A DNA stretch of 60,027 nt, filler included. It is 4 parts of 4 records of this genome, joined end to end, with 100 filler letters (N's around TTAATTAATTAA, not from the genome) between each part and the next. Parts side by side here need not be neighbours in the genome. Positions count along the whole stretch, not along the records: positions 1 to 19,343 come from SRR31156797_6619; 3 more parts are not named here. One strand, 5' to 3'. The notes beneath the pieces are model-generated. The model saw only the letters and a list, made by a program, of their open reading frames with translations. It was not told the origin of the DNA and did not search any database. This document shows, piece after piece, positions 1 through 60,027 of this stretch (positions are counted from its first letter, which is position 1; each line of letters begins with the position of its first letter). The position numbers were made by a program, and so were the translations under genes.

Positions 1-25
1 CCCCCCCCCCCCCCCCCCCCCCCCC
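1..25. other. poly-C run at window/contig edge (probable sequencing or assembly artefact)
   Basis: 25 consecutive C at the very start. Confidence 0.6.
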
Positions 26-44
26 ATTATATACATTTTAATTA

Positions 45-79
45 TGTCATTTCGACAGAGCGGGGAGAAGGAGAAATCT
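45..79 (+). repeat. REP-like intergenic element of the TGTCATTTCGAC...GGAGAAATCT type
   Basis: TGTCATTTCGACAGAGCGGGGAGAAGGAGAAATCT resembles a dispersed repeat I recognise from Bacteroidota intergenic DNA; single copy here. Confidence 0.45.
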
Positions 80-185
80 ATAATTTTGCACCAATAGTTA
101 TTTCGCGAAATCAGGTTACCTGAAGTTAAAATTCTGTTCAGAACAAAAAGAAATGATTCCTGGGGGAGATAGGATGCTGTAAAAC

Positions 186-222
186 TAATTCATCCGATGG
201 CTTTGAGTCATCGGATGAATTA
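186..222. repeat. long inverted repeat downstream of yidC (REP-like or terminator)
   Basis: TAATTCATCCGATGGCT-TTG-AGTCATCGGATGAATTA, 17-bp stem with one G-T pair, 7 nt past the yidC stop. Confidence 0.65.
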
Positions 223-229
223 GGAAATA

Positions 230-2170
230 TTATTTTTTCTTTCCGCTTTTCGGATCGTAACCGCGCTGTTTGGCCATGTCTTCAAGCCGTTTCTGGAAAC
301 TGGATTTCTTAACCGGCTTTTTCTTGTTGGCCAGAATCTTTCTCCTGATCTTATCTTCGTCAATCGAACGGCGAATCACAAACATCTGCCCAAATGTAAT
401 CAGGTTGGCCAGCAGGTAGTAATAACTCAATCCTGAGGCATAACTATTAAAGAATCCAAGGAACATGATCGGCATGAGGTACATCATGGTTTTCATCCCC
501 GGCATTTGTGAGTTTGCCGAGCCCATCATATCATTGTTGATCTTTGTATAGAAGATGGTTGAGATCGTCATTAAAAGCGTGAACAAACTCACGTGATCAC
601 CATAAAATGGAATAGTGAACGGAAGATTTAAAATTGAATCATAACTGGATAAATCGTGCGCCCACAGGAAAGACTCCTGCCGCAGCTCAATGGACGACGG
701 GAAGAACCTGAACATGGCAATCAGGATCGGCATTTGCAAGAGCATTGGCAAACACCCCGCCATGGGGTTCACCCCGGCTTTTTTGTAAAGCGCCATGGTG
801 GCCTGCTGCTTTTTCATGGCATCTTCCTTTTTGGGGAATTTCTTTGACAATTCCTCCACTTCAGGCTTTAGCACCCGCATTCGTGCCGATGATAGGTAGG
901 TTTTGTAGGCAATCGGAAATAAAACTAACTTGAGTAAAATGGTAAGTATCAGGATCACAATACCATAGTTCCAGCCATATCCGCCCAGCCAGTCGAAAAC
1001 AGGGATCACAGCGTACCTGTTAATCCATGCCAGCAGAAAGAAACTCCAACCCAACGGAACCTGGCGTTCGAGGTCAAGACCGTATTTTTTGAGCGTGTTG
1101 TACTTGTTCGGGCCGAAGTAAAATGAGGTAGCAAATTGTTGTCCGGGAAGGTTTTGAAAGGGCACACCAATTATGGCCTCCATGTTCCTCAAATAATGCG
1201 GATCGGTCTCATCCTCGCGGGTAAAAGCCTTAATATCTGCATTTTCGAATGCGCCGTCGGCGATGAATGATGAAACAAAAAACCGAGATTTGAATGACAG
1301 CCACTTCACTTTTGTGACCAGGCTTTCTTCATCATCACTACGTTCGGAGAGATAATCTACATTATCCTGGTAATATTTATAATAAATGGATGATTCCTGA
1401 CGATCATTTTCGAGGCTTTTCTCCTGGCGCCGCATTTCGGTTTTCCAGGTCAGGTTCAGAAAACTGGTTCCGGGATCTACAATTCGATTCATCCCTACCA
1501 TGTTTAAATCGTAATCAACCATGTACTTGTCGCCGTAAATCGTGTATAAATACTCAATGTATCTTTCTTTGCCATCGCCCGCATCGGCATAAAGCCGCAT
1601 GGCAAACTGGATAGAATCATTGCCGGAAACAAAAATCGAATCTTTGCCCTGGAGAGAAACAGACTTTACTACGGGTTCAAAGAAAAGATTATTGGTGTTG
1701 ATACTGCGATTGTTCGCAAAAAAGGTATACCCGAAAGTCGTTTTCTCGGTGTTGTAAAGAATAAGCGGCAGTGAGTCATATGTTTGATACTCTTTAAGTT
1801 CTGCGTTTACAATTTTACCGCCGACATTGGAAATCCTGAGTTTAATCTTTTCATTTTCAAGGGTGAAATATTTTTGTTCGCCGGTTCCTGCTTTGGCGAA
1901 ATACCCAAACTTGTCGATCAGTTCAGTTTGAACCAGGCTGTCGTCTATATCAGGTTCATCAATAGCAATCTGCTGAGCGGGAGTTTCCTGATTTTGATTA
2001 AGTAGCTGAACGGAGTCGCGGTATCTTGCTTGCTGTTCCTGCACCCTGGCAATCGAATCCTGTACATACTGCCTTCTTAATCTTTCCTCCTCCGAAGGTG
2101 AGGTGTAAATGGTGTATCCAATAAAAATGGCCAATATCAGGAGTAAACCAAAAATTGTGTTCCTGTCCAT
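230..2170 (-). CDS. yidC: membrane protein insertase YidC
   Basis: N-terminal TM, periplasmic domain, GNYGIVILILTI, GVNPMAGCLPMLLQMPI, FLWAHDLS motifs. Confidence 0.97.
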   Translation of the reverse strand: MDRNTIFGLLLILAIFIGYTIYTSPSEEERLRRQYVQDSIARVQEQQARYRDSVQLLNQNQETPAQQIAIDEPDIDDSLVQTELIDKFGYFAKAGTGEQKYFTLENEKIKLRISNVGGKIVNAELKEYQTYDSLPLILYNTEKTTFGYTFFANNRSINTNNLFFEPVVKSVSLQGKDSIFVSGNDSIQFAMRLYADAGDGKERYIEYLYTIYGDKYMVDYDLNMVGMNRIVDPGTSFLNLTWKTEMRRQEKSLENDRQESSIYYKYYQDNVDYLSERSDDEESLVTKVKWLSFKSRFFVSSFIADGAFENADIKAFTREDETDPHYLRNMEAIIGVPFQNLPGQQFATSFYFGPNKYNTLKKYGLDLERQVPLGWSFFLLAWINRYAVIPVFDWLGGYGWNYGIVILILTILLKLVLFPIAYKTYLSSARMRVLKPEVEELSKKFPKKEDAMKKQQATMALYKKAGVNPMAGCLPMLLQMPILIAMFRFFPSSIELRQESFLWAHDLSSYDSILNLPFTIPFYGDHVSLFTLLMTISTIFYTKINNDMMGSANSQMPGMKTMMYLMPIMFLGFFNSYASGLSYYYLLANLITFGQMFVIRRSIDEDKIRRKILANKKKPVKKSSFQKRLEDMAKQRGYDPKSGKKK

Positions 2171-2203
2171 GAATTTTGTGTTTTCCGTTTAAAAATTCGG
2201 GCG

Positions 2204-2211
2204 CAAAGATA
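2204..2211 (-). promoter_or_regulatory. Bacteroidota primary-sigma -7 element for yidC
   Basis: TATCTTTG on the minus strand matches TAnnTTTG, 34 nt upstream of the ATG. Confidence 0.65.
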
Positions 2212-2330
2212 GTTAAAATGCCCTGATTGGCGCCCTCAAATACCATACCGCTAAACAAATAAAATCTGTCAAGTTTCGCGCAGCGATTGTGGTTTAACTA
2301 ATCTGTGTGATTTGGTAAGATTTTACGCAC

Positions 2331-2366
2331 AAAAAAAAGGGAACGTGTATTCACTGTTCCCTTTTT
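2331..2366 (-). terminator. intrinsic terminator at end of the cco cluster
   Basis: AGGGAAC/GTTCCCT stem flanked by A8 and T5 tracts, just past the cytochrome c stop. Confidence 0.7.
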
Positions 2367-2387
2367 GATATTTCAATAATTGCAAAA

Positions 2388-2852
2388 TTATTTGCGCTGT
2401 GCTTTTACGTCATCGATTGTTACGTAGCCTGCATCGTTCCCCCAGCTGTTCAGTACGTAGTTCACTACATCACGAACTTCTTCATCTGTCAATTCAACCA
2501 CAGTCATAATTCCACCGGGATAGGTCGTGCCATTTACTGTAATGGGTTCCTTTGACCCGTACATGGTTTGCCTGATCGCCCTGTCTTTATCTTCCAACAG
2601 GTAATCAGCACCTGCAAGTGGTGGAAATGATGGTGGCAAACCCTGACCTGTAACCTGATGGCAAACAAAGCAGGTGCCTTTTCCCTCATAAATTGCTTTA
2701 CCAGCTGCCATACTGGCTTCTGCATCAAAATCTTCCAGTACAAATTCTGTATTTACAGCCGAATTGTCATCCATTGAGGTAAATGATGACATAGAAACGA
2801 ATAAAGAGGTTGCAAAAAATACTGCAACCAAGGTGATAATTGTTTTTCTCAT
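2388..2852 (-). CDS. exported monohaem cytochrome c
   Basis: signal-like N-terminus MRKTIITLVAVFF, CFVCH haem motif, FPPLAGADYL; start moved to the MRKT ATG to avoid overlap with the upstream gene. Confidence 0.88.
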   Translation of the reverse strand: MRKTIITLVAVFFATSLFVSMSSFTSMDDNSAVNTEFVLEDFDAEASMAAGKAIYEGKGTCFVCHQVTGQGLPPSFPPLAGADYLLEDKDRAIRQTMYGSKEPITVNGTTYPGGIMTVVELTDEEVRDVVNYVLNSWGNDAGYVTIDDVKAQRK

Positions 2853-2887
2853 TTTTGATCGTATTAAAAAATTAAACATTTGATTAA

Positions 2888-3610
2888 TTAACAACAACTG
2901 TGACCATTGTTCAATTCGGTATCCACTTTTAGTTTATGATCCGGTGGTGAAACAAGGTGAATTCCTAAGCCCAAACCCTTCAACACAAACCAAAGCCCCA
3001 TCATAACAATGAATACAGGAACAGCCTTGCGCATGTAGCGACGAACCGGCATGGTCACAAAATTGCCCAATAAATTCAGGCCCAGCATAATCGGGATAGT
3101 TCCCAACCCGAACAGTGCCATATAAATCATGCCGTTTACAGCATTTCCGGCTGCCAGCGAAAGACCGATTGCGGCATAAACAGGGCCACACGGAAGCAGG
3201 CCATTCAATAATCCAATTGAAAATAAAGACGAATAACTCTTCCTGTCGAATAGCAGTCCAAGTTTCTCTTTCAACTTATTTACCATTGGATACAAAGGTG
3301 ATTTAGCTGCAAGCGAATTAAAAAGTAAAGGAAAGAAAACCGACACAATCATGATAATTCCAATGGAAATCGACAATGATTGCTGAAGCCCGGCAAGACG
3401 AAACCCCTGGCCAACAATCCCAAATACCAGCCCCATGGCTGCATAGGTAATTGCCCGGCCAATGTTGTAAACGAATGCACTGGCTACTCTCGCGGCAAAA
3501 GTATTGCTTTTTAAAGGCAACGAAACAGCAATGGGTCCGCACATCCCAATACAATGAAATCCCGTAAGGAATCCAAAAATTAGTGCAGCAGATATCAGAT
3601 CAATTTCCAT
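2888..3610 (-). CDS. TauE/SafE (DsbD_2) family membrane protein, cbb3 maturation-associated
   Basis: HCIGMCGP and GLLNGLLPCGPVY motifs; typical position in cco clusters. Confidence 0.9.
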   Translation of the reverse strand: MEIDLISAALIFGFLTGFHCIGMCGPIAVSLPLKSNTFAARVASAFVYNIGRAITYAAMGLVFGIVGQGFRLAGLQQSLSISIGIIMIVSVFFPLLFNSLAAKSPLYPMVNKLKEKLGLLFDRKSYSSLFSIGLLNGLLPCGPVYAAIGLSLAAGNAVNGMIYMALFGLGTIPIMLGLNLLGNFVTMPVRRYMRKAVPVFIVMMGLWFVLKGLGLGIHLVSPPDHKLKVDTELNNGHSCC

Positions 3611-3632
3611 GAATCAGTGTTTACCTTATGTT

Positions 3633-4082
3633 CTATTTTTCGATATAGATCTCCTGCTCGGCGAAATAAAATGAACCCTTATGCGCCCAGTCCACTTTAA
3701 CAACATATTTTCCTTTATCCAAAGCACTATTGGGTATCCGTTGAAATCCCTCCGGATCAGGTTTTACCAGAATAAAAACATCTTTAACCCCGGACGACGG
3801 CCTGAACAATTGTATTTCTCCTGTTAAGCTATCGTAATTAAAAAGATCGGGGAATTTTATCTCAATCCAACCATTTTCGTTTTTAATGGTCAACCGCTCT
3901 TTTAACCCGAAAGCATTGTTCCGTTTTTCAATCATACTCTGGTGTGCCAACTCACGTGGATAATAATCCTCATGAACCAGGTTAATGCTGTTATTAAAAG
4001 CATAATATACCAGCGTTCCCATGGCCACCATAAAAAGGAATAATACCAACGCAATCCCTGTTCCCCAGTTAAATTTTATCAT
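3633..4082 (-). CDS. ccoH: FixH/CcoH family protein
   Basis: NWGTGI N-terminal TM, DYY..EL, LFRPS motifs; follows ccoG. Confidence 0.85.
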   Translation of the reverse strand: MIKFNWGTGIALVLFLFMVAMGTLVYYAFNNSINLVHEDYYPRELAHQSMIEKRNNAFGLKERLTIKNENGWIEIKFPDLFNYDSLTGEIQLFRPSSGVKDVFILVKPDPEGFQRIPNSALDKGKYVVKVDWAHKGSFYFAEQEIYIEK

Positions 4083-4094
4083 TAATAAATTGGT

Positions 4095-5498
4095 TTAGTT
4101 TGGTCCCACAAAGGTAACATCAATTTCCTCGATCAGTTCATCACCGCTGTATACACCAAGGGTAATGGGTATTTTATCCTGAACTTTATCCCGGTCGAGG
4201 TAAACGAAAAACACGCCTTCTGTTGATCTGGCACCTTTTACCACAAGATCACCAGCAGGAATTAATATTTTACCCTCATGCGACAGGAGTTTAATATCTA
4301 TGGTAAAATCCTCCCGCTTTTTATTCACCACCTTGATGTTGTAGAGGTTACTTATCTGGTTGTTATCCTGTTCCTGGTAGAGCATACCCGGAGTTCGCAG
4401 GATTGTGGTTTCCACATCAGGCCTGCTAAACAGAAGATAATTGAGAAATCCAAATAATACAACCAGTACCACGATGTAAGCGATAAGCCTGCCGTTAAGT
4501 TTCAGTTTTGATCCGGTGGAAATACTCCGCTCAGAATCAAAACGGATAAGGCCTTTGGGCAGGCCAACACGTTTCATGGTATTGTTGCAGGCATCAATAC
4601 AGGCAGTACAGTTTACACATTCCAACTGTGTTCCATTTCTAATATCAATAGCTGTAGGACACACCTGGATACATGCTTTACAATCCACACAATCACCTTT
4701 TCCTTCAGCTTTTCGGTCTTCACCTTTTTTATAGGGTGCGCGTTTTTCGCCCCTGTTATAATCATAGGCCACAACGATGCTGTTCTTATCAAGCAACACG
4801 CCCTGGAGTCTGCCATAAGGGCAGAGAATAACACAAACCTGTTCCCGGAACCAACTGTAAATAAACAGCAAAAAACCTGTTAAAATAGTTAATGCAATCA
4901 ATGCTGCACTGTTTTCAGCAAATGGCTGACCAAGCAGGTCGATCAGATTATCCAGGCCAATAACCCAGGCAAATAAGGTAAGTGCGATCAGATGAGCAAT
5001 GGCTATAAAAATGATGTATTTCAAAAGCCGTTTCCAAAACTTTTGGAATGTCATGGGGCCTTTGGCTAGCTTACGCTGTTTAGCTCCGTCTCCATCAATC
5101 CAAAATTCTATTTTACGAAATACCATCTCAAGGAATATGGTTTGGGGACATGCCCAACCACACCAAAAACGGCCCAACGCTACCGTGAATACCACGATAA
5201 AAACAATGAGGGTAAGCATCATCACAGCAAAAATGTAGGTATCCTGGGGCCAGAAAATCTGGCCGAAAATGATGAATTTCCGGTGTATCACATCAATTAA
5301 AAATAATGGTTCACCGTTCATTTTCAGGAAAGGCATCCCAAAAAAGAAAATCAATAATATCCAGGAAACCATTAACCTGTAGTTGTGTAACTTGCCTTTT
5401 GGCCTTTTGGGATAAACATATTCACGATTACCATCCTGGTTTATCGTTGCAATACTGTCCCTGAATGATTCATCTGATTTTGGCCCGGATTCAGTCAT
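4095..5498 (-). CDS. ccoG: cbb3 oxidase accessory ferredoxin-like protein CcoG
   Basis: GRFWCGWACPQT, CPYGRLQ, CVDCKACIQVCP and ECVNCTACIDAC motifs. Confidence 0.96.
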   Translation of the reverse strand: MTESGPKSDESFRDSIATINQDGNREYVYPKRPKGKLHNYRLMVSWILLIFFFGMPFLKMNGEPLFLIDVIHRKFIIFGQIFWPQDTYIFAVMMLTLIVFIVVFTVALGRFWCGWACPQTIFLEMVFRKIEFWIDGDGAKQRKLAKGPMTFQKFWKRLLKYIIFIAIAHLIALTLFAWVIGLDNLIDLLGQPFAENSAALIALTILTGFLLFIYSWFREQVCVILCPYGRLQGVLLDKNSIVVAYDYNRGEKRAPYKKGEDRKAEGKGDCVDCKACIQVCPTAIDIRNGTQLECVNCTACIDACNNTMKRVGLPKGLIRFDSERSISTGSKLKLNGRLIAYIVVLVVLFGFLNYLLFSRPDVETTILRTPGMLYQEQDNNQISNLYNIKVVNKKREDFTIDIKLLSHEGKILIPAGDLVVKGARSTEGVFFVYLDRDKVQDKIPITLGVYSGDELIEEIDVTFVGPN

Positions 5499-5539
5499 AG
5501 TTTTTTCTCAAGGTCATTGATTTCATTTTTTTTAAATAA

Positions 5540-5587
5540 CCAAACCCCGACAAATCACCTCATGCAATCAGCATTGTCAGGGTTTGG
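5540..5587 (-). terminator. intercistronic hairpin between ccoP and ccoG
   Basis: minus strand CCAAACCCTGACAA...TTGTCGGGGTTTGG, 14-bp stem with one G-U pair, followed by TTATTT. Confidence 0.5.
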
Positions 5588-5615
5588 ATTGTTACTGAAG
5601 CTTGCAAAACTGATC

Positions 5616-6209
5616 CTAATTAATTAATTCCCCCTGTGGATCTTTTTGATTTGGTGGGTTTGTCCCCACCAGGCTCAGCACATAACTCCCCACCTCTACT
5701 ATCTGTTCCTGTGTTAACTGATCCTTATAAGGTGTCATTCCTTTGGTTGGCACACCATTATAAATCACATTGTAAACATCTTCGATGGTATTTCCATGGA
5801 TGAAGTAATTATCCGTAAGGTTTGGACCAATGGCGTTACCCTCGCCTTGCATGCCATGGCATGTAACACAAAGTTTTTCTTTAAAAATTGCTTCCCCGGC
5901 CGCCAGATCTTCTTCTGATGTCAAAAGCACCATTTCGGTAGTTGAGGTTTCTGATTTATGTTTTTCAACGTTCACGCCGGCTTCTGCCATTTGCGCAGCA
6001 TATTCTTCGTCCTGGGTTAACCCAACATCATAAACATGATAATATACAAAGTAAATAACTGAAAAAACAACCGTGATGTACCAGATATACATCAGCCACG
6101 GCGGAATGGGATTGTTTAATTCTTTAATTCCGTCGAATTCGTAATCTAATGGCTTACCATCGTATTTTGGCTTATATGAGTTTTCTTCTTTATATGAATT
6201 TTCTTCCAT
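5616..6209 (-). CDS. ccoP: cbb3 oxidase subunit III, short monohaem CcoP
   Basis: FDGIKELNNPIPPW N-terminal motif, single CVTCH, IGPNLTD. Confidence 0.92.
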   Translation of the reverse strand: MEENSYKEENSYKPKYDGKPLDYEFDGIKELNNPIPPWLMYIWYITVVFSVIYFVYYHVYDVGLTQDEEYAAQMAEAGVNVEKHKSETSTTEMVLLTSEEDLAAGEAIFKEKLCVTCHGMQGEGNAIGPNLTDNYFIHGNTIEDVYNVIYNGVPTKGMTPYKDQLTQEQIVEVGSYVLSLVGTNPPNQKDPQGELIN

Positions 6210-6221
6210 GATCGGTAAAAA

Positions 6222-6422
6222 TTAATGGTTAATGTTTATTTCATCATTTTTTTCATCTTCATTACCCAGCGGACTATTGGCCATATCATCCACAAAACCT
6301 CTATCCAGGTGATAAACGTAATACAGCAATCCAAGGAAGAAGGTGAAGAATATAAAAATCCCAATAATGGGGAAGATAGCCACACCTTCGATGTTTTCCA
6401 GATAATGAATTACAATTCTCAT
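6222..6422 (-). CDS. ccoQ: cbb3 oxidase subunit CcoQ
   Basis: 66-aa single-TM protein between ccoNO and ccoP; ATG overlaps the ccoNO TGA. Confidence 0.85.
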   Translation of the reverse strand: MRIVIHYLENIEGVAIFPIIGIFIFFTFFLGLLYYVYHLDRGFVDDMANSPLGNEDEKNDEININH

Positions 6423-8929
6423 TTCATACTTATTTGAGTTTCATAAAGCTCACCCTGAGGTTCTTTGGCATTTTCAGGGTCAGTACCTTGCATGGTGATA
6501 ATGAAGCTGGTTAGCGCCACCATCTGTTCTTCGGAAAGTTGTCCTTTCCAGCTTTGCATACCTTTTAGCGGCATTCCAACTGATATGGTTTTGTAGATAT
6601 CTTCTGGTGAACCGCCTGTAAGCCAGTACTTATCAGTGAGGTTTGGGCCGATCTGGTTTCCTTCGCCCTGTTTACCATGGCACACCACACAATTTTTATC
6701 ATAAACCAGTTTGGCTTCGGCCAGTGCATTTCCGTCGGTAGGCAACGGGAGAGGCAAACCGGCATGGCCGTGGCCCGAATCGGCAGGTTCAGCGGTTTTT
6801 GGCATCTCCGAAATATCCCTGCCCAAACGTTGCATGTAAGCGATCAGAGCAATGATCTGTTTTTGCGGCTCAATCTCTATACCTGATTCGCCAAGGCCGT
6901 CGGCAATTTTCGTAGCCTGTTTCATCAGGTCATCATTGGCTTTTTCAGCATAGCCTTCAGGATAAGGTACACCCAGCGATTGCATTACCTCAATCTTCCT
7001 GGGTGTTGATTCCAGGTTAATGTCTTTTTTGAACAACCATGGATATGCTGGCATAATGGATTGTGCGTTCATCCCCTGTGGATTCAGCATGTGGTTATAG
7101 TGCCATGCATCCGGTTTGTACATTTTGCCGGAAACTACCCCTGCCCTGGCAAGGTCCGGCCCGGTTCTTCGAGAACCCCACAAGAATGGGTGGTCGTATA
7201 CAAACTCACCTGCCTTCGAATATTCACCATACCTTTCAGTTTCAGACCGGAAAGGACGAACCATTTGTGAGTGACACCCCACACATCCTTCCGAAATATA
7301 AACATCACGCCCCTGCAACTCAAGTGGCGTATAAGGTTTTACACTTTCGATGGTTGGAATATTCGACTTCACCAAATACATCGGAATGATTTCTACAGCA
7401 CCGCCTATCAAAATCGCGATCAATGCCCAAACTGTAAACTGAACCGGCTTTCTTTCGAGCCATGAATGAACGGCTTCGCCAAATACACGTTTCGAAGGTG
7501 TTTTTTCCAATGGAGGAGCTGAGGCTTCTTCATCGGCAACAAAGTTTCCACTTTTTACGGTTTTAATTAGATTGTAGATCATAATGAGAGCCCCTAGCAG
7601 ATAGAGAACACCACCAAATATCCTGGTGTAGTACATTGGCATGATCTGCGTTACCGTTTCAAGAAAGTTGGGATAAGCCAGGAAACCATCGGCTGTAAAC
7701 TCTTTCCACATCAAAGTTTGGGTGATCATAGCCCAATAAAGTGGAACGGCAATAAACAGGATACCCAGCGTTCCTAACCAAAAGTGAACATTTGCAAGTT
7801 TTTGTGAGAACAATTTTGTCTTGAATATTCTTGGGAACATCCAGTAAAAAATCCCGAATGTCAGGAAACCATTCCATGCCAAAACGCCAATATGCACATG
7901 AGCAATTGTCCAGTCGGTAAAGTGGCTGAAAGCATTAACGTTTTTCAATGAAAGTACGGGGCCCTCAAGTGTGGACATTCCGTATCCGGTTACAGCAACT
8001 ACCATAAACTTCAACAAAGCTGAGTCACGAACCTTATCCCAAACACTGCGTAAGGTAAGCAATCCGTTAACCATGCCGCCCCATGATGGTGCAATAAGCA
8101 TGATAGAAAAAATCACACCCATTGTTTGTGCCCAGTCGGGTAATGACTGATATAGCAAGTGGTGAGGGCCTGCCCAGATATAGAGGAAAATGAGCGACCA
8201 AAAGTGTAATACCGACAACCTGTAAGAATAAACCGGGCGATTAGCCGCCTTTGGCAGGAAATAATACATCAACCCCAGGTATGGAGTAGTCAGGAAAAAT
8301 GCCACCGCATTGTGGCCGTACCACCACTGAACGAGCGCATCCTGAACACCTGCAAATAGTGAGTAACTCTTCCACATGGAAACCGGAATCTCAAATGAAT
8401 TCACCACATGCAGCACAGCAACCGTAATAAATGTTGCGATATAAAACCATATAGCCACATACATGTGCTTAACCCGCCTAACCAGAATAGTTCCGATCAT
8501 ATTCCAGCCAAACACAACCCAAATAAGTGTGATGGCAATGTCGATGGGCCACTCAAGTTCGGCATATTCCTTCGATGTTGTGAATCCAAGAATTAAGGTG
8601 ACCGCTGCCGCAACAATAATCAACTGCCAGCCCCAGAAATGTATCCAACTCAAACGGTCGCTGAACATCCTGGTTTTTAACAACCTCTGCATTGAATAGT
8701 AAACACCGGTGAAAATGGCATTTCCTACAAAGGCAAAAATAGCAGCATTGGTGTGCAGCGGGCGCAATCGGCCAAATGAGGTATATTCAATACCAAAATT
8801 TAAGGCCGGAAAGGCCAACTGCAATGCAATCACCACGCCAACTAAAAACCCCACGATACCCCACAACAGTGTGGCGTAGGCGAAGTACTTTACAATTTTG
8901 TTGTCGTAAAAAAACTTTTCATGCTCCAT
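6419..8929 (-). CDS. ccoN: fused cbb3 oxidase CcoN-CcoO with an extra C-terminal CcoP-like cytochrome c domain
   Basis: GRLRPLHTN, QWWYGHNAV, WAGPHHL, HVH; CcoO part EGCVGCHSQMVRP and WGSRRTGPDL; third domain CVVCH..IGPNLTD. Confidence 0.96.
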   Translation of the reverse strand: MEHEKFFYDNKIVKYFAYATLLWGIVGFLVGVVIALQLAFPALNFGIEYTSFGRLRPLHTNAAIFAFVGNAIFTGVYYSMQRLLKTRMFSDRLSWIHFWGWQLIIVAAAVTLILGFTTSKEYAELEWPIDIAITLIWVVFGWNMIGTILVRRVKHMYVAIWFYIATFITVAVLHVVNSFEIPVSMWKSYSLFAGVQDALVQWWYGHNAVAFFLTTPYLGLMYYFLPKAANRPVYSYRLSVLHFWSLIFLYIWAGPHHLLYQSLPDWAQTMGVIFSIMLIAPSWGGMVNGLLTLRSVWDKVRDSALLKFMVVAVTGYGMSTLEGPVLSLKNVNAFSHFTDWTIAHVHIGVLAWNGFLTFGIFYWMFPRIFKTKLFSQKLANVHFWLGTLGILFIAVPLYWAMITQTLMWKEFTADGFLAYPNFLETVTQIMPMYYTRIFGGVLYLLGALIMIYNLIKTVKSGNFVADEEASAPPLEKTPSKRVFGEAVHSWLERKPVQFTVWALIAILIGGAVEIIPMYLVKSNIPTIESVKPYTPLELQGRDVYISEGCVGCHSQMVRPFRSETERYGEYSKAGEFVYDHPFLWGSRRTGPDLARAGVVSGKMYKPDAWHYNHMLNPQGMNAQSIMPAYPWLFKKDINLESTPRKIEVMQSLGVPYPEGYAEKANDDLMKQATKIADGLGESGIEIEPQKQIIALIAYMQRLGRDISEMPKTAEPADSGHGHAGLPLPLPTDGNALAEAKLVYDKNCVVCHGKQGEGNQIGPNLTDKYWLTGGSPEDIYKTISVGMPLKGMQSWKGQLSEEQMVALTSFIITMQGTDPENAKEPQGELYETQISMK

Positions 8930-8950
8930 TGTTAATCATTTTAATGAGAG

Positions 8951-9169
8951 TTATTCTTTGTTATCACTTGGTTCCTTTTTTTGGTTGGGTTTGTTATCGG
9001 TTTCTGGTGGGTGATCTTCTGATTCCGTTAATTCGTCATCGAAAAGCATCCGTACAGAAGGTGTGTAATCGTCATCAAATTGTCCGTCTTTGGTAGCCCA
9101 GAAAAAGGCAGTTAAAAATCCTGCAGCAAGGAACAGGCTTATAATGATGAGTACAAAGAGAATTGACAT
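8951..9169 (-). CDS. ccoS: cbb3 assembly protein CcoS
   Basis: TM followed by FFWA..GQFDD. Confidence 0.92.
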   Translation of the reverse strand: MSILFVLIIISLFLAAGFLTAFFWATKDGQFDDDYTPSVRMLFDDELTESEDHPPETDNKPNQKKEPSDNKE

Positions 9170-9202
9170 GAATTATATTTGAGTATCCGATTACCTAAAT
9201 GG

Positions 9203-9210
9203 CAAAAATA
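9203..9210 (-). promoter_or_regulatory. Bacteroidota -7 element upstream of ccoS
   Basis: TATTTTTG on the minus strand, 34 nt before the ccoS ATG. Confidence 0.5.
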
Positions 9211-9335
9211 TCACAAAAACAAAAGACTTACATATGAAAACAATCAAACGCGTTAATTTTTACTCTGTCTAAATAGGTGATAATTAATCAATGAATCTGA
9301 TAATCAATTGACCCGGCAGAACAGAAGTTTGGTTA

Positions 9336-11720
9336 TCACATTTTGAACCTGGCCGATAATCTGGTGCTGAAGGTAACAAAACTAACCACGGTTACGGAAC
9401 TAAGGGGCATCAAAATAGCAGCTATAATGGGTGATAATAAACCCTGAACAGCAAACGTGAGGCCAATTATATTGTACAATATGGAAATGCCGTAGCTGGC
9501 TTTTACAATACTCAATGATGATTTGGAAAACCTGATATATTCCCGCAATTTCGCAAACCTGCCTGCCTCCAGAATGGCATCACAGGCAGGTGAAAACTGG
9601 TACACATCATCAGCAATGGAAATACCCACATCGCTTTCGTTCAGCGCACCGGCATCATTGAGGCCATCACCGATCATTAAAACTTTTTTACCTTTTTCTT
9701 TCAGCGATTTAATATATTGTAGTTTATCCTGGGGTGACTGGTTGAAATGCAGATTAACATCGCTACCGAACATTTTGGTCAATCGTGTTTTTTCTGCTTC
9801 ATTATCTCCTGAAATCAAATGCAGCCCCATAGTTTGTTTTAAGAACCCAATGATCTCCTGCATCCCTTCACGGTATTTGCTTTTCACCTCAAAACAGGCT
9901 TTAAATTCCCCATCAATCGAAACATAAACCTCGGAGGCGAACACCTCATCCTGTTGATCACTTCCGGTAACAAAAGCAGAGGAACCCAGTTTTACATGCA
10001 ATCCGTCCACAATACCTTTAACGCCTGCAGAAGGAATCTCCATGTAATCCTGCACCTCATCGATGTGATCAACTTCCAAAAAATCGAAAACCGCCGCACT
10101 CAAAGTGTGGGCCGACTGCCGTGCAAGGGATTTAACAGCAATGACTTCATCAGCAGAAAGTGAACTCTCTTTGAGGGTGACTTCTTTGCTCCTGTTATAA
10201 GTTATGGTTCCAGTTTTATCAAAAACCACCGTATCTACTTTTGTCAACCGTTCAACCACGTCAGTATTTTTCAGATAGAACCCTTTGTGCCCCAGCAATC
10301 GCATGGCAGTTCCAAATGAAAATGGCATTGAAAGTGCGATAGCGCATGGACATGCCACGATTAACACGGAGGTAAAGGCAATTAAAGCGATTGATGGATC
10401 TCTAAAATACCAGTAAACAGCTGTACCTGCAGCGATCACCAAAACAGCAATAGTAAAGTTTTTACTCAGCCGGTCGATAAGCGAGGTCATATGCGATACC
10501 GACTTTTCCTTGTTGGTGTTTTGATTCCAAAGCTGCGTGAGCTGGCTTTGAGCTACATCACGCTTTACTTCAATTTCAATAGCCTGCCCGATTTGCTTGC
10601 CACCTGCAAAAACGAAATCCCCCTCATGTTTGGCAACCGGAATCGATTCACCAGAAACAAAAGAGTAATCGATATTCCCAAAGCCTTTGAGGATTTTCCC
10701 ATCTGTGGGGATTAATTCCTGGTTGCGAATTAAGATGCGGTCACCGGCTATAACATCTTTCAAGGGTGTACTCAACTCTCCGTTTGCCGTAATTTTTGTA
10801 ACGGCAACCGGAAAATAGGACTTGTAATCCCGGTCGAAGGACAGCGACTTATAGGTTTTATCCTGGTACCATTTACCAATCAAAAGGAAAAATATAAATC
10901 CGGCAAAAGAATCCAGGTAACCCGGCCCGGTGTTGCTGAATATCTCAAAATAACTTTGAGTTATCAATGCAAGAATACCAATGCTGATGGGCAGGTCGAT
11001 ATTAACAACATTGTGTTTCAGGTTTTTGAATGCAGACAAAAAATAATCGCGGCTGCTGAAAAACAAAACCGGCAAGGAGAGCACCACATTTATCAGGCTA
11101 AAAAACTCCTTGAAATCATCACCCAGTTCCTGCCTGAAATTCATGTATTCAGGAAAACTAAAAAGCATAATATTTCCGAATGCAAAACCTGCAACGCCAA
11201 TTTTTGCCAGCAGTGTTTTATTTGTGGCAGGCTTTTTTTTCCTACCAAGGCTGTCTAATGTTATCTGAGGAATGTAATGTATAGAGGCCAGTAATTCAAC
11301 CAGCTGACGCAAACTGAGTTCATTCGAATCAAAAGTTACAGATACCTCTTTTTTGGTGAAATTAACCAGCGAATTTTTTACGCCCGGGTGAAGGATGTGC
11401 AGGTTTTCAAGGAGCCAAATACAAGAGCTACAGTGTATGGATGGAATAAAAAGTGTTACCTTATTGACATTGCCCTCGGCAAAATCGAGCAGCTTTTCCC
11501 TGATCTCTTCATTGTCGAGATAAGCATATTTTGTTCCAAATTCCTGCTTATCCATGCGCACACCGGGTGTGTCGACAATGGTGTAATATTTATTGAGTTT
11601 CTTCTTGTTCAGGATTTGATACACCGACTTACAGCCATGACAGCAGAAGTTTTTCTCGTCCCACACCACCGGATACTTTCCGCAATCATCTCCACAGTGC
11701 ACACACTTTTCAGTTGACAT
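9336..11720 (-). CDS. ccoI: copper-translocating P1B ATPase CcoI/FixI
   Basis: CVHCG/FCCHGC N-terminus, HCSSC metal-binding domain, CPC, DKTGT, GDGLND. Confidence 0.95.
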   Translation of the reverse strand: MSTEKCVHCGDDCGKYPVVWDEKNFCCHGCKSVYQILNKKKLNKYYTIVDTPGVRMDKQEFGTKYAYLDNEEIREKLLDFAEGNVNKVTLFIPSIHCSSCIWLLENLHILHPGVKNSLVNFTKKEVSVTFDSNELSLRQLVELLASIHYIPQITLDSLGRKKKPATNKTLLAKIGVAGFAFGNIMLFSFPEYMNFRQELGDDFKEFFSLINVVLSLPVLFFSSRDYFLSAFKNLKHNVVNIDLPISIGILALITQSYFEIFSNTGPGYLDSFAGFIFFLLIGKWYQDKTYKSLSFDRDYKSYFPVAVTKITANGELSTPLKDVIAGDRILIRNQELIPTDGKILKGFGNIDYSFVSGESIPVAKHEGDFVFAGGKQIGQAIEIEVKRDVAQSQLTQLWNQNTNKEKSVSHMTSLIDRLSKNFTIAVLVIAAGTAVYWYFRDPSIALIAFTSVLIVACPCAIALSMPFSFGTAMRLLGHKGFYLKNTDVVERLTKVDTVVFDKTGTITYNRSKEVTLKESSLSADEVIAVKSLARQSAHTLSAAVFDFLEVDHIDEVQDYMEIPSAGVKGIVDGLHVKLGSSAFVTGSDQQDEVFASEVYVSIDGEFKACFEVKSKYREGMQEIIGFLKQTMGLHLISGDNEAEKTRLTKMFGSDVNLHFNQSPQDKLQYIKSLKEKGKKVLMIGDGLNDAGALNESDVGISIADDVYQFSPACDAILEAGRFAKLREYIRFSKSSLSIVKASYGISILYNIIGLTFAVQGLLSPIIAAILMPLSSVTVVSFVTFSTRLSARFKM

Positions 11721-11798
11721 CCATTAAAAATTTGTCTGCAAAGAAAACGAAAATCAAATTGTAAAACCTGCCTGATCCAAAATTCCATGTAGCAATTA

Positions 11799-11812
11799 TG
11801 AACATATGTTCA
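11799..11812. promoter_or_regulatory. perfect 14-bp palindrome in the divergent promoter region (candidate operator)
   Basis: TGAACATATGTTCA. Confidence 0.45.
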
Positions 11813-11843
11813 ATAAATCGGACGCAATCAATCACACATAAAA

Positions 11844-11857
11844 CTGATATTTATCAA
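11844..11857. promoter_or_regulatory. Crp/Fnr-type box
   Basis: CTGAT-ATTT-ATCAA, 9/10 match to TTGAT-N4-ATCAA, between the divergent cco and cyd operons. Confidence 0.55.
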
Positions 11858-12101
11858 CCATGACAATGTTATCAAACAGTACCAGCTAAAATGCCACAGT
11901 ACCCATAATTTTTAAAACAATCCAAATAAATACATAATATGCTGTTTATTAATATGTTTATCGAAATTAATTATATCGAATATTTTACATGTCAATAAAT
12001 TCAAGAGTTTCCAGCAAATTAACTGTGTATTTTTTTCTACATTTACAGGGTGAATAATCACAAATTATTTCAAAAACACAAGTACAAAAAAGTCACAGAT
12101 C

Positions 12102-12443
12102 ATGAAAAAACTCATTTACATTTTTTTAATTTTGATTGTCGCATATGCCTGTGGTTCGCAAGGCAACAATAACACAAATGAAACCAAAGCCCAGGTTGAA
12201 ACCATTGATCCTGCCAACCTCGAAACCATCGAAATTGCAGTTTATGGAATGACCTGTGGTGGCTGCGAAAAAACCGTACAAACTGCCGTAGGAAACCTGC
12301 CGGGCGTTCAGGAGGTTAAGGCGACTCACACTGACTCGGTGGCAGTGATAACATTCGATAAAACAAAATCAGGGTTTGAAAAAATGAAAGCCGCCATTGA
12401 AGGCAAAGGTTACGAGGCTACTGAATTTAAGGTAGTTGAATAG
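12102..12443 (+). CDS. HMA-domain (CopZ-like) lipoprotein
   Basis: lipobox AYAC, GMTCGGC metal-binding motif. Confidence 0.88.
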   Translation: MKKLIYIFLILIVAYACGSQGNNNTNETKAQVETIDPANLETIEIAVYGMTCGGCEKTVQTAVGNLPGVQEVKATHTDSVAVITFDKTKSGFEKMKAAIEGKGYEATEFKVVE

Positions 12444-12467
12444 TCATATTTAATCAAAACAAACAAA

Positions 12468-12923
12468 ATGAAAATGAAATACTTAGTGATGTTCCTGTTT
12501 GTAGTAGCCGTTTTTGTGGGCTGCAACCAAACTGTTGAAGAAGAAAAGGAGGTCATTAACAAAATCGAAAATGTGAAGGATGGCATGTTCATCCATGTAA
12601 CCAGCAATGATCCGCACCGGGTGCTGATGGCCATGAACATGGCTGATATGGTTTCTGAGGATCACGATGTGGTGATGTATTTTGATATTGATGGCGTAAA
12701 TGTGCTGGTCAAGAATGCCGAAAAACTGGAGTATGCCCACTTTCCTGATTCATTTACACTCATCAAAAAACTAAAAGATAAAGGCATCAAAATCATGGCA
12801 TGCCCGGGATGTTTAAAAGCTGCCGGTTATACTCCTGAAGATTTGATGGCAGGAATTGATGTTGCGGATAAGGAATCATTTTTCAACTTCACAAAAGGCC
12901 GGATTCTAACATTGGATTATTAG
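12468..12923 (+). CDS. DsrE/DsrF-like family lipoprotein
   Basis: lipobox FVGC; V.MYFDIDGV and IMACPGCL motifs. Confidence 0.75.
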   Translation: MKMKYLVMFLFVVAVFVGCNQTVEEEKEVINKIENVKDGMFIHVTSNDPHRVLMAMNMADMVSEDHDVVMYFDIDGVNVLVKNAEKLEYAHFPDSFTLIKKLKDKGIKIMACPGCLKAAGYTPEDLMAGIDVADKESFFNFTKGRILTLDY

Positions 12924-12931
12924 ACAAAACC

Positions 12932-13201
12932 ATGATTTCAGGAATACCGGAAAACAATTTGAGTCAGAAGAAAAACATATTCGCGAGGGTCTTCAATTTC
13001 TATTACAAAGGTTTCAAAACCATGACATGGGGCAGGCAGATATGGATTCTTATCCTTATTAAGCTTTTCATCATGTTTGCCGTTTTGAAACTTTTTTTCT
13101 TCCCGGATTTCCTGAAAACCAATTTCGAATCAGACCAGGAACGTAGTGATTATGTGCTGGAACAACTCACTTCAACACCAGCCGGTGATGAATCAGAATG
13201 A
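12932..13201 (+). CDS. DUF4492 family small membrane protein
   Basis: FYYKGFKTMTWGRQIWILILIKLFIMFAVLKLFFFP; precedes cydA as in Bacteroidota. Confidence 0.85.
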   Translation: MISGIPENNLSQKKNIFARVFNFYYKGFKTMTWGRQIWILILIKLFIMFAVLKLFFFPDFLKTNFESDQERSDYVLEQLTSTPAGDESE

Positions 13202-13250
13202 AAAAACAAAGATCTCTCAAAACAACAATTAATTACAAAATCAGATACGT

Positions 13251-14834
13251 ATGGAAAATTTCGACATGACGCTGATCGATTGGTCGCGGGGGCAATTTGC
13301 CTTAACTGCCATGTTCCACTGGATATTCGTCCCTCTCACGCTGGGATTGACTTTCATTGTGGCCATCATGGAATCGATCTATGTGAAAACCGGTGATGAA
13401 AAATGGAAAAAGATCACCAAATTCTGGGCAAAACTATTCGGCATCAACTTTGCCATTGGCGTTGCCACCGGAATTATTCTCGAATTTGAATTCGGCACAA
13501 ACTGGTCAAACTACTCCTGGTTTGTGGGCGACATATTTGGTGCACCACTCGCCATCGAAGGAATTATGGCCTTCTTCATGGAATCCACTTTTATTGCAGT
13601 GATGTTTTTTGGCTGGAATAAAGTGAGTAAAAAATTCCATCTCACCTCAACATGGCTGGTTGCCATCGGCGCAAACCTCTCGGCGCTGTGGATTCTTGTT
13701 GCCAATGCCTGGATGCAGGATCCGGTTGGAATGCAGTTTAACCCGGACACAGCCCGAAATGAAATGGTAAATTTCTGGGCCATATTGTTCTCGCCAACAG
13801 CCATCAACAAATTCCTGCATACTGTAGCATCAGGCTATGTGCTGTCGGCCGTCTTTGTGATCGGTATTGCTTCCTGGTTTTTGCTCAAAAAACGCGACAC
13901 GCTCTTTGCCAAAAAAAGCATTTTGGTAGCCTCAGTTTTCGGGCTGGTTACGGCCATTTTCCTGATCTGGACCGGTGACGAATCAGCGAGGCAGGTTGCC
14001 CGGGTTCAGCCTATGAAGTTTGCTTCGATGGAAGGCATGTGGGAGGGGCAAACCAACGCTCCGCTTGTGGCGGCTGGTTTCTTTGAACATCAAATCACGC
14101 CCACCGAAGAAAACAACTACAAGGAGAGGGATTTCCTCTTTAAAATTGAAGTACCCAACATGCTTTCGCTGATGGCGTTTCTGGATGCCAACGCCTACAT
14201 TCCGGGGATTAAAGACCTTGTAAACGGATACACCGATCCAAACTCCGGCGACAAGCATCTGTCCTATTTCGACAAGATCAAGCGCGGCCGCGAAGCCATT
14301 ACCACACTTAAAAATTATAAGGAAGCAGTTGACAATAAAGATGAAGCTGCCATTGCACTTAACAAAGCCAAATTTGAGGATAAAGAATGGATGGACAACA
14401 CATTCAGGTACTTTGGATTTGGATATTATAACCATGAAAATTTTTCCGGGCTCATCCCGAATGTACCGCTATCTTTTTACTCCTTCCACCTGATGGTTGC
14501 CCTTGGTGGCCATTTTCTGGCACTTTTTATCGTCATGCTGATCTTCTCACTTAAAAACAAGCTGCAAAAGATGAAATGGCTGCTCTATGTAGGCATCTGG
14601 ACCATTCCACTGGTTTACATTGCCAGCCAGGCAGGCTGGGTTTTGGCCGAACTGGGGCGTCAGCCATGGGTCATTCAGGATCTCATGCCCACCCTTGCAG
14701 CAGTTTCGCGCATTGATGCCACCAGTGTTCAAATCACTTTTTGGCTGTTTGCGGTAACCTTTACCACACTGCTGATTGCTGAAATCAAAATCATGCTTAC
14801 ACAAATTAAAAAAGGAATGACAGGAGGACACTAA
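13251..14834 (+). CDS. cydA: cytochrome bd ubiquinol oxidase subunit I
   Basis: SRGQFALTAMFH, GVATGI..EFEFGTNWS, QPMKFASMEG, ELGRQPW. Confidence 0.97.
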   Translation: MENFDMTLIDWSRGQFALTAMFHWIFVPLTLGLTFIVAIMESIYVKTGDEKWKKITKFWAKLFGINFAIGVATGIILEFEFGTNWSNYSWFVGDIFGAPLAIEGIMAFFMESTFIAVMFFGWNKVSKKFHLTSTWLVAIGANLSALWILVANAWMQDPVGMQFNPDTARNEMVNFWAILFSPTAINKFLHTVASGYVLSAVFVIGIASWFLLKKRDTLFAKKSILVASVFGLVTAIFLIWTGDESARQVARVQPMKFASMEGMWEGQTNAPLVAAGFFEHQITPTEENNYKERDFLFKIEVPNMLSLMAFLDANAYIPGIKDLVNGYTDPNSGDKHLSYFDKIKRGREAITTLKNYKEAVDNKDEAAIALNKAKFEDKEWMDNTFRYFGFGYYNHENFSGLIPNVPLSFYSFHLMVALGGHFLALFIVMLIFSLKNKLQKMKWLLYVGIWTIPLVYIASQAGWVLAELGRQPWVIQDLMPTLAAVSRIDATSVQITFWLFAVTFTTLLIAEIKIMLTQIKKGMTGGH

Positions 14835-14835
14835 T

Positions 14836-16017
14836 ATGTTTGAAACACTATCACATTTAGCATTGCAACAATACTGGTGGGTAATCGTATCGCTCCTCGC
14901 CAGCCTGCTGGTGTTCCTGTTTTTTGTGCAGGGCGGGCAGACCATGATCTACAGCCTTGGCAAAACGGATACCGAAAAGAAAATGATCGTTAACTCCCTT
15001 GGCAGAAAATGGGAATTCACCTTTACTACACTGGTAACTTTTGGCGGTGCGTTTTTTGCCAGCTTTCCGCTGTTCTATTCTACCAGTTTTGGTGGTGCCT
15101 ACTGGGTTTGGATGTTGATTCTTTTTGCATTTGTGATCCAGGCTGTAGCCTACGAATACCGGACAAAACCCAACAACTTTCTGGGCACCAAAACTTATGA
15201 GATATTCCTGATCATCAATGGTGCGGTGGGAACTATTTTAGTTGGCGCAGCAGTGGGAACATTCTTTAGCGGATCAGAATTCTCGGTAAACAAGCTCAAC
15301 CTGACCAATATTTTCGGAACCGGATCCACTACCATTTCGGCTTGGGAAGGGCCGGCTCACGGTCTGGAAGCAGCGCTGAACATTCAGAATTTATCCCTTG
15401 GACTGGCCATATTTTTCCTGGCCCGCATTCTTGGCATCCTCTATCTGAAGAATGATATCGATGATGACAACATTCAGTCGAGAATAAACAAGCAACTGAT
15501 ATACAATGCAGTGCCTTTCCTTGTATTCTTCCTCACATTTACAGGCATACTGCTTACACAAAGTGGATTTGCTGTGGTTCCGGAAACAGGAGTTGATCCG
15601 TTGTTGTGGAAAGTCCAGATGGAGCCGTACAAGTATTTGAATAACTTCCTTGCGATGCCGATCGTGTTGATCATGTTTCTACTGGGTGTTGTGATGGTAC
15701 TTTGGAGCATTTTCGGGACGCTTCTTGGCAAATGCACAAAAGGTATCTGGGCCGGAGGCCTCGGTACAGTGCTGGTAGTGATGTCGGTATTTTTGGTTGC
15801 GGGGTTCAACAACACAGCCTATTATCCGTCTACATTTGACCTGAACAGTTCGCTCACCATCATGAACAGCTCATCCAGCAAATTTACACTAACAGCCATG
15901 AGCTATGTTTCGTTGATGGTTCCTTTCGTTTTCGCATACATCATCTATGCCTGGAGGTCGATTAACAACAAACGCATTACTGCCGAAGAAATGCAGGAAG
16001 AAGGACATGCTTATTAA
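14836..16017 (+). CDS. cydB: cytochrome bd ubiquinol oxidase subunit II
   Basis: GRKWEFTFTTLVTFGGAFFASFP, SLTIMNSSSS; directly follows cydA. Confidence 0.95.
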   Translation: MFETLSHLALQQYWWVIVSLLASLLVFLFFVQGGQTMIYSLGKTDTEKKMIVNSLGRKWEFTFTTLVTFGGAFFASFPLFYSTSFGGAYWVWMLILFAFVIQAVAYEYRTKPNNFLGTKTYEIFLIINGAVGTILVGAAVGTFFSGSEFSVNKLNLTNIFGTGSTTISAWEGPAHGLEAALNIQNLSLGLAIFFLARILGILYLKNDIDDDNIQSRINKQLIYNAVPFLVFFLTFTGILLTQSGFAVVPETGVDPLLWKVQMEPYKYLNNFLAMPIVLIMFLLGVVMVLWSIFGTLLGKCTKGIWAGGLGTVLVVMSVFLVAGFNNTAYYPSTFDLNSSLTIMNSSSSKFTLTAMSYVSLMVPFVFAYIIYAWRSINNKRITAEEMQEEGHAY

Positions 16018-16052
16018 AAAACAGTAGTTAAAACCATAAAAAATTGAAGATT

Positions 16053-16175
16053 ATGTATTTAACACAAATCATATATTTCCTTACCTGGCCGGCTGTGATA
16101 CTGATCTCATGGTGGCTGGTTAATTACTACCTGAAAAAGCTGGATAATAAACTGGCTGAGGACGGAGAAGAGTAA
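16053..16175 (+). CDS. 40-aa single-TM protein, candidate small subunit of cytochrome bd (CydX/CydS-like)
   Basis: MYLTQIIYFLTWPAVILISWWLVNYYLKKLDNKLAEDGEE between cydB and the terminator; below the ORF-track cutoff. Confidence 0.7.
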   Translation: MYLTQIIYFLTWPAVILISWWLVNYYLKKLDNKLAEDGEE

Positions 16176-16195
16176 CCGGGAAAACTATCCTCACT

Positions 16196-16230
16196 AAAAC
16201 CGGCATTTGCTAATACATCTGCCGGTTTTT
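16196..16230 (+). terminator. intrinsic terminator of the cyd operon
   Basis: AAAACCGGCA...TGCCGGTTTTT stem with T tract. Confidence 0.75.
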
Positions 16231-16288
16231 AATTTGAACAATTGTCGAAAGCTTTTGGTTTTATGAAGGAATTCAAATCAACTAATTT

Positions 16289-17113
16289 ATGAAAACTCAT
16301 ACAATACTATTAGCGTTTTTCCTGGCAGCAAACCTGTCGTTCGGACAGGCTCTGCACAAGGAGCGAACAGCAGACTCACCATCCTCATCCTTTAAAAACA
16401 CAACAGAAATCAGCAATGTCGGCGATTTCACCGTGGTGGACTCGGACGGGATAACCTGGAATCTTTACACACTCCTCGAAGGAGGTACAACTATTATTCT
16501 GGACCTGTTCCAGAGTACGTGAGGCTCGTGCCAGGCATATGCTCCAATTTTAGAAGAAGTATATGTCAACTGGGGAGAAGGTAACGCGGATGTACAAATG
16601 ATCGGCCTCACACCTTACGATACCGATGAAGTAATTAATGAATACAAAGCCCAATTTGGGATAACCAATCCATGTGCAGGCCAGGAAGGCGGATCAGGTG
16701 ATGCTATTGCAACCATTATTGACGGGCAGCCATTTTTCGGGTACCCGACATATTGTGTGATTTGCCCGGATAAGAAGATGAATTTCAATGTGTGCTTCCC
16801 TCCTACTCCCGAATGTTTTGATGATTTCATTTTTGGATGCGGAGCTACATCAAATGAGGAGATTCAGGCCGATACGGAAGTTTCGATCTATCCCAATCCG
16901 GCCGGTAACCTGTTTACGTTGAGTCTTGGGAATGTTCAGCCAGATCGCGTTGAAATCATGGATATGCTGGGAAAAACAGTAAAAACCATCCGCACGGACG
17001 GGCTTAATCAGCACATGGCTATTGGGGTAAACGATCTGAAAAGCGGGTTGTATTTTATCCGGATTACCGACACCAGCGGTCAGATTATCACAAAAAAACT
17101 GACCATCAAATAA
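16289..17113 (+). CDS. candidate selenoprotein: signal peptide + TlpA/thioredoxin-like domain (UxxC) + T9SS type A sorting domain, 274 aa
   Basis: ORFs 16289-16522 and 16598-17113 are in one frame, interrupted only by TGA 16520-16522, giving DLFQST-U-GSCQAYAP; C-terminus SIYPNP...LKSGLYFIRI...TKKLTIK. Confidence 0.82.
16534..16567 (+). promoter_or_regulatory. candidate SECIS-like hairpin
   Basis: GGCATATGCT/AGTATATGTC 10-bp stem (2 G-U pairs), 14-nt loop, starting 11 nt after the UGA. Confidence 0.45.
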
Positions 17114-17136
17114 AATTCATTTCAAATTCAACCCGG

Positions 17137-17172
17137 AAAGCATCATCCTCTGGACAGGGTGATGCTTTTTTT
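17137..17172 (+). terminator. intrinsic terminator
   Basis: AAAGCATCATCCT...AGGGTGATGCTTTTTTT. Confidence 0.8.
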
Positions 17173-17218
17173 GTTTTTATAAAATCGTGATATCCGGCAA
17201 ACTTTTAAAGCCAGCTGC

Positions 17219-17347
17219 CTACAATTTCCTGACTTTTACACTACCTGCCTTTTTGCCGTTCACCTGCACCGAAATAATATAGTACCCGGATGGCAGGTTG
17301 TTTCCATCGTTATTCTTTCCATTCCAGGTAAAATCGAAAGTGCCGGT
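17219..17347 (-). pseudogene. 3' remnant of a FlgD-Ig/T9SS-CTD-type gene
   Basis: minus frame reads TGTFDFTWNGKNNDGNNLPSGYYIISVQVNGKKAGSVKVRKL*; no 5' part. Confidence 0.6.
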
Positions 17348-17707
17348 ACAGCAGCCATGGGATTCCTGGGTGGCGGATTAACCGTTGAAAGAAGTTACTT
17401 TAAAAGCCCGGACGACTGGGACAACTACATCAAGGTTTCCGTGGTTGGAAATTCACCCATGCTGGCCTCGGTTAATATGATGCTTTACAACTCGATGTAC
17501 ATGAGCGCTGCAGGAAGTAAAACCATAAAAATTGGTAACCGTAAAGCAGTGCTAACAGATGAAGGAAACGGTAGCTATAAATTGCAACTACCCTTAACCA
17601 GTTCGTTGGTAACCGTTGATGGGTATGGGTTTCAATCCAGTGATCAGTTTTACAGCAAAGCCAAAAAAGTTCCATTTGAAGAAATTGCAAAAACGCTTGG
17701 AGAATAA
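17345..17707 (+). pseudogene. probable 5'-truncated hypothetical protein
   Basis: coding-like frame ..TAAMGFLGGGLTVERSYF..PFEEIAKTLGE* that begins where the opposite-strand remnant begins; no room for a promoter or N-terminus. Confidence 0.5.
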
Positions 17708-17730
17708 GAAAATCTAAATCCCATTAAAAT

Positions 17731-17767
17731 AAAAAGGTTTGTCGGCTTGCTGACAAGCCTTTTTTTT
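17731..17767 (+). terminator. intrinsic terminator
   Basis: AAAAAGGTTTGTCGG-CTTG-CTGACAAGCCTTTTTTTT. Confidence 0.75.
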
Positions 17768-17870
17768 GTTCCTGAAAATGCTGTCAACAGGCATGATTAT
17801 GAGGTTGTAATAATTTGAAAGTAACAATTTAATAAAAATTTCTTGGTCAGTAATTAAAAACAATTTTACT

Positions 17871-17890
17871 TTGACCGACCGTTCAATCAA
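17871..17890. promoter_or_regulatory. candidate TetR autoregulatory operator
   Basis: imperfect palindrome TTGACCGACCGTTCAATCAA (14/20 self-complementary) 12 nt upstream of the tetR ATG. Confidence 0.5.
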
Positions 17891-17902
17891 AAATATAATT
17901 AC

Positions 17903-18487
17903 ATGCCAAGAACACCTGAACAATATAAAGAGATCAGAGGAGAGCGCCGAAAGCTAATTATGGATAATGCCCTTGAATTATTTGCAGCAACCGGCTATCA
18001 CGGAACCTCCATTAACGAAATTGCCAAAAAAGCAGGCATCTCCAAAGGGTTACTCTACAACTATTTCAGCGGAAAAGAGCAACTTGTGGTGGAGATCATG
18101 AAAAACGGCTTCATGGAATTCATGGAACTTTTTGACCCCAATCATGACGGTGTAATCTCCAAAGCTGAAATGCGCAATGTGCTTACCGAGACTTTCAAAA
18201 TAGTAAAAGAAAAAGTGCATTTCTGGCAGCTTTACTTTGCTGTAATTACCCAACCCATTGTTAACAAGGTTGCTTTTGGGGAAATTATGGAAATTGCCAT
18301 GCCGGTTTTCGAAATGCTCACCAAATATTTTGAATCGGAAGGATACAAAAACCCGCTTGCTGAATCCCGGATTTTTGCCGCCATGATGGATGGGCTTACC
18401 CTCAACTATGTTTACGACACCGAAAATTTCCCGGTTGATGATGTGATTCAGCGGGTAATGGATATGTATAACCTCAACGAAAGTTAA
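17903..18487 (+). CDS. TetR/AcrR family regulator with an EF-hand-like loop
   Basis: ALELFAATGYHGTSINEIAKKAGISKGLLYNYF HTH; DPNHDGVISKAE at residues 78-89. Confidence 0.93.
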   Translation: MPRTPEQYKEIRGERRKLIMDNALELFAATGYHGTSINEIAKKAGISKGLLYNYFSGKEQLVVEIMKNGFMEFMELFDPNHDGVISKAEMRNVLTETFKIVKEKVHFWQLYFAVITQPIVNKVAFGEIMEIAMPVFEMLTKYFESEGYKNPLAESRIFAAMMDGLTLNYVYDTENFPVDDVIQRVMDMYNLNES

Positions 18488-18509
18488 CCACCAAAAACAA
18501 ATTTGAATA

Positions 18510-19253
18510 ATGAAAAAGATTGCAATAACATTTTTCGTATTTCTCTTTGCCCTGGCATCAACAGCTCAGGATGCAACGGACATCGTTAAAAAAGCCAATG
18601 ATCTTTCACTGGGTGTAACCAGCCAGGGAACCATGACCATGACCATTGAACGGCCAAAATGGACCCGCACCGTTACCATGAAATCCTGGTCGAAAGGCAC
18701 GGATTACTACCTGATCCTGATCACCGCCCCGGCCCGCGACAAAGGGCAGGTTTTCCTGAAACGCGACAAGGACATGTGGAACTGGATGCCCGCCATCAGC
18801 CGGATGATCAAACTACCACCATCAATGATGAGCCAGTCGTGGATGGGTTCCGACTTCACCAACGACGACCTCGTAAAGATGAATTCAATTGTAGAGGACT
18901 ATACCCATACACTTTTGGGTGAAGAGGAAATAAATGGCATGGACTGCTATAAAATTGAGCTGATGCCAAAAGAAAATGCCGCCGTGGTTTGGGGTAAGGT
19001 CATCATGTGGATCGAAAAGAATGAATATTTCCAGATGAAAGCTGAGTACTACGACGAGGACATGGACCTGGTGAACACCATGATTGCCAATGACATCACA
19101 CAGTTCAACGACCGGAAACTTCCTGCCCACATGGAGATGATCCCTGCTGACAAAGAGGGCCATAAAACTATTCTTGATATGAAAGACATGATCTTTAACA
19201 AGAATATTCCTGATAACTTTTTCTCTCAACAAAATATGAAAAGGGTGAAATAG
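18510..19253 (+). CDS. LolA-like outer-membrane lipoprotein-sorting protein
   Basis: signal peptide; PARDKG..FLK, SMMSQSWMGSDFTNDDL, NFFSQQNMK motifs. Confidence 0.85.
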   Translation: MKKIAITFFVFLFALASTAQDATDIVKKANDLSLGVTSQGTMTMTIERPKWTRTVTMKSWSKGTDYYLILITAPARDKGQVFLKRDKDMWNWMPAISRMIKLPPSMMSQSWMGSDFTNDDLVKMNSIVEDYTHTLLGEEEINGMDCYKIELMPKENAAVVWGKVIMWIEKNEYFQMKAEYYDEDMDLVNTMIANDITQFNDRKLPAHMEMIPADKEGHKTILDMKDMIFNKNIPDNFFSQQNMKRVK

Positions 19254-19313
19254 TGGAAAGTTTTGAGTGATGACTTGTGAGCTCGTCTCGCCGCATGGGG
19301 GATCAGAGTTAAA

Positions 19314-19343
19314 AATGACGAATTAGGAATGACGAATTAGGAA
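19314..19343. repeat. short tandem repeat at contig end
   Basis: (AATGACGAATTAGG)x2 + AA running into the N-gap. Confidence 0.7.
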
Positions 19344-19443
19344 NNNNNNNNNNNNNNNNNNNNNNNNNNNNNNNNNNNNNNNNNNNNTTAATTAATTAAN
19401 NNNNNNNNNNNNNNNNNNNNNNNNNNNNNNNNNNNNNNNNNNN
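19344..19443. other. artificial contig linker
   Basis: N-run, TTAATTAATTAA (stops in all frames), N-run; 100 nt. Confidence 0.97.
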
Positions 19444-19553
19444 TGTTCTACCAACGTGTTAACCATGATATCTATTAAGATTCACTTTATCGAGAGGATT
19501 ACGTAGGGACCAGTGAGAACGCGGGGTGCAATTTCCCCACGTTGCTCAAGCTG

Positions 19554-20045
19554 TTACCGGCAGCGGAGAAAAGCGACCTGCATCATGAGCGGGTCCTCAA
19601 AGAAAACGGTTTTATTGCCCCATTCGGAGAGACCGATATTAACCCACTCTCCCTGATCTTCCCATTCATCGTACCCAAATTTCCATCCAGACCATTTTTC
19701 AGCACAGAGGTATTCCTGCTCAGGGCCATAATAAATAAATTGGGTTTCTTCATCATCTTCCATCTTGCGAGTCTGACCAATGAGGACAAGGTCTGCTCCT
19801 TTGCTCCCTGCTTCCGTGAAAACAAGGTTTTGGATATCTTTGCCACTCTGGTTTGTAGGAAGTATTGCCAAAGTTTCAGCAAAAACTCTGCATGGACGAG
19901 GCACCTGTGTGTATTGGAAGGCTGTGGCTATTTTGTCGGTCGGTGAATAGACTTTGCCTGAAAAGGCAGTTTCATCTTTTCCGCCGCAGCCGGAAAGGAG
20001 GAGGACTATGGCTGGCAGGAGAAGGGTAGAGATAAACCTTAGCAT
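19554..20045 (-). CDS. hypothetical lipoprotein
   Basis: lipobox LSGC; GGAG RBS upstream; AGSKGADLVLIG motif. Confidence 0.75.
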   Translation of the reverse strand: MLRFISTLLLPAIVLLLSGCGGKDETAFSGKVYSPTDKIATAFQYTQVPRPCRVFAETLAILPTNQSGKDIQNLVFTEAGSKGADLVLIGQTRKMEDDEETQFIYYGPEQEYLCAEKWSGWKFGYDEWEDQGEWVNIGLSEWGNKTVFFEDPLMMQVAFLRCR

Positions 20046-20335
20046 TGTTACACTCCATGGGTGTTGATTTTTAGTGACTATTCAGCAGCATCCCCCTGCG
20101 TACGACCAGGCAGAATCATATAGCACGAATATGAGTGGTTATCCAGCCAGCTTATGCGCATCTGGAACAGTACTGAATAGTTATATTTTTTACTGCATTT
20201 TCATACGTAAAGGGATAGGGTCTCAATTCTTATCAAAAAGAGACCAGAAATATGGACAATACATTAAACCTGAATCTTCCGTAATGCTAGCTTGAACTGA
20301 CGCTAACTTATTAAAAAATCAGGAAAGAGTAGATA

Positions 20336-21250
20336 ATGGTTACATCAAGGGAAAAGAGCAGCCCATACACAGACCTGCTGTTGCTCCTGGTTGCCCTGAT
20401 TTGGGGTTTTGGCTTTGTTGCCCAACGGGTGGGGATGGACCATGTCGGTCCTTATACCTTTAATGGTTTGCGATTTATTCTTGGTGCTTGCTGTCTATTG
20501 CCCCTTGTAATGCGGAGAAGCAGGCAGCCTGTGCTGATCGAGCAGCAAATGAGTGCCTGGAAAGCTGGGCTTATTGCCGGTGTCTTTTTGTTCGCCGGAG
20601 CCACCTTACAGCAAGTTGGTCTCCAGTACACCACCGCAGGAAAGGCTGGGTTTATTACTGGTTTGTATGTAGTTTTTGTACCGATTATTGGCCTGTTGTT
20701 CGGTCAGCGGACCAATGCCGGAACCTGGATTGGTGCCTTATTGGCTGTGGTCGGGCTGTACTTGCTCAGTATTCAGGGAGCCATGCATATTTCGTTTGGC
20801 GATCTTCTAGAGACCATTGGTGCTGTTTTCTGGGCTTGTCATGTGCTGGTGCTGGGGTATCTTTCTCCTCGGACATCGCCTGTGAAATTAGCAATGGTAC
20901 AGTTTTTTGTCTGTGGTTTTCTTAGTCTGTGCGTGGCTTTCGCTCTAGAAACTATATCGATTGCAGCCATTGTACAGGCAGGGGTTCCAATCTTTTACGG
21001 CGGGGTTATCTCGGTGGGTGCAGGGTATACACTGCAGGTAGTTGTACAGCGCAAAGCCCATCCCGCAAATGCAGCTATTATCTTGAGCCTTGAATCACCT
21101 TTTGCCGCTTTGGGAGGATGGTTACTGCTCAACGAATACCTCTCAGGAAGAGGAGTAACGGGCTGTGCATTGATGCTGGGGGGGATGCTAGTTTCCCAGT
21201 TGTGGTTGGTGTTTAGGCAGGGAAAAAAGACTTTCGTCTCTCCGGGATGA
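20336..21250 (+). CDS. DMT/EamA family transporter
   Basis: IWGFGFVAQ, LQQVGLQYTTAGKAGFITGLYVV, ILSLESPFAAL. Confidence 0.92.
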   Translation: MVTSREKSSPYTDLLLLLVALIWGFGFVAQRVGMDHVGPYTFNGLRFILGACCLLPLVMRRSRQPVLIEQQMSAWKAGLIAGVFLFAGATLQQVGLQYTTAGKAGFITGLYVVFVPIIGLLFGQRTNAGTWIGALLAVVGLYLLSIQGAMHISFGDLLETIGAVFWACHVLVLGYLSPRTSPVKLAMVQFFVCGFLSLCVAFALETISIAAIVQAGVPIFYGGVISVGAGYTLQVVVQRKAHPANAAIILSLESPFAALGGWLLLNEYLSGRGVTGCALMLGGMLVSQLWLVFRQGKKTFVSPG

Positions 21251-21267
21251 TAACGGACTGATTTGAA

Positions 21268-22140
21268 ATGAAAACTGTTGGTATCGTCGCAGCCGTACTT
21301 TCCGCCCTTTTCATGGGCACTATTGGTATATTCTCCAAATTAACGGGTCTTTCTCCCGAAACCGTAACTTTTTGCAGGCTTTTTTTCGGTGCAGGTTTCA
21401 TGGGACTTTTTTTAGTCTGTATCGGCCGTGTAAAATGTCTGCATCAGTGGCCCTCCTGGCCTGTGTTAATCAATGGTGGGATGTTGGCCGGGTTCATTAT
21501 TTTTTATGTTCAGGCTATGAACCTTACCACCATGGCCAATGCGATTATGCTGGTCTATCTCGCTCCGGTTGCAGCTTCTCTTTTTGCCCATCTTTTTCTG
21601 GGTGAACGGCTGAGTTGGAGTGGTCTGCTTCTTATCTGCAGTGCTCTTTTTGGTTTTGCAATGATGATGGAGTTCACCATTGATATTCAAGGTGGCAGCG
21701 ATCATTTGCTCGGCATCGGGTGCGGGTTGCTTTCCATGTTTGCCTATGCTGCATTTATTTTACTCAATAGAATTATTAGAACCGATATCCACGTCTATAC
21801 ACGTACCTTTTATCAGTTGCTGGCGGGGGCTGCCGTTATGCTGCCATTATTGGTATGGGAGCCGCCGACCATTAGTCCCGTCAATTGGCTATGGATGCTT
21901 GGGACTGGTTTTTTGCCCGGTTTTCTAGCCATTTTCTGTGCGGTTATGGCATTGAGTCGTTTGTCAGCTGCGGTTTTTGGTACCCTTGCCTATGTTGAGC
22001 CTGTAGCAGTGGTGATTTTTGGCTGGGTATTGTTTCACGAAACACTTACTCCTCTACAGATGAGCGGTTGTGCTGTCATCATCTTCAGTGGCATCATGCA
22101 GGCTTATCTTGGTAGTAGACAAAAGAAAAGCAAGGTATGA
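21268..22140 (+). CDS. DMT/EamA family transporter
   Basis: two EamA repeats; ANA..LVYLAP, LAYVEPVAVVIFGW..FHE. Confidence 0.9.
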   Translation: MKTVGIVAAVLSALFMGTIGIFSKLTGLSPETVTFCRLFFGAGFMGLFLVCIGRVKCLHQWPSWPVLINGGMLAGFIIFYVQAMNLTTMANAIMLVYLAPVAASLFAHLFLGERLSWSGLLLICSALFGFAMMMEFTIDIQGGSDHLLGIGCGLLSMFAYAAFILLNRIIRTDIHVYTRTFYQLLAGAAVMLPLLVWEPPTISPVNWLWMLGTGFLPGFLAIFCAVMALSRLSAAVFGTLAYVEPVAVVIFGWVLFHETLTPLQMSGCAVIIFSGIMQAYLGSRQKKSKV

Positions 22141-22201
22141 TGGGAGGAGATTAAAAGACACCTGAGGTGTCGTGTTCATTTTTTTAGCAAAATGAGGTCG
22201 T

Positions 22202-23239
22202 ATGCTCATTAATTTGGCAGCTTTCGTTGTTATCGTAGCTGGCATTATGTCAGCAAAATCGCTCTTGGTGCCCTTCCTGCTGGCAATTTTTCTCGCCATC
22301 ATCTGCAGCCCCCCACTCTTCTGGTTACGACAAAAAAAAGTGCCTGTCGCCCTGTCTGTATTCGTGGTTGTTGCCGTGGTCATTGTTTTCCAGCTTGGAC
22401 TGACCACTTTGATTGGTACATCGCTGGCAGATTTTTCCAAAGCTCTTCCTAATTATCAGGATCGCCTGCAGGGCATTGTTCGCGAGAGTATTGTTTGGGT
22501 GGAGGGGTTTGGCATCAATATCACCGATGACATGATCATGGAGCAGTTTAACCCTGGGAAACTCATGGCTATTGTCGGCGGGATGTTAAACAATCTGCTT
22601 GGAATGATGAAAAACACCTTTATGATTTTGCTGACCTTCATGTTTATCATGCTGGAAGCAGCAGGTATCCCCGCAAAGGTTCAAGCTATTGCTGGTGGTG
22701 GAAAAGGTGCCCTTGAAAAATATGGAGCCATTAGCAAAGGCGTTAACCGATATCTCTTTCTGAAATCTTTGACAAGCCTTGGCACAGGAATTTTAGCTGC
22801 AGTCAGCCTGCAAATCATTGGGGTCGATTTTGCTATCATGTGGGGCTTGGTTGCAGTACTGCTCAATTTCGTGCCGACTATTGGGTCCATTATTGCGGCG
22901 GTGCCTCCTGTTCTGCTCGCGTTGGTACAGCTAGGTGTCGGGCCGTCTCTGGCAACAGCTTCAGTGTACCTGGCCATAAATGTGGGAATCGGGAACCTGC
23001 TTGAACCTCGTATTATGGGTGCAGGGGTTGGGTTATCTACCTTGGTCATTTTTATCTCCATGGCATTTTGGGGTTGGGTACTTGGGCCCATTGGAATGCT
23101 GCTGTCAGTACCGCTGACCATGGCTTTGAAAATTACCCTGGCTGCTAATGAAAACACCAGAGGGATGGCCTTGCTGTTGGGGTCCAATAGTGAGGCCGCA
23201 GAGGTGCTTGCCGCTTTACCTTCTGATGAGAATGCATAG
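22202..23239 (+). CDS. AI-2E family transporter
   Basis: LVPFLLAIFLAII, LLNFVPTIGSIIA, EPRIMG, WGWVLGPIGMLLSVPLT. Confidence 0.92.
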   Translation: MLINLAAFVVIVAGIMSAKSLLVPFLLAIFLAIICSPPLFWLRQKKVPVALSVFVVVAVVIVFQLGLTTLIGTSLADFSKALPNYQDRLQGIVRESIVWVEGFGINITDDMIMEQFNPGKLMAIVGGMLNNLLGMMKNTFMILLTFMFIMLEAAGIPAKVQAIAGGGKGALEKYGAISKGVNRYLFLKSLTSLGTGILAAVSLQIIGVDFAIMWGLVAVLLNFVPTIGSIIAAVPPVLLALVQLGVGPSLATASVYLAINVGIGNLLEPRIMGAGVGLSTLVIFISMAFWGWVLGPIGMLLSVPLTMALKITLAANENTRGMALLLGSNSEAAEVLAALPSDENA

Positions 23240-23289
23240 ATTAAATTATATGGCAGGTTACCACATCAATCCAATCATGAGATCGTCCC

Positions 23290-23607
23290 ATGAAAAAACT
23301 CGACCTGGATACCACCCGTGAATTTAGCCCTATGGGTATGAAAAGCATTGTACTCCATGATTCGGAACACTTTAAAATTCTCAATTTTAACCTCATTGCT
23401 GGTGCACTTTTTCCAATTCATTCCCATGATCTTGAGGGACAGCTCAGTATCCTGGTCATTGAAGGAGAGGGCGAATTTCTGGCAGATGGAGATGTCACCA
23501 TGCCAGCCAGAACTGGGAATATGTTGATTTCCGATATCAGTGAACCCCACGGGGTGAAGGCTATCACTGACATGCGTATTGTTGTTACCATTGCCCCTCC
23601 TATATAG
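23290..23607 (+). CDS. cupin domain protein
   Basis: PIHSH..EG..VIEGEG and EPHGV cupin motifs. Confidence 0.85.
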   Translation: MKKLDLDTTREFSPMGMKSIVLHDSEHFKILNFNLIAGALFPIHSHDLEGQLSILVIEGEGEFLADGDVTMPARTGNMLISDISEPHGVKAITDMRIVVTIAPPI

Positions 23608-23825
23608 CCGGAGCAGTTCTGTTCGTTTGGGTTTTTGGTACAGCCTTAGCATACCCGTGCTACACGAAAATATTTGCTCCTTTGCTCCATCCATGTATAG
23701 TGTTGCGCTTGAAAGTCGTAGACTCTCCTCTCTCTTTTTTGAGGACTGTTTGTTACAACCGCTGCCCTATATTGAAGGATAATATTTTTCCCTTCAAGTC
23801 AGGGAATATTGCAAAAGGAGCATAT

Positions 23826-24203
23826 ATGCAGAGAACATTAACCTTTTTTATTTACACTTTCCTCGCTGTTTTTATAGTCTGGTCAAGCATGTTACCGGCA
23901 GCTCAGGCGAAGATTATCGGTACGGAAAGCTATCTTGCAGGGCAGTCGTATAGTGCTGAGCGTGAACAGGTTCAGGCATTTGTTAACCGGGAGAGCGTTC
24001 GTTTACAGTTAATTGACCTGGGGGTAGAACCTGCAGATGTGGAAGCAAGGATTGCTCATATGACTCCCAAAGAGTTGCTGCAGGTACAGCAACATATTGC
24101 CGATCTTCCTGCTGGTGGTGTGCTAGAGATTATTGGTGCTGTCTTCCTGGTCTTGCTTATCCTGGAACTGGTGGGAGTTACCAATATTTTTAACAAAATC
24201 TAG
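23826..24203 (+). CDS. PA2779-family small exported/membrane protein
   Basis: AGGAG RBS before the MQRT start; LGVEPADVEARIAHMT..LPAGG..LLILELVG; paired with a PA2778-like gene. Confidence 0.8.
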   Translation: MQRTLTFFIYTFLAVFIVWSSMLPAAQAKIIGTESYLAGQSYSAEREQVQAFVNRESVRLQLIDLGVEPADVEARIAHMTPKELLQVQQHIADLPAGGVLEIIGAVFLVLLILELVGVTNIFNKI

Positions 24204-25181
24204 ATGGCTCGTTTTGGGGGCTTATTACAATGGGCTTCTCTCTGTATCCTTTTAGTATCGGGATGTGGGGTTCAGTCTTCTGGTATCAGTCCCCCTTTAT
24301 TCAATAAGCCTGTAGAGCTTGTTGATACCCCTTTCTTTCCTCAAAAAAAATACCAATGCGGTCCTGCGGCGTTGGCAACAGTTCTCCATTCTGCTGGTAT
24401 AAACGTCTTGCCCGATACGCTTGTATCACAAGTGTACTTGCCCGGTCGCAAGGGAAGCCTGCAGGCGGAGATCATGGCTGCGTCTAGAAGTTATGACCGC
24501 CTGCCCTATCCAATAGAGGGTACTCTCGCTGCGCTCACTGCAGAGCTTGAATCTGGGCGGCCGGTTCTTGTCCTGCAGGATTATGGGATTGCTGGTCTGA
24601 GCATGTATCACTATGCAGTGGTGGTTGGAGGTACAGAGCACACTCTTATCCTTCGCTCAGCTCGGGAAAAACGGTTGATAATGGGAAGAGAGGAGTTTTT
24701 ACGGACGTGGGAAAGGGCAGGGTACTGGGGCATGACGATTTTGCAGCCAGGTGAATTTCCGGCGAACTTAGATAGGAATAAATATCTGGCAGCAGCTGCC
24801 GGTTTAGAGAGTGCTGGAAAATGGGATTCTGCAGCCCTTTGTTACCGGGCTTTGCTTTGCATGTGGCCTGAATATGGGGATGCCCTTTTTGGTCTGGCAA
24901 CGGCCTGGTTGGTCTTGCATCGTTACCAGGAGGCGATTGAGCTGTATCGGCAGCTTTTAATCCTTGATTATGATAACCCTGCAGCAATCAACAACCTGGC
25001 TGAGGCACTTGCTGCCGCAGGTTGTGTTAACCAAGGTTTTCAGGAACTGGACCTGTATTTGACGCATGCCGATCTTTCCCAGCGCCCGGTTTGGGAAAAG
25101 GCGCTGTTCACGACCCGTGAGGAACTGCAGCAGCGTCTTTCTGGATTGGCAGGGCAGGCACCACAATCAGCCTGCCCATAG
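24204..25181 (+). CDS. PA2778-family cysteine peptidase (C39-like) lipoprotein with TPR region
   Basis: PFFPQKKYQCGPAALA, GRPVLVLQ, HYAVVVG; C-terminal NNLA TPR. Confidence 0.85.
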   Translation: MARFGGLLQWASLCILLVSGCGVQSSGISPPLFNKPVELVDTPFFPQKKYQCGPAALATVLHSAGINVLPDTLVSQVYLPGRKGSLQAEIMAASRSYDRLPYPIEGTLAALTAELESGRPVLVLQDYGIAGLSMYHYAVVVGGTEHTLILRSAREKRLIMGREEFLRTWERAGYWGMTILQPGEFPANLDRNKYLAAAAGLESAGKWDSAALCYRALLCMWPEYGDALFGLATAWLVLHRYQEAIELYRQLLILDYDNPAAINNLAEALAAAGCVNQGFQELDLYLTHADLSQRPVWEKALFTTREELQQRLSGLAGQAPQSACP

Positions 25182-25189
25182 TCTGTTTT

Positions 25190-28100
25190 CTATTTTTCAG
25201 TATCTTCCATACACCAGGCATAGGCATTTTGGAACATCTGCAGCCAGGGAGAAACTTGTAGTTCGCTCATCTCTGCAGGCAGCCAGTGTGCTTGCCACGG
25301 TAAAAAGGCTCGTTCCGGATGGGGCATCATTGCCAGATGGCGACCATTCGGGGAACATAGGCCGCCAAAACCTCCAGGTGATCCATTGGGATTGAATGGA
25401 TAGGCTTCGGTGGTTTCACCCTCATCGTCGACATACACCAGCGGTACCAGGTTATCCTGATTAACTTTGCTGAGAACTTCCTGATCCGGAAAATGGAGTC
25501 GGCCTTCGCCGTGATCCACATGGATTCCAAAGACAAGTTTCTCCATCCCTTTGAGCATAATTGCGTTGCTAGGCATCACTTTGACTGTTGTCCAACGCGA
25601 TTCAAACCTGCCAGACGTATTATGGATAAAGCGTGGTTGGCTTTCAGGTGAAAGCCCCTGGAAAGGTACCCACCCCAGAAGTGCAAATAGCTGACAGCCA
25701 TTGCATATTCCCAGAGTAAAGGTATCTGGTCTATCATAAAATTGCTGAAACTGCTTCTTCATCCGCTCGTTAAAGAGAATGGTGGCTGCCCATCCTTTGG
25801 CACTTTCCGGCACATCGGCATAGGAAAAACCACCGACAGCAGCCAATCCGCGAAAATCATCAAGGGTAACCCGTCCCTCAAGAAGGTCATTCATGCAAAT
25901 ATCCCAGGGCTCGAAACCCGCGGCATGGAAGGCAGAAGTCATTTCCCGATCAGAGTTTGATCCTTCATCCCTGAGAATGGCAACCTTGGGCTTGTTGGTC
26001 TTAGAGAGAAGGGCATCTGGTGTGGGAACAGGCGAAAAGGGCAGGTAATAGGTCGGGCCCTTGCGGTCATAGCTGCTCTCTTTTTCCTGGTCAGCACAAT
26101 CGGGATTGACCTGCAGGCGTTCCAACTGATAACTGGTCTCTTCCCACCATTGCCGGAGCAGCTGCATTTCCTCTTCAAGAACCGGTATATTGTTGCAGGA
26201 TATGGTAACGGTTTTGTCTGCTAAGGTTTTACCCAGCACTGTTCCCGTTACATCTTTCTTGTTCAATAGTTCCATGAGTTGAGGCAAAGAGTCATCGTGG
26301 CATTCAACAACCACACCGAGTTCTTCGTTGAAAAGTTGTTCCAATGGCGAACTCTTACCTGGCAACTCCAATTGGAGCCCGCAATTTCCTGCAAAGGCCA
26401 TTTCCAGCACTGTGGTAATCAAACCACCGTCACTCCGGTCATGGCCGGAATGAATGAGGTCTTTCTCGATGCACTCTTGAATGGCAATAAACCCGTTCTT
26501 CACTAATGTCGGATTGTCCATATCTGGTACTTTATTACCAATGCTGCTAAGGACCTGTGCCAGCGAACTGCCGCCAAGACGTTGTCGGTCTCCAGAGAGA
26601 TCTATCAGGACCAACGTGCTTCCGGGGTGTTTGATATCTGGGGTAATGACCCTGCGGATATCGCTCATGGAGGCATAAGCAGAGATAACAAGCTCTCGTG
26701 GAGATTTAACAATCTCGTTATCCACCATGGTTGCCATGGAAAGGCTGTCTTTGCCGCCGTCAACCGCCATACCAACAGCTATCATGGCGTCTCGCATAGC
26801 CTTGACAGCATCATTCATGGCCGCACCTTCTCCTGGAAGCTTGGGCGCCCACATCCAGTTGGCCGAGCATTTAATCTGCTCTGGATCATCGATCTGTGCC
26901 CACACCAAGTTGGTTAATGATTCTCCAACAGCCATTCGTGCCCCGGCAGCCGGATCAACCAGCATCTTAATAGGCTGTTCGCCAAGGGCAGTGGCTATTC
27001 CGGTCAGGCCAAAGTGACTTTGCGCAACCACGGCGACATCACTGACTGGCAGCTGCAGAGGGCCACAGCACTGTTGTCTGGCAATGAGTCCGGTAACAGC
27101 ACGGTCGACCTTGTTGGTCAGAAAACGCTTGGAACCAACAGATACCAGCCTGAGCACTTTATGGAGGGCACTGCGAACAGTGAGTGATTCTGGAATATTG
27201 ATTGGCTGAAAAACCGATTTGTTGCGGTTGTCGATAAATTCTTTTTGCGGGATGTTGCCCAGGAGTTCATTGAGTTCAATATCTACCGGGGTTGTGTTGT
27301 TTTGTGAATCATGAAGAACAAAGCGGAGGTCACCTGTAACTTCTCCCAGGACTTCGCAGCCCACTTTTTCCCGGTTGCAGATGCGTATAAAATGGTCAAT
27401 ATTCTCTGGGCTGATCAAGAAACCGGTCCGCTCCTGGTACTCGGCCACATATATCTCAAGGACCGACATAGTTGGGTCACCGATATGGATTTTGCGGATA
27501 TCGACCTTGCCGCCTGAGTGTTCAACCAGCTCTTTGAGCACGTTTGCCGGGCCACCAGCTCCCTGATCGTGAATAACATCAATCAGGGTTTTGTCTCCCA
27601 TCTCGTTGCAGGCACGGATAACCCTGTTCATCTTCTGTTCCATTTCTGCGTCACCACGCTGGACAGCATCAAAATCAAGGTCAGAGGCGTTTTCTCCCTG
27701 GAGCATGCTTGAGGCAGCACCGCCACCAAAACCAACTCTGTAGGCTGGGCCACCGACCTGGACAATCAGCATGCCTGGTCTGGCTTCATCTTTTTCTGTT
27801 TGGCAATCATCGATCTGGCCGATACCGGCGGTGAACATGATCGGTTTCAGAAAACCCCAGCGCTCACCATCATCAAGCCGAAGGTCAAAGGAACGAGTGA
27901 ATCCCTGGATGAGAGGTTCTCCAAATTTATTGCCGTAGTCCGACGCCCCGTTACTGGCTTCTATTTCAATCTCCAGGGCTGGAGCAAGGTTGTCTGGACA
28001 AGGGTAGGACTGTTCCCATTCCAGTTCGTAGCCGGGAATATGAAGGTTGGCTACACAGTATCCGGCAGTCCCGGCCATGACAAAGCCACCTTTTCCTGTT

Positions 28101-29002
28101 CCCTGGACGTCACGAATTCTTCCGCCTGTTCCGGTTTCCGCACCTGGGAAAGGTGCTACTCCTGTGGGAAAATTATGGGTTTCAGCAGTCAGCAGCGGGT
28201 GGTAGCGGACATCCACTTCTGTTAGCGGTGACGGTTCACCTGGTACCTTTGGGTGCAGTGTCTTGACAGGGTGACCGGTAATTACACTGGAGTTGTCCTT
28301 AAAAGCGATAATGCTGCCCTTGGGGTTGGCTTCCAGGGTGTCGGTAACCATGTCAAAAAGTGTTTTATTTTCCTCAACACCGTCAATAATTTGCTTGCCC
28401 CGGAAAAAACCGTGTCGTGAGTGTTCAGAGTTGGCATTGTTGAGGTCCATTATTTCAACAATGGTCGGGTTGCGGTCATGCTTCGTGACAAAATAGTCGT
28501 AGTAAAAGTTACGGTCCCATTCGTCCATGGAGATACCTGGTATTTCAAGCAGGCCGTCGGGACCTTTACTTTTCAGGTCTATTTCATACACGGGGTCGGG
28601 CATGATCCCTGTCTCAAAGGTGGTGAGGGGCTCGAGGTAGGCACATTCGGTCATACGGTCATGGTGGTCGTCAATAAATTGCTGTTGATTTTCTCCTTTT
28701 GGAACTACATAACGTCTGGAGCGCTCTACCCTTGTAACACATTCCAGATCAACCGCTTGGCATATGGAAACCATATTTGAAGACCAGGCAGTAGCAAAAT
28801 TTAGCCGGGGACCTATTTCAACGACCCTGTCGCCAATGAGTACCGGTTCAAGGGAGACTGTCTCGATAAGAAAGCCTTCAGCGAGAATCAGGCGCAGCTT
28901 GTGCAACTCGTCATCAGACATCGGCCGGGTGGATTCCACGTTATAACAGTGGGCAAAGGTGGTATCTATTTGTCTATAAAGCTGTGTAACGAGTGATCCC
29001 AT
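25190..29002 (-). CDS. purL: phosphoribosylformylglycinamidine synthase, large form
   Basis: NSEHSRH, ETHNFPT, GAETGTGGRIRD, GGKDSLSM, GICNGCQ, MMPHPER. Confidence 0.97.
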   Translation of the reverse strand: MGSLVTQLYRQIDTTFAHCYNVESTRPMSDDELHKLRLILAEGFLIETVSLEPVLIGDRVVEIGPRLNFATAWSSNMVSICQAVDLECVTRVERSRRYVVPKGENQQQFIDDHHDRMTECAYLEPLTTFETGIMPDPVYEIDLKSKGPDGLLEIPGISMDEWDRNFYYDYFVTKHDRNPTIVEIMDLNNANSEHSRHGFFRGKQIIDGVEENKTLFDMVTDTLEANPKGSIIAFKDNSSVITGHPVKTLHPKVPGEPSPLTEVDVRYHPLLTAETHNFPTGVAPFPGAETGTGGRIRDVQGTGKGGFVMAGTAGYCVANLHIPGYELEWEQSYPCPDNLAPALEIEIEASNGASDYGNKFGEPLIQGFTRSFDLRLDDGERWGFLKPIMFTAGIGQIDDCQTEKDEARPGMLIVQVGGPAYRVGFGGGAASSMLQGENASDLDFDAVQRGDAEMEQKMNRVIRACNEMGDKTLIDVIHDQGAGGPANVLKELVEHSGGKVDIRKIHIGDPTMSVLEIYVAEYQERTGFLISPENIDHFIRICNREKVGCEVLGEVTGDLRFVLHDSQNNTTPVDIELNELLGNIPQKEFIDNRNKSVFQPINIPESLTVRSALHKVLRLVSVGSKRFLTNKVDRAVTGLIARQQCCGPLQLPVSDVAVVAQSHFGLTGIATALGEQPIKMLVDPAAGARMAVGESLTNLVWAQIDDPEQIKCSANWMWAPKLPGEGAAMNDAVKAMRDAMIAVGMAVDGGKDSLSMATMVDNEIVKSPRELVISAYASMSDIRRVITPDIKHPGSTLVLIDLSGDRQRLGGSSLAQVLSSIGNKVPDMDNPTLVKNGFIAIQECIEKDLIHSGHDRSDGGLITTVLEMAFAGNCGLQLELPGKSSPLEQLFNEELGVVVECHDDSLPQLMELLNKKDVTGTVLGKTLADKTVTISCNNIPVLEEEMQLLRQWWEETSYQLERLQVNPDCADQEKESSYDRKGPTYYLPFSPVPTPDALLSKTNKPKVAILRDEGSNSDREMTSAFHAAGFEPWDICMNDLLEGRVTLDDFRGLAAVGGFSYADVPESAKGWAATILFNERMKKQFQQFYDRPDTFTLGICNGCQLFALLGWVPFQGLSPESQPRFIHNTSGRFESRWTTVKVMPSNAIMLKGMEKLVFGIHVDHGEGRLHFPDQEVLSKVNQDNLVPLVYVDDEGETTEAYPFNPNGSPGGFGGLCSPNGRHLAMMPHPERAFLPWQAHWLPAEMSELQVSPWLQMFQNAYAWCMEDTEK

Positions 29003-29381
29003 GATCTGGTGTCCTTTTCAGGCGCGGTTAGCGACTGACTGTGTTTAAATGTAAATAGAGTAGAGAAAAGTCCGGCACAATATATTTTGTGGAGTGCCTG
29101 CTTAATCGGGATATTTAATTTTATTGCGATTCTCTCCCTATTTATTCATTGTGAACCGAGCAGTAAAGTTTTTTTTTGTTTAATAATTATGGTGCCGCAG
29201 TTTTCACCGCGTCCCGAGTTACAGGATGGCTGGGCTGACTTATAAGTAGTTACTAGCTATACAAGCACAGCCAAGAATTTTTTGTGAAAAAAGCTGCACG
29301 TATCCTGAGAAGTTTTCTGTAAATATGTTGGACAATTCCTTTTTAGAACCATCGCTGTAAAAGTGGAGAGAAATTTAAAAA

Positions 29382-31847
29382 ATGAAAAATGGTAATTCGG
29401 AGCTGGAGCTTGCCAATGCCTTTGTCCAGTCTACAGGCTCCAACCTTTTTTTGACCGGTAAGGCTGGAACAGGCAAGACAACTTTTTTAAAAAATATCAA
29501 AGAAACGTGTCCGAAAAGGCTGATTGTTACGGCACCGACGGGAGTGGCGGCAATCAACGCTGGTGGGGTCACACTTCACTCTTTTTTTCAGATTCCTTTT
29601 GGGCCTTACGTGCCTGGCAGCGAAGGATATAATCAGAGTAGCAGGCATAGGTTCAGTAGAGAAAAACAGAATATTATCAAGAGTCTTGATCTATTGATTA
29701 TTGACGAGATAAGTATGGTGCGGGCAGATATGCTGGATGCTGTTGACGCTGTATTGCAACGTTATCGCCGTAATACTGTGCCATTTGGCGGTGTGCAATT
29801 GCTGGCGATCGGGGACCTGCAACAATTGGCTCCAGTGGTTAAGGAGAGTGATCGGGTCATCCTCGATCAATTTTATGAATCACCTTACTTCTTCAGTAGT
29901 AACAGTCTTCGTTCCACTCCATTTATCACCATTGAATTGAAGAAAATATACCGTCAGTCAGATGATCATTTTATTGAGTTGTTGAATAAGGTCCGGGATA
30001 GCAATCTTGATAAGGCTGCACAGGAGGAACTGAATAAACGGTACCAGGCTGATTTTCAGGCAGCAGATGCAAACGACTATATTACCCTTTGTACTCATAA
30101 TCGACAGGCTGATCGTATTAATGAGGTTCGACTGGAGGCCTTATCCGGCAGAGCGTACTCTTTTACTGCGGAAATCGATGGAGAGTTTCCTGAACATGCC
30201 TTTCCCACAGCTGCAACCTTGGACTTGAAGCAGGAGGCTCAGGTGATGTTTATTCGGAACGACCCAACACCTGAGAAACGTTTTTATAATGGGAAAATAG
30301 GCCGCATTGTCGCAATGGAAAATGACGAAATCACAGTGCAGTGTCCTGGCGATGCGTACCCGATTGTCATTAAGCCTTCAGTTTGGGAAAATATCGAATA
30401 TGTCCTGGATGTAGAAGAGGGTGAGGTCCGGGAAAAAAAGAAAGGCTCGTTTAGCCAACACCCTTTGCGGCTTGCCTGGGCAATTACTATCCATAAGAGT
30501 CAGGGGCTTACCTTTGAGAGAGCAATTATCGACGCACAGGCAGCTTTCGCCCATGGTCAGGTCTATGTCGCGCTGAGCCGCTGTCGTACTCTGGAAGGTG
30601 TGGTCCTCAGCTCTCCCCTTGCTGCCAAAAGTATACAAACCGATGCCGCGGTATTGAATTTTGTCCGCCAGGCAAGGGAGGAGCAGCCTACTCAGCAGCA
30701 GCTGGAGGTTGAAAAAACCAGGTATCAACAGCGGTTGCTGTTGGAGTGTTTTAATTTTCAACCTCTACGGTCTGTGCTGCATCGTTTTGTAAGTACTTTT
30801 GGTAAAGTTCGAACAAGCATTGTTGTTAAGGGGATGGATGACGTGCTGGGAATGTGCCAGCCAATATGGGATGAAATATGTACTGTCGGCGATAATTTCC
30901 AACGTCAGCTGCAAGGGCTCTTTCAGGAAGATTGCCTCCCAGAAAAAGATTCGGCCATTCTGGAAAGACTCAACAAGGCGTCGGGATATTTTGATGAAAA
31001 ACTTGTAACGCTGTTCATTACCCCTTTTCAACAGGTGAGTATCGAGACTGATAGTAAGGAAATTAAAAAAAATATTACCAATATCCTGAAACGATTGAAC
31101 AGCATCGGGGCTGAAAAATTAGCAGCCGTACAATCCTGTCGGGATGGCTTCTCGCCACAGCTATACCTGCGTAATATCTCAGCGGCTGCTGTTGAAGCAC
31201 CTCCTCAAAAAAAGCAGAAGTCCTCAGCGTTGTATCTGGAAAATGATGTGGCCCATCCAAAGTTGTTTGACGAACTCAAGCAGTGGCGGACTCAAAAGGC
31301 AGCTGAAGAAGGGGTAGCTGCCTACCAGGTGCTGCACCAGAAGACCCTGGTGCAGATAGCCGTATATTTACCGATCACTATCACTGATTTAAAGGCAATA
31401 AAGGGGATCGGCAACAAGTTGGCAGAGCGATATGGAGAAGAACTGGTAACGTTGATCAGTGATTATCGAAGGGAGCATGATGTGGAGGAGGTTGTCCTCC
31501 CTGCCATGCCGGAGGAAAAAAAAAGCGGGGAACCGCTGGGCAAGACCAAAGACCAGACCTTGTCTCTTTTTAAGCAAGGGTTAACGGTCGAGGAAATTGC
31601 TAAGAAGCGTTCTCTGACCAGATCAACCATAGAAGGGCACTTGGCTTTTTGGGTGACAGAGGGGAAGGTTGCTGTCAGCAGATTGGTTGCAGATGATAAA
31701 CGCGAGCAAATAGAAAAGGCACTGCAGCGGGAAGGGGGAACATCGTTTCGAGAAGTTAAAGATCTATTGGGTAAGGACTTTAGCTATGGAGAGATTAAAA
31801 TTGTCCAGGCATCCTTGAAGAGTCTGGATACCGTGGAAACGAGTTAA
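29382..31847 (+). CDS. PIF1/RecD-like SF1 helicase with HRDC and C-terminal HTH domains
   Basis: LTGKAGTGKT, IIDEISM, AWAITIHKSQGLT, GQVYVALSR; HRDC LKQWRTQKA..VAAYQV; TIEGHLA. Confidence 0.92.
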   Translation: MKNGNSELELANAFVQSTGSNLFLTGKAGTGKTTFLKNIKETCPKRLIVTAPTGVAAINAGGVTLHSFFQIPFGPYVPGSEGYNQSSRHRFSREKQNIIKSLDLLIIDEISMVRADMLDAVDAVLQRYRRNTVPFGGVQLLAIGDLQQLAPVVKESDRVILDQFYESPYFFSSNSLRSTPFITIELKKIYRQSDDHFIELLNKVRDSNLDKAAQEELNKRYQADFQAADANDYITLCTHNRQADRINEVRLEALSGRAYSFTAEIDGEFPEHAFPTAATLDLKQEAQVMFIRNDPTPEKRFYNGKIGRIVAMENDEITVQCPGDAYPIVIKPSVWENIEYVLDVEEGEVREKKKGSFSQHPLRLAWAITIHKSQGLTFERAIIDAQAAFAHGQVYVALSRCRTLEGVVLSSPLAAKSIQTDAAVLNFVRQAREEQPTQQQLEVEKTRYQQRLLLECFNFQPLRSVLHRFVSTFGKVRTSIVVKGMDDVLGMCQPIWDEICTVGDNFQRQLQGLFQEDCLPEKDSAILERLNKASGYFDEKLVTLFITPFQQVSIETDSKEIKKNITNILKRLNSIGAEKLAAVQSCRDGFSPQLYLRNISAAAVEAPPQKKQKSSALYLENDVAHPKLFDELKQWRTQKAAEEGVAAYQVLHQKTLVQIAVYLPITITDLKAIKGIGNKLAERYGEELVTLISDYRREHDVEEVVLPAMPEEKKSGEPLGKTKDQTLSLFKQGLTVEEIAKKRSLTRSTIEGHLAFWVTEGKVAVSRLVADDKREQIEKALQREGGTSFREVKDLLGKDFSYGEIKIVQASLKSLDTVETS

Positions 31848-31867
31848 GAAAAATAAGAGAGGTAAAC

Positions 31868-32518
31868 GTGATGTTAAAGGCAGACAAGAAGAGAAATAGT
31901 ATCAGCAGCTGGCTCATTGTTTTGTGCCTTTTTTTTGCTCAAAACACTTTTGCTGCAAGTACAGTGTCACCTGAAAAATCTTTAAAGATTAAAAATATAG
32001 CCCCACATGAAAAGGTCGAAGAGAGCATTGTGCCAGGCTTGCTCCCTCTTTATTACCTGGATTTTTTTAAACGTGATCTCAAATATCTGCCGCAAGAAAA
32101 TTCGCAAAAATATCCTTCTTTTGGAGGTGAAGCTATCCTTGAACTTAATCATAAATTTGGCAGGGGAGAGGTCTTTGGCAGCGGCAAGAAGCAAGGAGTC
32201 GGAATGCGTTTAAAGGGCTATCTGTTGTTTGATGAGCAAGGGGAGTACAGCTTGCAGGCCATGTCCAATGATGGAATTATTTTGCGAATTGATGGAGTGC
32301 AGGTTCTCAGTGATCCCAAGCAGCATTCGGATCGACTGACTGAAATGGCCCAGATTGTGATCACGCGTCCCGGCTGGTATCCAGTGGTGGTTGAATATTT
32401 TCAACGCAAAGGAACCGCTACCTTGCAGTTAATGTGGAAAACGCCTGGTTCCAATATAGTGGAGCAGGTGCCTGCAGCTGCATATGGTCATGTCAGTTCG
32501 GCAGAGAAAGGGGATTGA
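31868..32518 (+). CDS. exported PA14-domain protein
   Basis: signal peptide; GEYSLQAMSNDGIILRIDG, GWYPVVVEYFQ, LQLMWKTP. Confidence 0.8.
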   Translation: MMLKADKKRNSISSWLIVLCLFFAQNTFAASTVSPEKSLKIKNIAPHEKVEESIVPGLLPLYYLDFFKRDLKYLPQENSQKYPSFGGEAILELNHKFGRGEVFGSGKKQGVGMRLKGYLLFDEQGEYSLQAMSNDGIILRIDGVQVLSDPKQHSDRLTEMAQIVITRPGWYPVVVEYFQRKGTATLQLMWKTPGSNIVEQVPAAAYGHVSSAEKGD

Positions 32519-32560
32519 GGAACTCTTCATCGAGTAAATAATAACCTCGCTTTATATTAT

Positions 32561-32920
32561 TTATCCGCCAGCCAGTTTTGCCTTGTAGCCGAGTTTGGCC
32601 AAAGCATCGACTAGTGTCTGCCGGTGGTCTCCCTGGATTTCGATGGTGCCGTTTTTGGCCGTCCCGCCGGAACCGCATTTTTGTTTGAGTTGTTTGGCTA
32701 GTTTTTTAAGAGCCGCATCGTCTAAGGGGATACCACTGATGATGCTGACCCCGGCTCCTTTACGACCCTTTGTCTGTCTGCTCACTCGAATTTGACCGTC
32801 CCCCGGCAGTGAGCTTTTTTGCTTGCTGCAGGAGCATTGTTTAACAGGGTGACCGCATTGTGGGCAGGTGCGACCTTTGTCGGTTGAGTAGACCAAGCCG
32901 TAGTTTTTTGTTTTTGTCAT
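32561..32920 (-). CDS. yciH: SUI1/YciH translation factor homologue
   Basis: LVYSTD.G, GRKGAGV, LKQKCGSGGT, IEIQGD. Confidence 0.92.
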   Translation of the reverse strand: MTKTKNYGLVYSTDKGRTCPQCGHPVKQCSCSKQKSSLPGDGQIRVSRQTKGRKGAGVSIISGIPLDDAALKKLAKQLKQKCGSGGTAKNGTIEIQGDHRQTLVDALAKLGYKAKLAGG

Positions 32921-32977
32921 TGAGGGGTTACTTCCTATGGGGAATTTTTAATAATGAACTTGAGTTGCAAGCCGAGC

Positions 32978-33283
32978 TTATTTGCTATCTAGTATTTCTC
33001 TCACTATCTTACCAAGAGTGTTGACAGCATACGGCTTTTGAATAAAGGTTTTTACACCATGTTTCAATGCCTCCTGTGCTGTTCCATCCTCAGAATACCC
33101 GCTCGCAAGAATGATTTTGATATCAGGGCAGAGAGCAAACAGTTGTTTAGCCGTTTCCAACCCGGATATACCTGGATCCATAATCATATCGAGGATAACG
33201 AGATCCACAAACTCTTCTTTTAAGTATTCAATGGCCTTTTCTCCGCTGCTTAAGGCTAGAGCATCATAATCAAGCCCTTGCAA
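32978..33283 (-). pseudogene. C-terminal receiver (REC) domain fragment
   Basis: DLVILDMIMDPGISG, ILASGY, FIQKPY; lacks the N-terminal strand with the acidic pair. Confidence 0.7.
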
Positions 33284-33812
33284 GCTCTATAACATCAAGG
33301 CCGCTTTGCATCATTGTGCTGACTGGCAACAGAAAGCTAGAAGCTGAACCTCGATCCTCAAAAGCAATTTTTTTACCTGAAAGATCTTTTAGAGTAGAAA
33401 TACCGCTATCTTTTCTGGTTATAAAAAGGGTGTGGTACTTGCTACCCCCTTTTTTCCAGCGTAAAAGTATAATTTCGGCACCAGCTTTTTTTTCAAAAAT
33501 GGCAGTTGAAAATGGTGTTTCTGTTATCCAATCGATCTTGCCCTGTTTCAAAAAATTGACAACTTGTCGATTATTTTTAGCAAATTGAATTTTCCCCTGG
33601 GTTATGCCAAGATGACCAAGTTTGCTGACAGCGTAGTCGAGAATGGGTTTAAGCTGTTTGTAATGTTTTTGGGGTTTTTCAGATACCCTGCATAATATCA
33701 GGGTTTTTTTACGGTCTGAAGCGGTAGCTTGGTCATCGGCTGTAAAACCAAATTTTCCATTTGAAATGGTAATCAAAAATACAGTGAAAAATATGAGGAT
33801 ATTTTTCTTCAT
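33270..33812 (-). pseudogene. truncated PhnD/phosphonate-binding-type periplasmic domain
   Basis: signal peptide; YHTLFITRKDSGISTLKDLSGKKIAFEDRGSAS; ends mid-domain at 180 aa. Confidence 0.65.
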
Positions 33813-34188
33813 TGCATTTACCTTTCTATCTGAAGTAGCAGGGGCTCTGTTGCAGTAGGAGAAAGTATCATTTTGTATAATTTAAGGGAGAAGAGCAACT
33901 TGTTTTTCCAGTAGCAGCTTGTTGAAAAAATGAAATCTCTCTGCCTTAAATCTTACCATGTGCTTTTTTCGGTTTTAGTACCAGTTTTGAGCTGATTTAG
34001 GCTCCTGATTAAAACCAGACAATTTAATATACGAAAAGGCTGAGGTTTGGCTGGTAATGGCCTTTATTTAAGCACTCTCCTGTGGGAGGAAGCTGAACTG
34101 ATGAGAAATACGAGCTCGATAGTAAGGGACATGTAACGGTTGGGGATACTATTTCCCATCTTCTCTTCTCTGTAAGATACTCAAAGGA

Positions 34189-35046
34189 ATGTCACGGAAG
34201 AAAATGAACACAGCACTGACGGATGTCTTAAAAACTGCACAACTTTTTTCTTTGCCCGATGTTTATCTGCGCTTGAAAGCTATTCTGGACGAGCCTGATT
34301 ATGCAATGGAAGACGTTGCCGTTGTAATCACCCATGATCCTTCGATGACGCTGCGACTGTTACGCATTGTTAACAGCTCTCTTCATGGTTTCAGTCATCA
34401 AATTGATACTGTTAGCCGTGCCATCACTTTGCTCGGTTCCCAGCAGGTGCATGATATCGTTTTGGCCACCTCGATAGCGCAGGCGTTTAAAGGGATTCCT
34501 AAAGATGTGATGGATGTGGGGAAATTCTGGAGACGCAGTGTTTACTGTGCCGTTACCTGCAGGCATTTAGCCCAGCGATGCGGATTCCCAAGTAAGGAAA
34601 GGCTCTTTGTTGCTGGGCTCCTCTGCGATATCGGGCACCTCATCATTTATCAAACTATTCCTGATGTTTCTTGGAAGACTCTGCAGGAAATGAAGCATTC
34701 AGGGAAAACCATTGTCGACATCGAACAGGGACTGCTTGGGTTTGATTATACACGCGTTGGTGCGTTGCTCATGGAGCAGTGGAATCTTTCCGAAAGTCTC
34801 AAAGAAACGACCAAATTTCATGCCCAACCGGGTAAAGCGGAGCAATACCCGCTTGAAACCGCGCTTGTCCACATTGGTTTGCAAATGACCCGGGCCAATG
34901 ACGGGGAAGGTGTGTTTGACGAGGCAGGACTAACTGTAGCTCCATCGGCATGGGAGCGAACCGGATTAACTCCCGAGGACTGCATCGACCTCTATGAAGA
35001 GATTGGAAAGGATGTTCGAGTGGCAATGGGGCTTATTTTTTTATAA
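34189..35046 (+). CDS. HDOD domain protein
   Basis: SLPDVY, DPSMTLRLLRIVNS, FWRRS, LFVAGLLCDIG, WNLSE. Confidence 0.9.
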   Translation: MSRKKMNTALTDVLKTAQLFSLPDVYLRLKAILDEPDYAMEDVAVVITHDPSMTLRLLRIVNSSLHGFSHQIDTVSRAITLLGSQQVHDIVLATSIAQAFKGIPKDVMDVGKFWRRSVYCAVTCRHLAQRCGFPSKERLFVAGLLCDIGHLIIYQTIPDVSWKTLQEMKHSGKTIVDIEQGLLGFDYTRVGALLMEQWNLSESLKETTKFHAQPGKAEQYPLETALVHIGLQMTRANDGEGVFDEAGLTVAPSAWERTGLTPEDCIDLYEEIGKDVRVAMGLIFL

Positions 35047-35267
35047 TCCTGTCTTGCGCAAAGCAGCCGATGGGTTTTATCAGCAGAATTTATATTAATG
35101 AGCTCCGCTTGTGAGTACACAATGAATACCTGGCTTGCCCGGTTCAATAAGCAGGGGACTTTTACAGCCTGCTATGCACAAGAACACCGCCAGAGTAATG
35201 CTGCAAACCATGAAGGAACTGTTGCGCAGTAAAGATAATGGATGCCTGAAGAATGGAATTCGTTATC

Positions 35268-36839
35268 TCACCGTTGTTTATTATAATTATGTTCGACCTG
35301 TAGTGCTTGGGGTTTAATCGCATCGCGATGAAATGATGGGTGAAAAAAGGGTGCATGGTTGGAAGAAAAAAATGGTGGGTCTCTGTGCACAATCGGGGCT
35401 ATGTTTGGATGGCGTTTGAATTCTTTGTCAAGGAAGGAGCGGATGTTTTTTCTATTCCATCCTTTTGGGTGACTGAAGTTGCAATACAGGGAGAGGTCGC
35501 CTTCGTAGAAGTCATCGACCCTGACGGTTTGTGCATCCAGACCAAAAATGGGCATGTTAAAGATGGCCAGGTTAAGAAAGGTAATGGCGCTATGGTGCCG
35601 GGCTGTGAAGGCCAGGGTGTCCCTGGCTTCCGGGAGTGATTCACTGGGCGTGCCGAATAAGAGGTAAACATATGTTGCAATCCCTGCCTGTTCAAGAGCA
35701 CACAGCGTCTGGGAAACCAGCTCAAGGGTGATGCCTTTATGCATGGTGTTGAGTACCTGCTGGTTGCCTGATTCTAATCCCAACTTGAGCATGACGCAGC
35801 CGGATTGTCGTAATTTCTTGCAGTACTCGGGGTCTGCGAGATATGGGGCAACCCGTGCAAAACCATACCAGGGAACCCCGGTTGGGCGGTCGATGAGTAT
35901 GTTCATCAGTGCCGGAGAGAGAGCGTTGTCAAGAAAATGGAACAGGGCTGGGTGGTGCTGTTGGTTGAGGTGTTCCAGGTCGGAGGCTATCTGGTTGGGT
36001 GGGATTTGATGGTAATGGTTGCCTTCAGCAACTTCAGGGCAGAATGAGCATTTGTTCCAGTAGCAGCCAGATGAGGCTGCATAGGGCATGACAGTCCCTG
36101 GTGAAAGGTAGTTTGTAAGGGTGAGTTTTGTATAATCAGGCGGTGCCGCAGTTTTGTACTCAGTATTAAGCAGCTTGAGCAAAGGAGCCTCTCCTCTGCC
36201 TGTTACCCAGTGATCCACCAGATCTGCAAAGGGATTTTTCCATCCGGGCTGACTTAGCCAGGAGGTGACCAGTCCACCACCTACAATGATGGTTACATCT
36301 GGGAAGCATTCCCGTATAAAGCCTATCATGGCAAAGGTGGTATTTGCCTGGCTCAGGTAATTGAGTGAAAAACCAACATGGGTAAAGGAGTGGTCTGCAA
36401 AGAGTTGCTCAAGCCGTTGTTTGAAGTAGGGAAAATAGATGTTGTGTTGGTAGATTGTCGCTGCAGTGCGGAGGTCATTGCTGCGAAGCGGGGAAACTCT
36501 CTGGTCCTGGTAATTTACAAGGCTGAGTGAGATTTCTTTTTGTGGAACGGATTGTTCCATAACTCGGTTCAGATCACGAACAACCCTTTGGTAGCGATCC
36601 TGATTGCTGAATAGGGAAAGATCTTGTAAGGCATCGATATTTTGACTGAGATTGCGTTCAGCCCGTTTTGACCACGTATCTTCAGGAATGCGGTCGCGTT
36701 CGGTGAGGTAGTGCAAGCCTTCGATGTTGGCATCAAGTATATCGCACCTCTGTCCATGGGCTTTCAGTGTACCTGCCAACTGGGCGATGCCTGCAGGCGG
36801 TTCTCCTGGTTTAGCAACAGGCGGATAGATAAGGAGCAT
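35268..36839 (-). CDS. B12-binding-type radical SAM protein
   Basis: LLIYPP..EPPAGIA N-terminus, IIVGGG, GCYWNKCSFC (CX3CX2C), GLESG, YLLFGTPSE. Confidence 0.9.
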   Translation of the reverse strand: MLLIYPPVAKPGEPPAGIAQLAGTLKAHGQRCDILDANIEGLHYLTERDRIPEDTWSKRAERNLSQNIDALQDLSLFSNQDRYQRVVRDLNRVMEQSVPQKEISLSLVNYQDQRVSPLRSNDLRTAATIYQHNIYFPYFKQRLEQLFADHSFTHVGFSLNYLSQANTTFAMIGFIRECFPDVTIIVGGGLVTSWLSQPGWKNPFADLVDHWVTGRGEAPLLKLLNTEYKTAAPPDYTKLTLTNYLSPGTVMPYAASSGCYWNKCSFCPEVAEGNHYHQIPPNQIASDLEHLNQQHHPALFHFLDNALSPALMNILIDRPTGVPWYGFARVAPYLADPEYCKKLRQSGCVMLKLGLESGNQQVLNTMHKGITLELVSQTLCALEQAGIATYVYLLFGTPSESLPEARDTLAFTARHHSAITFLNLAIFNMPIFGLDAQTVRVDDFYEGDLSLYCNFSHPKGWNRKNIRSFLDKEFKRHPNIAPIVHRDPPFFSSNHAPFFHPSFHRDAIKPQALQVEHNYNKQR

Positions 36840-36886
36840 GTGTGTAATGATGGTGTTGTTTTAACAACCGTAAAAAAGAAAACTGT

Positions 36887-37249
36887 TCAGGCTTGTTCTG
36901 TCGGCAATCCCATTTCATGCCATTTGTCAACGCCTTGTGGATAGCGAAAAAGGTTCGTATAGCCAATTTGTGCGGCCACCCGGGCCGTGAATATGCTTCG
37001 TATTCACGAAGGACCGTCTCAGTAAAAAGCGATAGGTCGATTGAGATCAGGGCCAAGCAGGGTCCGTAAAGATCTCTTTCTCAGTAATTTACTCCACCAA
37101 GTGGGCTTCATCGGAAAAGATGCCGCCCCCTTAATATGCCTTTGCAGGTACTTCACACTATCGCGAAGATCAACAATCAGCAGCTTTTTATCCTGAAGCT
37201 GTCGGGCATGGAGTGTTTCTGCAGCGATGTCATTATAAAATTGTTCCAT
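36887..37249 (-). CDS. candidate double-selenocysteine rhodanese, 120 aa (FY-U-DGPS-U-IRS)
   Basis: IVDLRD..Y..RHIKGA; in-frame TGA at 37019-37021 and 37004-37006; frame continues AAQIGYTNLFRYPQGVDKWHEMGLPTEQA*. Confidence 0.82.
36973..36987 (-). promoter_or_regulatory. candidate bacterial SECIS apical hairpin
   Basis: minus strand CGGCC-CGGGT-GGCCG; loop starts 21 nt after UGA2 and 36 nt after UGA1, with G at loop position 2. Confidence 0.5.
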
Positions 37250-37262
37250 AAGCACTTCGACG

Positions 37263-38849
37263 TTAGACCGACTCGCGGGTTGTGTGGAAAACGATGTCTG
37301 GGAACAGTTCCATGGTATGGGACAAGCGCCACATACCATCGGCCAGGTAGGAAAGATGACCTTCTGCATCAAAAGCCAGGTTTGCCTGATTTTTTTTCTC
37401 AAATTCCCTTAATTGCAGCTTGTTTTCACTGGTAACCCAGCGGGCAAGAGAAAAGTTCATGGGGACATATTCGGCATCGACCCCATATTCAGCTTTCAGG
37501 CGGGTCATGGTTACCTCAAACTGTAACACACCTACAGCCCCAAGCACATAATCATTGCCTATAAGAGGCCGAAAGAGCTGCACTGCCCCTTCTTCGGCCA
37601 TCTGGGTCAATCCTTTTTGCAGCTGCTTGATTTTGAGCGGGTTTCTCAGGATAACTTTGCGGAAATGTTCCGGGGCAAAATTGGGTATGCCGGTAAACTT
37701 CAGCTCTTCCTTGTCGGTAAAGGTATCGCCGATTTTAATGGTGCCGTGATTGTGGATGCCGATAATGTCACCAGGATAGGCTTCTTCCACGTTTTCCCTG
37801 TTTTGGGCCATGAAGACCGTTGCATTGCTGAGGCTTATATCTTTGCCCAGGCGATGGTGCTTCACTCGCATACCACGGGTGAACTTGCCGGAGCAGATTC
37901 GAAAAAAAGCAATACGGTCCCGGTGGGCAGGGTCCATGTTGGCCTGGATTTTAAAGGTAAATCCTGAAAAAGCTGTTTCTTCTGGTGATACCTCCCGGCT
38001 CTGGGTTGGCCTTGGCCCAGGTGACGGAGACAGCTCTACAAACGCATCAAGCAGCTCCCGGACCCCGAAGTTGTTAATGGCGCTGCCAAAAAAAACAGGG
38101 GTCTGGCTGGCTTTGAGATACTCGTCGTATTCAAACGGATTGGCAGCCCCTTCAAGAAGTTCTATATCCTCACGGAGTTTGTCAGCATCAACGCCAAGCA
38201 GTTCGTCAAGCTTGCTATCGTTAATGTCAGAAACCACGGTATGGTCTTCAGGTCGGGTATCCTGGCTGGGCGTAAACAGGTTGAGTTCTTTGCGGTACAG
38301 GTTGTACACTCCCTTAAATCGTTTGCCCATTCCAATGGGCCATGAGAGGGGAGCACATTCGATCTGCAGCTTTTCTTCAATATCTGCAAGGATGTCCAGC
38401 GGGTCAAGACCATCGCGGTCGAGTTTGTTGATAAAGGTAATGATTGGGGTGTTGCGCATTCTACAGACTTCCATCAATTTGGTTGTCTGCGTTTCAACCC
38501 CCTTGGCACTGTCAATAACCATCAAAGCACTATCAACCGCTGTGAGTACCCGGTAAGTATCTTCAGAGAAATCCTGGTGACCGGGAGTATCTAGAAGATT
38601 GATTTCATAATCGTGGTAATTAAATTTCATGACCGAGGTTGTCACAGAAATTCCACGATCTTTTTCAATCGCCATCCAGTCACTGAGGGCATGATTGGAG
38701 GTCTTTCTTGATTTTACCGCACCGGCCATCTGGATGGCCCCGCCAAAGAGCAGTAACTTTTCAGTCAGGGTTGTTTTACCAGCATCGGGATGGCTGATAA
38801 TGCCGAAGGTTCTGCGCTTTTCTATTTCGTTAAGGAATTTACCGCTCAC
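37263..38849 (-). CDS. prfC: peptide chain release factor 3
   Basis: [52 protein letters not shown]. Confidence 0.98.
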
Positions 38850-39144
38850 GTTACAACCGTTACTTGAGAAAATGATAGTAGAGGAAACCGTAGCCTTTTT
38901 TGGGTAGGAGCTCGGTATTATTTGGTCATGAGTGCATCATAAAAAAAGATGGATCGTTGCCGACCCATCAGGAACGAGGTATATACTCTATTTTACGTTT
39001 TTTGTCCAATTTTCTTGTAAATTATGCCGTAACCGTTGTTAAGGTCCATGGTTGGTTGACAATTGGAAAGGAGGATACTGTTAGTTCCCCTAAAAAGAGG
39101 GGCAACTGGATTGCTATCAAAGAGAGAACTGAGAGCTCAATATA

Positions 39145-39621
39145 ATGGATAACACTTGCTATTTTCTGCACGGCCTTGATTCCTCTAGCCAGGCAACTAA
39201 AGGGCGCTGGTTTCATGAACATTTTCCAAACATGATTATTCCCGATTTTGTCGGTACTCTGGAACAAAGAGTGACAGAACTGGAGCAACTCTGTGGCGAT
39301 GCAAAAGAACTGCTTTTTGTTGGGTCGAGTTTCGGCGGACTTATGGCCACTGTCTTTGCATCCCATCACCCTCTTGCCTGTAGGCGACTGATTCTGCTTG
39401 CACCGGCACTCAATTTTGAGGGATACGCGCCCCCTGAGAAGCCGATTCAAGTTCCGACCCTGTTAGTTATTGGAAGGCATGATACCGTGACCCCGCCAGA
39501 TCGTGTTGTTCCCCTTGCACAAAAAAGTTTTGCAAATATTACAATTAGAGTGGAAGACGACGATCACATGCTCCACACGGTTTTTCCTGCAATGGACTGG
39601 CCTCTTCTGCTGAGCAAATGA
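39145..39621 (+). CDS. alpha/beta hydrolase (YqiA/YcfP-like)
   Basis: FLHGLDSS, GSSFGG nucleophile elbow, G.HD, DDH. Confidence 0.85.
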   Translation: MDNTCYFLHGLDSSSQATKGRWFHEHFPNMIIPDFVGTLEQRVTELEQLCGDAKELLFVGSSFGGLMATVFASHHPLACRRLILLAPALNFEGYAPPEKPIQVPTLLVIGRHDTVTPPDRVVPLAQKSFANITIRVEDDDHMLHTVFPAMDWPLLLSK

Positions 39622-39729
39622 AAATGCTTTTGTAGCATCGGTCGTCGTCGGTACATTGATATCTACAACTGTTCACGTTGCAGGTGACGGGCCAGGTGAC
39701 GCGCAGATGAGACCAGGCAGGGCTAGCTG

Positions 39730-40659
39730 TCAGGAGAGTTGAAAAAGCAAGGCAACCCATTCGCCTTGATATTCTGTGTCGGCAAGAGCATAACCCAGAT
39801 TTTGATAGATGTTGATGATGTTTTGCTCCTGCTGACCTTTGAGGATGCCCGCCAGGATGAGTGAGCCGCCTGGGGTAGAACGCTGACCGATGGCATCTGC
39901 CATGTCCACCAGCACGTCATGGACTATGTTGGCGCAGATAACCCTATATTGTCCTTGAATATCGGCCAACGGAGTTATGCTGACGTCAATGCGGTTATTA
40001 AGGCTGTTATGAGCTACATTGTCTGCAGCTGCCGCGACAGCATCGGGATCATTGTCAATGGCTTGTATTTGTTGACCACCATAAAGGGCACCTGCCATGG
40101 CCAAAATACCAGTCCCTGTCCCTATATCAAGAATGGTAGCCGCTTTGTCACTCATGGCCTGAAACGTTTTTGTCAGCAGGGAAAGCGCCATCTTGGTTGA
40201 GGCATGCTGACCGGTTCCAAATGCCATTCCCGGGTCCATCTCTATGATATATTCTCCTTTTTCAGGGGTATACTGTTCCCAGCTCGGCTTGATGACCAGC
40301 CCTGGAACAATTTCAAAGGCATTGAAAAATTGCTTCCAGCTGGTTGCCCAGTCCTGATCATCGATGAGGGTTGCCTCAATGGCTTCCAGTTGGTGGTCGT
40401 AGAGCAAAAACAGCTCTTCCAATCGTTTGCTTACCAGTGCTGTCAGTTTTTTCACCTGTGCATCGGTGGGGTTGCTGGCATCCAGTTGGAAAAAACCGCT
40501 AATGCGGCAACCGTTTTCCGTGTCCGGGCTCTGTTCAACCCCTGCATTGCTGAGGACACCGATCAGGTCTGCAGCAGCTTCGCTTATAATGGACGGTGTC
40601 GCGCAAGTGATTTTTAACCATTGGTTGCCAGATGGTGCCGTTGAAGGTGGTGTAGTCAT
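39730..40659 (-). CDS. prmA: 50S ribosomal protein L11 methyltransferase
   Basis: DWATSWK, MDPGMAFGTGQHAST, LDIGTGTGILA, ANI. Confidence 0.95.
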   Translation of the reverse strand: MTTPPSTAPSGNQWLKITCATPSIISEAAADLIGVLSNAGVEQSPDTENGCRISGFFQLDASNPTDAQVKKLTALVSKRLEELFLLYDHQLEAIEATLIDDQDWATSWKQFFNAFEIVPGLVIKPSWEQYTPEKGEYIIEMDPGMAFGTGQHASTKMALSLLTKTFQAMSDKAATILDIGTGTGILAMAGALYGGQQIQAIDNDPDAVAAAADNVAHNSLNNRIDVSITPLADIQGQYRVICANIVHDVLVDMADAIGQRSTPGGSLILAGILKGQQEQNIINIYQNLGYALADTEYQGEWVALLFQLS

Positions 40660-40926
40660 GGTCTGTAAAAAAGGCCTGTAAAAGTGAAAAGAGGTGGGAC
40701 TGGATAGCTGTTGAAATCAAATATTGTACAGAGTATACCGCGAACTGCCGCAAAGCGCGATGAGTATCGTGTCGGTAACAGCGGCATTGCCTGTCTTGAG
40801 GCAGATTGATCCTGTTTTCCTGTATGGCTGATAAATACGTTTTTCCAAAAACATATTTTGTAGTATAAGGCCCGATTAGCCGAAACTTTGTGCATCACTT
40901 TGTAATAATTAATTTCCTGGAAAATA

Positions 40927-41622
40927 ATGCTTGGAACAATTGTAAATGCTGCGGCAATCATTGCAGGGTCTTTACTTGGACTCCTGTTTAGTAAAGGCAT
41001 TCCTGATAATTATAAAGAAATTATCATGGGCGGTGTCGGTCTGTCGGTCATCTTGATTGGGATTAAAAGTGCGTTGGTCTCTGATAACCTGATTATTGTG
41101 ATTCTGTCGGTCATACTGGGAGCTTTGCTGGGTGAATTTTTAAAAATTGAAACCCGCCTTGAATCATTGGGGAAATTTCTCGAAAGGAAAGTAGCTGCAC
41201 GATCCAGTGATACAAGCTCGTTTGCAAGAGGGTTTGTGACTGCAAGTCTGGTTTTTTGCGTTGGTTCAATGGCGATAGTCGGCAGTCTGGAAAGCGGTCT
41301 GACCGGTAATCACCAGACCCTGTTTGCCAAATCCATCCTTGATGGGGTTACATCCATTATTTTTGCCTCAGCAATGGGACTTGGAGTGATGTTTTCCAGT
41401 GGTGCGGTCTTCCTCTACCAGGGGGCGATCACCGTGACTGCCGTTTTGATGAAAAACCTGCTGGTGCCTGAAACCATCAGCCAGATGACCTCTGTTGGTG
41501 GCCTGCTCATTTTGGCCATTGGTTTAAATTTGTTAAAGATAACCACTATTCGAGTCGGTAATCTTATTCCCGGCATTTTTTTGCCTCTGCTCTGGTTCGG
41601 TCTGCTGCAGCTAGTACAGTAG
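40927..41622 (+). CDS. DUF554 family membrane protein
   Basis: MLGTIVN, GFVTASLVFCVGSMAIVGS, KSILDG. Confidence 0.9.
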   Translation: MLGTIVNAAAIIAGSLLGLLFSKGIPDNYKEIIMGGVGLSVILIGIKSALVSDNLIIVILSVILGALLGEFLKIETRLESLGKFLERKVAARSSDTSSFARGFVTASLVFCVGSMAIVGSLESGLTGNHQTLFAKSILDGVTSIIFASAMGLGVMFSSGAVFLYQGAITVTAVLMKNLLVPETISQMTSVGGLLILAIGLNLLKITTIRVGNLIPGIFLPLLWFGLLQLVQ

Positions 41623-41800
41623 TTAGTTTGGGTAGTTTGTGCTTTTTGTGCTGTTTGAGCAGGTATTTTCCCCCGCTGCAGGTTCTTGCTTGACCCGGTT
41701 CTATAGCTTGACTATAAAAGGATGGAAAAGTGCGGCTGTATGGCACTGAAACCAGGGACTTTGCCCCATTGAGACAACCCGTGGCACTTTCCTGTAATAA

Positions 41801-42736
41801 AAAAAATCATCCGGCGGGAAAATTTCCAAAGAAAGAACCATTGTTCGGGCCGTAAACGGCGTCAGTATCGATGTGGCTCAGGGGGAGACTGTCAGTGTGG
41901 TCGGTGAGTCAGGGTGTGGAAAATCGACCCTGGCAAGGACAGTTATGGGGCTCTATCCTCCAGAAGAGGGAGAGGTGTATTATAAAGATACTCGGATCGA
42001 TAATCTCGGTGAGGCACAACGTCAGCCGTTTCGCACCCACATGCAGATGGTCTTTCAGGATCCCTATGCATCTTTAAATCCCCGAATGACGCTGGGAAAG
42101 ATATTAAAAGAACCCATTTGTTTTCATCAACCTAAGCTTGGAAAGGCAGCTGTAGCAGAAAAAGTTGCTTTGGTGATGGAGCAAGTCGGAATTGATCCAG
42201 ATTGGCATACCCGGTATCCCCATGAGCTTTCAGGTGGTCAACGACAGCGCATCTCCATTGCCCGGGCCCTAACAGTGGAGCCGGATTTTATTGTTGCTGA
42301 TGAACCCATAGCAGCACTCGATGTTTCTATTCAGGCGCAAATTCTTAATTTGATGATGGACCTCCAGGAGCAGAATAATCTGACCTACCTTTTCATCAGC
42401 CACGATCTGTCTGTAGTCGAGCATATTTCAAAAAGGGTGGCCGTCATGTACCTTGGGTGCATGTGTGAACTTGCCCAGGCCGACGAACTTTTTCAGCGGC
42501 CACGCCACCCTTATACCCAGGCGTTACTATCGGCAATACCCCAGTTGGGAAAGGTTGCTTCCCATGAAAAATTAACCGGTGATGTTCCTTCTCCAATCAA
42601 CCTGCCATCTGGGTGTGTCTTCCATACTCGTTGCCGGCATGCCAATGATCGCTGCCACCAGGAAGTTCCACGATTGATAGGTGTGGAAGGCGGAACTCAG
42701 GTGGCCTGTCACGGGGTCGAAGAAGGACGGCTTTAA
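41801..42736 (+). pseudogene. OppF/DppF-type peptide ABC ATPase, probably 5'-truncated
   Basis: GESGCGKST, LSGGQRQR, DEP, HPYT..LL, C-terminal Cys motif; frame extends to SGGKISKERTIVRAVNGVS, then TAA at 41798 with no start codon before GTG 41873. Confidence 0.65.
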
Positions 42737-42798
42737 ATAGAACCTAAATCCTGCAATTGCCAATTTTTCCGGAGATGTGAGGCACCGGAGGCGCAGAC

Positions 42799-42898
42799 NN
42801 NNNNNNNNNNNNNNNNNNNNNNNNNNNNNNNNNNNNNNNNNNTTAATTAATTAANNNNNNNNNNNNNNNNNNNNNNNNNNNNNNNNNNNNNNNNNNNN
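42799..42898. other. artificial contig linker
   Basis: N-run, TTAATTAATTAA, N-run. Confidence 0.97.
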
Positions 42899-42899
42899 C

Positions 42900-43682
42900 A
42901 AAGTACGCTTTAGTCGGATGAACCAAAAAAAACAGTATTGCCGTCTGAAGAAAAGTGATGTTGTACAGTGGAGTCTCAGTGATCTTGAAACAGGTGAATT
43001 AATTTCCAGCAGCCCCAATGCGGGACAGGTTTTTTTCGGTGCCTCTGCATCCAAAATATTCGTTGCAGGAGCTCTTTTGGATAAGCAGAATGGAGAGGTG
43101 AGTAAACAACAGCTTATTCTTATGACAAGAATGATTGTTCGCTCGGATAATCACTCATGGAAAGAACTGCAACGCCAGGTGGGAAGAGACGGGAGTGATG
43201 ATTCCGGCAGACAGGCGGTCCAGGCATTTATCCAAAGAATGGGATATGAAAACTTGAGGGCTTTTCAAGGCTGGATGATCCGTCCTGACGGCAGCCGGCT
43301 GCACGGGAACGAACTTAACTCTCTGGCGGTGGCAAAATTTCTCTACGACACATACCATAACCGCTATCCTGGGGCTGAGATTTTATGGAAGATTATGCAT
43401 GCCACCCGAACCGGTGCAAAAAAAATTAACAAATACACGCCAAGGTCTGTGTGCATTGCCGGTAAAACAGGTACTTATCATGGGCCGAACGAAAGTAAGG
43501 ATACTGTCAAGCATGCAGTAATTAAGGCCCGTAACCATGTAACTGTTATTACTGTTAGCGGCAGAGAATACAGTCTCACCGTTCTATCTAATACCGGAAG
43601 AGATGAAGACGTCGCTGTTCTGGGTGGTGGTTTGATGAGGGAATACCTGGGTGTTGGAAAAAAGGTGAGTTGTTCTGATTAG
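42900..43682 (+). CDS. class A beta-lactamase-like serine hydrolase (5' partial)
   Basis: SASK (SxxK), SDN and KTG motifs; frame open to the contig edge. Confidence 0.82.
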   Translation, partial: KVRFSRMNQKKQYCRLKKSDVVQWSLSDLETGELISSSPNAGQVFFGASASKIFVAGALLDKQNGEVSKQQLILMTRMIVRSDNHSWKELQRQVGRDGSDDSGRQAVQAFIQRMGYENLRAFQGWMIRPDGSRLHGNELNSLAVAKFLYDTYHNRYPGAEILWKIMHATRTGAKKINKYTPRSVCIAGKTGTYHGPNESKDTVKHAVIKARNHVTVITVSGREYSLTVLSNTGRDEDVAVLGGGLMREYLGVGKKVSCSD

Positions 43683-43878
43683 AGAGAGAGTGAGGAATAC
43701 TTTTTACCAGGCACTCGCTGTTACTTTATATGATTATCGTGGAATACCTTGCACCAGGGTATGTCGCATGCTTTATTTACCCTGAAGGTGTTTTATTAGA
43801 TTGCTGACGTGGAGAAATCGTGATCAAATGATTTGTTTTACATATACACCCTAACAATAACCATTGAACTAGAAAGGA

Positions 43879-44937
43879 GTGGAAATGAGGGGCTTTGAAA
43901 ATCGAAGAGAACTTTTTTTCCGGCACTGTTTTGCATGCCTTGGAGTTATGCTCTTGCTAACTGCTGTCATGTTCGTGCCAGACAATGCTTTAGCAGACGA
44001 TCTACGGGATTGTATGAGTAAGAGCCTGCAGACTGCAGACCCGAACATGACCATTGCTGAACTTCAACTGCAGTGCGAGAAAGAGATTGAGGATGGATCT
44101 TATGCTGTGGAGAAAGAAGAGGCCCAGGTAGAAGTAGTGACAGATCGTGTCCACCAGGACCGAAAGCATGTACTGCAGCCTTTTACGCTCATGGCACATA
44201 AACCCAATTACATTCTTGCTGCGGCCTACAATGCGAGTGGGCAAGACTCAACACTATGGAAAGAGCAGTTTGACGACCAAAGCCTTGATGATTGGGAAGA
44301 CACAGAAGCCCAGTTTCAACTCAGTGTCAAATTTCCTCTACTTGTGAATATGTGGGATGATACATTTGACATTTATGCGGCCTATACCAACCGTTCTTTC
44401 TGGCAGATATATTACGAAGACTCTGCTCCTTTCCGTGAAACAAATCATGAACCAGAGGTGTGGGTACAGTTCCATCCCGGCTGGGAGTTTTTAGGCTTTA
44501 AAAATACCTGGAATTCATTTGGTGTTAACCATCAGTCGAATGGTCGCGGTGGTACGCTTTCCCGGAGCTGGAATCGAATTTTTGCCTGGTTTACAGTAGA
44601 GCGGGGCAACCTTGCCATGTCTTTTAAGCCATGGTACCGAATTCCAGAAGATGATGATGATGATGACAACCCGGATATCACCGATTTTCTCGGTCACTAT
44701 GAACTCTCTGCATCGTACAAGTGGGGAGAAAATGTGTTTAGTGTGATGTCACGTAACAATCTAGAATCAGGATTTGAGAAAGGGGCGATTGAACTCAGTT
44801 GGAGCTTCCCACTCTGGGATTGGCCATACCTGAAGGGGTATGTACAATACTTTAACGGGTACGGAAGGAGCCTGATTGATTACAACCAGCATTCCAACGT
44901 TATTGGCGTAGGCTTTTCGGTAACAGACTGGCTGTAA
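43879..44937 (+). CDS. pldA: outer-membrane phospholipase A1 (OMPLA)
   Basis: FQLSVK, SAPFRETNHEPE, HQSNG..LSRSWNR, GYGRSLIDYN. Confidence 0.93.
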   Translation: MEMRGFENRRELFFRHCFACLGVMLLLTAVMFVPDNALADDLRDCMSKSLQTADPNMTIAELQLQCEKEIEDGSYAVEKEEAQVEVVTDRVHQDRKHVLQPFTLMAHKPNYILAAAYNASGQDSTLWKEQFDDQSLDDWEDTEAQFQLSVKFPLLVNMWDDTFDIYAAYTNRSFWQIYYEDSAPFRETNHEPEVWVQFHPGWEFLGFKNTWNSFGVNHQSNGRGGTLSRSWNRIFAWFTVERGNLAMSFKPWYRIPEDDDDDDNPDITDFLGHYELSASYKWGENVFSVMSRNNLESGFEKGAIELSWSFPLWDWPYLKGYVQYFNGYGRSLIDYNQHSNVIGVGFSVTDWL

Positions 44938-44966
44938 AAGTGGGAGTTATCGTTCTGGAAAGAGTA

Positions 44967-44995
44967 TGTGATGGACTGGTAATCAGTCCATCACA
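44967..44995. terminator. perfect hairpin between convergent genes
   Basis: TGTGATGGACTG-GTAAT-CAGTCCATCACA. Confidence 0.6.
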
Positions 44996-45046
44996 CTCAA
45001 AACACATCAGGCTGCTTGCATCCTGCTCAAAAGGTTGTCTGGATGA

Positions 45047-45937
45047 TCAGTAGCCCCGCAGATACTGTGATTTAGGATCTTTTAGGACATTCCACCATGA
45101 CCCGTAGTTGGGATTGGGCAATATGTACCAAACATGTCCCCATTTTTCACCATGTGCAGTTACAAGCTTTGCCCGTTGTTCTGAAGTAATATTCTTTTTT
45201 ACATTTGGAAGAAAATCCCCAAAATCATCCCCAAAGAACATAATTATTCGATACTGTTGGGCCACAAATTTTCTTCTGCTTTCTTTTTCGGATGACCAGC
45301 CTTTTTGTTCGTTTTCAAGCAAGAGGTTCGCAGGTTTAACCTCCCTTATACCGACTCTTTCCAAATTTTTAAGAGTATCTGTTTTTTGCGGGCATGTATC
45401 AGTTATGCCTGGTCGTTTTTTGCATTCACGATTGGTTATGTATATGACCTCAACGCCGGCATCGTTGGCATGATTAATAAAACTAACGGCACCAGGGATC
45501 GCCAGAGCTTGTTGGAGGGCAACCCATTGATCCCAGGTTTGAGGGCTGTATTGAGCATTCTCCAACATAAGTTGAGCGATATAGCTGGAGTTATCCAATA
45601 CTGTTTCATCAATGTCGAGAACCACTGCAGGGGGTAAGTTTAAGTACGGGGTTGCCTGATCTGGTACTGCTGTCACTTTGGAATTGCTGACTGCTTTTTT
45701 AAGATTTTTAGCTGCTGTGTTATAGGTTTGAAGTGAGGTCGCTTGATAATTAGAGGAATGCTGCACCCATAATGTACTGTTGAAATTGTTATTAATCAGT
45801 GTTGGTGAGACGTCATCTCCAAGTTGGGAGCACCCAGCACATATAATTCCTACTCCCAGCATTGAAAAAAATCTGACAAATAATGGTATCATCAGCATGG
45901 TTTGTTCAAGAAAAGGGCCTTTTTTGAGTTGTGGCAT
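45047..45937 (-). CDS. class C acid phosphatase / 5'-nucleotidase lipoprotein (e(P4) family, HAD)
   Basis: lipobox CAGC, LDIDETVLDNS, YITNR, GDDFGDF, LPNPNYGSW; true start may be a downstream Met. Confidence 0.92.
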   Translation of the reverse strand: MPQLKKGPFLEQTMLMIPLFVRFFSMLGVGIICAGCSQLGDDVSPTLINNNFNSTLWVQHSSNYQATSLQTYNTAAKNLKKAVSNSKVTAVPDQATPYLNLPPAVVLDIDETVLDNSSYIAQLMLENAQYSPQTWDQWVALQQALAIPGAVSFINHANDAGVEVIYITNRECKKRPGITDTCPQKTDTLKNLERVGIREVKPANLLLENEQKGWSSEKESRRKFVAQQYRIIMFFGDDFGDFLPNVKKNITSEQRAKLVTAHGEKWGHVWYILPNPNYGSWWNVLKDPKSQYLRGY

Positions 45938-46128
45938 GGGACAAGAAGTGTTGAGTTTTTTTGATAAGATGTGAACAGGGGAAAACGTATCATATCTCCA
46001 AAGTTTGCTCTATATTTATCTCGTCGATTTTTAGTATCTTAAGCTGAAATCATCTAGGGTTTTTATGTTGTCACAAAGAGGCTTTCGTTCATAATATTTA
46101 TGCATAATTTGCTCTAAGGAGAAAAGGC

Positions 46129-47760
46129 ATGCGAAAAAAAACTTTAATATGTGGCTGGATTGCGTTTTTGTTTATGGCACTTACTGCGGGGCAGCTGTAT
46201 GGAGCACCATTTAGTGAGCGCTGGAAAGATTCAACTCCTTACGGCGTTTTGTTCAACAATTATGATCCTAATTTTTATACCGGTTTTGCCCCTCGTGTGC
46301 AGGCAAAAGAGAACATTACTATCCACCTGGGACGCGGGAATCAGGTACGTGTGCGCATGGTACTTACCGATGAAAGTATCACATCCTATATTGAAGACCA
46401 GGTGGCCCGTCATGATCTTTATCAAGAGGTTATTGATAAAAAAGTTATAACTTTGACGACTAATAAATCGTGGGAACTCTATGATGCAAAAGTAAAAGAA
46501 GAAAAATTAACAGATCTTATTACCCAAAAATCAACATTGAGTGATAAGCAATGGTTTCAACTTAACCTTGATACCATTGATAAACTTAACCCTGGACGTA
46601 TGCATCATATACAGCGGGATTTCAAGACGATGACTGCAGATTTTTATGTCGCTCTCAAGGCAGCTCAGTCACCAAAAAATCTCCTGGAAAAGCTTGCACT
46701 TATTAATGATTTTTTCCCACATCGTATTTACCTTACAGATCTTACTGCTAAAGAGGATAGCGCTTTTGCAGAAATGTTTTCTCTTGCAAAAAAAGGAGAT
46801 GCCGAAGCTTTTGCCATTATGGCCAAGCCATTTTTTTCTACTATCACATCCCATCTTTATACCGTTAGTGATGGTAAACTTGATTTCTATGAATTTACCA
46901 GCATATTTCCAGCAGGTACTTTTGATTCAATGACAATATATAAAGGGCGCTCTATTCCATTATTTACCACCACTGGAGTGTGGACCCTCATTCCACGTGA
47001 ACATGGCACAGGGGATACCGGCATGGTCGATTACATCTCCAAAGCGGGATATTACGGCATTATGCCAATGCTGCCCTATCAGTATGCCGGAGGAGCTGCC
47101 TATAATGCTTTTCATAATCCTGGCATCAGTAACTGGATGGGAGGACACCCGCTAATACCAAATGATTGGAAAACCTCAACGGAAAACAGCAGGAGTGGAA
47201 AACCTTACCTTCGATCCTCGATTACAAGTAGGGGACCTGTCTCTCATGGTTGCACGAGACTGAGTCCTGGGCATTTGACTGAATTTAGGGAGATGTTACC
47301 TTCGACTTCTAATAACATGAAAGGGATACGGGTCTTCTTAAATCAATCTCAATGCTATGATATGTATGATGTGGATGGTGACGGTGAAGAAGAAGCAATG
47401 GGGGGACAGTATTATATTGCTTTTCAAGGAAAATCTAGGGTAGCAAACAAAATATGGGCACAGAATACCCGTAAAGAATTTTATGAATGGCTGTACAGTG
47501 ACGAGATTGTTTATGGAGCACCAGGAGAGGTAACGGTGAAGAAGGCCGTGTCTTGTGATTTTGTTAAACGGAAGGCTGTCGAGGGGAAAGTATATACTAA
47601 TGTGAAATTATACGAGGCACCTTATGAACCTGAATTCCTACAGTTTTACACTATCAATGGAGTTGATGCGACATCCCACGATGGATATGAGATCAATCGG
47701 GAGTTACGTCGTGTCGGGTATGGTTATGAAGTTGATCGCAAGTTGTTGAAAATCGATTGA
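46129..47760 (+). CDS. large exported protein with an L,D-transpeptidase-like SHGC motif
   Basis: AAGGAG RBS, signal peptide, RGPVSHGCTRL at 47242-47253. Confidence 0.7.
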   Translation: MRKKTLICGWIAFLFMALTAGQLYGAPFSERWKDSTPYGVLFNNYDPNFYTGFAPRVQAKENITIHLGRGNQVRVRMVLTDESITSYIEDQVARHDLYQEVIDKKVITLTTNKSWELYDAKVKEEKLTDLITQKSTLSDKQWFQLNLDTIDKLNPGRMHHIQRDFKTMTADFYVALKAAQSPKNLLEKLALINDFFPHRIYLTDLTAKEDSAFAEMFSLAKKGDAEAFAIMAKPFFSTITSHLYTVSDGKLDFYEFTSIFPAGTFDSMTIYKGRSIPLFTTTGVWTLIPREHGTGDTGMVDYISKAGYYGIMPMLPYQYAGGAAYNAFHNPGISNWMGGHPLIPNDWKTSTENSRSGKPYLRSSITSRGPVSHGCTRLSPGHLTEFREMLPSTSNNMKGIRVFLNQSQCYDMYDVDGDGEEEAMGGQYYIAFQGKSRVANKIWAQNTRKEFYEWLYSDEIVYGAPGEVTVKKAVSCDFVKRKAVEGKVYTNVKLYEAPYEPEFLQFYTINGVDATSHDGYEINRELRRVGYGYEVDRKLLKID

Positions 47761-48278
47761 TGTGGATTCGTACCGGTATTTGGTATGCTGATTTTATCTT
47801 GTTAGGTGAAACGAACATCGCTCGTCGTCGGATAGAGCCGGCACGCAAAGTCAGCTTGCTGTTACAAGATGTTGCCAGGGGTGAAGGCGCGGATTTGAAG
47901 AATACCCTGGTCGAAGTATCTGAACGCTGCGTACATCTGTCACAAGTGGGTAAATCGGTCAACGGTTTTGTTTCTTTCGATGCTCCCATGGGATCATGTC
48001 TGCAACTGGCTGCTCTCAGTGCCTGTGGCATAGGATATGAATACGCTTATGTAACTTCAGCACCACCCCACGGAGTCTGCGCTTACCTCTCTCCACGATC
48101 TGCCCGTCGAGCATACCGGTGTATCGAAGTCGGGGCTTATCTGTTAGGTCGGTCAGCTTGTGAATATTTGGAGCACTGCTGAACAGTTACAAGCTTATTA
48201 CCGTATAAAATAACCGACAATCTATTGCTCGGACGTTGGGAATGCGTTGTCGACGATTACAAAATTTAGAGAGTAACA

Positions 48279-48977
48279 GTGATGATACAATTGGATAATA
48301 TTAAATCATTTGTGCATATCGATCGGGAAAAAAAGGTCGATATGATATTACCCATGGTAACAACTCTGATTTCAGGTCTTGTCATTATTTTATCCATTAG
48401 CCCTGAATACTTACGTGAGTTAAATCCGATCACTCTTTTTCTTCTATCGGTTGCCAGTGCCTTACCTGTATGGGCTTTTAATCAATTTTTGTGGTGGCAT
48501 CTTGGAAGGAAAATATCGAGTGAGCTTGTGGGTAAAATCGCATATGTCTTGGAGGTTTCCGAGAAAAGAAAAAAAGTAATATCAATTGCCCTGTCACAGT
48601 TAGTGAAGGTTGTTGATATAATACGTCTAATCCCTTCAAAAGATATCGCAAACCTGGCTACCATTATCACTATCTATCTTGGGGCTGTCGTAACCTATTT
48701 CACTCAAAAAACGCCTTTTTGTCTGTATGGTACTATATTTATGCTCAGTGTGATTATCTGGCTTTTCGGCCTGTTTGTTCTGCATAGAACAAGTCGGAAA
48801 ATCGATGTGGAACCCCTAAAGTTGGCTTGGCATCAGTTGAAAAAGGACGAAGAGCTTTTGGTGTATATCAATCAGCATCTTGAACGCATTGAACAATTAA
48901 TTCTTCAGAAATATGGCTTGTTACATATCAAAAAGGATTCCGCGAGCTCAGTGCGGCAAGAGGAAGATGACCAGTAG
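48279..48977 (+). CDS. hypothetical membrane protein
   Basis: 232-aa ORF with about 4 hydrophobic segments and a charged tail. Confidence 0.65.
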   Translation: MMIQLDNIKSFVHIDREKKVDMILPMVTTLISGLVIILSISPEYLRELNPITLFLLSVASALPVWAFNQFLWWHLGRKISSELVGKIAYVLEVSEKRKKVISIALSQLVKVVDIIRLIPSKDIANLATIITIYLGAVVTYFTQKTPFCLYGTIFMLSVIIWLFGLFVLHRTSRKIDVEPLKLAWHQLKKDEELLVYINQHLERIEQLILQKYGLLHIKKDSASSVRQEEDDQ

Positions 48978-48990
48978 AAAACAGTATGAG

Positions 48991-49329
48991 CTACCCATTA
49001 ACGAACTCTGTGGCTTCATCCAGACCACCGAAATATTTCACGATGGAATGAAAACCGCTTATTTCAAGAACTTCTAGAATTTGATCATTTGCATTGCATA
49101 AAGCCAGTTTTCCATTAGCAGACTTGAGTAATTTAGCAGCAACCAGGATGACGCGTAACCCTGCGCTGGAAATGTAGTCGGTTTTGTTGAAATCAAAGAC
49201 TATTTTACGTTCACCGTCTTGAATTTCCGCTGTTATTTTGTCTGCAACTTCAGGTGAGTTATTGGTGTCCAATCGTTTGGTGGGGGCAACAACGAGGCAC
49301 TTTTTTATCGTGGTAAATGAAGTTTCCAT
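48991..49329 (-). CDS. STAS-domain anti-sigma factor antagonist
   Basis: RLDT, DYISSAGLRVIL, EVLEISGF; AGGAG RBS. Confidence 0.92.
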   Translation of the reverse strand: METSFTTIKKCLVVAPTKRLDTNNSPEVADKITAEIQDGERKIVFDFNKTDYISSAGLRVILVAAKLLKSANGKLALCNANDQILEVLEISGFHSIVKYFGGLDEATEFVNG

Positions 49330-49454
49330 ATACGTCTCCTGCTATATTAATGACTGTCGTCAACGTCATGTTTTATTGGAAAAAATCTTATAAATTATGC
49401 GGGTATTTTCTTCACGAAATGCCATGGTAATCCCCCCGAAAAAATACTGCATTC

Positions 49455-49554
49455 NNNNNNNNNNNNNNNNNNNNNNNNNNNNNNNNNNNNNNNNNNNNTT
49501 AATTAATTAANNNNNNNNNNNNNNNNNNNNNNNNNNNNNNNNNNNNNNNNNNNN
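49455..49554. other. artificial contig linker
   Basis: N-run, TTAATTAATTAA, N-run. Confidence 0.97.
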
Positions 49555-49745
49555 GATGTCGTCGGCATATCTTCCCAGCCGTTAACCAGGGCCATGAAAT
49601 CCGGGTTGTTGCGGAGATCGGCTTCCAACTTTTCCGGATCAGCCGGGGTTTTGGATTCCTCGGCTATTGCGGCCAGTAATTTTGGCCAACGTTTCTCCAG
49701 TTGTTCCCGGCTTGCAGGCAGGGCTTCTATAATCGGTTTTTCCAC
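49555..49745 (-). CDS. hypothetical protein, 3' partial at contig edge
   Basis: GTG start with AAGGTGG RBS; frame runs into the gap. Confidence 0.5.
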
Positions 49746-50069
49746 AAAAATTCCACCTTAATACGCCAATGGGAGTTTAACTCCCCTAAGCTTGCTACGA
49801 CTTTTGACCGGCCTTTTCCGGGCGCCGCCACGCGGCTTGCCGCTGGATGATTAATTACTATGGCGCCCTCTTTTAAAGGCCCATAACCAAAAAACACGGC
49901 CGGGGCGTCTTGTCAACATTCTTTCGCTATATTTTTAACAATTAAAACGGATTGTGATTTGACTGCTGTTGACATACACGCCTGGAGAAGATATGTCATT
50001 AAGCACAATTCTCTATCAGCCCGAATTCTTTGGCCTCTGTGGCCGGACGTGCAGCGGAGTTAATGAAAT

Positions 50070-51542
50070 ATGAAAAACCTTTACCCGGTAAAAGCTTTGC
50101 TGGCAGGGCTTGTTCTGACCCAAATAATCGCCGCCGCCTTTATTTTTTTCTCAAACGCCGATTTGCTGTCCCAACTGGAGCTTATCGAAAGTGAAGGCTA
50201 TTTAAGCATACCAGGGCCGGAAGTTCAGCCTTATCTGAAAAGCCCGGCCTCCGCATTTTACGGCGCTGTTTTTTTTACTTCCAGCATCGGCGCCGCTTTT
50301 TCAGTACTGTCCCTGGCCGCGGCCTGGCTTCACTGCAGGCTTACGGCAAGACGCAGACTGTCCGGTATAATCTGGACGGCCTTGTGGCTCATAAGCGCTG
50401 TCGGTGTGAACATCACCGGGTTCAGTCCCATGATAACCTTCCTTGTTATCGCCGTACCGCCGGTCGTTTTTCGCCTTTCTATCAAGTGGATGCCCGAGCC
50501 GGATGAATCCCCCTGGATCGCAAGGCTGTCCTTTGTCGCATCTCTTTTACTCATAGGCCTTATATGGATTTCCCAGTTCAGCGGCCCCCTGTTCCTGGAT
50601 GTCAGGGATTACGTATTCTGGTCAAACGCACCAGGCCGGGCCATGAGCGATTTCTATTATAATAATACCCTTTACCCGACCCGGCTTTTTTCTTCCTTAC
50701 GTCAAAAAACTATTCGAACCTGCCGAATTAATGGAGACGCTGCCCCGGAATTGAAACAGGATTTAAAAAGAACATTGCTGGCCTATGATTTTCTTCCAAT
50801 CAGGCAAAAGGCGTCGGTTGACCTGGAAATAACCATGAACGGAGATGAATTGGCTTTCAGGCATCATGGCAGGTTGATTCTGTTACCCGACGTGGATGAA
50901 TTCATGCGCGATCCCGACCGCGTGCTGGGCCGGTATTCGGTATTAACCGACAAGCATTTCATGTTCCGCAGAGTAGTCCGTTTTTCTCTCCTGGCCGGGC
51001 TGCCCCTGGTTTTATACATTCTTATCTTTTATCTCTCAAAAACAATATTTAACCTTGTCTTAAGCTCAAGCCGGTCTTCCGTCTTATCCGGCGTTTTCTG
51101 CCTTGGCATGGCCGCTCTGCTGCTTGTTCCGGTAATCTACGGGCGATCCATAAAAGGCGACGATATCGGCAAGCTGCTGGCTTCGGAATCATGGTGGGGG
51201 CGGGTGGCCGGACTCAAGATCGTCAAGCGGCAAAAAATGGATATCACCTCGTTTTCGTATAAGAAATTTTTGCAGAGCACGGATTACGCCGAAGGCTATT
51301 GGCTGACTTCGAACCTGGGCGCAAGCAGGTCTCCTGAAACGTTATCCGATTTAAAAGACCTCATGGATGACAAAAGAACAAACACCGCCTGCATGGCTTT
51401 CAGATCCCTGGGAGAGCGAGGCGACGTATCGGTTATTCCGGTAATAAAAAAACGGCTTGTCTCTTCAAATCACTGGTATGTCCAATGGTATGCATATAAT
51501 GCGCTAAGGCGGCTGGGATGGGTGCAGACCGAATTGAAATAG
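50070..51542 (+). CDS. membrane protein with a C-terminal HEAT-like repeat domain
   Basis: multiple TM segments; AFRSLGERGD..WYVQWYAYNALRRLGW; GGAG RBS. Confidence 0.75.
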   Translation: MKNLYPVKALLAGLVLTQIIAAAFIFFSNADLLSQLELIESEGYLSIPGPEVQPYLKSPASAFYGAVFFTSSIGAAFSVLSLAAAWLHCRLTARRRLSGIIWTALWLISAVGVNITGFSPMITFLVIAVPPVVFRLSIKWMPEPDESPWIARLSFVASLLLIGLIWISQFSGPLFLDVRDYVFWSNAPGRAMSDFYYNNTLYPTRLFSSLRQKTIRTCRINGDAAPELKQDLKRTLLAYDFLPIRQKASVDLEITMNGDELAFRHHGRLILLPDVDEFMRDPDRVLGRYSVLTDKHFMFRRVVRFSLLAGLPLVLYILIFYLSKTIFNLVLSSSRSSVLSGVFCLGMAALLLVPVIYGRSIKGDDIGKLLASESWWGRVAGLKIVKRQKMDITSFSYKKFLQSTDYAEGYWLTSNLGASRSPETLSDLKDLMDDKRTNTACMAFRSLGERGDVSVIPVIKKRLVSSNHWYVQWYAYNALRRLGWVQTELK

Positions 51543-52168
51543 TTACGCTTGGCTTTGTAATTACTGCGGTCCTGATCGCCGAATGGGCGGCCGGAGGGCT
51601 GGCGCGGACATATACGATCAACCCGTTATGGATTATCGCCCTTACACGTATTTTTGAAACCGGGATCATTATTTACATTGTCAGGATATCCGGCGTCAGC
51701 CTCCGCGCGGCCGGGTTGAACAGGGAGTCTCTTCGCCCGGGCCTTGAGACCGGCCTTAAATGGTCTGCTGTTTTTGGAATAATAGCTGTTTTATTAATAG
51801 CCGTTCTCAAACTCTCGGGCGCCAACCCCGTACATCACCTGCGGATGCAGCCTCCGGCCGGTTTTTACCATGGCTTGTTGTTCTTTTTGGTCGGCGGAAT
51901 CATATCTCCGATTGCGGAAGAATTGTTATTCAGAGGCGTAATATACGGCTATTTCAGAAGGTGGGGCGTTATTGCCGCCCTGGCCGTTTCGTCGTTAGCT
52001 TTTATACTGGCGCATCTCCCCAACAACCGGCTCCACCTGACGCATATTGTCGGCGGGATTGTCTTCGCCCTGGCCTATGAACGGGGCCGTCATATTATCA
52101 CGCCCATAATTATCCATGTTCTAGGGAATTCAGCCTTGCTCGGCCTTGCGTACCTGTCTGGATTATAA
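51518..52168 (+). CDS. CPBP (CAAX/Abi) family intramembrane metalloprotease
   Basis: PIAEELLFRG, F.LAH, H..GN. Confidence 0.9.
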   Translation: MGADRIEIVTLGFVITAVLIAEWAAGGLARTYTINPLWIIALTRIFETGIIIYIVRISGVSLRAAGLNRESLRPGLETGLKWSAVFGIIAVLLIAVLKLSGANPVHHLRMQPPAGFYHGLLFFLVGGIISPIAEELLFRGVIYGYFRRWGVIAALAVSSLAFILAHLPNNRLHLTHIVGGIVFALAYERGRHIITPIIIHVLGNSALLGLAYLSGL

Positions 52169-52195
52169 GGTTAATTTGACAAGAATAAATGTAAG

Positions 52196-52423
52196 TTAAA
52201 CGTAGGTGCTTACAATGATCCCCTTGCCCCCGTACCAGGTCATTTCAGAGCTTGAAGGCGCGCGACCTGGGGTAGGGATGCTCATATTATGAGGATATTC
52301 GGACGGCTTGGACATTGGAAGCACGGGTTCTATCTTCAGCGACCGCGAGGATTGCAGTTGTGCGCTGAAACGATGAGGCGGCGTAAACGTGACCGCGCCG
52401 ACATGTATAGTGCGTTCGTCCAT
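52196..52423 (-). CDS. possible small hypothetical protein
   Basis: 75-aa ORF filling the intergenic space, preceded by extended -10 TGGTATAAT 7 nt before the ATG. Confidence 0.3.
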   Translation of the reverse strand: MDERTIHVGAVTFTPPHRFSAQLQSSRSLKIEPVLPMSKPSEYPHNMSIPTPGRAPSSSEMTWYGGKGIIVSTYV

Positions 52424-52589
52424 GAATGGAATTATACCATATTTTTAACAATGGCGAAGTTTTACTTGAGGTTTACCTGATGTGGGGCTTTAATGTTTTT
52501 CTGTGCCGCGGTTATTAAAAAACGTGGATAATGATCAGGGTTGCTTATTTAGCCGCCCCACATATTTTATTGTTTTTTGGAGAGATAAG

Positions 52590-53339
52590 ATGAAAAAAAT
52601 AGGTATATTAGGAGGGTTGGCCTGGCCTGCCACCGTCGAATATTACAAGGCGATTTGCAGGTTAAGCCAGGTTTACCATTCCCAATTTGATATAAAAGGC
52701 CCGTCGCCTATGCCTGAAATGTGCATCGAATCGGTTAATATTAACTATTCCTACAACCGTCGAGGAAAATTCGGGGATGAAAATTCCTGGAATGAATATG
52801 ATGCATATTTTCGATCCGCCTTAGTACGATTAGAAGAAAATGGCGTGGATTTTGCCATAATCGCAAGTAATACTCCTCACAATAGATATGATTCCATAAC
52901 AGATGGATTGAATATCCCGGTGCTGAGCATCTTTGAAGCTGTGGCTGATGTTTGCATACAAAAGGGGATTGAGCAATTTCTCATTTTAGGCACCGAACCG
53001 ACTATGAATTCGGGAGTATTCCCCGAATTCCTCAAAAAGCGCGGCATAAACGCTTTTACTCCGGTTGACGCGGATTCACAGTCAAAGGTGGTGGATTTAA
53101 TATCGGAACTGTTTGGAGGCAATTGTGAAAATGGAAGAGCTCGTATGAATCAATTAGTTGATTCTATTTATAAAAAAATGGATCATAAAGAAAGGAATGT
53201 GTGTCTGGCATGCACGGAGCTGCCACTGGCGTTTGAAGGCGTGGAACAACTCGAAACATTTGATGATGCCGGCGTGTTTTATTTGAATACAACCATGATC
53301 CATGCCAATGCCGCGTTTCGATACGCTATAGAGAAGTAG
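52590..53339 (+). CDS. aspartate/glutamate racemase family protein
   Basis: MKKIGILGGLAW..T.EYY, ASNTPH, LACTELP; GGAG RBS supports the 52590 start. Confidence 0.9.
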   Translation: MKKIGILGGLAWPATVEYYKAICRLSQVYHSQFDIKGPSPMPEMCIESVNINYSYNRRGKFGDENSWNEYDAYFRSALVRLEENGVDFAIIASNTPHNRYDSITDGLNIPVLSIFEAVADVCIQKGIEQFLILGTEPTMNSGVFPEFLKKRGINAFTPVDADSQSKVVDLISELFGGNCENGRARMNQLVDSIYKKMDHKERNVCLACTELPLAFEGVEQLETFDDAGVFYLNTTMIHANAAFRYAIEK

Positions 53340-53360
53340 CATCAACAATCCCGTATTGAA

Positions 53361-53449
53361 AAGGGCGGTTTGCCGACCGCCCTCCAGATTTCGATTACAG
53401 TGCATATAGAGTTGATAAGGATTGGGTTAGCGTAGCGTAGCCCAGCTAC
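53361..53449. repeat. degenerate REP-like palindromes between convergent genes
   Basis: AGGGCGGTTTGCCGACCGCCCT and TGGGTTAGCGTAGCGTAGCCCAGCTAC (GTAG at the minus-strand end). Confidence 0.5.
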
Positions 53450-53457
53450 CCCACTTG

Positions 53458-54066
53458 CTAATCCTTGACCAGCTTCATGCCCGCCCGAAACGCCTTGATA
53501 TTATTCTTCAGCTTTTCCTTGGGCATTATTGTGGACAGGCTTGATTCGATGTCACCGGCTTCCACTGGCGCCAGGCCGGCGCCTGTCAAAGCCCCCAAAA
53601 GCACGATATTGGCCATTATGGCGGCGCCGAGTTTTTGGGCCGCGGCAGTGCCGTCCACCCACCACACCTTGTCAGACAGCTCGTTCAAGGCATTTTTTAT
53701 TTCGTCGTCCGAAGGATACCTGGCTTCTCCAGCGTTGACGTTGAGCGGAGGAACCGGACGTGAATTGACGATTATTTTTGTCTCCTCCATGCCGTACAAG
53801 GGCAGAACGCGAAGGGTTTCCAACGGTTCCAAGCCCAAAACAACATGGGCCCCGCCTTCCGGGATCAGGGGGCCGTATACCCGCGAACCGGAAATACGGA
53901 TATGACTCTGCACGCTGCCGCCCCTCTGAGACAAACCGAAAGTCTCGCCCACGGCGACCTTGTATCCTTTATCTATCAGGGCCCGACCAAGAATCTGTGA
54001 TATAAGGACGTTTCCCTGTCCGCCGACGCCGGTGATTATCAGGTTGAGAGGATCGTGAGTCGTCAT
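53458..54066 (-). CDS. iorB: indolepyruvate:ferredoxin oxidoreductase beta subunit
   Basis: TGVGGQGNVL, GLSQRGGSVQSH, ANIVLLGAL; ATG overlaps the iorA stop. Confidence 0.9.
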   Translation of the reverse strand: MTTHDPLNLIITGVGGQGNVLISQILGRALIDKGYKVAVGETFGLSQRGGSVQSHIRISGSRVYGPLIPEGGAHVVLGLEPLETLRVLPLYGMEETKIIVNSRPVPPLNVNAGEARYPSDDEIKNALNELSDKVWWVDGTAAAQKLGAAIMANIVLLGALTGAGLAPVEAGDIESSLSTIMPKEKLKNNIKAFRAGMKLVKD

Positions 54067-55973
54067 CAGGCTTTCTCCTTGACAATAGCGCCGGCCGGGC
54101 ATATCTGTTCGCAAACGCCGCACCCGATGCAAACGACTTCATCAATGCCGGCGACTTCGTTTTTTTCGTCCCAGATCAAACCAGGGCATCGAAAAACCCT
54201 GTTGCAATACCTGTTGCAGCCGCAGGATTCTCCTCGACACAAGTCATGGTCAATTCTCATTTTATATTCGAAGCCGTCCGCTCGTCCCTGTACCAGGGCG
54301 CAAGTACGCCGGAAAATAACCACCTCGACCTTGTCGGATTTTTTAAGGCCGGCCAGAACCGCGTTTTGCGCTTCCTCAAGGTCGTAAGGGTCCACTATAG
54401 TGACGTTCAATCCCAGCGATTCGCAAACATCCTCGATTTCGATTTGACCGACTTCCTCGCCCCCTGCACTGAATCCCGTTCCCGGGTGAGGCTGGAATCC
54501 GGTCATGGCCGTGGCCGCATTATCAAGCACCACAAGTACATAAGACGACTGGTTATACGCCGCATTGATCAGGGCAGGTATGGCAGCGTGAAAGAATGTT
54601 GAATCCCCGACCACGGACACTACTGGTTGTTCGAATCCCAGGGACTCCAGCTTGCCGAAACCTGATGAAAGCCCAAGGCCGGCGCCCATGGAATAGACCG
54701 ACTTCACCTGATTAAAGCCTGTCGGCCAGATTCCCATGGTATAACAGCCGATATCCCCGGAAACAAAACCATTTCTGTCGTCCAGGGCCAGGGCGTTCTT
54801 AATGGCCCAGTAAGAGGCCCTGTGAGGGCATCCCGGGCAAAAGCCGAATTCCCTGGGCGGAACAATCTGGTCCGCGATTTCGGCGGCTTTTTCAACATAA
54901 GATTTCGATCGCGTTGAAAAGTCCCGGCCCGTGATCCCGGCCAGGGCGGTCAGAACAATATCCGGGCTTAGCTCGCCAACAAGGGGAATGTGACCGGACT
55001 CCTTGCCGAAAAATTCCTTTAACCCTAAATCCTTGCCCTTTTGGGCCGCCAAAGCTTTAACCCTCTTTTCGAGCAAGGGGTCGACTTCTTCCAGAAACAG
55101 CACTTGTTTGGTCGAAGAAAGACCCTTGAGCACCATTTTTTCAGGCAGGGGAAAGGTCGTTCCTATTTTCAGAAGGCCGACGCTGTCGGACAACCCGGAT
55201 ATCTCCAGGGCCTCCCTGGCATATAAGCAGCCTGAACCGCAGGCTATTATTAAAAGGTCGGATTCTTCCGGGCCTTCAAAAGCATTAAATGGAGATTTTT
55301 CAAACATCTCCCCGGCTTCGGCCAGCTTGTCGTACATGGCCTGGTGCTTGCCGGCGACGGGAAACTGGTGAAAAGGCTCGGAAGTGTCGAAACGGGGCTT
55401 GGGCCTTTCTTCCGGCAATTCCCCAATCCTGACGTTGGCCCTGGTATGGCTGACCCGGCTCAGGCTCCTGACCATGCAGATGTTGCCGATTTTTTCGGAC
55501 AGCTCAAAAGCATATCGGGTCATCTCCAGCGCTTCCTGGGGAGAAGACGGTTCAAACAGGGGAATGTGGGCCAGGGGCGCGGCAAAACGTGAATCTTCCT
55601 CATTGGTGCTGGATATTCCGGACGGATCGTCGGCCGAAACCAGAACCAGCCCGCCAATTACCCCGGTCATGGCCAGGGTTGTAAGTGAATCAAGGCAGAC
55701 GTTAACTCCGTTTTGCTTCATGGTCGCCAGGGCCCGTAGTCCGGTCAGGGAAGCCGCGGCCGCGGCCTCAAGTCCGACTTTTTCATTAACAGACCATTCA
55801 ACATACAACTTGCCGGGCGACTGATGCTCGATCAGGGTTTCCAGGATTTCCGAGGAAGGATTGCCCGGGTACCCGCTTGCCCACGACACGCCCGCTTCCA
55901 GTGCGCCGCGGGCTATGGCCTGATTGCCTTGAAGCAGTATTTCGCTGCCGGCCGGAGCTGACAAATAACTCAT
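54066..55973 (-). CDS. iorA: indolepyruvate:ferredoxin oxidoreductase alpha subunit
   Basis: GNQAIARGALEAG, GYPG.PSSE, WSVNEKV, FCPGCPHR, GDIGCY, GDSTFFH, C-terminal ferredoxin. Confidence 0.92.
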   Translation of the reverse strand: MSYLSAPAGSEILLQGNQAIARGALEAGVSWASGYPGNPSSEILETLIEHQSPGKLYVEWSVNEKVGLEAAAAASLTGLRALATMKQNGVNVCLDSLTTLAMTGVIGGLVLVSADDPSGISSTNEEDSRFAAPLAHIPLFEPSSPQEALEMTRYAFELSEKIGNICMVRSLSRVSHTRANVRIGELPEERPKPRFDTSEPFHQFPVAGKHQAMYDKLAEAGEMFEKSPFNAFEGPEESDLLIIACGSGCLYAREALEISGLSDSVGLLKIGTTFPLPEKMVLKGLSSTKQVLFLEEVDPLLEKRVKALAAQKGKDLGLKEFFGKESGHIPLVGELSPDIVLTALAGITGRDFSTRSKSYVEKAAEIADQIVPPREFGFCPGCPHRASYWAIKNALALDDRNGFVSGDIGCYTMGIWPTGFNQVKSVYSMGAGLGLSSGFGKLESLGFEQPVVSVVGDSTFFHAAIPALINAAYNQSSYVLVVLDNAATAMTGFQPHPGTGFSAGGEEVGQIEIEDVCESLGLNVTIVDPYDLEEAQNAVLAGLKKSDKVEVVIFRRTCALVQGRADGFEYKMRIDHDLCRGESCGCNRYCNRVFRCPGLIWDEKNEVAGIDEVVCIGCGVCEQICPAGAIVKEKA

Positions 55974-55977
55974 GGTA

Positions 55978-57021
55978 TTATTCTTCCTCGCGCCATGTCT
56001 TTTTACTCCGCGCCTTTTTAAGGGCCGAAGCTTCCTTGAGATGTTCCAGGTCTGATTGCGGCAGTTCATCCAGGTGCAGTAGTTTTTTATCCCTGGCAAG
56101 GTCCATAAGGCGCCGGCCGGTTTTAGTTCTCACAATCACTGTATTCCAGCCGTCAAGCCCTTCAACCGCGCCCACGGATATATCCGCCCGGGTTGAGGTC
56201 ATGTCGTCGCAAAAACGGCAGGCGTTGAGTCGCATTTCCCTGATTTCTTCAAGCGGAAAAGCCTTGATCCCATCACCCGTATACACTTTGAAAACATCAG
56301 CCGGCGGGGGAGGTATATCGTACCCGGACGCCCTTTCTCCAAAAAGCATGAACCGGAGATAACGGGAGAGCCGCCTGTAATCCAGCGCCCAGGTGCAGAA
56401 CAAACCGATAAGAACCTTTATTCTTTTCGGATTGAAAGGCGGATCGTCGCCCTGGTAGTCTCTCATGGCCGCGGCCGCCTTTACCTGGCAGGGAGTGCCG
56501 ACCATCAGCAGGGGTTTGCTTCCCTTTTCAGCCAAAGCCTCGTTCAGGGCGGCCACAGCGCCGGATGCAGCGTATCGTGAGCCCGCCGCGGCCAGAACTT
56601 CAGCCCGGTTACGGACGCGAACCCCTTCCGGCGGCTCCTCGGGATGTCCGCTGGTGACAACGGCTTCATCAACCAGTCCCTGTTTCAGGGCCAGGTTGGT
56701 CAAAGTCGAAGCCACGCCGCCGTACTGGGATTTTTTTAAAATATCCACCCTGGCGGCCTGAGCGATCAGCACTTCTTCATATGGGCCGATTTCGCCCTCG
56801 AATTCTCCCCGCGCGCCTCCCATGGGGCAAAAGCCGTAACAGCGGCCCGCGTCAAGGGTGCAACGGTCCGTCAGGATAACCCGGCCATTGTAATGAACCA
56901 AATACGGGCAGGAGCCTACACAGGCCCCGCAAACGGCGCATCTGTCCTTGTCTATTACTTCAGACGTCAGCCTGGCCGCTCCCCCTTCTAGTTCAATGCT
57001 CTTTGTCGATGTTTTTGTCAT
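55978..57021 (-). CDS. FrhB/FdhB-like (F420 hydrogenase/dehydrogenase beta family) Fe-S flavoprotein
   Basis: CAVCGACVGSCP, QYGGVAS, GSRY, VGTPCQ, IGLFC, CRFCDD..ADISVG. Confidence 0.88.
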   Translation of the reverse strand: MTKTSTKSIELEGGAARLTSEVIDKDRCAVCGACVGSCPYLVHYNGRVILTDRCTLDAGRCYGFCPMGGARGEFEGEIGPYEEVLIAQAARVDILKKSQYGGVASTLTNLALKQGLVDEAVVTSGHPEEPPEGVRVRNRAEVLAAAGSRYAASGAVAALNEALAEKGSKPLLMVGTPCQVKAAAAMRDYQGDDPPFNPKRIKVLIGLFCTWALDYRRLSRYLRFMLFGERASGYDIPPPPADVFKVYTGDGIKAFPLEEIREMRLNACRFCDDMTSTRADISVGAVEGLDGWNTVIVRTKTGRRLMDLARDKKLLHLDELPQSDLEHLKEASALKKARSKKTWREEE

Positions 57022-57154
57022 TAATCGGGGCCTCGAATATTTTTTTTTCGGAGCAGTTAGGCGGTGACTATAGTAAGGCTGAAAAATTTTTTCAACCCCA
57101 ATTATTAATCCGGGGCGCCGCCTCTGATTCCCGTTTCCCGCCGGAGACCTTAGA

Positions 57155-57183
57155 TTGACATAAACAGGTAAATAAATTATACT
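57155..57183 (+). promoter_or_regulatory. sigma70-type promoter for the Liv-type operon
   Basis: TTGACA-17 bp-TATACT. Confidence 0.75.
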
Positions 57184-57352
57184 CCCCGGTAAAGTAAATT
57201 ACAGTTCAATTTTCCATGTCTTGGTGTTGCTGAATGCGCCTGAATTTCAGCAGTTACCGGGCAGAAGGAGAAGCTTTTATGTAGGGGAGGCCCGGTTTAT
57301 TTAACCGGTGACGCACGCTTTTTATGTTCAAGAAAACAGAAAGGAACCTGGT

Positions 57353-58639
57353 ATGAAAATACTAAAAAACAAGAGGATCTTTGTTCTGGCTTTTTTGGCG
57401 GTGTTTTTTGTGTGTAGCGGACAAGTCATGGGGGCTGACGTCATCAAGATAGCCTACATCGATCCATTGTCCGGGCCATTTGGAAATGTCGGCGATGCCG
57501 GCCAAAAGCATTTCCAGTACATGGCCGACCTGATCAACGCCAAGGGAGGCGTTTTAGGCGGCAAGAAGTTTGAAATCGTGCCTTTTGACAATAAGATCAG
57601 CCCTAAGGAAACCCTGGTGCAATTGAAAAACGCCATTGACCAGGGCATCCGTTTTGTCACCCAGGGAAACGGTTCCAGCGTTGCCGGGGCCATTATCGAA
57701 GCGGTCAACAAGCATAACAAAAGAAATCCCGACGACAGGGTGGTTTATTTCAATTATGCCGCGGTTACGCCGGCGTTTACCGAAGAAAAATGCAGTTTCT
57801 GGCATTTCCGTTTCGACGCCCACGTAGACATCAAGATAGCGGCTATTACCGAGCACATCAAAGCCCGGCCGGAAATTAAAAAGATATACCTCATCAACCA
57901 GGATTATATCTTCGGTCATTCGGTCAGCGATGCAGCCAAACGCTTCCTTAAAGAAAAACGCCCGGACATCCAGGTAGTGGGCGATACCTTCCATCCTCTT
58001 GGAAAAGTGAAAGATTTTTCACCTTACATCGCCAAAATACAGGCTTCCGGGGCCGACACCATTATTACCGGCAACTGGGGCGTCGACCAGTCCTTATTGG
58101 TAAAGGCGGCCAAGGATTCCGGCCTTGAAGCCGAATTCTACACCTTTTACGGCGGCGGCCTGGGCAGTCCCTCGGCTATTGGCGCGGCCGGCGAAAACCG
58201 GGTAAAACAGGTGACGGAATGGCATAACAATTTGTGGTTTGAAGAAAACAAACCTGAAGATAAAGCATTTTACACCGCATTTCAGGACAAATATGCCGTG
58301 GGCAAGAACGCAACCCTGGAATATTACTACGGTCGGATCCGCACCATGATGGAAATGGTGGCCAAAGCTTTTGACAAAGCCGGCAGCACCGATCCCACGG
58401 CCGTGGCTTTTGCCCTCGAAGGCATGAAGCACGAAACCTATTACGGAACCGTGGTTATGAGGGCCGAGGATCATCAATTGATCCAGCCCATGTATATCTC
58501 CACCATGGTCAAGGCCAATACCGATACCACGAAATTCGACGTTGAAAACACAGGTCTTGGTTGGCGGACCGACATGCGCGTGGAAGCTGAAAAAACAGCA
58601 ATGCCCACGGTCTGCAAAATGAAGAGGCCCAAAAAATAA
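57353..58639 (+). CDS. branched-chain amino acid (Liv/HAAT) ABC transporter substrate-binding protein
   Basis: signal peptide; IKIAYIDPLSG, KDFSPYIAKIQASGAD, MRAEDHQ; AAGGA RBS. Confidence 0.92.
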   Translation: MKILKNKRIFVLAFLAVFFVCSGQVMGADVIKIAYIDPLSGPFGNVGDAGQKHFQYMADLINAKGGVLGGKKFEIVPFDNKISPKETLVQLKNAIDQGIRFVTQGNGSSVAGAIIEAVNKHNKRNPDDRVVYFNYAAVTPAFTEEKCSFWHFRFDAHVDIKIAAITEHIKARPEIKKIYLINQDYIFGHSVSDAAKRFLKEKRPDIQVVGDTFHPLGKVKDFSPYIAKIQASGADTIITGNWGVDQSLLVKAAKDSGLEAEFYTFYGGGLGSPSAIGAAGENRVKQVTEWHNNLWFEENKPEDKAFYTAFQDKYAVGKNATLEYYYGRIRTMMEMVAKAFDKAGSTDPTAVAFALEGMKHETYYGTVVMRAEDHQLIQPMYISTMVKANTDTTKFDVENTGLGWRTDMRVEAEKTAMPTVCKMKRPKK

Positions 58640-58701
58640 CACCCCGCAACAAAGCCTTGGACCAGAGATGCGGTCGGTTGGAGTGTTTTGACTAATTTAG
58701 G

Positions 58702-58740
58702 ATCTGTCCGTCTTTTTCAAGAGGCGGACAGATTTTTTTT
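58702..58740 (+). terminator. intercistronic terminator-like hairpin after the binding-protein gene
   Basis: ATCTGTCCGTCT...AGGCGGACAGAT followed by T8. Confidence 0.7.
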
Positions 58741-58823
58741 AAATCAGGTCTGTTGAGACATTCAAAATATGACAGTTGCATCGCCAGGATAGTTGCCAGG
58801 ACCCGCCGGATAAAGAGAGTCCA

Positions 58824-59777
58824 ATGTTTGAATACATCATTTTTTCGCTGCTTAACAGCCTGCTGTACGGCATGCTTCTGTTCATGCTCTCCAGCGGGCT
58901 GACCCTGATTTTCAGCATGATGGGCGTGCTGAATTTCGCCCACGCCAGCTTTTATATGCTCGGGGCTTATTTTGCCTATCAGGTAAGCGTTTATATAGGC
59001 TTTTGGCCGGCATTGATCATTGCGCCGCTCCTGGCCGGCGCTCTGGGCGCGCTGGTCGAAAGATTCGGTCTGCGCACGGTTCATAAATACGGTCACGTGG
59101 CCGAGCTACTGTTCACGGTCGGCCTGGCCTTCCTGATAGAAGAAGCCGTTATTCTTATCTGGGGCCGCAACGCCGCGGATTACAGGGTGCCGGAAGTATT
59201 GGACTTTCCCTTGTTCACCCTGTTTTCCACCGAATTTTCGGCGTACCGCGGCTTTATGCTCCTTATTGCCGTGTTAATGTTCGCCGCTCTGTACCTTCTC
59301 CTGACGCGCACTCGGATCGGTCTTATAATTCAGGCCGCCCTCACTCATCCGGACGGCGTCAGCGCACTGGGGCATAACGTGCCCTTGGTCTTCATGATGG
59401 TTTTCGGCGGAGGCAGCGCACTGGCCGCACTGGCCGGAGTCATCGGCGGCAACTACCTGATCACAGAACCGGGCATGGCCCGAATGCTGGGGCCGATCGT
59501 TTTCGTTGTCGTCGTCGTCGGCGGCATGGGCTCTTTGACCGGTGCTTTTGTTGCTTCATTGCTTTTAGGCGCGATCCAGACGTTTGCCGTTGGCCTGGAA
59601 TATTCCCTCACCGACCTGTTCGCGCTTTTCGGCGTCACCTTAAATTTTTCAGGCGGCATTCTACGGGATCTGTTCCGCATTCAAATCGCTCACACCGGGC
59701 CGATACTGCCCTACCTGTTTTTAGTATTAATGTTGATTTTCCGCCCCAAAGGCCTTATGGGGACGCGTGAATCATGA
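58824..59777 (+). CDS. livH: Liv-type ABC permease (LivH-like)
   Basis: GLTLIFSMMGVLNFAH, RTRIGLIIQA, VVVVVGGMGS, RPKGLMG. Confidence 0.9.
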   Translation: MFEYIIFSLLNSLLYGMLLFMLSSGLTLIFSMMGVLNFAHASFYMLGAYFAYQVSVYIGFWPALIIAPLLAGALGALVERFGLRTVHKYGHVAELLFTVGLAFLIEEAVILIWGRNAADYRVPEVLDFPLFTLFSTEFSAYRGFMLLIAVLMFAALYLLLTRTRIGLIIQAALTHPDGVSALGHNVPLVFMMVFGGGSALAALAGVIGGNYLITEPGMARMLGPIVFVVVVVGGMGSLTGAFVASLLLGAIQTFAVGLEYSLTDLFALFGVTLNFSGGILRDLFRIQIAHTGPILPYLFLVLMLIFRPKGLMGTRES

Positions 59778-60027
59778 GCGACAAACAAAAAAAATCTTCA
59801 ATTAAGATTCCTTGGCGGAAAGTTGCTTTTTACCTGGCCCTTATTGCAATCGTCGCCGCCTTGCCTTTGTTTGTAAAATCCAGATTCATGCTCTCCATGC
59901 TCATCGAAATGGGCATCGCCATTATTTTCGCACTGGCGTACAACATGCTCCTGGGCCAGGGAGGCATGCTTTCTTTCGGGCACGCCGTATATTTCGGCCT
60001 TGGCGGCTTCATAACCATTCACGCCTT
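59774..60027 (+). CDS. livM: Liv-type ABC permease (LivM-like), 3' partial
   Basis: ATG overlaps the livH TGA; FALAYNMLLGQGGMLSFGHAVYFGLGG; runs off the window. Confidence 0.85.
   Translation, partial: MSDKQKKSSIKIPWRKVAFYLALIAIVAALPLFVKSRFMLSMLIEMGIAIIFALAYNMLLGQGGMLSFGHAVYFGLGGFITIHA

Follow-up and report, generated by a model that had tools for sequence, protein, structure and literature searches.

The window, i.e. the whole stretch of DNA that was analysed (60,027 nucleotides, filler included), holds two adjacent called ORFs at 16289-16522 (77 aa) and 16598-17113 (171 aa). The question raised by this locus is whether they are two genes, the remains of one broken gene or a single gene for a selenoprotein, in which an in-frame UGA is read as selenocysteine (Sec). 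The original prediction was a selenoprotein of the thioredoxin fold that is secreted by the T9SS (type IX secretion system). Based on the evidence below, the locus is very probably one gene for an exported redox selenoprotein with Sec at the active site, read through the UGA at codon 78. The gene, its parts and the hairpin that follows it lie on the plus strand.

Reading frame and conservation around codon 78

Both called ORFs belong to the same frame. As had been proposed, this frame is broken by just one TGA (16520-16522), and read-through yields a coding sequence of 274 codons followed by a TAA stop (17111-17113), spanning positions 16289-17113. The motif around codon 78 then reads DLFQST-U-GSCQ. 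Homologue alignment, profile and structure model place the UGA, as Sec78, at the nucleophilic position of a UxxC motif, directly before a helix of residues 79-95. The TGC codon at 16529-16531 encodes Cys81, the resolving residue of the motif, in a near-invariant column that is aligned with the second Cys of the ResA CxxC. A terminator-like hairpin of 15 pairs followed by a T run was located at 17135-17170 by consensus scan only. The scan made no terminator call for the hairpin after the upstream small ORF (about 16198-16232). The promoter motif TAnnTTTG was absent from 16176-16288 and was found 45 times window-wide against 48.8 expected, and the sigma-70 scan gave one site, within the 3' end of the gene.

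Homologues of full length carried either Cys or TGA at the column of codon 78, so that the in-frame UGA is paired with Cys in related proteins. Among the 21 genome loci, 14 had TGA and 7 had TGC or TGT; among the 34 metagenome loci, the respective numbers were 12 and 22. Neither TAA nor TAG occurred at this column in any of these 21 genome and 34 metagenome loci. The expected Cys/TGA alternation at residue 78 was therefore present in both data sets, and the TGA is not unique to this assembly, as the same codon was found in 26 further loci. Across the family of the closest relative (23 genomes), exactly one TGA was present in 27 of 28 matches. TGA-form homologues were found in other Sec users, with coding sequence conserved on both sides of the codon, and the stretch of 25 codons that leads from the TGA to Met104 was conserved as protein. 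The dN/dS ratio was 0.14 for the 33 codons upstream of the TGA and 0.28 for the 24 codons downstream. As judged from these codons, purifying selection acts on both sides of the TGA. Median dS was 1.72 upstream and 0.96 downstream, and the lower downstream value is what a constraint on silent sites by an RNA structure would predict. In the phylogeny, 21 of 22 distinct Sec forms fell into one deeply diverged clade with a support of 97/91. Of the 81 database homologues, 34 were 167-197 aa long and spanned just the C-terminal 61-71% of the query. The public copies, at around 170 residues, were annotated as truncated, unnamed or hypothetical proteins.

The TGA was also recovered when the probable source run, X1, was assembled independently: a Logan contig of 5739 nt with a depth of 342 showed no differences over 15900-17400; this evidence consists of contigs rather than raw reads, and X1 may be the source sample itself. 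A contig of 303 nt from an RNA library (X9) with 32 differences spanned the site, with no change listed at 16520-16522. Runs X2 and X3 provided short, diverged pieces only. Elsewhere on the contig, TGA is an ordinary stop, which had been claimed before and held for ccoNO (6419-8929) and ccoI (9336-11720); window-wide, it terminated 11 of 42 Pfam-supported ORFs. No other credible TGA-split gene was found in the window, where the 20 other candidate sites were in frames that correspond to no real gene.

Selenocysteine machinery and the hairpin after the UGA

The window contained no tRNA gene, and no sel gene was present among the 50 ORFs scanned. The Sec machinery of the organism was therefore inferred from the genomes of relatives, and the proposed search for selA, selB, selD and tRNA-Sec was successful in genomes with the TGA form. 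The selA gene scored over the cut-off in 14 of 14 TGA-form genomes vs one of seven Cys-form genomes. The background in the phylum was 2 of 301 sampled genomes, in agreement with the statement that Sec use is uncommon in Bacteroidota. In the family of the closest relative, 21 of 23 genomes had selA. Both selB and selD were found in all five genomes of TGA-form relatives that were tested. A tRNA-Sec was positioned directly upstream of selA in four of five genomes, and ARAGORN called tRNA-SeC(tca) in three of five selA loci. In the relatives, selA and selB were located side by side. The organism of locus L001, whose CydA is 96% identical to that of the window, had selA, selB and selD. The draft assembly G332 held the TGA form and selD, with no match for selA or selB. 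A Sec-type formate dehydrogenase, searched for as a comparison SECIS, exceeded the cut-off in none of five genomes, and no match had an internal TGA.

A conserved stem-loop is located directly 3' of the UGA. This SECIS-like hairpin at 16535-16566 consists of the arms 16535-16543 and 16558-16566, an inner pair 16545/16556 and a 10-nt loop, AAUUUUAGAA, according to the RNAalifold consensus. It begins 12 nt past the TGA in the TGA forms. A hairpin just after the UGA had been predicted, and the additional tenth pair proposed at 16534/16567 is possible in the window. The covariation that had been suggested as a check was found as compensatory changes in the TGA forms, whose consensus comprised 10 pairs, four of them with double changes, and 12 cells with double changes. 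Pairing reached 94.8% of cells in 21 distinct sequences, whereas slid controls reached 12-60% and 0 of 500 shuffles were as high. The sequences share ancestry, with one family supplying 11 of the 14 TGA-form genomes, and the counts from shuffling and the Fisher p of 1.3e-4 are not true probabilities. Paired cells numbered 199 of 210 in TGA forms compared to 116 of 240 in Cys forms. Where both partners are third codon positions, as in three of the pairs, 58 of 63 cells were paired in TGA forms vs 12 of 72 in Cys forms. The alignment of Cys forms gave no consensus structure, and the hairpin was missing there. The encoded residues (AYA against VYV) account for part of the pairing.

The hairpin also folded in single sequences, i.e. 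in the window and in four relatives. Its stability was unremarkable, with a z-score of -1.24 in the window and -0.66 to -3.15 for the same hairpin in the four relatives. The consensus energy was -7.82 kcal/mol, and the 66-nt stretch of the window had -15.8 kcal/mol. The bSECIS model described in PMC13188914 specifies a loop of 3-9 nt, a G in the first two loop positions, a UGA-to-loop distance of 16-37 nt and an MFE of -7.5 kcal/mol or lower; according to the same source, a subset of bSECIS elements departs from this model. Spacing between UGA and apical loop (21-23 nt) and energy were within the model. The two loop features were outside it: the loop measures 10 nt, or 14 nt if the inner C-G pair is not counted, and an early G is missing. 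This confirms the earlier description of the loop as non-canonical. The Rfam scan gave no match to a SECIS family; its sole match, SAM-SAH with an E-value of 7.8, was dismissed as chance.

Thioredoxin fold, predicted export signals and gene neighbourhood

Residues of about 44-190 (16418-16858) were assigned to a thioredoxin-fold domain of the ResA/TlpA type that is extended at its C-terminus by a Cys-rich part, using profile, AF2 model and Foldseek. Against the PDB, the family profile matched ResA 4nmu with an E-value of 5e-10 and with the active-site motifs aligned. The AF2 model had a pLDDT of 84.1, with 89-97 over the thioredoxin-fold part, and showed the helix 79-95 after U78. Foldseek with this model retrieved ResA 1su9_B (E 2.4e-8, TM 0.81 on the target). 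The best structural and profile relatives were cytochrome-maturation reductases, i.e. ResA and CcmG and also Sco. In the predicted structure, the catalytic portion has a thioredoxin fold like that of ResA and TlpA, in which U78, as first residue of the C/UxxC motif, is placed where helix α1 begins. The protein itself (P0001) stayed below the Pfam gathering thresholds for AhpC-TSA (19.9 vs 26), Thioredoxin_8 (18.9 vs 27) and Redoxin (17.3 vs 26.6). The family members P0072 and P0079 passed Pfam thioredoxin-fold cut-offs, and P0029 had no match. Nine NCBIfam families were hit at E <= 0.1, none of them a selenoprotein model. The subfamily is divergent, and its membership of the fold stands on the modelled structure. 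The CCG codon at 16745-16747 encodes the invariant Pro153 of the YPT motif at the cis-proline position. It aligns with the TP of the paralogue P0085, itself aligned to the cis-Pro stretch in ResA 4nmu and in 2lja, so the proposed cis-Pro motif is supported by position. The several extra Cys that had been noticed proved to be six residues (129, 156, 159, 169, 176 and 184) conserved in the subfamily, and they probably form structural disulfides.

Residues 1-20, MKTHTILLAFFLAANLSFGQ (16289-16348), had the typical look of a signal peptide when inspected. The N-termini of the 14 TGA-form genome loci looked alike on inspection, with a basic start, a hydrophobic core and a small residue followed by Q. 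A signal peptidase I site before Q20 is presumably present, as judged by the Q rule. At the other end, residues 200-273 (16886-17107) form the type A T9SS C-terminal sorting domain (CTD) that had been predicted. Both profiles exceeded their cut-offs, Por_Secre_tail (PF18962) with an E-value of 6.6e-15 and 55.6 bits (cut-off 27) and TIGR04183 with 3e-14 and 52.8 bits (cut-off 23). The family profile matched the solved CTD chains 8glk_D and 8glj_D, and the domain was all-beta in the AF2 model and was kept across the family. The T9SS translocon gene sprA scored over the cut-off in all five relatives' genomes tested. The sorting domain suggests that the protein is exposed at the surface.

The genes cydAB are located directly upstream in the window, and a DsbD_2 protein (2888-3610) is encoded within its cbb3 cluster. 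The earlier placement of the gene beside two oxidases proved to be lineage-specific. Linkage to cydAB was limited to the window, L001, L002, L004 and five metagenome loci, and in other lineages the gene adjoined ApbE or lipA-lipB. The neighbourhood was dropped as a clue to function because it is inconsistent between lineages. Adjacency to the oxidases carries little functional weight.

Interpretation and comparison with known systems

Several alternatives have to be weighed against an exported selenoprotein. The protein could be a real selenoprotein that acts in the periplasm like ResA, TlpA or CcmG and matures the neighbouring cbb3 or bd oxidases with electrons from a CcdA/DsbD-type protein, with a CTD that gives no surface delivery or does so only after the protein has acted. 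This is improbable. Its closest structural relatives are cytochrome-maturation reductases, a DsbD_2 protein is encoded in the cbb3 cluster, cydAB is directly upstream, and a periplasmic site would solve the missing electron donor. However, the sorting domain is well above its cut-offs and is kept across the family, and the oxidase linkage does not extend beyond the closest subclade. Cytochrome bd has no such need either, since it lacks a c-type haem or Cu_A centre that requires a reductase of this kind.

The absence of the G that belongs to the usual SelB-binding motif would also suit a read-through of the UGA that involves no selenium, in which a suppressor or near-cognate tRNA supplies Cys, Trp or some other residue and the hairpin does no more than aid the process. 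Such decoding is scarcely likely in view of selA in 14 of 14 TGA-form genomes vs 2 of 301 in the phylum, the position of the UGA at the catalytic Cys column of a redox motif, which is a typical place for Sec, and the 11 of 42 genes in the window that end with TGA. That the TGA simply ends a broken gene, whether through a nonsense mutation in a pseudogene or through a mistake in sequencing or assembly, appears highly improbable. Gene callers do split the gene and public copies are truncated hypothetical proteins, but the TGA recurs in 26 further loci, dN/dS is well under 1 on both sides, the Sec clade is deeply diverged and the independent assembly with a depth of 342 is free of differences. 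It is extremely improbable that the locus encodes two products, a secreted peptide of 77 residues and a protein of 171 residues starting from Met104. The conservation as protein of the codons between TGA and Met104 speaks against this, even though both ORFs are open and the second starts with ATG. A start at Met104 would also leave out the putative signal peptide and render the sorting domain useless, and the split would cut the thioredoxin fold at the active site.

For the exported selenoprotein, comparative evidence suggests that a ribosome at UGA78 would be served by SelB with Sec-tRNA(Sec), which would bind the hairpin at 16535-16566 and insert Sec. According to the sorting signals, the putative signal peptide would direct the protein across the inner membrane by the Sec translocon, and the type A CTD would pass it to the T9SS for delivery to the cell surface or the medium. 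Fold and motif suggest that the selenolate of U78 would attack a disulfide of the substrate or, alternatively, a peroxide or sulfenic acid, and that Cys81 would resolve the adduct to an intramolecular selenenylsulfide.

More tentatively, Lentimicrobiaceae-type Bacteroidota may place selenoenzymes beyond the outer membrane, where up to three T9SS-sorted paralogous UxxC redoxins per genome would make up a surface redox system based on selenium and decoding would use a SECIS class with a G-less 10-nt loop; this wider proposal is possible and still doubtful. One example would be a disulfide reductase or thiol peroxidase that is regenerated by sulfide or thiols from the environment. Its Sec would protect the enzyme from irreversible over-oxidation when these anaerobes meet oxygen. 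If this is true, the protein would be the first selenoprotein shown on the type IX route, and the 10-nt loop without an early G would imply a mode of SelB recognition unlike the textbook one.

The exported selenoprotein would connect the use of selenium with the export of proteins through the type IX system. A literature search gave unrelated papers only and none that links the two; the family may be listed in supplements of selenoproteome surveys. With selA in 21 of 23 genomes, the closest relative's family stands out as a lineage that uses Sec inside a phylum in which the trait is rare (2 of 301 genomes). Since the public copies are short hypothetical proteins, a whole family of active-site selenoproteins would be invisible to standard annotation.

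The paralogue P0085 (genome G005, locus L072) shows 29% identity to the target across 243 residues, with an E-value of 2e-34. It was the sole TGA-containing match in an AhpC-TSA scan of eight genomes. Like the target, P0085 is a T9SS-sorted redoxin with a TGA at the same active-site column, but it lacks the six extra Cys and passes the AhpC-TSA cut-off with 43.8 bits. Its hairpin, whose loop comprises 9 nt with a G in second position, fits the bSECIS model, unlike the loop of the target. Genome G005 thus offers a natural pair of hairpins, L011 off the model and L072 on it, presumably read by the same SelB, so that SelB specificity is directly testable.

Thioredoxin-fold bacterial selenoproteins with UxxC were first reported in PMC1088965 and PMC2398784. 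The lists in PMC13188914 and PMC9312934 include a thiol-disulfide isomerase-like protein (TlpA-like cd02966 / Thioredoxin_8), a Prx-like thiol:disulfide oxidoreductase (PF00578) and a redoxin family protein. By their descriptions, these share with the target the thioredoxin or redoxin fold, Sec in place of the first Cys of CxxC, Cys homologues and a hairpin right after the UGA. The target family differs from these descriptions in its T9SS domain, putative signal peptide, six extra Cys, affiliation to Bacteroidota and a loop outside the bSECIS model, and the main text of PMC13188914 and PMC9312934 makes no mention of secretion, signal peptide or Bacteroidota. ResA, TlpA and CcmG (1su9, 4nmu and 3k8n) are the best profile and structure matches and share the motif at the start of helix α1 and the cis-Pro position. 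These proteins are periplasmic or anchored in the membrane, work with Cys and are supplied with electrons by CcdA/DsbD, whereas the target combines Sec with a T9SS tail and no electron donor is known for it. HBP35 of Porphyromonas gingivalis is described in PMC2907840 as a cell-surface T9SS cargo with a thioredoxin-like motif and thioredoxin activity in vitro. Compared by this description, it resembles the target in combining a thioredoxin-like motif with a C-terminal sorting domain, and it differs in using Cys, binding haemin and serving haem acquisition (PMC2907840).

Codon 78 and the reading frame of the target gene

The target gene at 16289-17113 (+) comprises 274 codons in one frame and ends with TAA. 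The original prediction had joined two ORF entries, 16289-16522 (+, 77 aa) and 16598-17113 (+, 171 aa, starting at Met104 in the same frame), into one frame broken by a single TGA, and the read-through bears this out. The sole internal stop was the TGA at 16520-16522, which is codon 78, and translation through it gave DLFQST-U-GSCQ. TGA serves as a real stop on this DNA, as had been proposed, since it terminates 11 of 42 Pfam-supported ORFs in the window, ccoNO and ccoI among them. No further credible TGA-interrupted genes were present within the window. Reads were represented by Logan contigs. A 5739 nt contig of sequencing run X1 (depth 342), possibly the source sample, showed 0 differences and 0 gaps over 15900-17400. 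A 303 nt contig of metatranscriptome library X9 spanned 16444-16746 with 32 differences, none of them listed at 16520-16522. It shows the TGA kept in a relative and offers no more than a faint hint of transcription, as RNA libraries can contain DNA.

The database search returned 81 homologues. Thirty-four of these (167-197 aa) were truncated like the target ORF, spanning just the C-terminal 61-71% of the query, and about 30 were full length (255-306 aa) with Cys at the aligned column (DLFYTTC..CQ). Public copies of the family were truncated, unnamed or called hypothetical. The expected alternation of Cys and TGA at residue 78 was found: species-representative genomes held TGA at 14 and TGC/TGT at 7 of 21 loci, and metagenomes held TGA at 12 (11 plus L039) and TGC/TGT at 22 of 34 loci. 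In five metagenome TGA loci the 66-nt stretch was a duplicate, of a genome locus in three cases and of another metagenome locus in two. TAA or TAG occurred at this column in none of the 21 genome and 34 metagenome loci. Upstream of the TGA, the frame was open and conserved in 14/14 TGA-form genome loci, each of which begins with what resembles a signal peptide and carries the motif DFT(V/I)xDS(D/E)G. In the family of the closest relative (genome G001), 18 of 23 genomes held a homologue, and 27 of the 28 matches contained exactly one TGA.

Purifying selection acted on both sides of the codon. Computed from 22 distinct TGA forms (NG86, ratio of sums), dN/dS came to 0.14 over 33 codons upstream, where 109 of 231 pairs were computable and the others saturated, and 0.28 over 24 codons downstream (203 pairs). 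A nonsense mutation would not survive such divergence under purifying selection. Median dS was 1.72 upstream versus 0.96 downstream; the lower downstream value fits an RNA structure that constrains silent sites. In a maximum-likelihood tree of 46 distinct sequences (nine duplicates removed, L039 left out), 21 of 22 selenocysteine (Sec) forms were placed in one clade with support 97/91, whose sister was a clade of five Cys forms. The remaining one, L018, stood apart on its own long branch as a distinct Sec lineage, and two state changes suffice on this tree. Altogether, the target is very probably a genuine selenoprotein gene.

Additional copies were also observed. Metagenome contig L039:3-1152 carried two tandem gene copies, the complete one being a TGA form with the motif DLFFRD-U-MAC. 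Many genomes of the closest relative's family held a second TGA-form copy (for example G001:C83:11880-12452 and G018:C102:959-1513), some of them within open frames 427-721 aa long. Truncated database proteins matching these second copies bore PKD or BACON domains ahead of the sorting tail; the selenoprotein module is therefore present in several architectures.

A co-varying hairpin downstream of the UGA

From 15 TGA forms, RNAalifold predicted a single helix in which alignment columns 16-24 pair with 39-47 and column 26 pairs with 37. The window's copy of this SECIS-like hairpin (+) has arms at 16535-16543 and 16558-16566 and an extra pair 16545/16556. Compensatory double changes were found at four pairs, and the same stretch of seven Cys-form genes gave no consensus structure, so that the anticipated covariation was not only detected but specific to TGA forms. 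Across 21 distinct TGA forms, 94.8% of 210 cells were paired, compared with 89.0 ± 0.8% in shuffles (0/500 attained the observed value), and 12 cells showed double changes versus 2.5 expected (0/500 shuffles); these contrasts are inflated by sequence kinship and by a structure drawn from the same sequences. Sliding the partner by 1-3 columns gave 12-60% pairing. Because the two arms of the stem code for AYA and VYV, their first and second codon positions pair by composition, which leaves the three pairs between third codon positions as the informative ones. At these, 58/63 cells were paired in TGA forms versus 12/72 in 24 distinct Cys forms (all pairs: 199/210 versus 116/240). Single-sequence folding recovered the same hairpin from TGA forms and none from Cys forms. 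In L018, the hairpin at this offset from the TGA was a different one.

The bSECIS model, as set out in section 5 of PMC13188914, has criteria for spacing, energy, loop length and a G in the first two loop positions. The target hairpin agrees with that section in spacing (21-23 nt) and energy. Its 10 nt loop, AAUUUUAGAA, is too long for the model described there and has no G at its first two positions, consistent with its earlier description as a non-canonical SECIS. No SECIS family of Rfam matched. The thermodynamic z-score was modest, with -1.24 for the window and -0.66 to -3.15 for four relatives with the same hairpin. A paralogue in genome G005 had a hairpin at the same offset whose 9-nt loop, AGAUUUGCA, fits the bSECIS model of that section.

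Selenocysteine machinery in related genomes

Evidence for the Sec machinery was drawn from the genomes behind the homologous loci. The sel genes and tRNA-Sec named in the original prediction were identified there (selA, selB, selD and tRNA-Sec), but the window itself held no tRNA gene, and a scan of 50 of its ORFs turned up no sel gene. selA scored over the cut-off in 14/14 TGA-form genomes versus 1/7 Cys-form genomes (Fisher p 1.3e-4, with 11 of the 14 belonging to one family). Both selB and selD were present in 5/5 genomes tested; tRNA-Sec lay directly upstream of selA in 4/5, and ARAGORN called tRNA-SeC(tca) in 3/5 selA loci. Sec use had been described as uncommon in Bacteroidota, and only 2 of 301 evenly drawn genomes of the phylum had selA over the cut-off, G001 among them; within the family of G001 it was 21 of 23. 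The organism of locus L001 is near that of the window (CydA 96%, CydB 94% identical) and holds selA, selB and selD. The exception was G332, with the TGA form and selD and no match for selA or selB. Because selA and selB adjoin in relatives, one missing contig would suffice. The target family occurs in a Sec-using lineage of Bacteroidota.

Several side observations were made in these genomes. Each of G001-G005 carried a conventional selD (about 345 aa) and, in addition, a selD domain in an open frame of 737-749 aa that suggests a fused SelD; in G325, the long form (739 aa) was the only one detected. The MAG G004 (locus L007), titled 'Clostridia bacterium', held sprA, T9SS-tailed genes and the TGA form and belonged to the same family as G001, and its label looks wrong. 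A single in-frame TGA also occurred in a GTPase-like match (G001:C743:1976-2320) and in an SprA-like fragment (G004:C93:20491-21693); each may be a Sec gene, a broken gene or a chance occurrence.

Protein architecture, genomic context and known systems

On the target sequence alone, thioredoxin-fold Pfam families matched only below cut-off. The target-family profile matched ResA (4nmu, E 5e-10), its Sec column aligning to the leading Cys of CxxC, which places the UGA at the nucleophilic position of a thioredoxin-like motif, as the original prediction had it. An AlphaFold2 model built from a 35-row alignment reached a mean pLDDT of 84.1 (89-97 over most of the redoxin domain) and a pTM of 0.61. 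In it, U78 is followed directly by helix 79-95, and the C-terminal domain contains only beta structure. The top Foldseek match was ResA 1su9_B (E 2.4e-8, TM 0.81 on target, rmsd 2.9 Å over 144 columns), followed by the extracytoplasmic thiol-disulfide oxidoreductases DsbE/DsbF, CcmG, surface lipoprotein Etrx2 and Sco. Pro153 (YPT) aligned via the paralogue to the cis-Pro stretch of ResA. Six extra Cys (129, 156, 159, 169, 176, 184) were conserved in the TGA subfamily. Paralogue P0085 has none of these six. This second gene for a T9SS-sorted redoxin lies at L072:347-1138 (-), on contig G005:C14, where about 175 kb separate it from L011. Its active-site column likewise holds TGA (FFSTA-U-GTCQ), and the protein shares 29% identity with the target and passes the Pfam AhpC-TSA cut-off.

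The predicted type A T9SS sorting domain was recovered at residues 200-273 by PF18962 (E 6.6e-15, 55.6 bits, cut-off 27) and TIGR04183 (52.8 bits, cut-off 23), and the translocon gene sprA was present in 5/5 relatives' genomes tested. The target very probably encodes a UxxC selenoprotein of the ResA/TlpA-like type that combines a T9SS tail with a Cys-rich extension and whose SECIS loop departs from the usual model. Sec would be inserted at the UGA in a SelB-dependent manner, and export would proceed through the Sec translocon and then the T9SS. A rival reading has the protein act in the periplasm, its main argument being how the enzyme would be recycled outside the cell. The UxxC motif of the protein would act by selenenylsulfide chemistry, with disulfides, sulfenates or peroxides as substrates. 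Compared with the target, L001:3001-3816 had a nearly identical redoxin part and a far more diverged sorting domain (67% identity overall), which may reflect fast evolution or tail exchange.

Gene order in the window was the cbb3 oxidase cluster, ccoI, HMA protein, DsrE-like protein, cydA, cydB, a 43-codon ORF and the target, with a terminator-like hairpin 3' of it at 17135-17170. The proposed location next to two oxidases thus holds for cbb3 and cydAB in the window but is not general: cydAB linkage was confined to the window, L001, L002, L004 and five metagenome loci. The gene was divergent from ApbE in L005, L007 and L008 and from lipA-lipB in L011, L012, L016, L017 and L020. The neighbourhood gives no consistent functional clue. 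The hydrophobic 43-codon ORF directly after cydB (16044-16175, +) showed 73-91% identity in cydAB-linked relatives and probably encodes a small subunit of cytochrome bd. The small HMA-domain and DsrE-like proteins lie between ccoI and cydA (12102-12923, +). DsrE-like proteins are listed as a selenoprotein family, and the window's DsrE-like gene had no in-frame TGA. Elsewhere, a phosphonate-binding-protein ORF (33270-33812, -) covered only profile positions 7-135 of 242 and ended in TGA; with the next ORF on the same strand in a different frame (32978-33283, -), it could be a frameshifted or broken gene.

No NCBIfam selenoprotein model matched the target. No paper in the literature searched joins selenoproteins and T9SS; the family may already be catalogued in other surveys or in supplements. 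The main texts of PMC13188914, PMC9312934, PMC12013277, PMC5029168 and PMC1088965 link no selenoprotein to secretion, T9SS or a Bacteroidota lineage. Papers pairing selenocysteine and Lentimicrobium concerned other subjects, by their titles and abstract starts. UxxC thioredoxin-fold proteins are the commonest predicted bacterial selenoprotein kind, and two reviews (PMC13188914, PMC9312934) list TlpA-like, Prx-like and redoxin-type families. The same families appear in the Sargasso (PMC1088965) and GOS (PMC2398784) papers, the latter also predicting selenoproteins among putatively secreted proteases. HBP35 (PMC2907840) is a T9SS cargo with a Cys-type thioredoxin motif, whereas Sec is predicted in the target.

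Follow-up and report, generated by a model that had tools for sequence, protein, structure and literature searches.

A Free-Standing Rhodanese Whose Two Active-Site UGA Codons Are Probably Read as Selenocysteine

Introduction

A short open reading frame lying between prfC and a B12-binding radical SAM gene raises the question of whether the TGA codon at which gene callers end it is truly its end. The locus is part of a stretch of 60,027 nucleotides (filler included) that was analyzed whole and is here called the window. Under translation table 11, the ORF call ends at ...RPIAFY, giving a product of 76 amino acids (aa), and the same minus-strand frame, read through that TGA and a second one close behind it, extends to 120 aa. 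A first-pass annotation of this DNA had claimed a hidden rhodanese with selenocysteine (Sec) at both active-loop cysteines (U-x4-U), and had placed the frame, both TGAs, two hairpins and a 47-nt gap downstream; when the minus-strand frame was re-read, all of these coordinates were correct.

We put at roughly 80% the probability that the product is a single-domain rhodanese, free-standing and probably cytoplasmic, in which both cysteines of an extended-family FYC-x4-C-xRS active-site loop have been replaced by selenocysteine, as Sec77 and Sec82. The U-x4-U rhodanese motif itself has been published, and NCBIfam has it as TsoB, a rhodanese/DsbD fusion; the gene described here is a free-standing variant of the TsoB rhodanese without a signal anchor, DsbD domain or Tso operon. 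The sections that follow take up the fold of the read-through protein, its relationship to TsoB, its neighbors, the identity of the residues at the two UGA sites, and the RNA structures that may direct their decoding.

The Gene and Its Fold

The stand-alone rhodanese gene occupies positions 37249..36887 on the minus strand, with its ATG at 37249 and 120 codons followed by a TGA terminator at 36889-36887. The first in-frame TGA (UGA1, 37021-37019, minus strand) is codon 77, the proposed Sec77, and the second (UGA2, 37006-37004, minus strand) is codon 82, the proposed Sec82; translated through, the loop that they enclose reads U-DGPS-U. The choice of start codon (MEQ/MEK/MNQ...) is the same in 8/8 close database homologues. 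Upstream and co-oriented is prfC (release factor 3; 37263..38849, minus strand; NF001964, 855 bits against a cut-off of 473), with 13 nt between its stop and the rhodanese start. Downstream, 47 nt separate the rhodanese stop from the ATG (36839) of the radical SAM gene (35268..36839, minus strand), which is also co-oriented and is B12-binding with no named family, its Atlas name being a generic one. Opposite-strand ORFs of 51-99 aa overlap the real genes at the locus. That translation runs on past the terminal TGA and into the radical SAM gene was considered and excluded: the frames differ, and the related gene L001 has another stop codon there.

That a 120-aa rhodanese fold was hidden behind the first TGA is borne out by two kinds of analysis. 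The Pfam Rhodanese family (PF00581) matches residues 15-112 of the read-through protein, with both TGAs inside the match (E 2e-14; 54.3 bits against a gathering score of 22.2), and an AlphaFold2 model built on a 43-row alignment reached a pLDDT of 96.9 and a pTM of 0.90. In the model, a strand (residues 73-76) leads into a loop (77-82) and then a helix (83-95), so that the TGAs bracket the loop, codon 77 being its first residue directly after the strand and codon 82 its final residue before the helix. The best Foldseek matches were generic single-domain rhodaneses, with no closer structural relative found, and a sequence search of the PDB produced a sole, weak match, 6mxv (E 1.9e-6), which is without the second Cys. 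The sequence predicts a free-standing single-domain rhodanese that is probably cytoplasmic.

A Sister Lineage of the TsoB Rhodanese Domain

The closest described relative is the rhodanese-like form 5, UxxxxU with two Sec residues, which is TsoB (NF045694), with credit given to Haft and Tolstoy 2025 (PMC13188914). NF045694 was the best NCBIfam match of the stand-alone protein (4e-36), at 124.3 bits against a cut-off of 805 and over profile positions 43-158 of 572, whereas TsoB fusion loci scored 1003.5, 922.1 and 899.5 bits against the same model. The two share the FYU-x4-U-[VI]RS rhodanese, at about 40-45% identity, and TsoB occurs in the same bacterial order as the stand-alone protein. TsoB, however, is a protein of about 580 aa, comprising an N-terminal hydrophobic anchor, the rhodanese, a DsbD-type membrane domain and a C-terminal CxxC thioredoxin, whereas the stand-alone protein is the rhodanese domain only (120 aa), without anchor, DsbD membrane domain or thioredoxin domain. 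Its frame closes at 36887, and the gene beyond it is read in a different frame. Furthermore, tsoA adjoins tsoB (in genomes G111 and G293), whereas the stand-alone gene has prfC and the radical SAM gene as its neighbors. In the three genomes of relatives that carry the stand-alone gene (G001, G213 and G052), nothing exceeded the cut-off for TsoB and nothing matched TsoA, and the motif LU[LIVMA]AxC was not found in the long frames of the window.

In a FastTree phylogeny, the only tree method used, the stand-alone protein fell outside the TsoB clade (SH-like support of 99 for that clade), which places it as a sister lineage of the TsoB rhodanese domain. Some alignment or score rows (L012 in alignment A2, cut 19 residues late, and L013 in the scoring against the TsoB model) run past their stop; the results cited here are unaffected.

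Other selenoprotein rhodaneses provide a broader setting. Forms 1-4 of PMC13188914 are single-Sec rhodanese-related sulfurtransferases, and a UxU form with two Sec residues was described from Olavius symbionts (PMC1976440). As described in these sources, they likewise have Sec for the catalytic rhodanese Cys in Deltaproteobacteria-type anaerobes, and the UxU form is a precedent for a second Sec close to the first. Compared by the motifs listed there (UxxS, UxxG, CxU, UxU), the protein described here differs in having its two Sec residues five apart, at the ends of the loop. The Cys-type FYCxGxxCxRS rhodaneses, a subgroup that the first-pass annotation had cited and that does appear in the homologue alignments, have the same loop with Cys rather than Sec, at 43% identity at most; the PDB sequence search found none with a solved structure close in sequence. 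TIGR03865, the "PQQ-dependent catabolism-associated CXXCW motif protein", matched residues 58-120 weakly (E 1.3e-9).

The Neighboring Genes

The position of the gene had suggested to the first annotator that the rhodanese might, as a carrier, supply sulfur or selenium to the product of the radical SAM gene downstream, a dedicated role that our analyses leave unsupported and that we consider improbable. The genes are indeed co-oriented, the gaps are short and no terminator-like site separates them, and in sequencing run X4 one contig, about 89% identical, reaches from the 5' end of the radical SAM gene into the 3' end of prfC (36604-37490). L001, L012 and L013 also have the order prfC-rhodanese-radical SAM, but these carriers are closely related (prfC identity 92-98%), which makes the shared synteny weak evidence, and the stand-alone gene of L044 has a different upstream neighbor. 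A wider comparison speaks against a carrier role. A radical SAM ortholog (52-86% identity) was present in 191/301 genomes of the order, versus a stand-alone rhodanese in 3/301 (3/119 of the family), and in three of the 20 loci inspected (L053, L057 and L064) prfC lies directly beside the radical SAM gene, with a 58-70 nt gap and no rhodanese between them. Nor does the enzyme itself point to sulfur transfer: its family matches are all B12-binding methyltransferase/cyclase types (PhpK, RiPP C-methyltransferase, BchE, HpnJ), with no sulfur-inserting family among them. Judged from these sequences, the rhodanese gene seems to have been inserted where prfC and the radical SAM gene already formed a pair, and not to be part of a dedicated partnership.

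Selenocysteine or Cysteine at the Two Sites

A tabulation of homologues at the two positions agrees with the U-x4-U proposal. In the best alignments, 111 of the 157 database homologues have Cys at both sites, and 18/157, all predicted proteins, stop exactly at residue 76. All eight close homologues (71-82% identity) are cut off at that codon and are 76 aa long, one of them being a record with the NCBI name "rhodanese-like domain-containing protein", and 10 more distant homologues are likewise predicted as a 76-aa fragment. Desulfogranum marinum is listed as the source of an NCBI-named homologue. At the nucleotide level, both TGAs are retained in four stand-alone genes from other assemblies, L001 (82% identity), L012 (75%), L013 (54%) and L044 (52%), the last being the only real relative from a metagenome scan in which L045-L047 were left out as 15-residue matches. 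They are also retained in 27/27 inspected TsoB fusion loci; every one of the best 33 matches among the 301 genomes of the order has two TGAs, as do 32/32 sequences of alignment A1, down to about 40% identity. The loop positions are not needed in every case, however: site 1 is Gly or Ser in 6/157 homologues, and L002 (a fusion scoring as TsoB) has GGA (Gly) at the first site and CGA (Arg) at the second.

The machinery for Sec insertion was sought in the three relatives carrying the gene (G001, G213 and G052). SelA was over the cut-off in 3/3, selD was over the cut-off in 3/3 with one in-frame TGA each, tRNA-Sec was over the Rfam cut-off in 2/3, and selB was over the cut-off in G001, the one relative searched for it. 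ARAGORN found no tRNA genes in the window. TGA is the ordinary stop of 17/51 large ORFs in the window and, therefore, there is no genome-wide reassignment of this codon.

These data bear on the idea, which the first annotator had named as an alternative, that the UGAs are decoded as Cys or another standard residue, for instance by a SelB-delivered, Cys-charged tRNA-Sec-like tRNA, to give an ordinary Cys-x4-Cys rhodanese. Such tRNAs, tRNA-Sec-like and charged with Cys, exist in some anaerobes, and Cys/Cys is the commonest state of the homologues. We nevertheless give Cys decoding only a slim chance, given that the gene-carrying relatives have selA together with selD genes that have their own in-frame TGA, that two of the three have a recognizable tRNA-Sec, and that the NCBI curated TsoB model takes the same motif as selenocysteine. 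Both UGA codons are most likely read as selenocysteine.

Two Hairpins and Two UGA Codons

Beyond the UGA codons lies a SECIS-like hairpin, hairpin B (36987-36973, minus strand), in which a stem of CGGCC and GGCCG (5-6 bp) encloses the loop CGGGU, all inside the coding sequence for ...TARVAA.... The loop begins 21 nt downstream of UGA2, which puts it 36 nt downstream of UGA1. In alignment A1 (32 sequences), 98.4% of the cells of hairpin B are paired, and the pair at columns 45-57, both of which are third positions of Ala codons, is GC in 17 sequences, AU in 12, and CG, GU and UA in one each, with none unpaired. On the FastTree tree, this distribution would require at least three separate double changes. 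Within the stem, four-fold sites show no variation (GCC in 32/32, GTG in 32/32), and those outside both hairpins vary freely. Hairpin B is common to TsoB and the stand-alone gene, lying in TsoB within codons for ...AARVAV.... Its geometry satisfies the bacterial SECIS model quoted in PMC13188914, which has a loop of 3-9 nt, a G within the first two loop positions and a distance of 16-37 nt from the UGA. For comparison, in three relatives the selD SECIS begins 12 nt past its UGA and has its loop about 20 nt past it. Folding energy was not distinctive in single-sequence folding (z -0.10 for the 62-nt region, z -0.64 for hairpin B alone), neither z-score being significant, and the case for hairpin B rests on sequence comparison. 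No Rfam family matched in the window.

The second hairpin reported by the first-pass annotation is also present. Hairpin A (37011-36996, minus strand; CUUCGU and ACGAAG around the loop GAAU) holds UGA2 in its apex, has a stem that the window shares unchanged with L001, L012 and L013, and folds at -5.4 kcal/mol, with as good a fold in 1/200 shuffles. It is specific to the stand-alone lineage; in TsoB, the hairpin beside UGA2 is in a different register, hairpin A', whose loop is 18 nt after UGA1 and whose stem includes the G and A of UGA2. UGA1 is poorly served: the loop of hairpin A, at 13 nt, is too close for the 16-37 nt range, and hairpin B, with its 36 nt, only just falls within it. As to the earlier suggestion that one SECIS might serve both UGAs, hairpin B is conserved, SECIS-like and, under the published model, at a distance that fits both codons, though UGA1 only at the edge; no experimental example of a bacterial SECIS shared by two UGA codons came to light.

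Is the Frame Beyond the First UGA Translated?

The 43 codons after UGA1 have neither frameshifts nor further stops in four genes, and their dN/dS values (0.23-0.41 for codons 78-120) compare with 0.16-0.46 for codons 1-76. These values indicate that the frame beyond the first TGA is under purifying selection, as had to be the case were the selenoprotein proposal to stand.

This leaves little room for the view that the TGAs are real stops and that the locus is a decayed pseudogene or makes only a 76-aa N-terminal fragment, which is what the gene callers and the one NCBI-named record give. According to the model, such a product would be without the active-site loop and half of the fold, and the view would have to accommodate the purifying selection downstream, the keeping of both TGAs across the 32 aligned sequences and the covariation of synonymous sites within the hairpin; we find it hardly credible. 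Least credible of all is that the two-UGA ORF is mainly a selenium-sensing leader, in which termination at UGA1 when Sec-tRNA is scarce lowers expression of the radical SAM gene, for this has nothing in its favor beyond the placement of the ORF between prfC (a termination factor) and that gene with short gaps and no terminator-like site, and against it are a product that forms an entire enzyme domain, under selection and with a confidently predicted fold, and the same loop and hairpin inside 580-aa TsoB proteins, where a leader role is impossible.

A Possible Mechanism and Its Implications

Under the selenoprotein reading, then, both UGAs would be recoded through the SelB/SECIS pathway. Hairpin B would be the SECIS for UGA2, its 21-nt spacing being as for the selD SECIS in the relatives, and for UGA1 the SECIS would be either the same hairpin B, 36 nt away, or hairpin A of the stand-alone lineage. 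In the protein, Sec77 would be the nucleophile at the canonical catalytic position and Sec82, at the loop end and helix N-terminus, its resolving partner, and the pair would be expected to cycle between a diselenol and an intramolecular diselenide or Se-S-Se bridge. In TsoB, the Sec pair would stand in place of the DsbD terminal redox-active pair.

More tentatively, and with the odds against it, decoding might be tandem, with two SelB-binding hairpins used in turn for Sec codons five apart, and the product a cytoplasmic diselenide-forming rhodanese. In TsoB, the ribosome would have to melt hairpin A' en route to UGA2, with hairpin B then in place; in the stand-alone lineage, the first hairpin would have been rebuilt in another register, or hairpin B alone would act at 36 nt. 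Either of the stand-alone arrangements, if true, would be unusual as a spacing rule for SelB in bacteria. With 15 nt between its two UGAs, one strongly conserved hairpin and one lineage-specific one, the locus is a compact natural test case that could show how strict UGA-SECIS spacing is for SelB outside E. coli.

At a more practical level, the annotation of a gene family now predicted as a 76-aa fragment is corrected, and the TsoB U-x4-U rhodanese module is seen to exist also in a free, probably cytoplasmic, form outside the Tso operon. At 13 kDa, the protein would be a small soluble model for the chemistry of a two-selenocysteine rhodanese loop.

Additional Observations

RNA from the locus was represented by a single short metatranscriptome contig of a relative, over 36962-37090, which is silent on translation. 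Runs X2, X3 and X4 contained relatives of the locus at 80-90% identity, and contigs of run X1 were identical to the window, X1 being possibly its source. Apparent "DsbD-like proteins with 1 TGA" in G001 and G213 were rejected as candidates, each proving to be two adjacent genes with a normal stop between them. Elsewhere in the same window there is a second candidate selenoprotein, with the motif U-G-S-C and its TGA at 16520-16522, which aligns with the first Cys of a CxxC in 6/6 full-length homologues.

A rhodanese frame with two UGA codons

Opening with an ATG at 37249, a minus-strand frame reads MEQFYNDI...RPIAFY-U-DGPS-U-IRSIFTARVAAQIGYTNLFRYPQGVDKWHEMGLPTEQA, with in-frame TGA codons at 37021-37019 (codon 77, UGA1) and 37006-37004 (codon 82, UGA2) and a third, terminating TGA at 36889-36887; under table 11 the ORF ends at ...AFY. 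Re-reading of this strand bore out the first-pass annotation of a two-UGA rhodanese at 36887-37249, including the positions of both TGAs. The Pfam Rhodanese profile matched residues 15-112 of the read-through product (E 2e-14), a match that spans both TGAs. In the predicted structure (pLDDT 96.9, pTM 0.90) a strand at 73-76 leads into a loop at 77-82 and a helix at 83-95, so that the active-site loop opens with one TGA and closes with the other: this is a rhodanese fold with Sec codons at both loop ends. The top Foldseek matches of the model were ordinary single-domain rhodaneses (TM about 0.7), and the search returned no closer relative. Contigs of the probable source run were identical to the window, and one DNA contig from a relative (36604-37490, about 89% identity) carried the rhodanese gene together with the adjoining ends of its neighbors. 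A relative's short metatranscriptome contig covered 36962-37090; all of these reads are silent on translation.

In most database homologues both positions are cysteines. Among 157 database proteins (best BLASTP segment against the query, a set that includes the translation of the fusion locus L002), 111 aligned Cys at both sites, 18 stopped precisely at residue 76, and 11 had Cys at the first site with the second site gapped; the remainder were C/G (5), G/C (3), S/C (3) and six other combinations occurring once each. The Gly or Ser at site 1 in six of these proteins counts against the selenocysteine reading. All eight close homologues from a word search were 76-aa truncations at the same codon (71-82% identity), one of them named a rhodanese-like protein by NCBI, from Desulfogranum marinum. 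When 301 genomes of the order of G001, a genome carrying the stand-alone gene, were searched with stops read through, each of the best 33 matches held two TGAs, and both were kept in three stand-alone relatives linked to prfC (L001, L012, L013), in a stand-alone metagenome gene (L044) and in 27 of 27 fetched fusion loci. Purifying selection continues past the first TGA, since dN/dS across the window gene and its three prfC-linked relatives was 0.23-0.41 for codons 78-120 and 0.16-0.46 for codons 1-76; no frameshifts or extra stops were found in these four genes. TGA terminates 17 of the 51 large ORFs of the window, so there is no genome-wide reassignment of this codon. The feature is real, and very probably encodes a protein with two selenocysteines.

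Hairpins and the decoding of two UGAs

The two hairpins of the first-pass annotation, at 36973-36987 (hairpin B) and 36996-37011 (hairpin A), were exact on re-check, as were the 21 and 36 nt distances and the 47 nt that separate the frame from the next gene. An alignment of 78 nt around both UGAs was gap-free over 32 sequences: four prfC-linked stand-alone genes, L044 and 27 fusions. In this alignment hairpin B takes up columns 43-48 and 54-59, the five inner pairs corresponding to window 36987-36973, and 98.4% of its cells were paired. The pair 45-57 was GC in 17 sequences, AU in 12, and CG, GU and UA in one each, and in none was it unpaired. Since each column is the third position of an Ala codon, the pair is not dictated by the protein, and its types would imply three or more independent double changes on the FastTree tree. 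Two further four-fold stem sites were invariant (GCC and GTG, each 32/32) and the Arg codon in the loop was CGG in 29/32, while each four-fold site outside both hairpins (columns 15, 18, 21, 24, 42, 60 and 69) had three or four bases. The loop is CGGGU, or CGUGU in three sequences.

The published bSECIS model (PMC13188914) has a loop of 3-9 nt with a G in its first two positions, 16-37 nt from the UGA. Hairpin B has this geometry, lying 21 nt from UGA2 and, at the limit, 36 nt from UGA1. The selD SECIS of three relatives starts 12 nt past its UGA, with the loop about 20 nt past it, a spacing that agrees with that of hairpin B to UGA2. Folding energy was undistinctive (z -0.10 for a 62-nt region, -0.64 for hairpin B) and no Rfam family matched. 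By its covariation and geometry, the rhodanese gene carries a conserved predicted SECIS. The suggestion that one SECIS serves both codons fits UGA2 comfortably, but UGA1 only at the edge of the range.

The second hairpin is unlike between the two lineages. In the fusions it is GAGUC/GACUC (columns 26-30 and 37-41, 93.8% paired), its stem takes in the G and A of UGA2, its loop begins 18 nt past UGA1, and the third position of a Val codon in the stem was C in 27 of 28 rows. In the stand-alone genes it is hairpin A, CUUCG(U)/(A)CGAAG, whose loop holds UGA2 and which is the same in all four prfC-linked genes, including L013 (dS against the others >1); its energy of -5.4 kcal/mol was matched by one of 200 shuffles. 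In the stand-alone gene UGA1 may be decoded through hairpin B, at the 36-nt limit, or through hairpin A, whose loop begins 13 nt past UGA1 and outside the model range; how two UGAs 15 nt apart both get recoded is the more interesting question. Relatives at 80-90% identity occurred in three other runs, and none of the 40 differences listed, out of 182 against four runs (80-100% identity), fell within 36968-37032, which can do no more than hint at strong conservation of the nucleotides across both TGAs and both hairpins.

Relation to TsoB

The U-x4-U motif was already known: a 2026 review (PMC13188914) gives TsoB as 'rhodanese-like form 5, UxxxxU, 2 Sec' and credits Haft and Tolstoy 2025, and a UxU two-Sec rhodanese appears in a 2007 report (PMC1976440). 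What sets this locus apart is the architecture. In TsoB the rhodanese (loop FYU-AGL[TA]-U-VRSD) follows an N-terminal hydrophobic segment and precedes a DsbD-type membrane domain, which has two Cys, and a WCxPC thioredoxin at the C-terminus, whereas the window protein is the rhodanese domain alone, starting at the domain boundary without a hydrophobic leader. Its best NCBIfam match was the TsoB profile NF045694 (E 4e-36, positions 43-158 of 572), where it scored 124 bits and the cut-off is 805, and the long frames from the order search were TsoB itself (L028, 1003.5 bits; L017, 922.1 bits). In two other genomes (G111 and G293) tsoA adjoins tsoB; in the three carrier genomes neither a TsoB over cut-off nor a TsoA match was found.

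On a FastTree tree of 102 columns, a quick method on a short alignment, 28 fusion domains grouped together (SH-like support 99), as did the four prfC-linked genes (97), placing the stand-alone genes outside the TsoB clade, with L044 apart from both. L044 (1330-1719, plus strand, 52% identity) is a U-DGPQ-U rhodanese preceded by a large ORF, in a context where no prfC or radical SAM gene was seen; both the sequence following its motif (VRSD...) and its hairpin are of the fusion type. The stand-alone gene is rare (3/301 sampled genomes of the order, 3/119 of the family), and current annotation truncates this free-standing version of a kind described only recently. L002 (3863-5623, plus strand), a fusion scoring as TsoB (899.5 bits against 805) and nested within its clade, also counts against the selenocysteine reading: its codons at the two sites are GGA (Gly) and CGA (Arg), each one base from TGA. 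This copy may have lost both Sec residues secondarily, may be inactive, or may reflect an artefact of assembly.

In a plausible chemistry, Sec77, at the canonical catalytic position, would be the nucleophile and Sec82, at the N-terminal end of the next helix, would resolve the adduct, giving an intramolecular diselenide or bridged species. In TsoB the rhodanese appears to occupy the place of the substrate-facing N-terminal domain of DsbD, which would fit a redox-active pair re-reduced via the thioredoxin domain; the free rhodanese would require a soluble reductant.

The radical SAM neighbor

The first-pass annotation had also cast the rhodanese as a possible sulfur or selenium carrier for the B12-binding radical SAM enzyme encoded downstream (35268-36839, minus strand). 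In its favor, prfC (37263-38849), the rhodanese and the radical SAM gene share one orientation, with gaps of 13 and 47 nt and no terminator-like site found between them, and L001, L012 and L013 have the same arrangement; these are close relatives, however, with prfC 92-98% identical. A single-copy ortholog of the radical SAM gene occurs in 191 of the 301 genomes, against three for the rhodanese, and of 20 radical SAM loci inspected two had the rhodanese, three had prfC 58-70 nt upstream with nothing between, and 15 had neither within a 1.5-kb flank. The family matches of the radical SAM protein were only of methyltransferase/cyclase type, all far under cut-offs, and its Atlas name is generic. 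The carrier role is therefore unlikely. Since some loci have prfC directly upstream without it, the rhodanese looks to have been inserted into an older prfC-radical SAM pair.

Selenocysteine machinery and other observations

Sec machinery was looked up in the three carriers of the stand-alone gene, none of them the window's own genome: selA and selD were over cut-off in all three, selD with one in-frame TGA apiece, tRNA-Sec was above the Rfam cut-off in two, and selB was above cut-off in G001, the sole carrier searched, and likewise in G002, from which L002 comes and which has a TsoB fusion and not the stand-alone gene. Indirect support for UGA being decoded as Sec in the window's organism came from a second candidate selenoprotein (16289-17113, plus strand), which combines a signal peptide with a thioredoxin-like part, where TGA 16520-16522 gives T-U-G-S-C, and ends in a T9SS sorting domain (TIGR04183 at 52.8 bits). 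Under table 11 it is called only as a 171-aa tail (16598-17113), and most of 39 database homologues are 169-172 aa, predicted from the Met after the TGA; in six of six full-length homologues the TGA aligns to the first Cys of CxxC. Single-sequence folding gave no convincing SECIS for this TGA (z -1.18).

Rhodanese matches with a single in-frame TGA (G001:C25:4359-4685, G052:C15:68521-68844 and G213:C166:102538-102864 in the carriers) were seen in many of the order's genomes, lying within open frames of some 450-470 aa, and probably represent a different, single-Sec selenoprotein containing a rhodanese. Elsewhere in the window, a 180-aa ORF (33270-33812, minus strand) matched the phosphonate-binding-protein domain PF12974 only over profile positions 7-135 of 242, and its end is overlapped by a 101-aa ORF (32978-33283, minus strand), so this may be a split or frameshifted gene.
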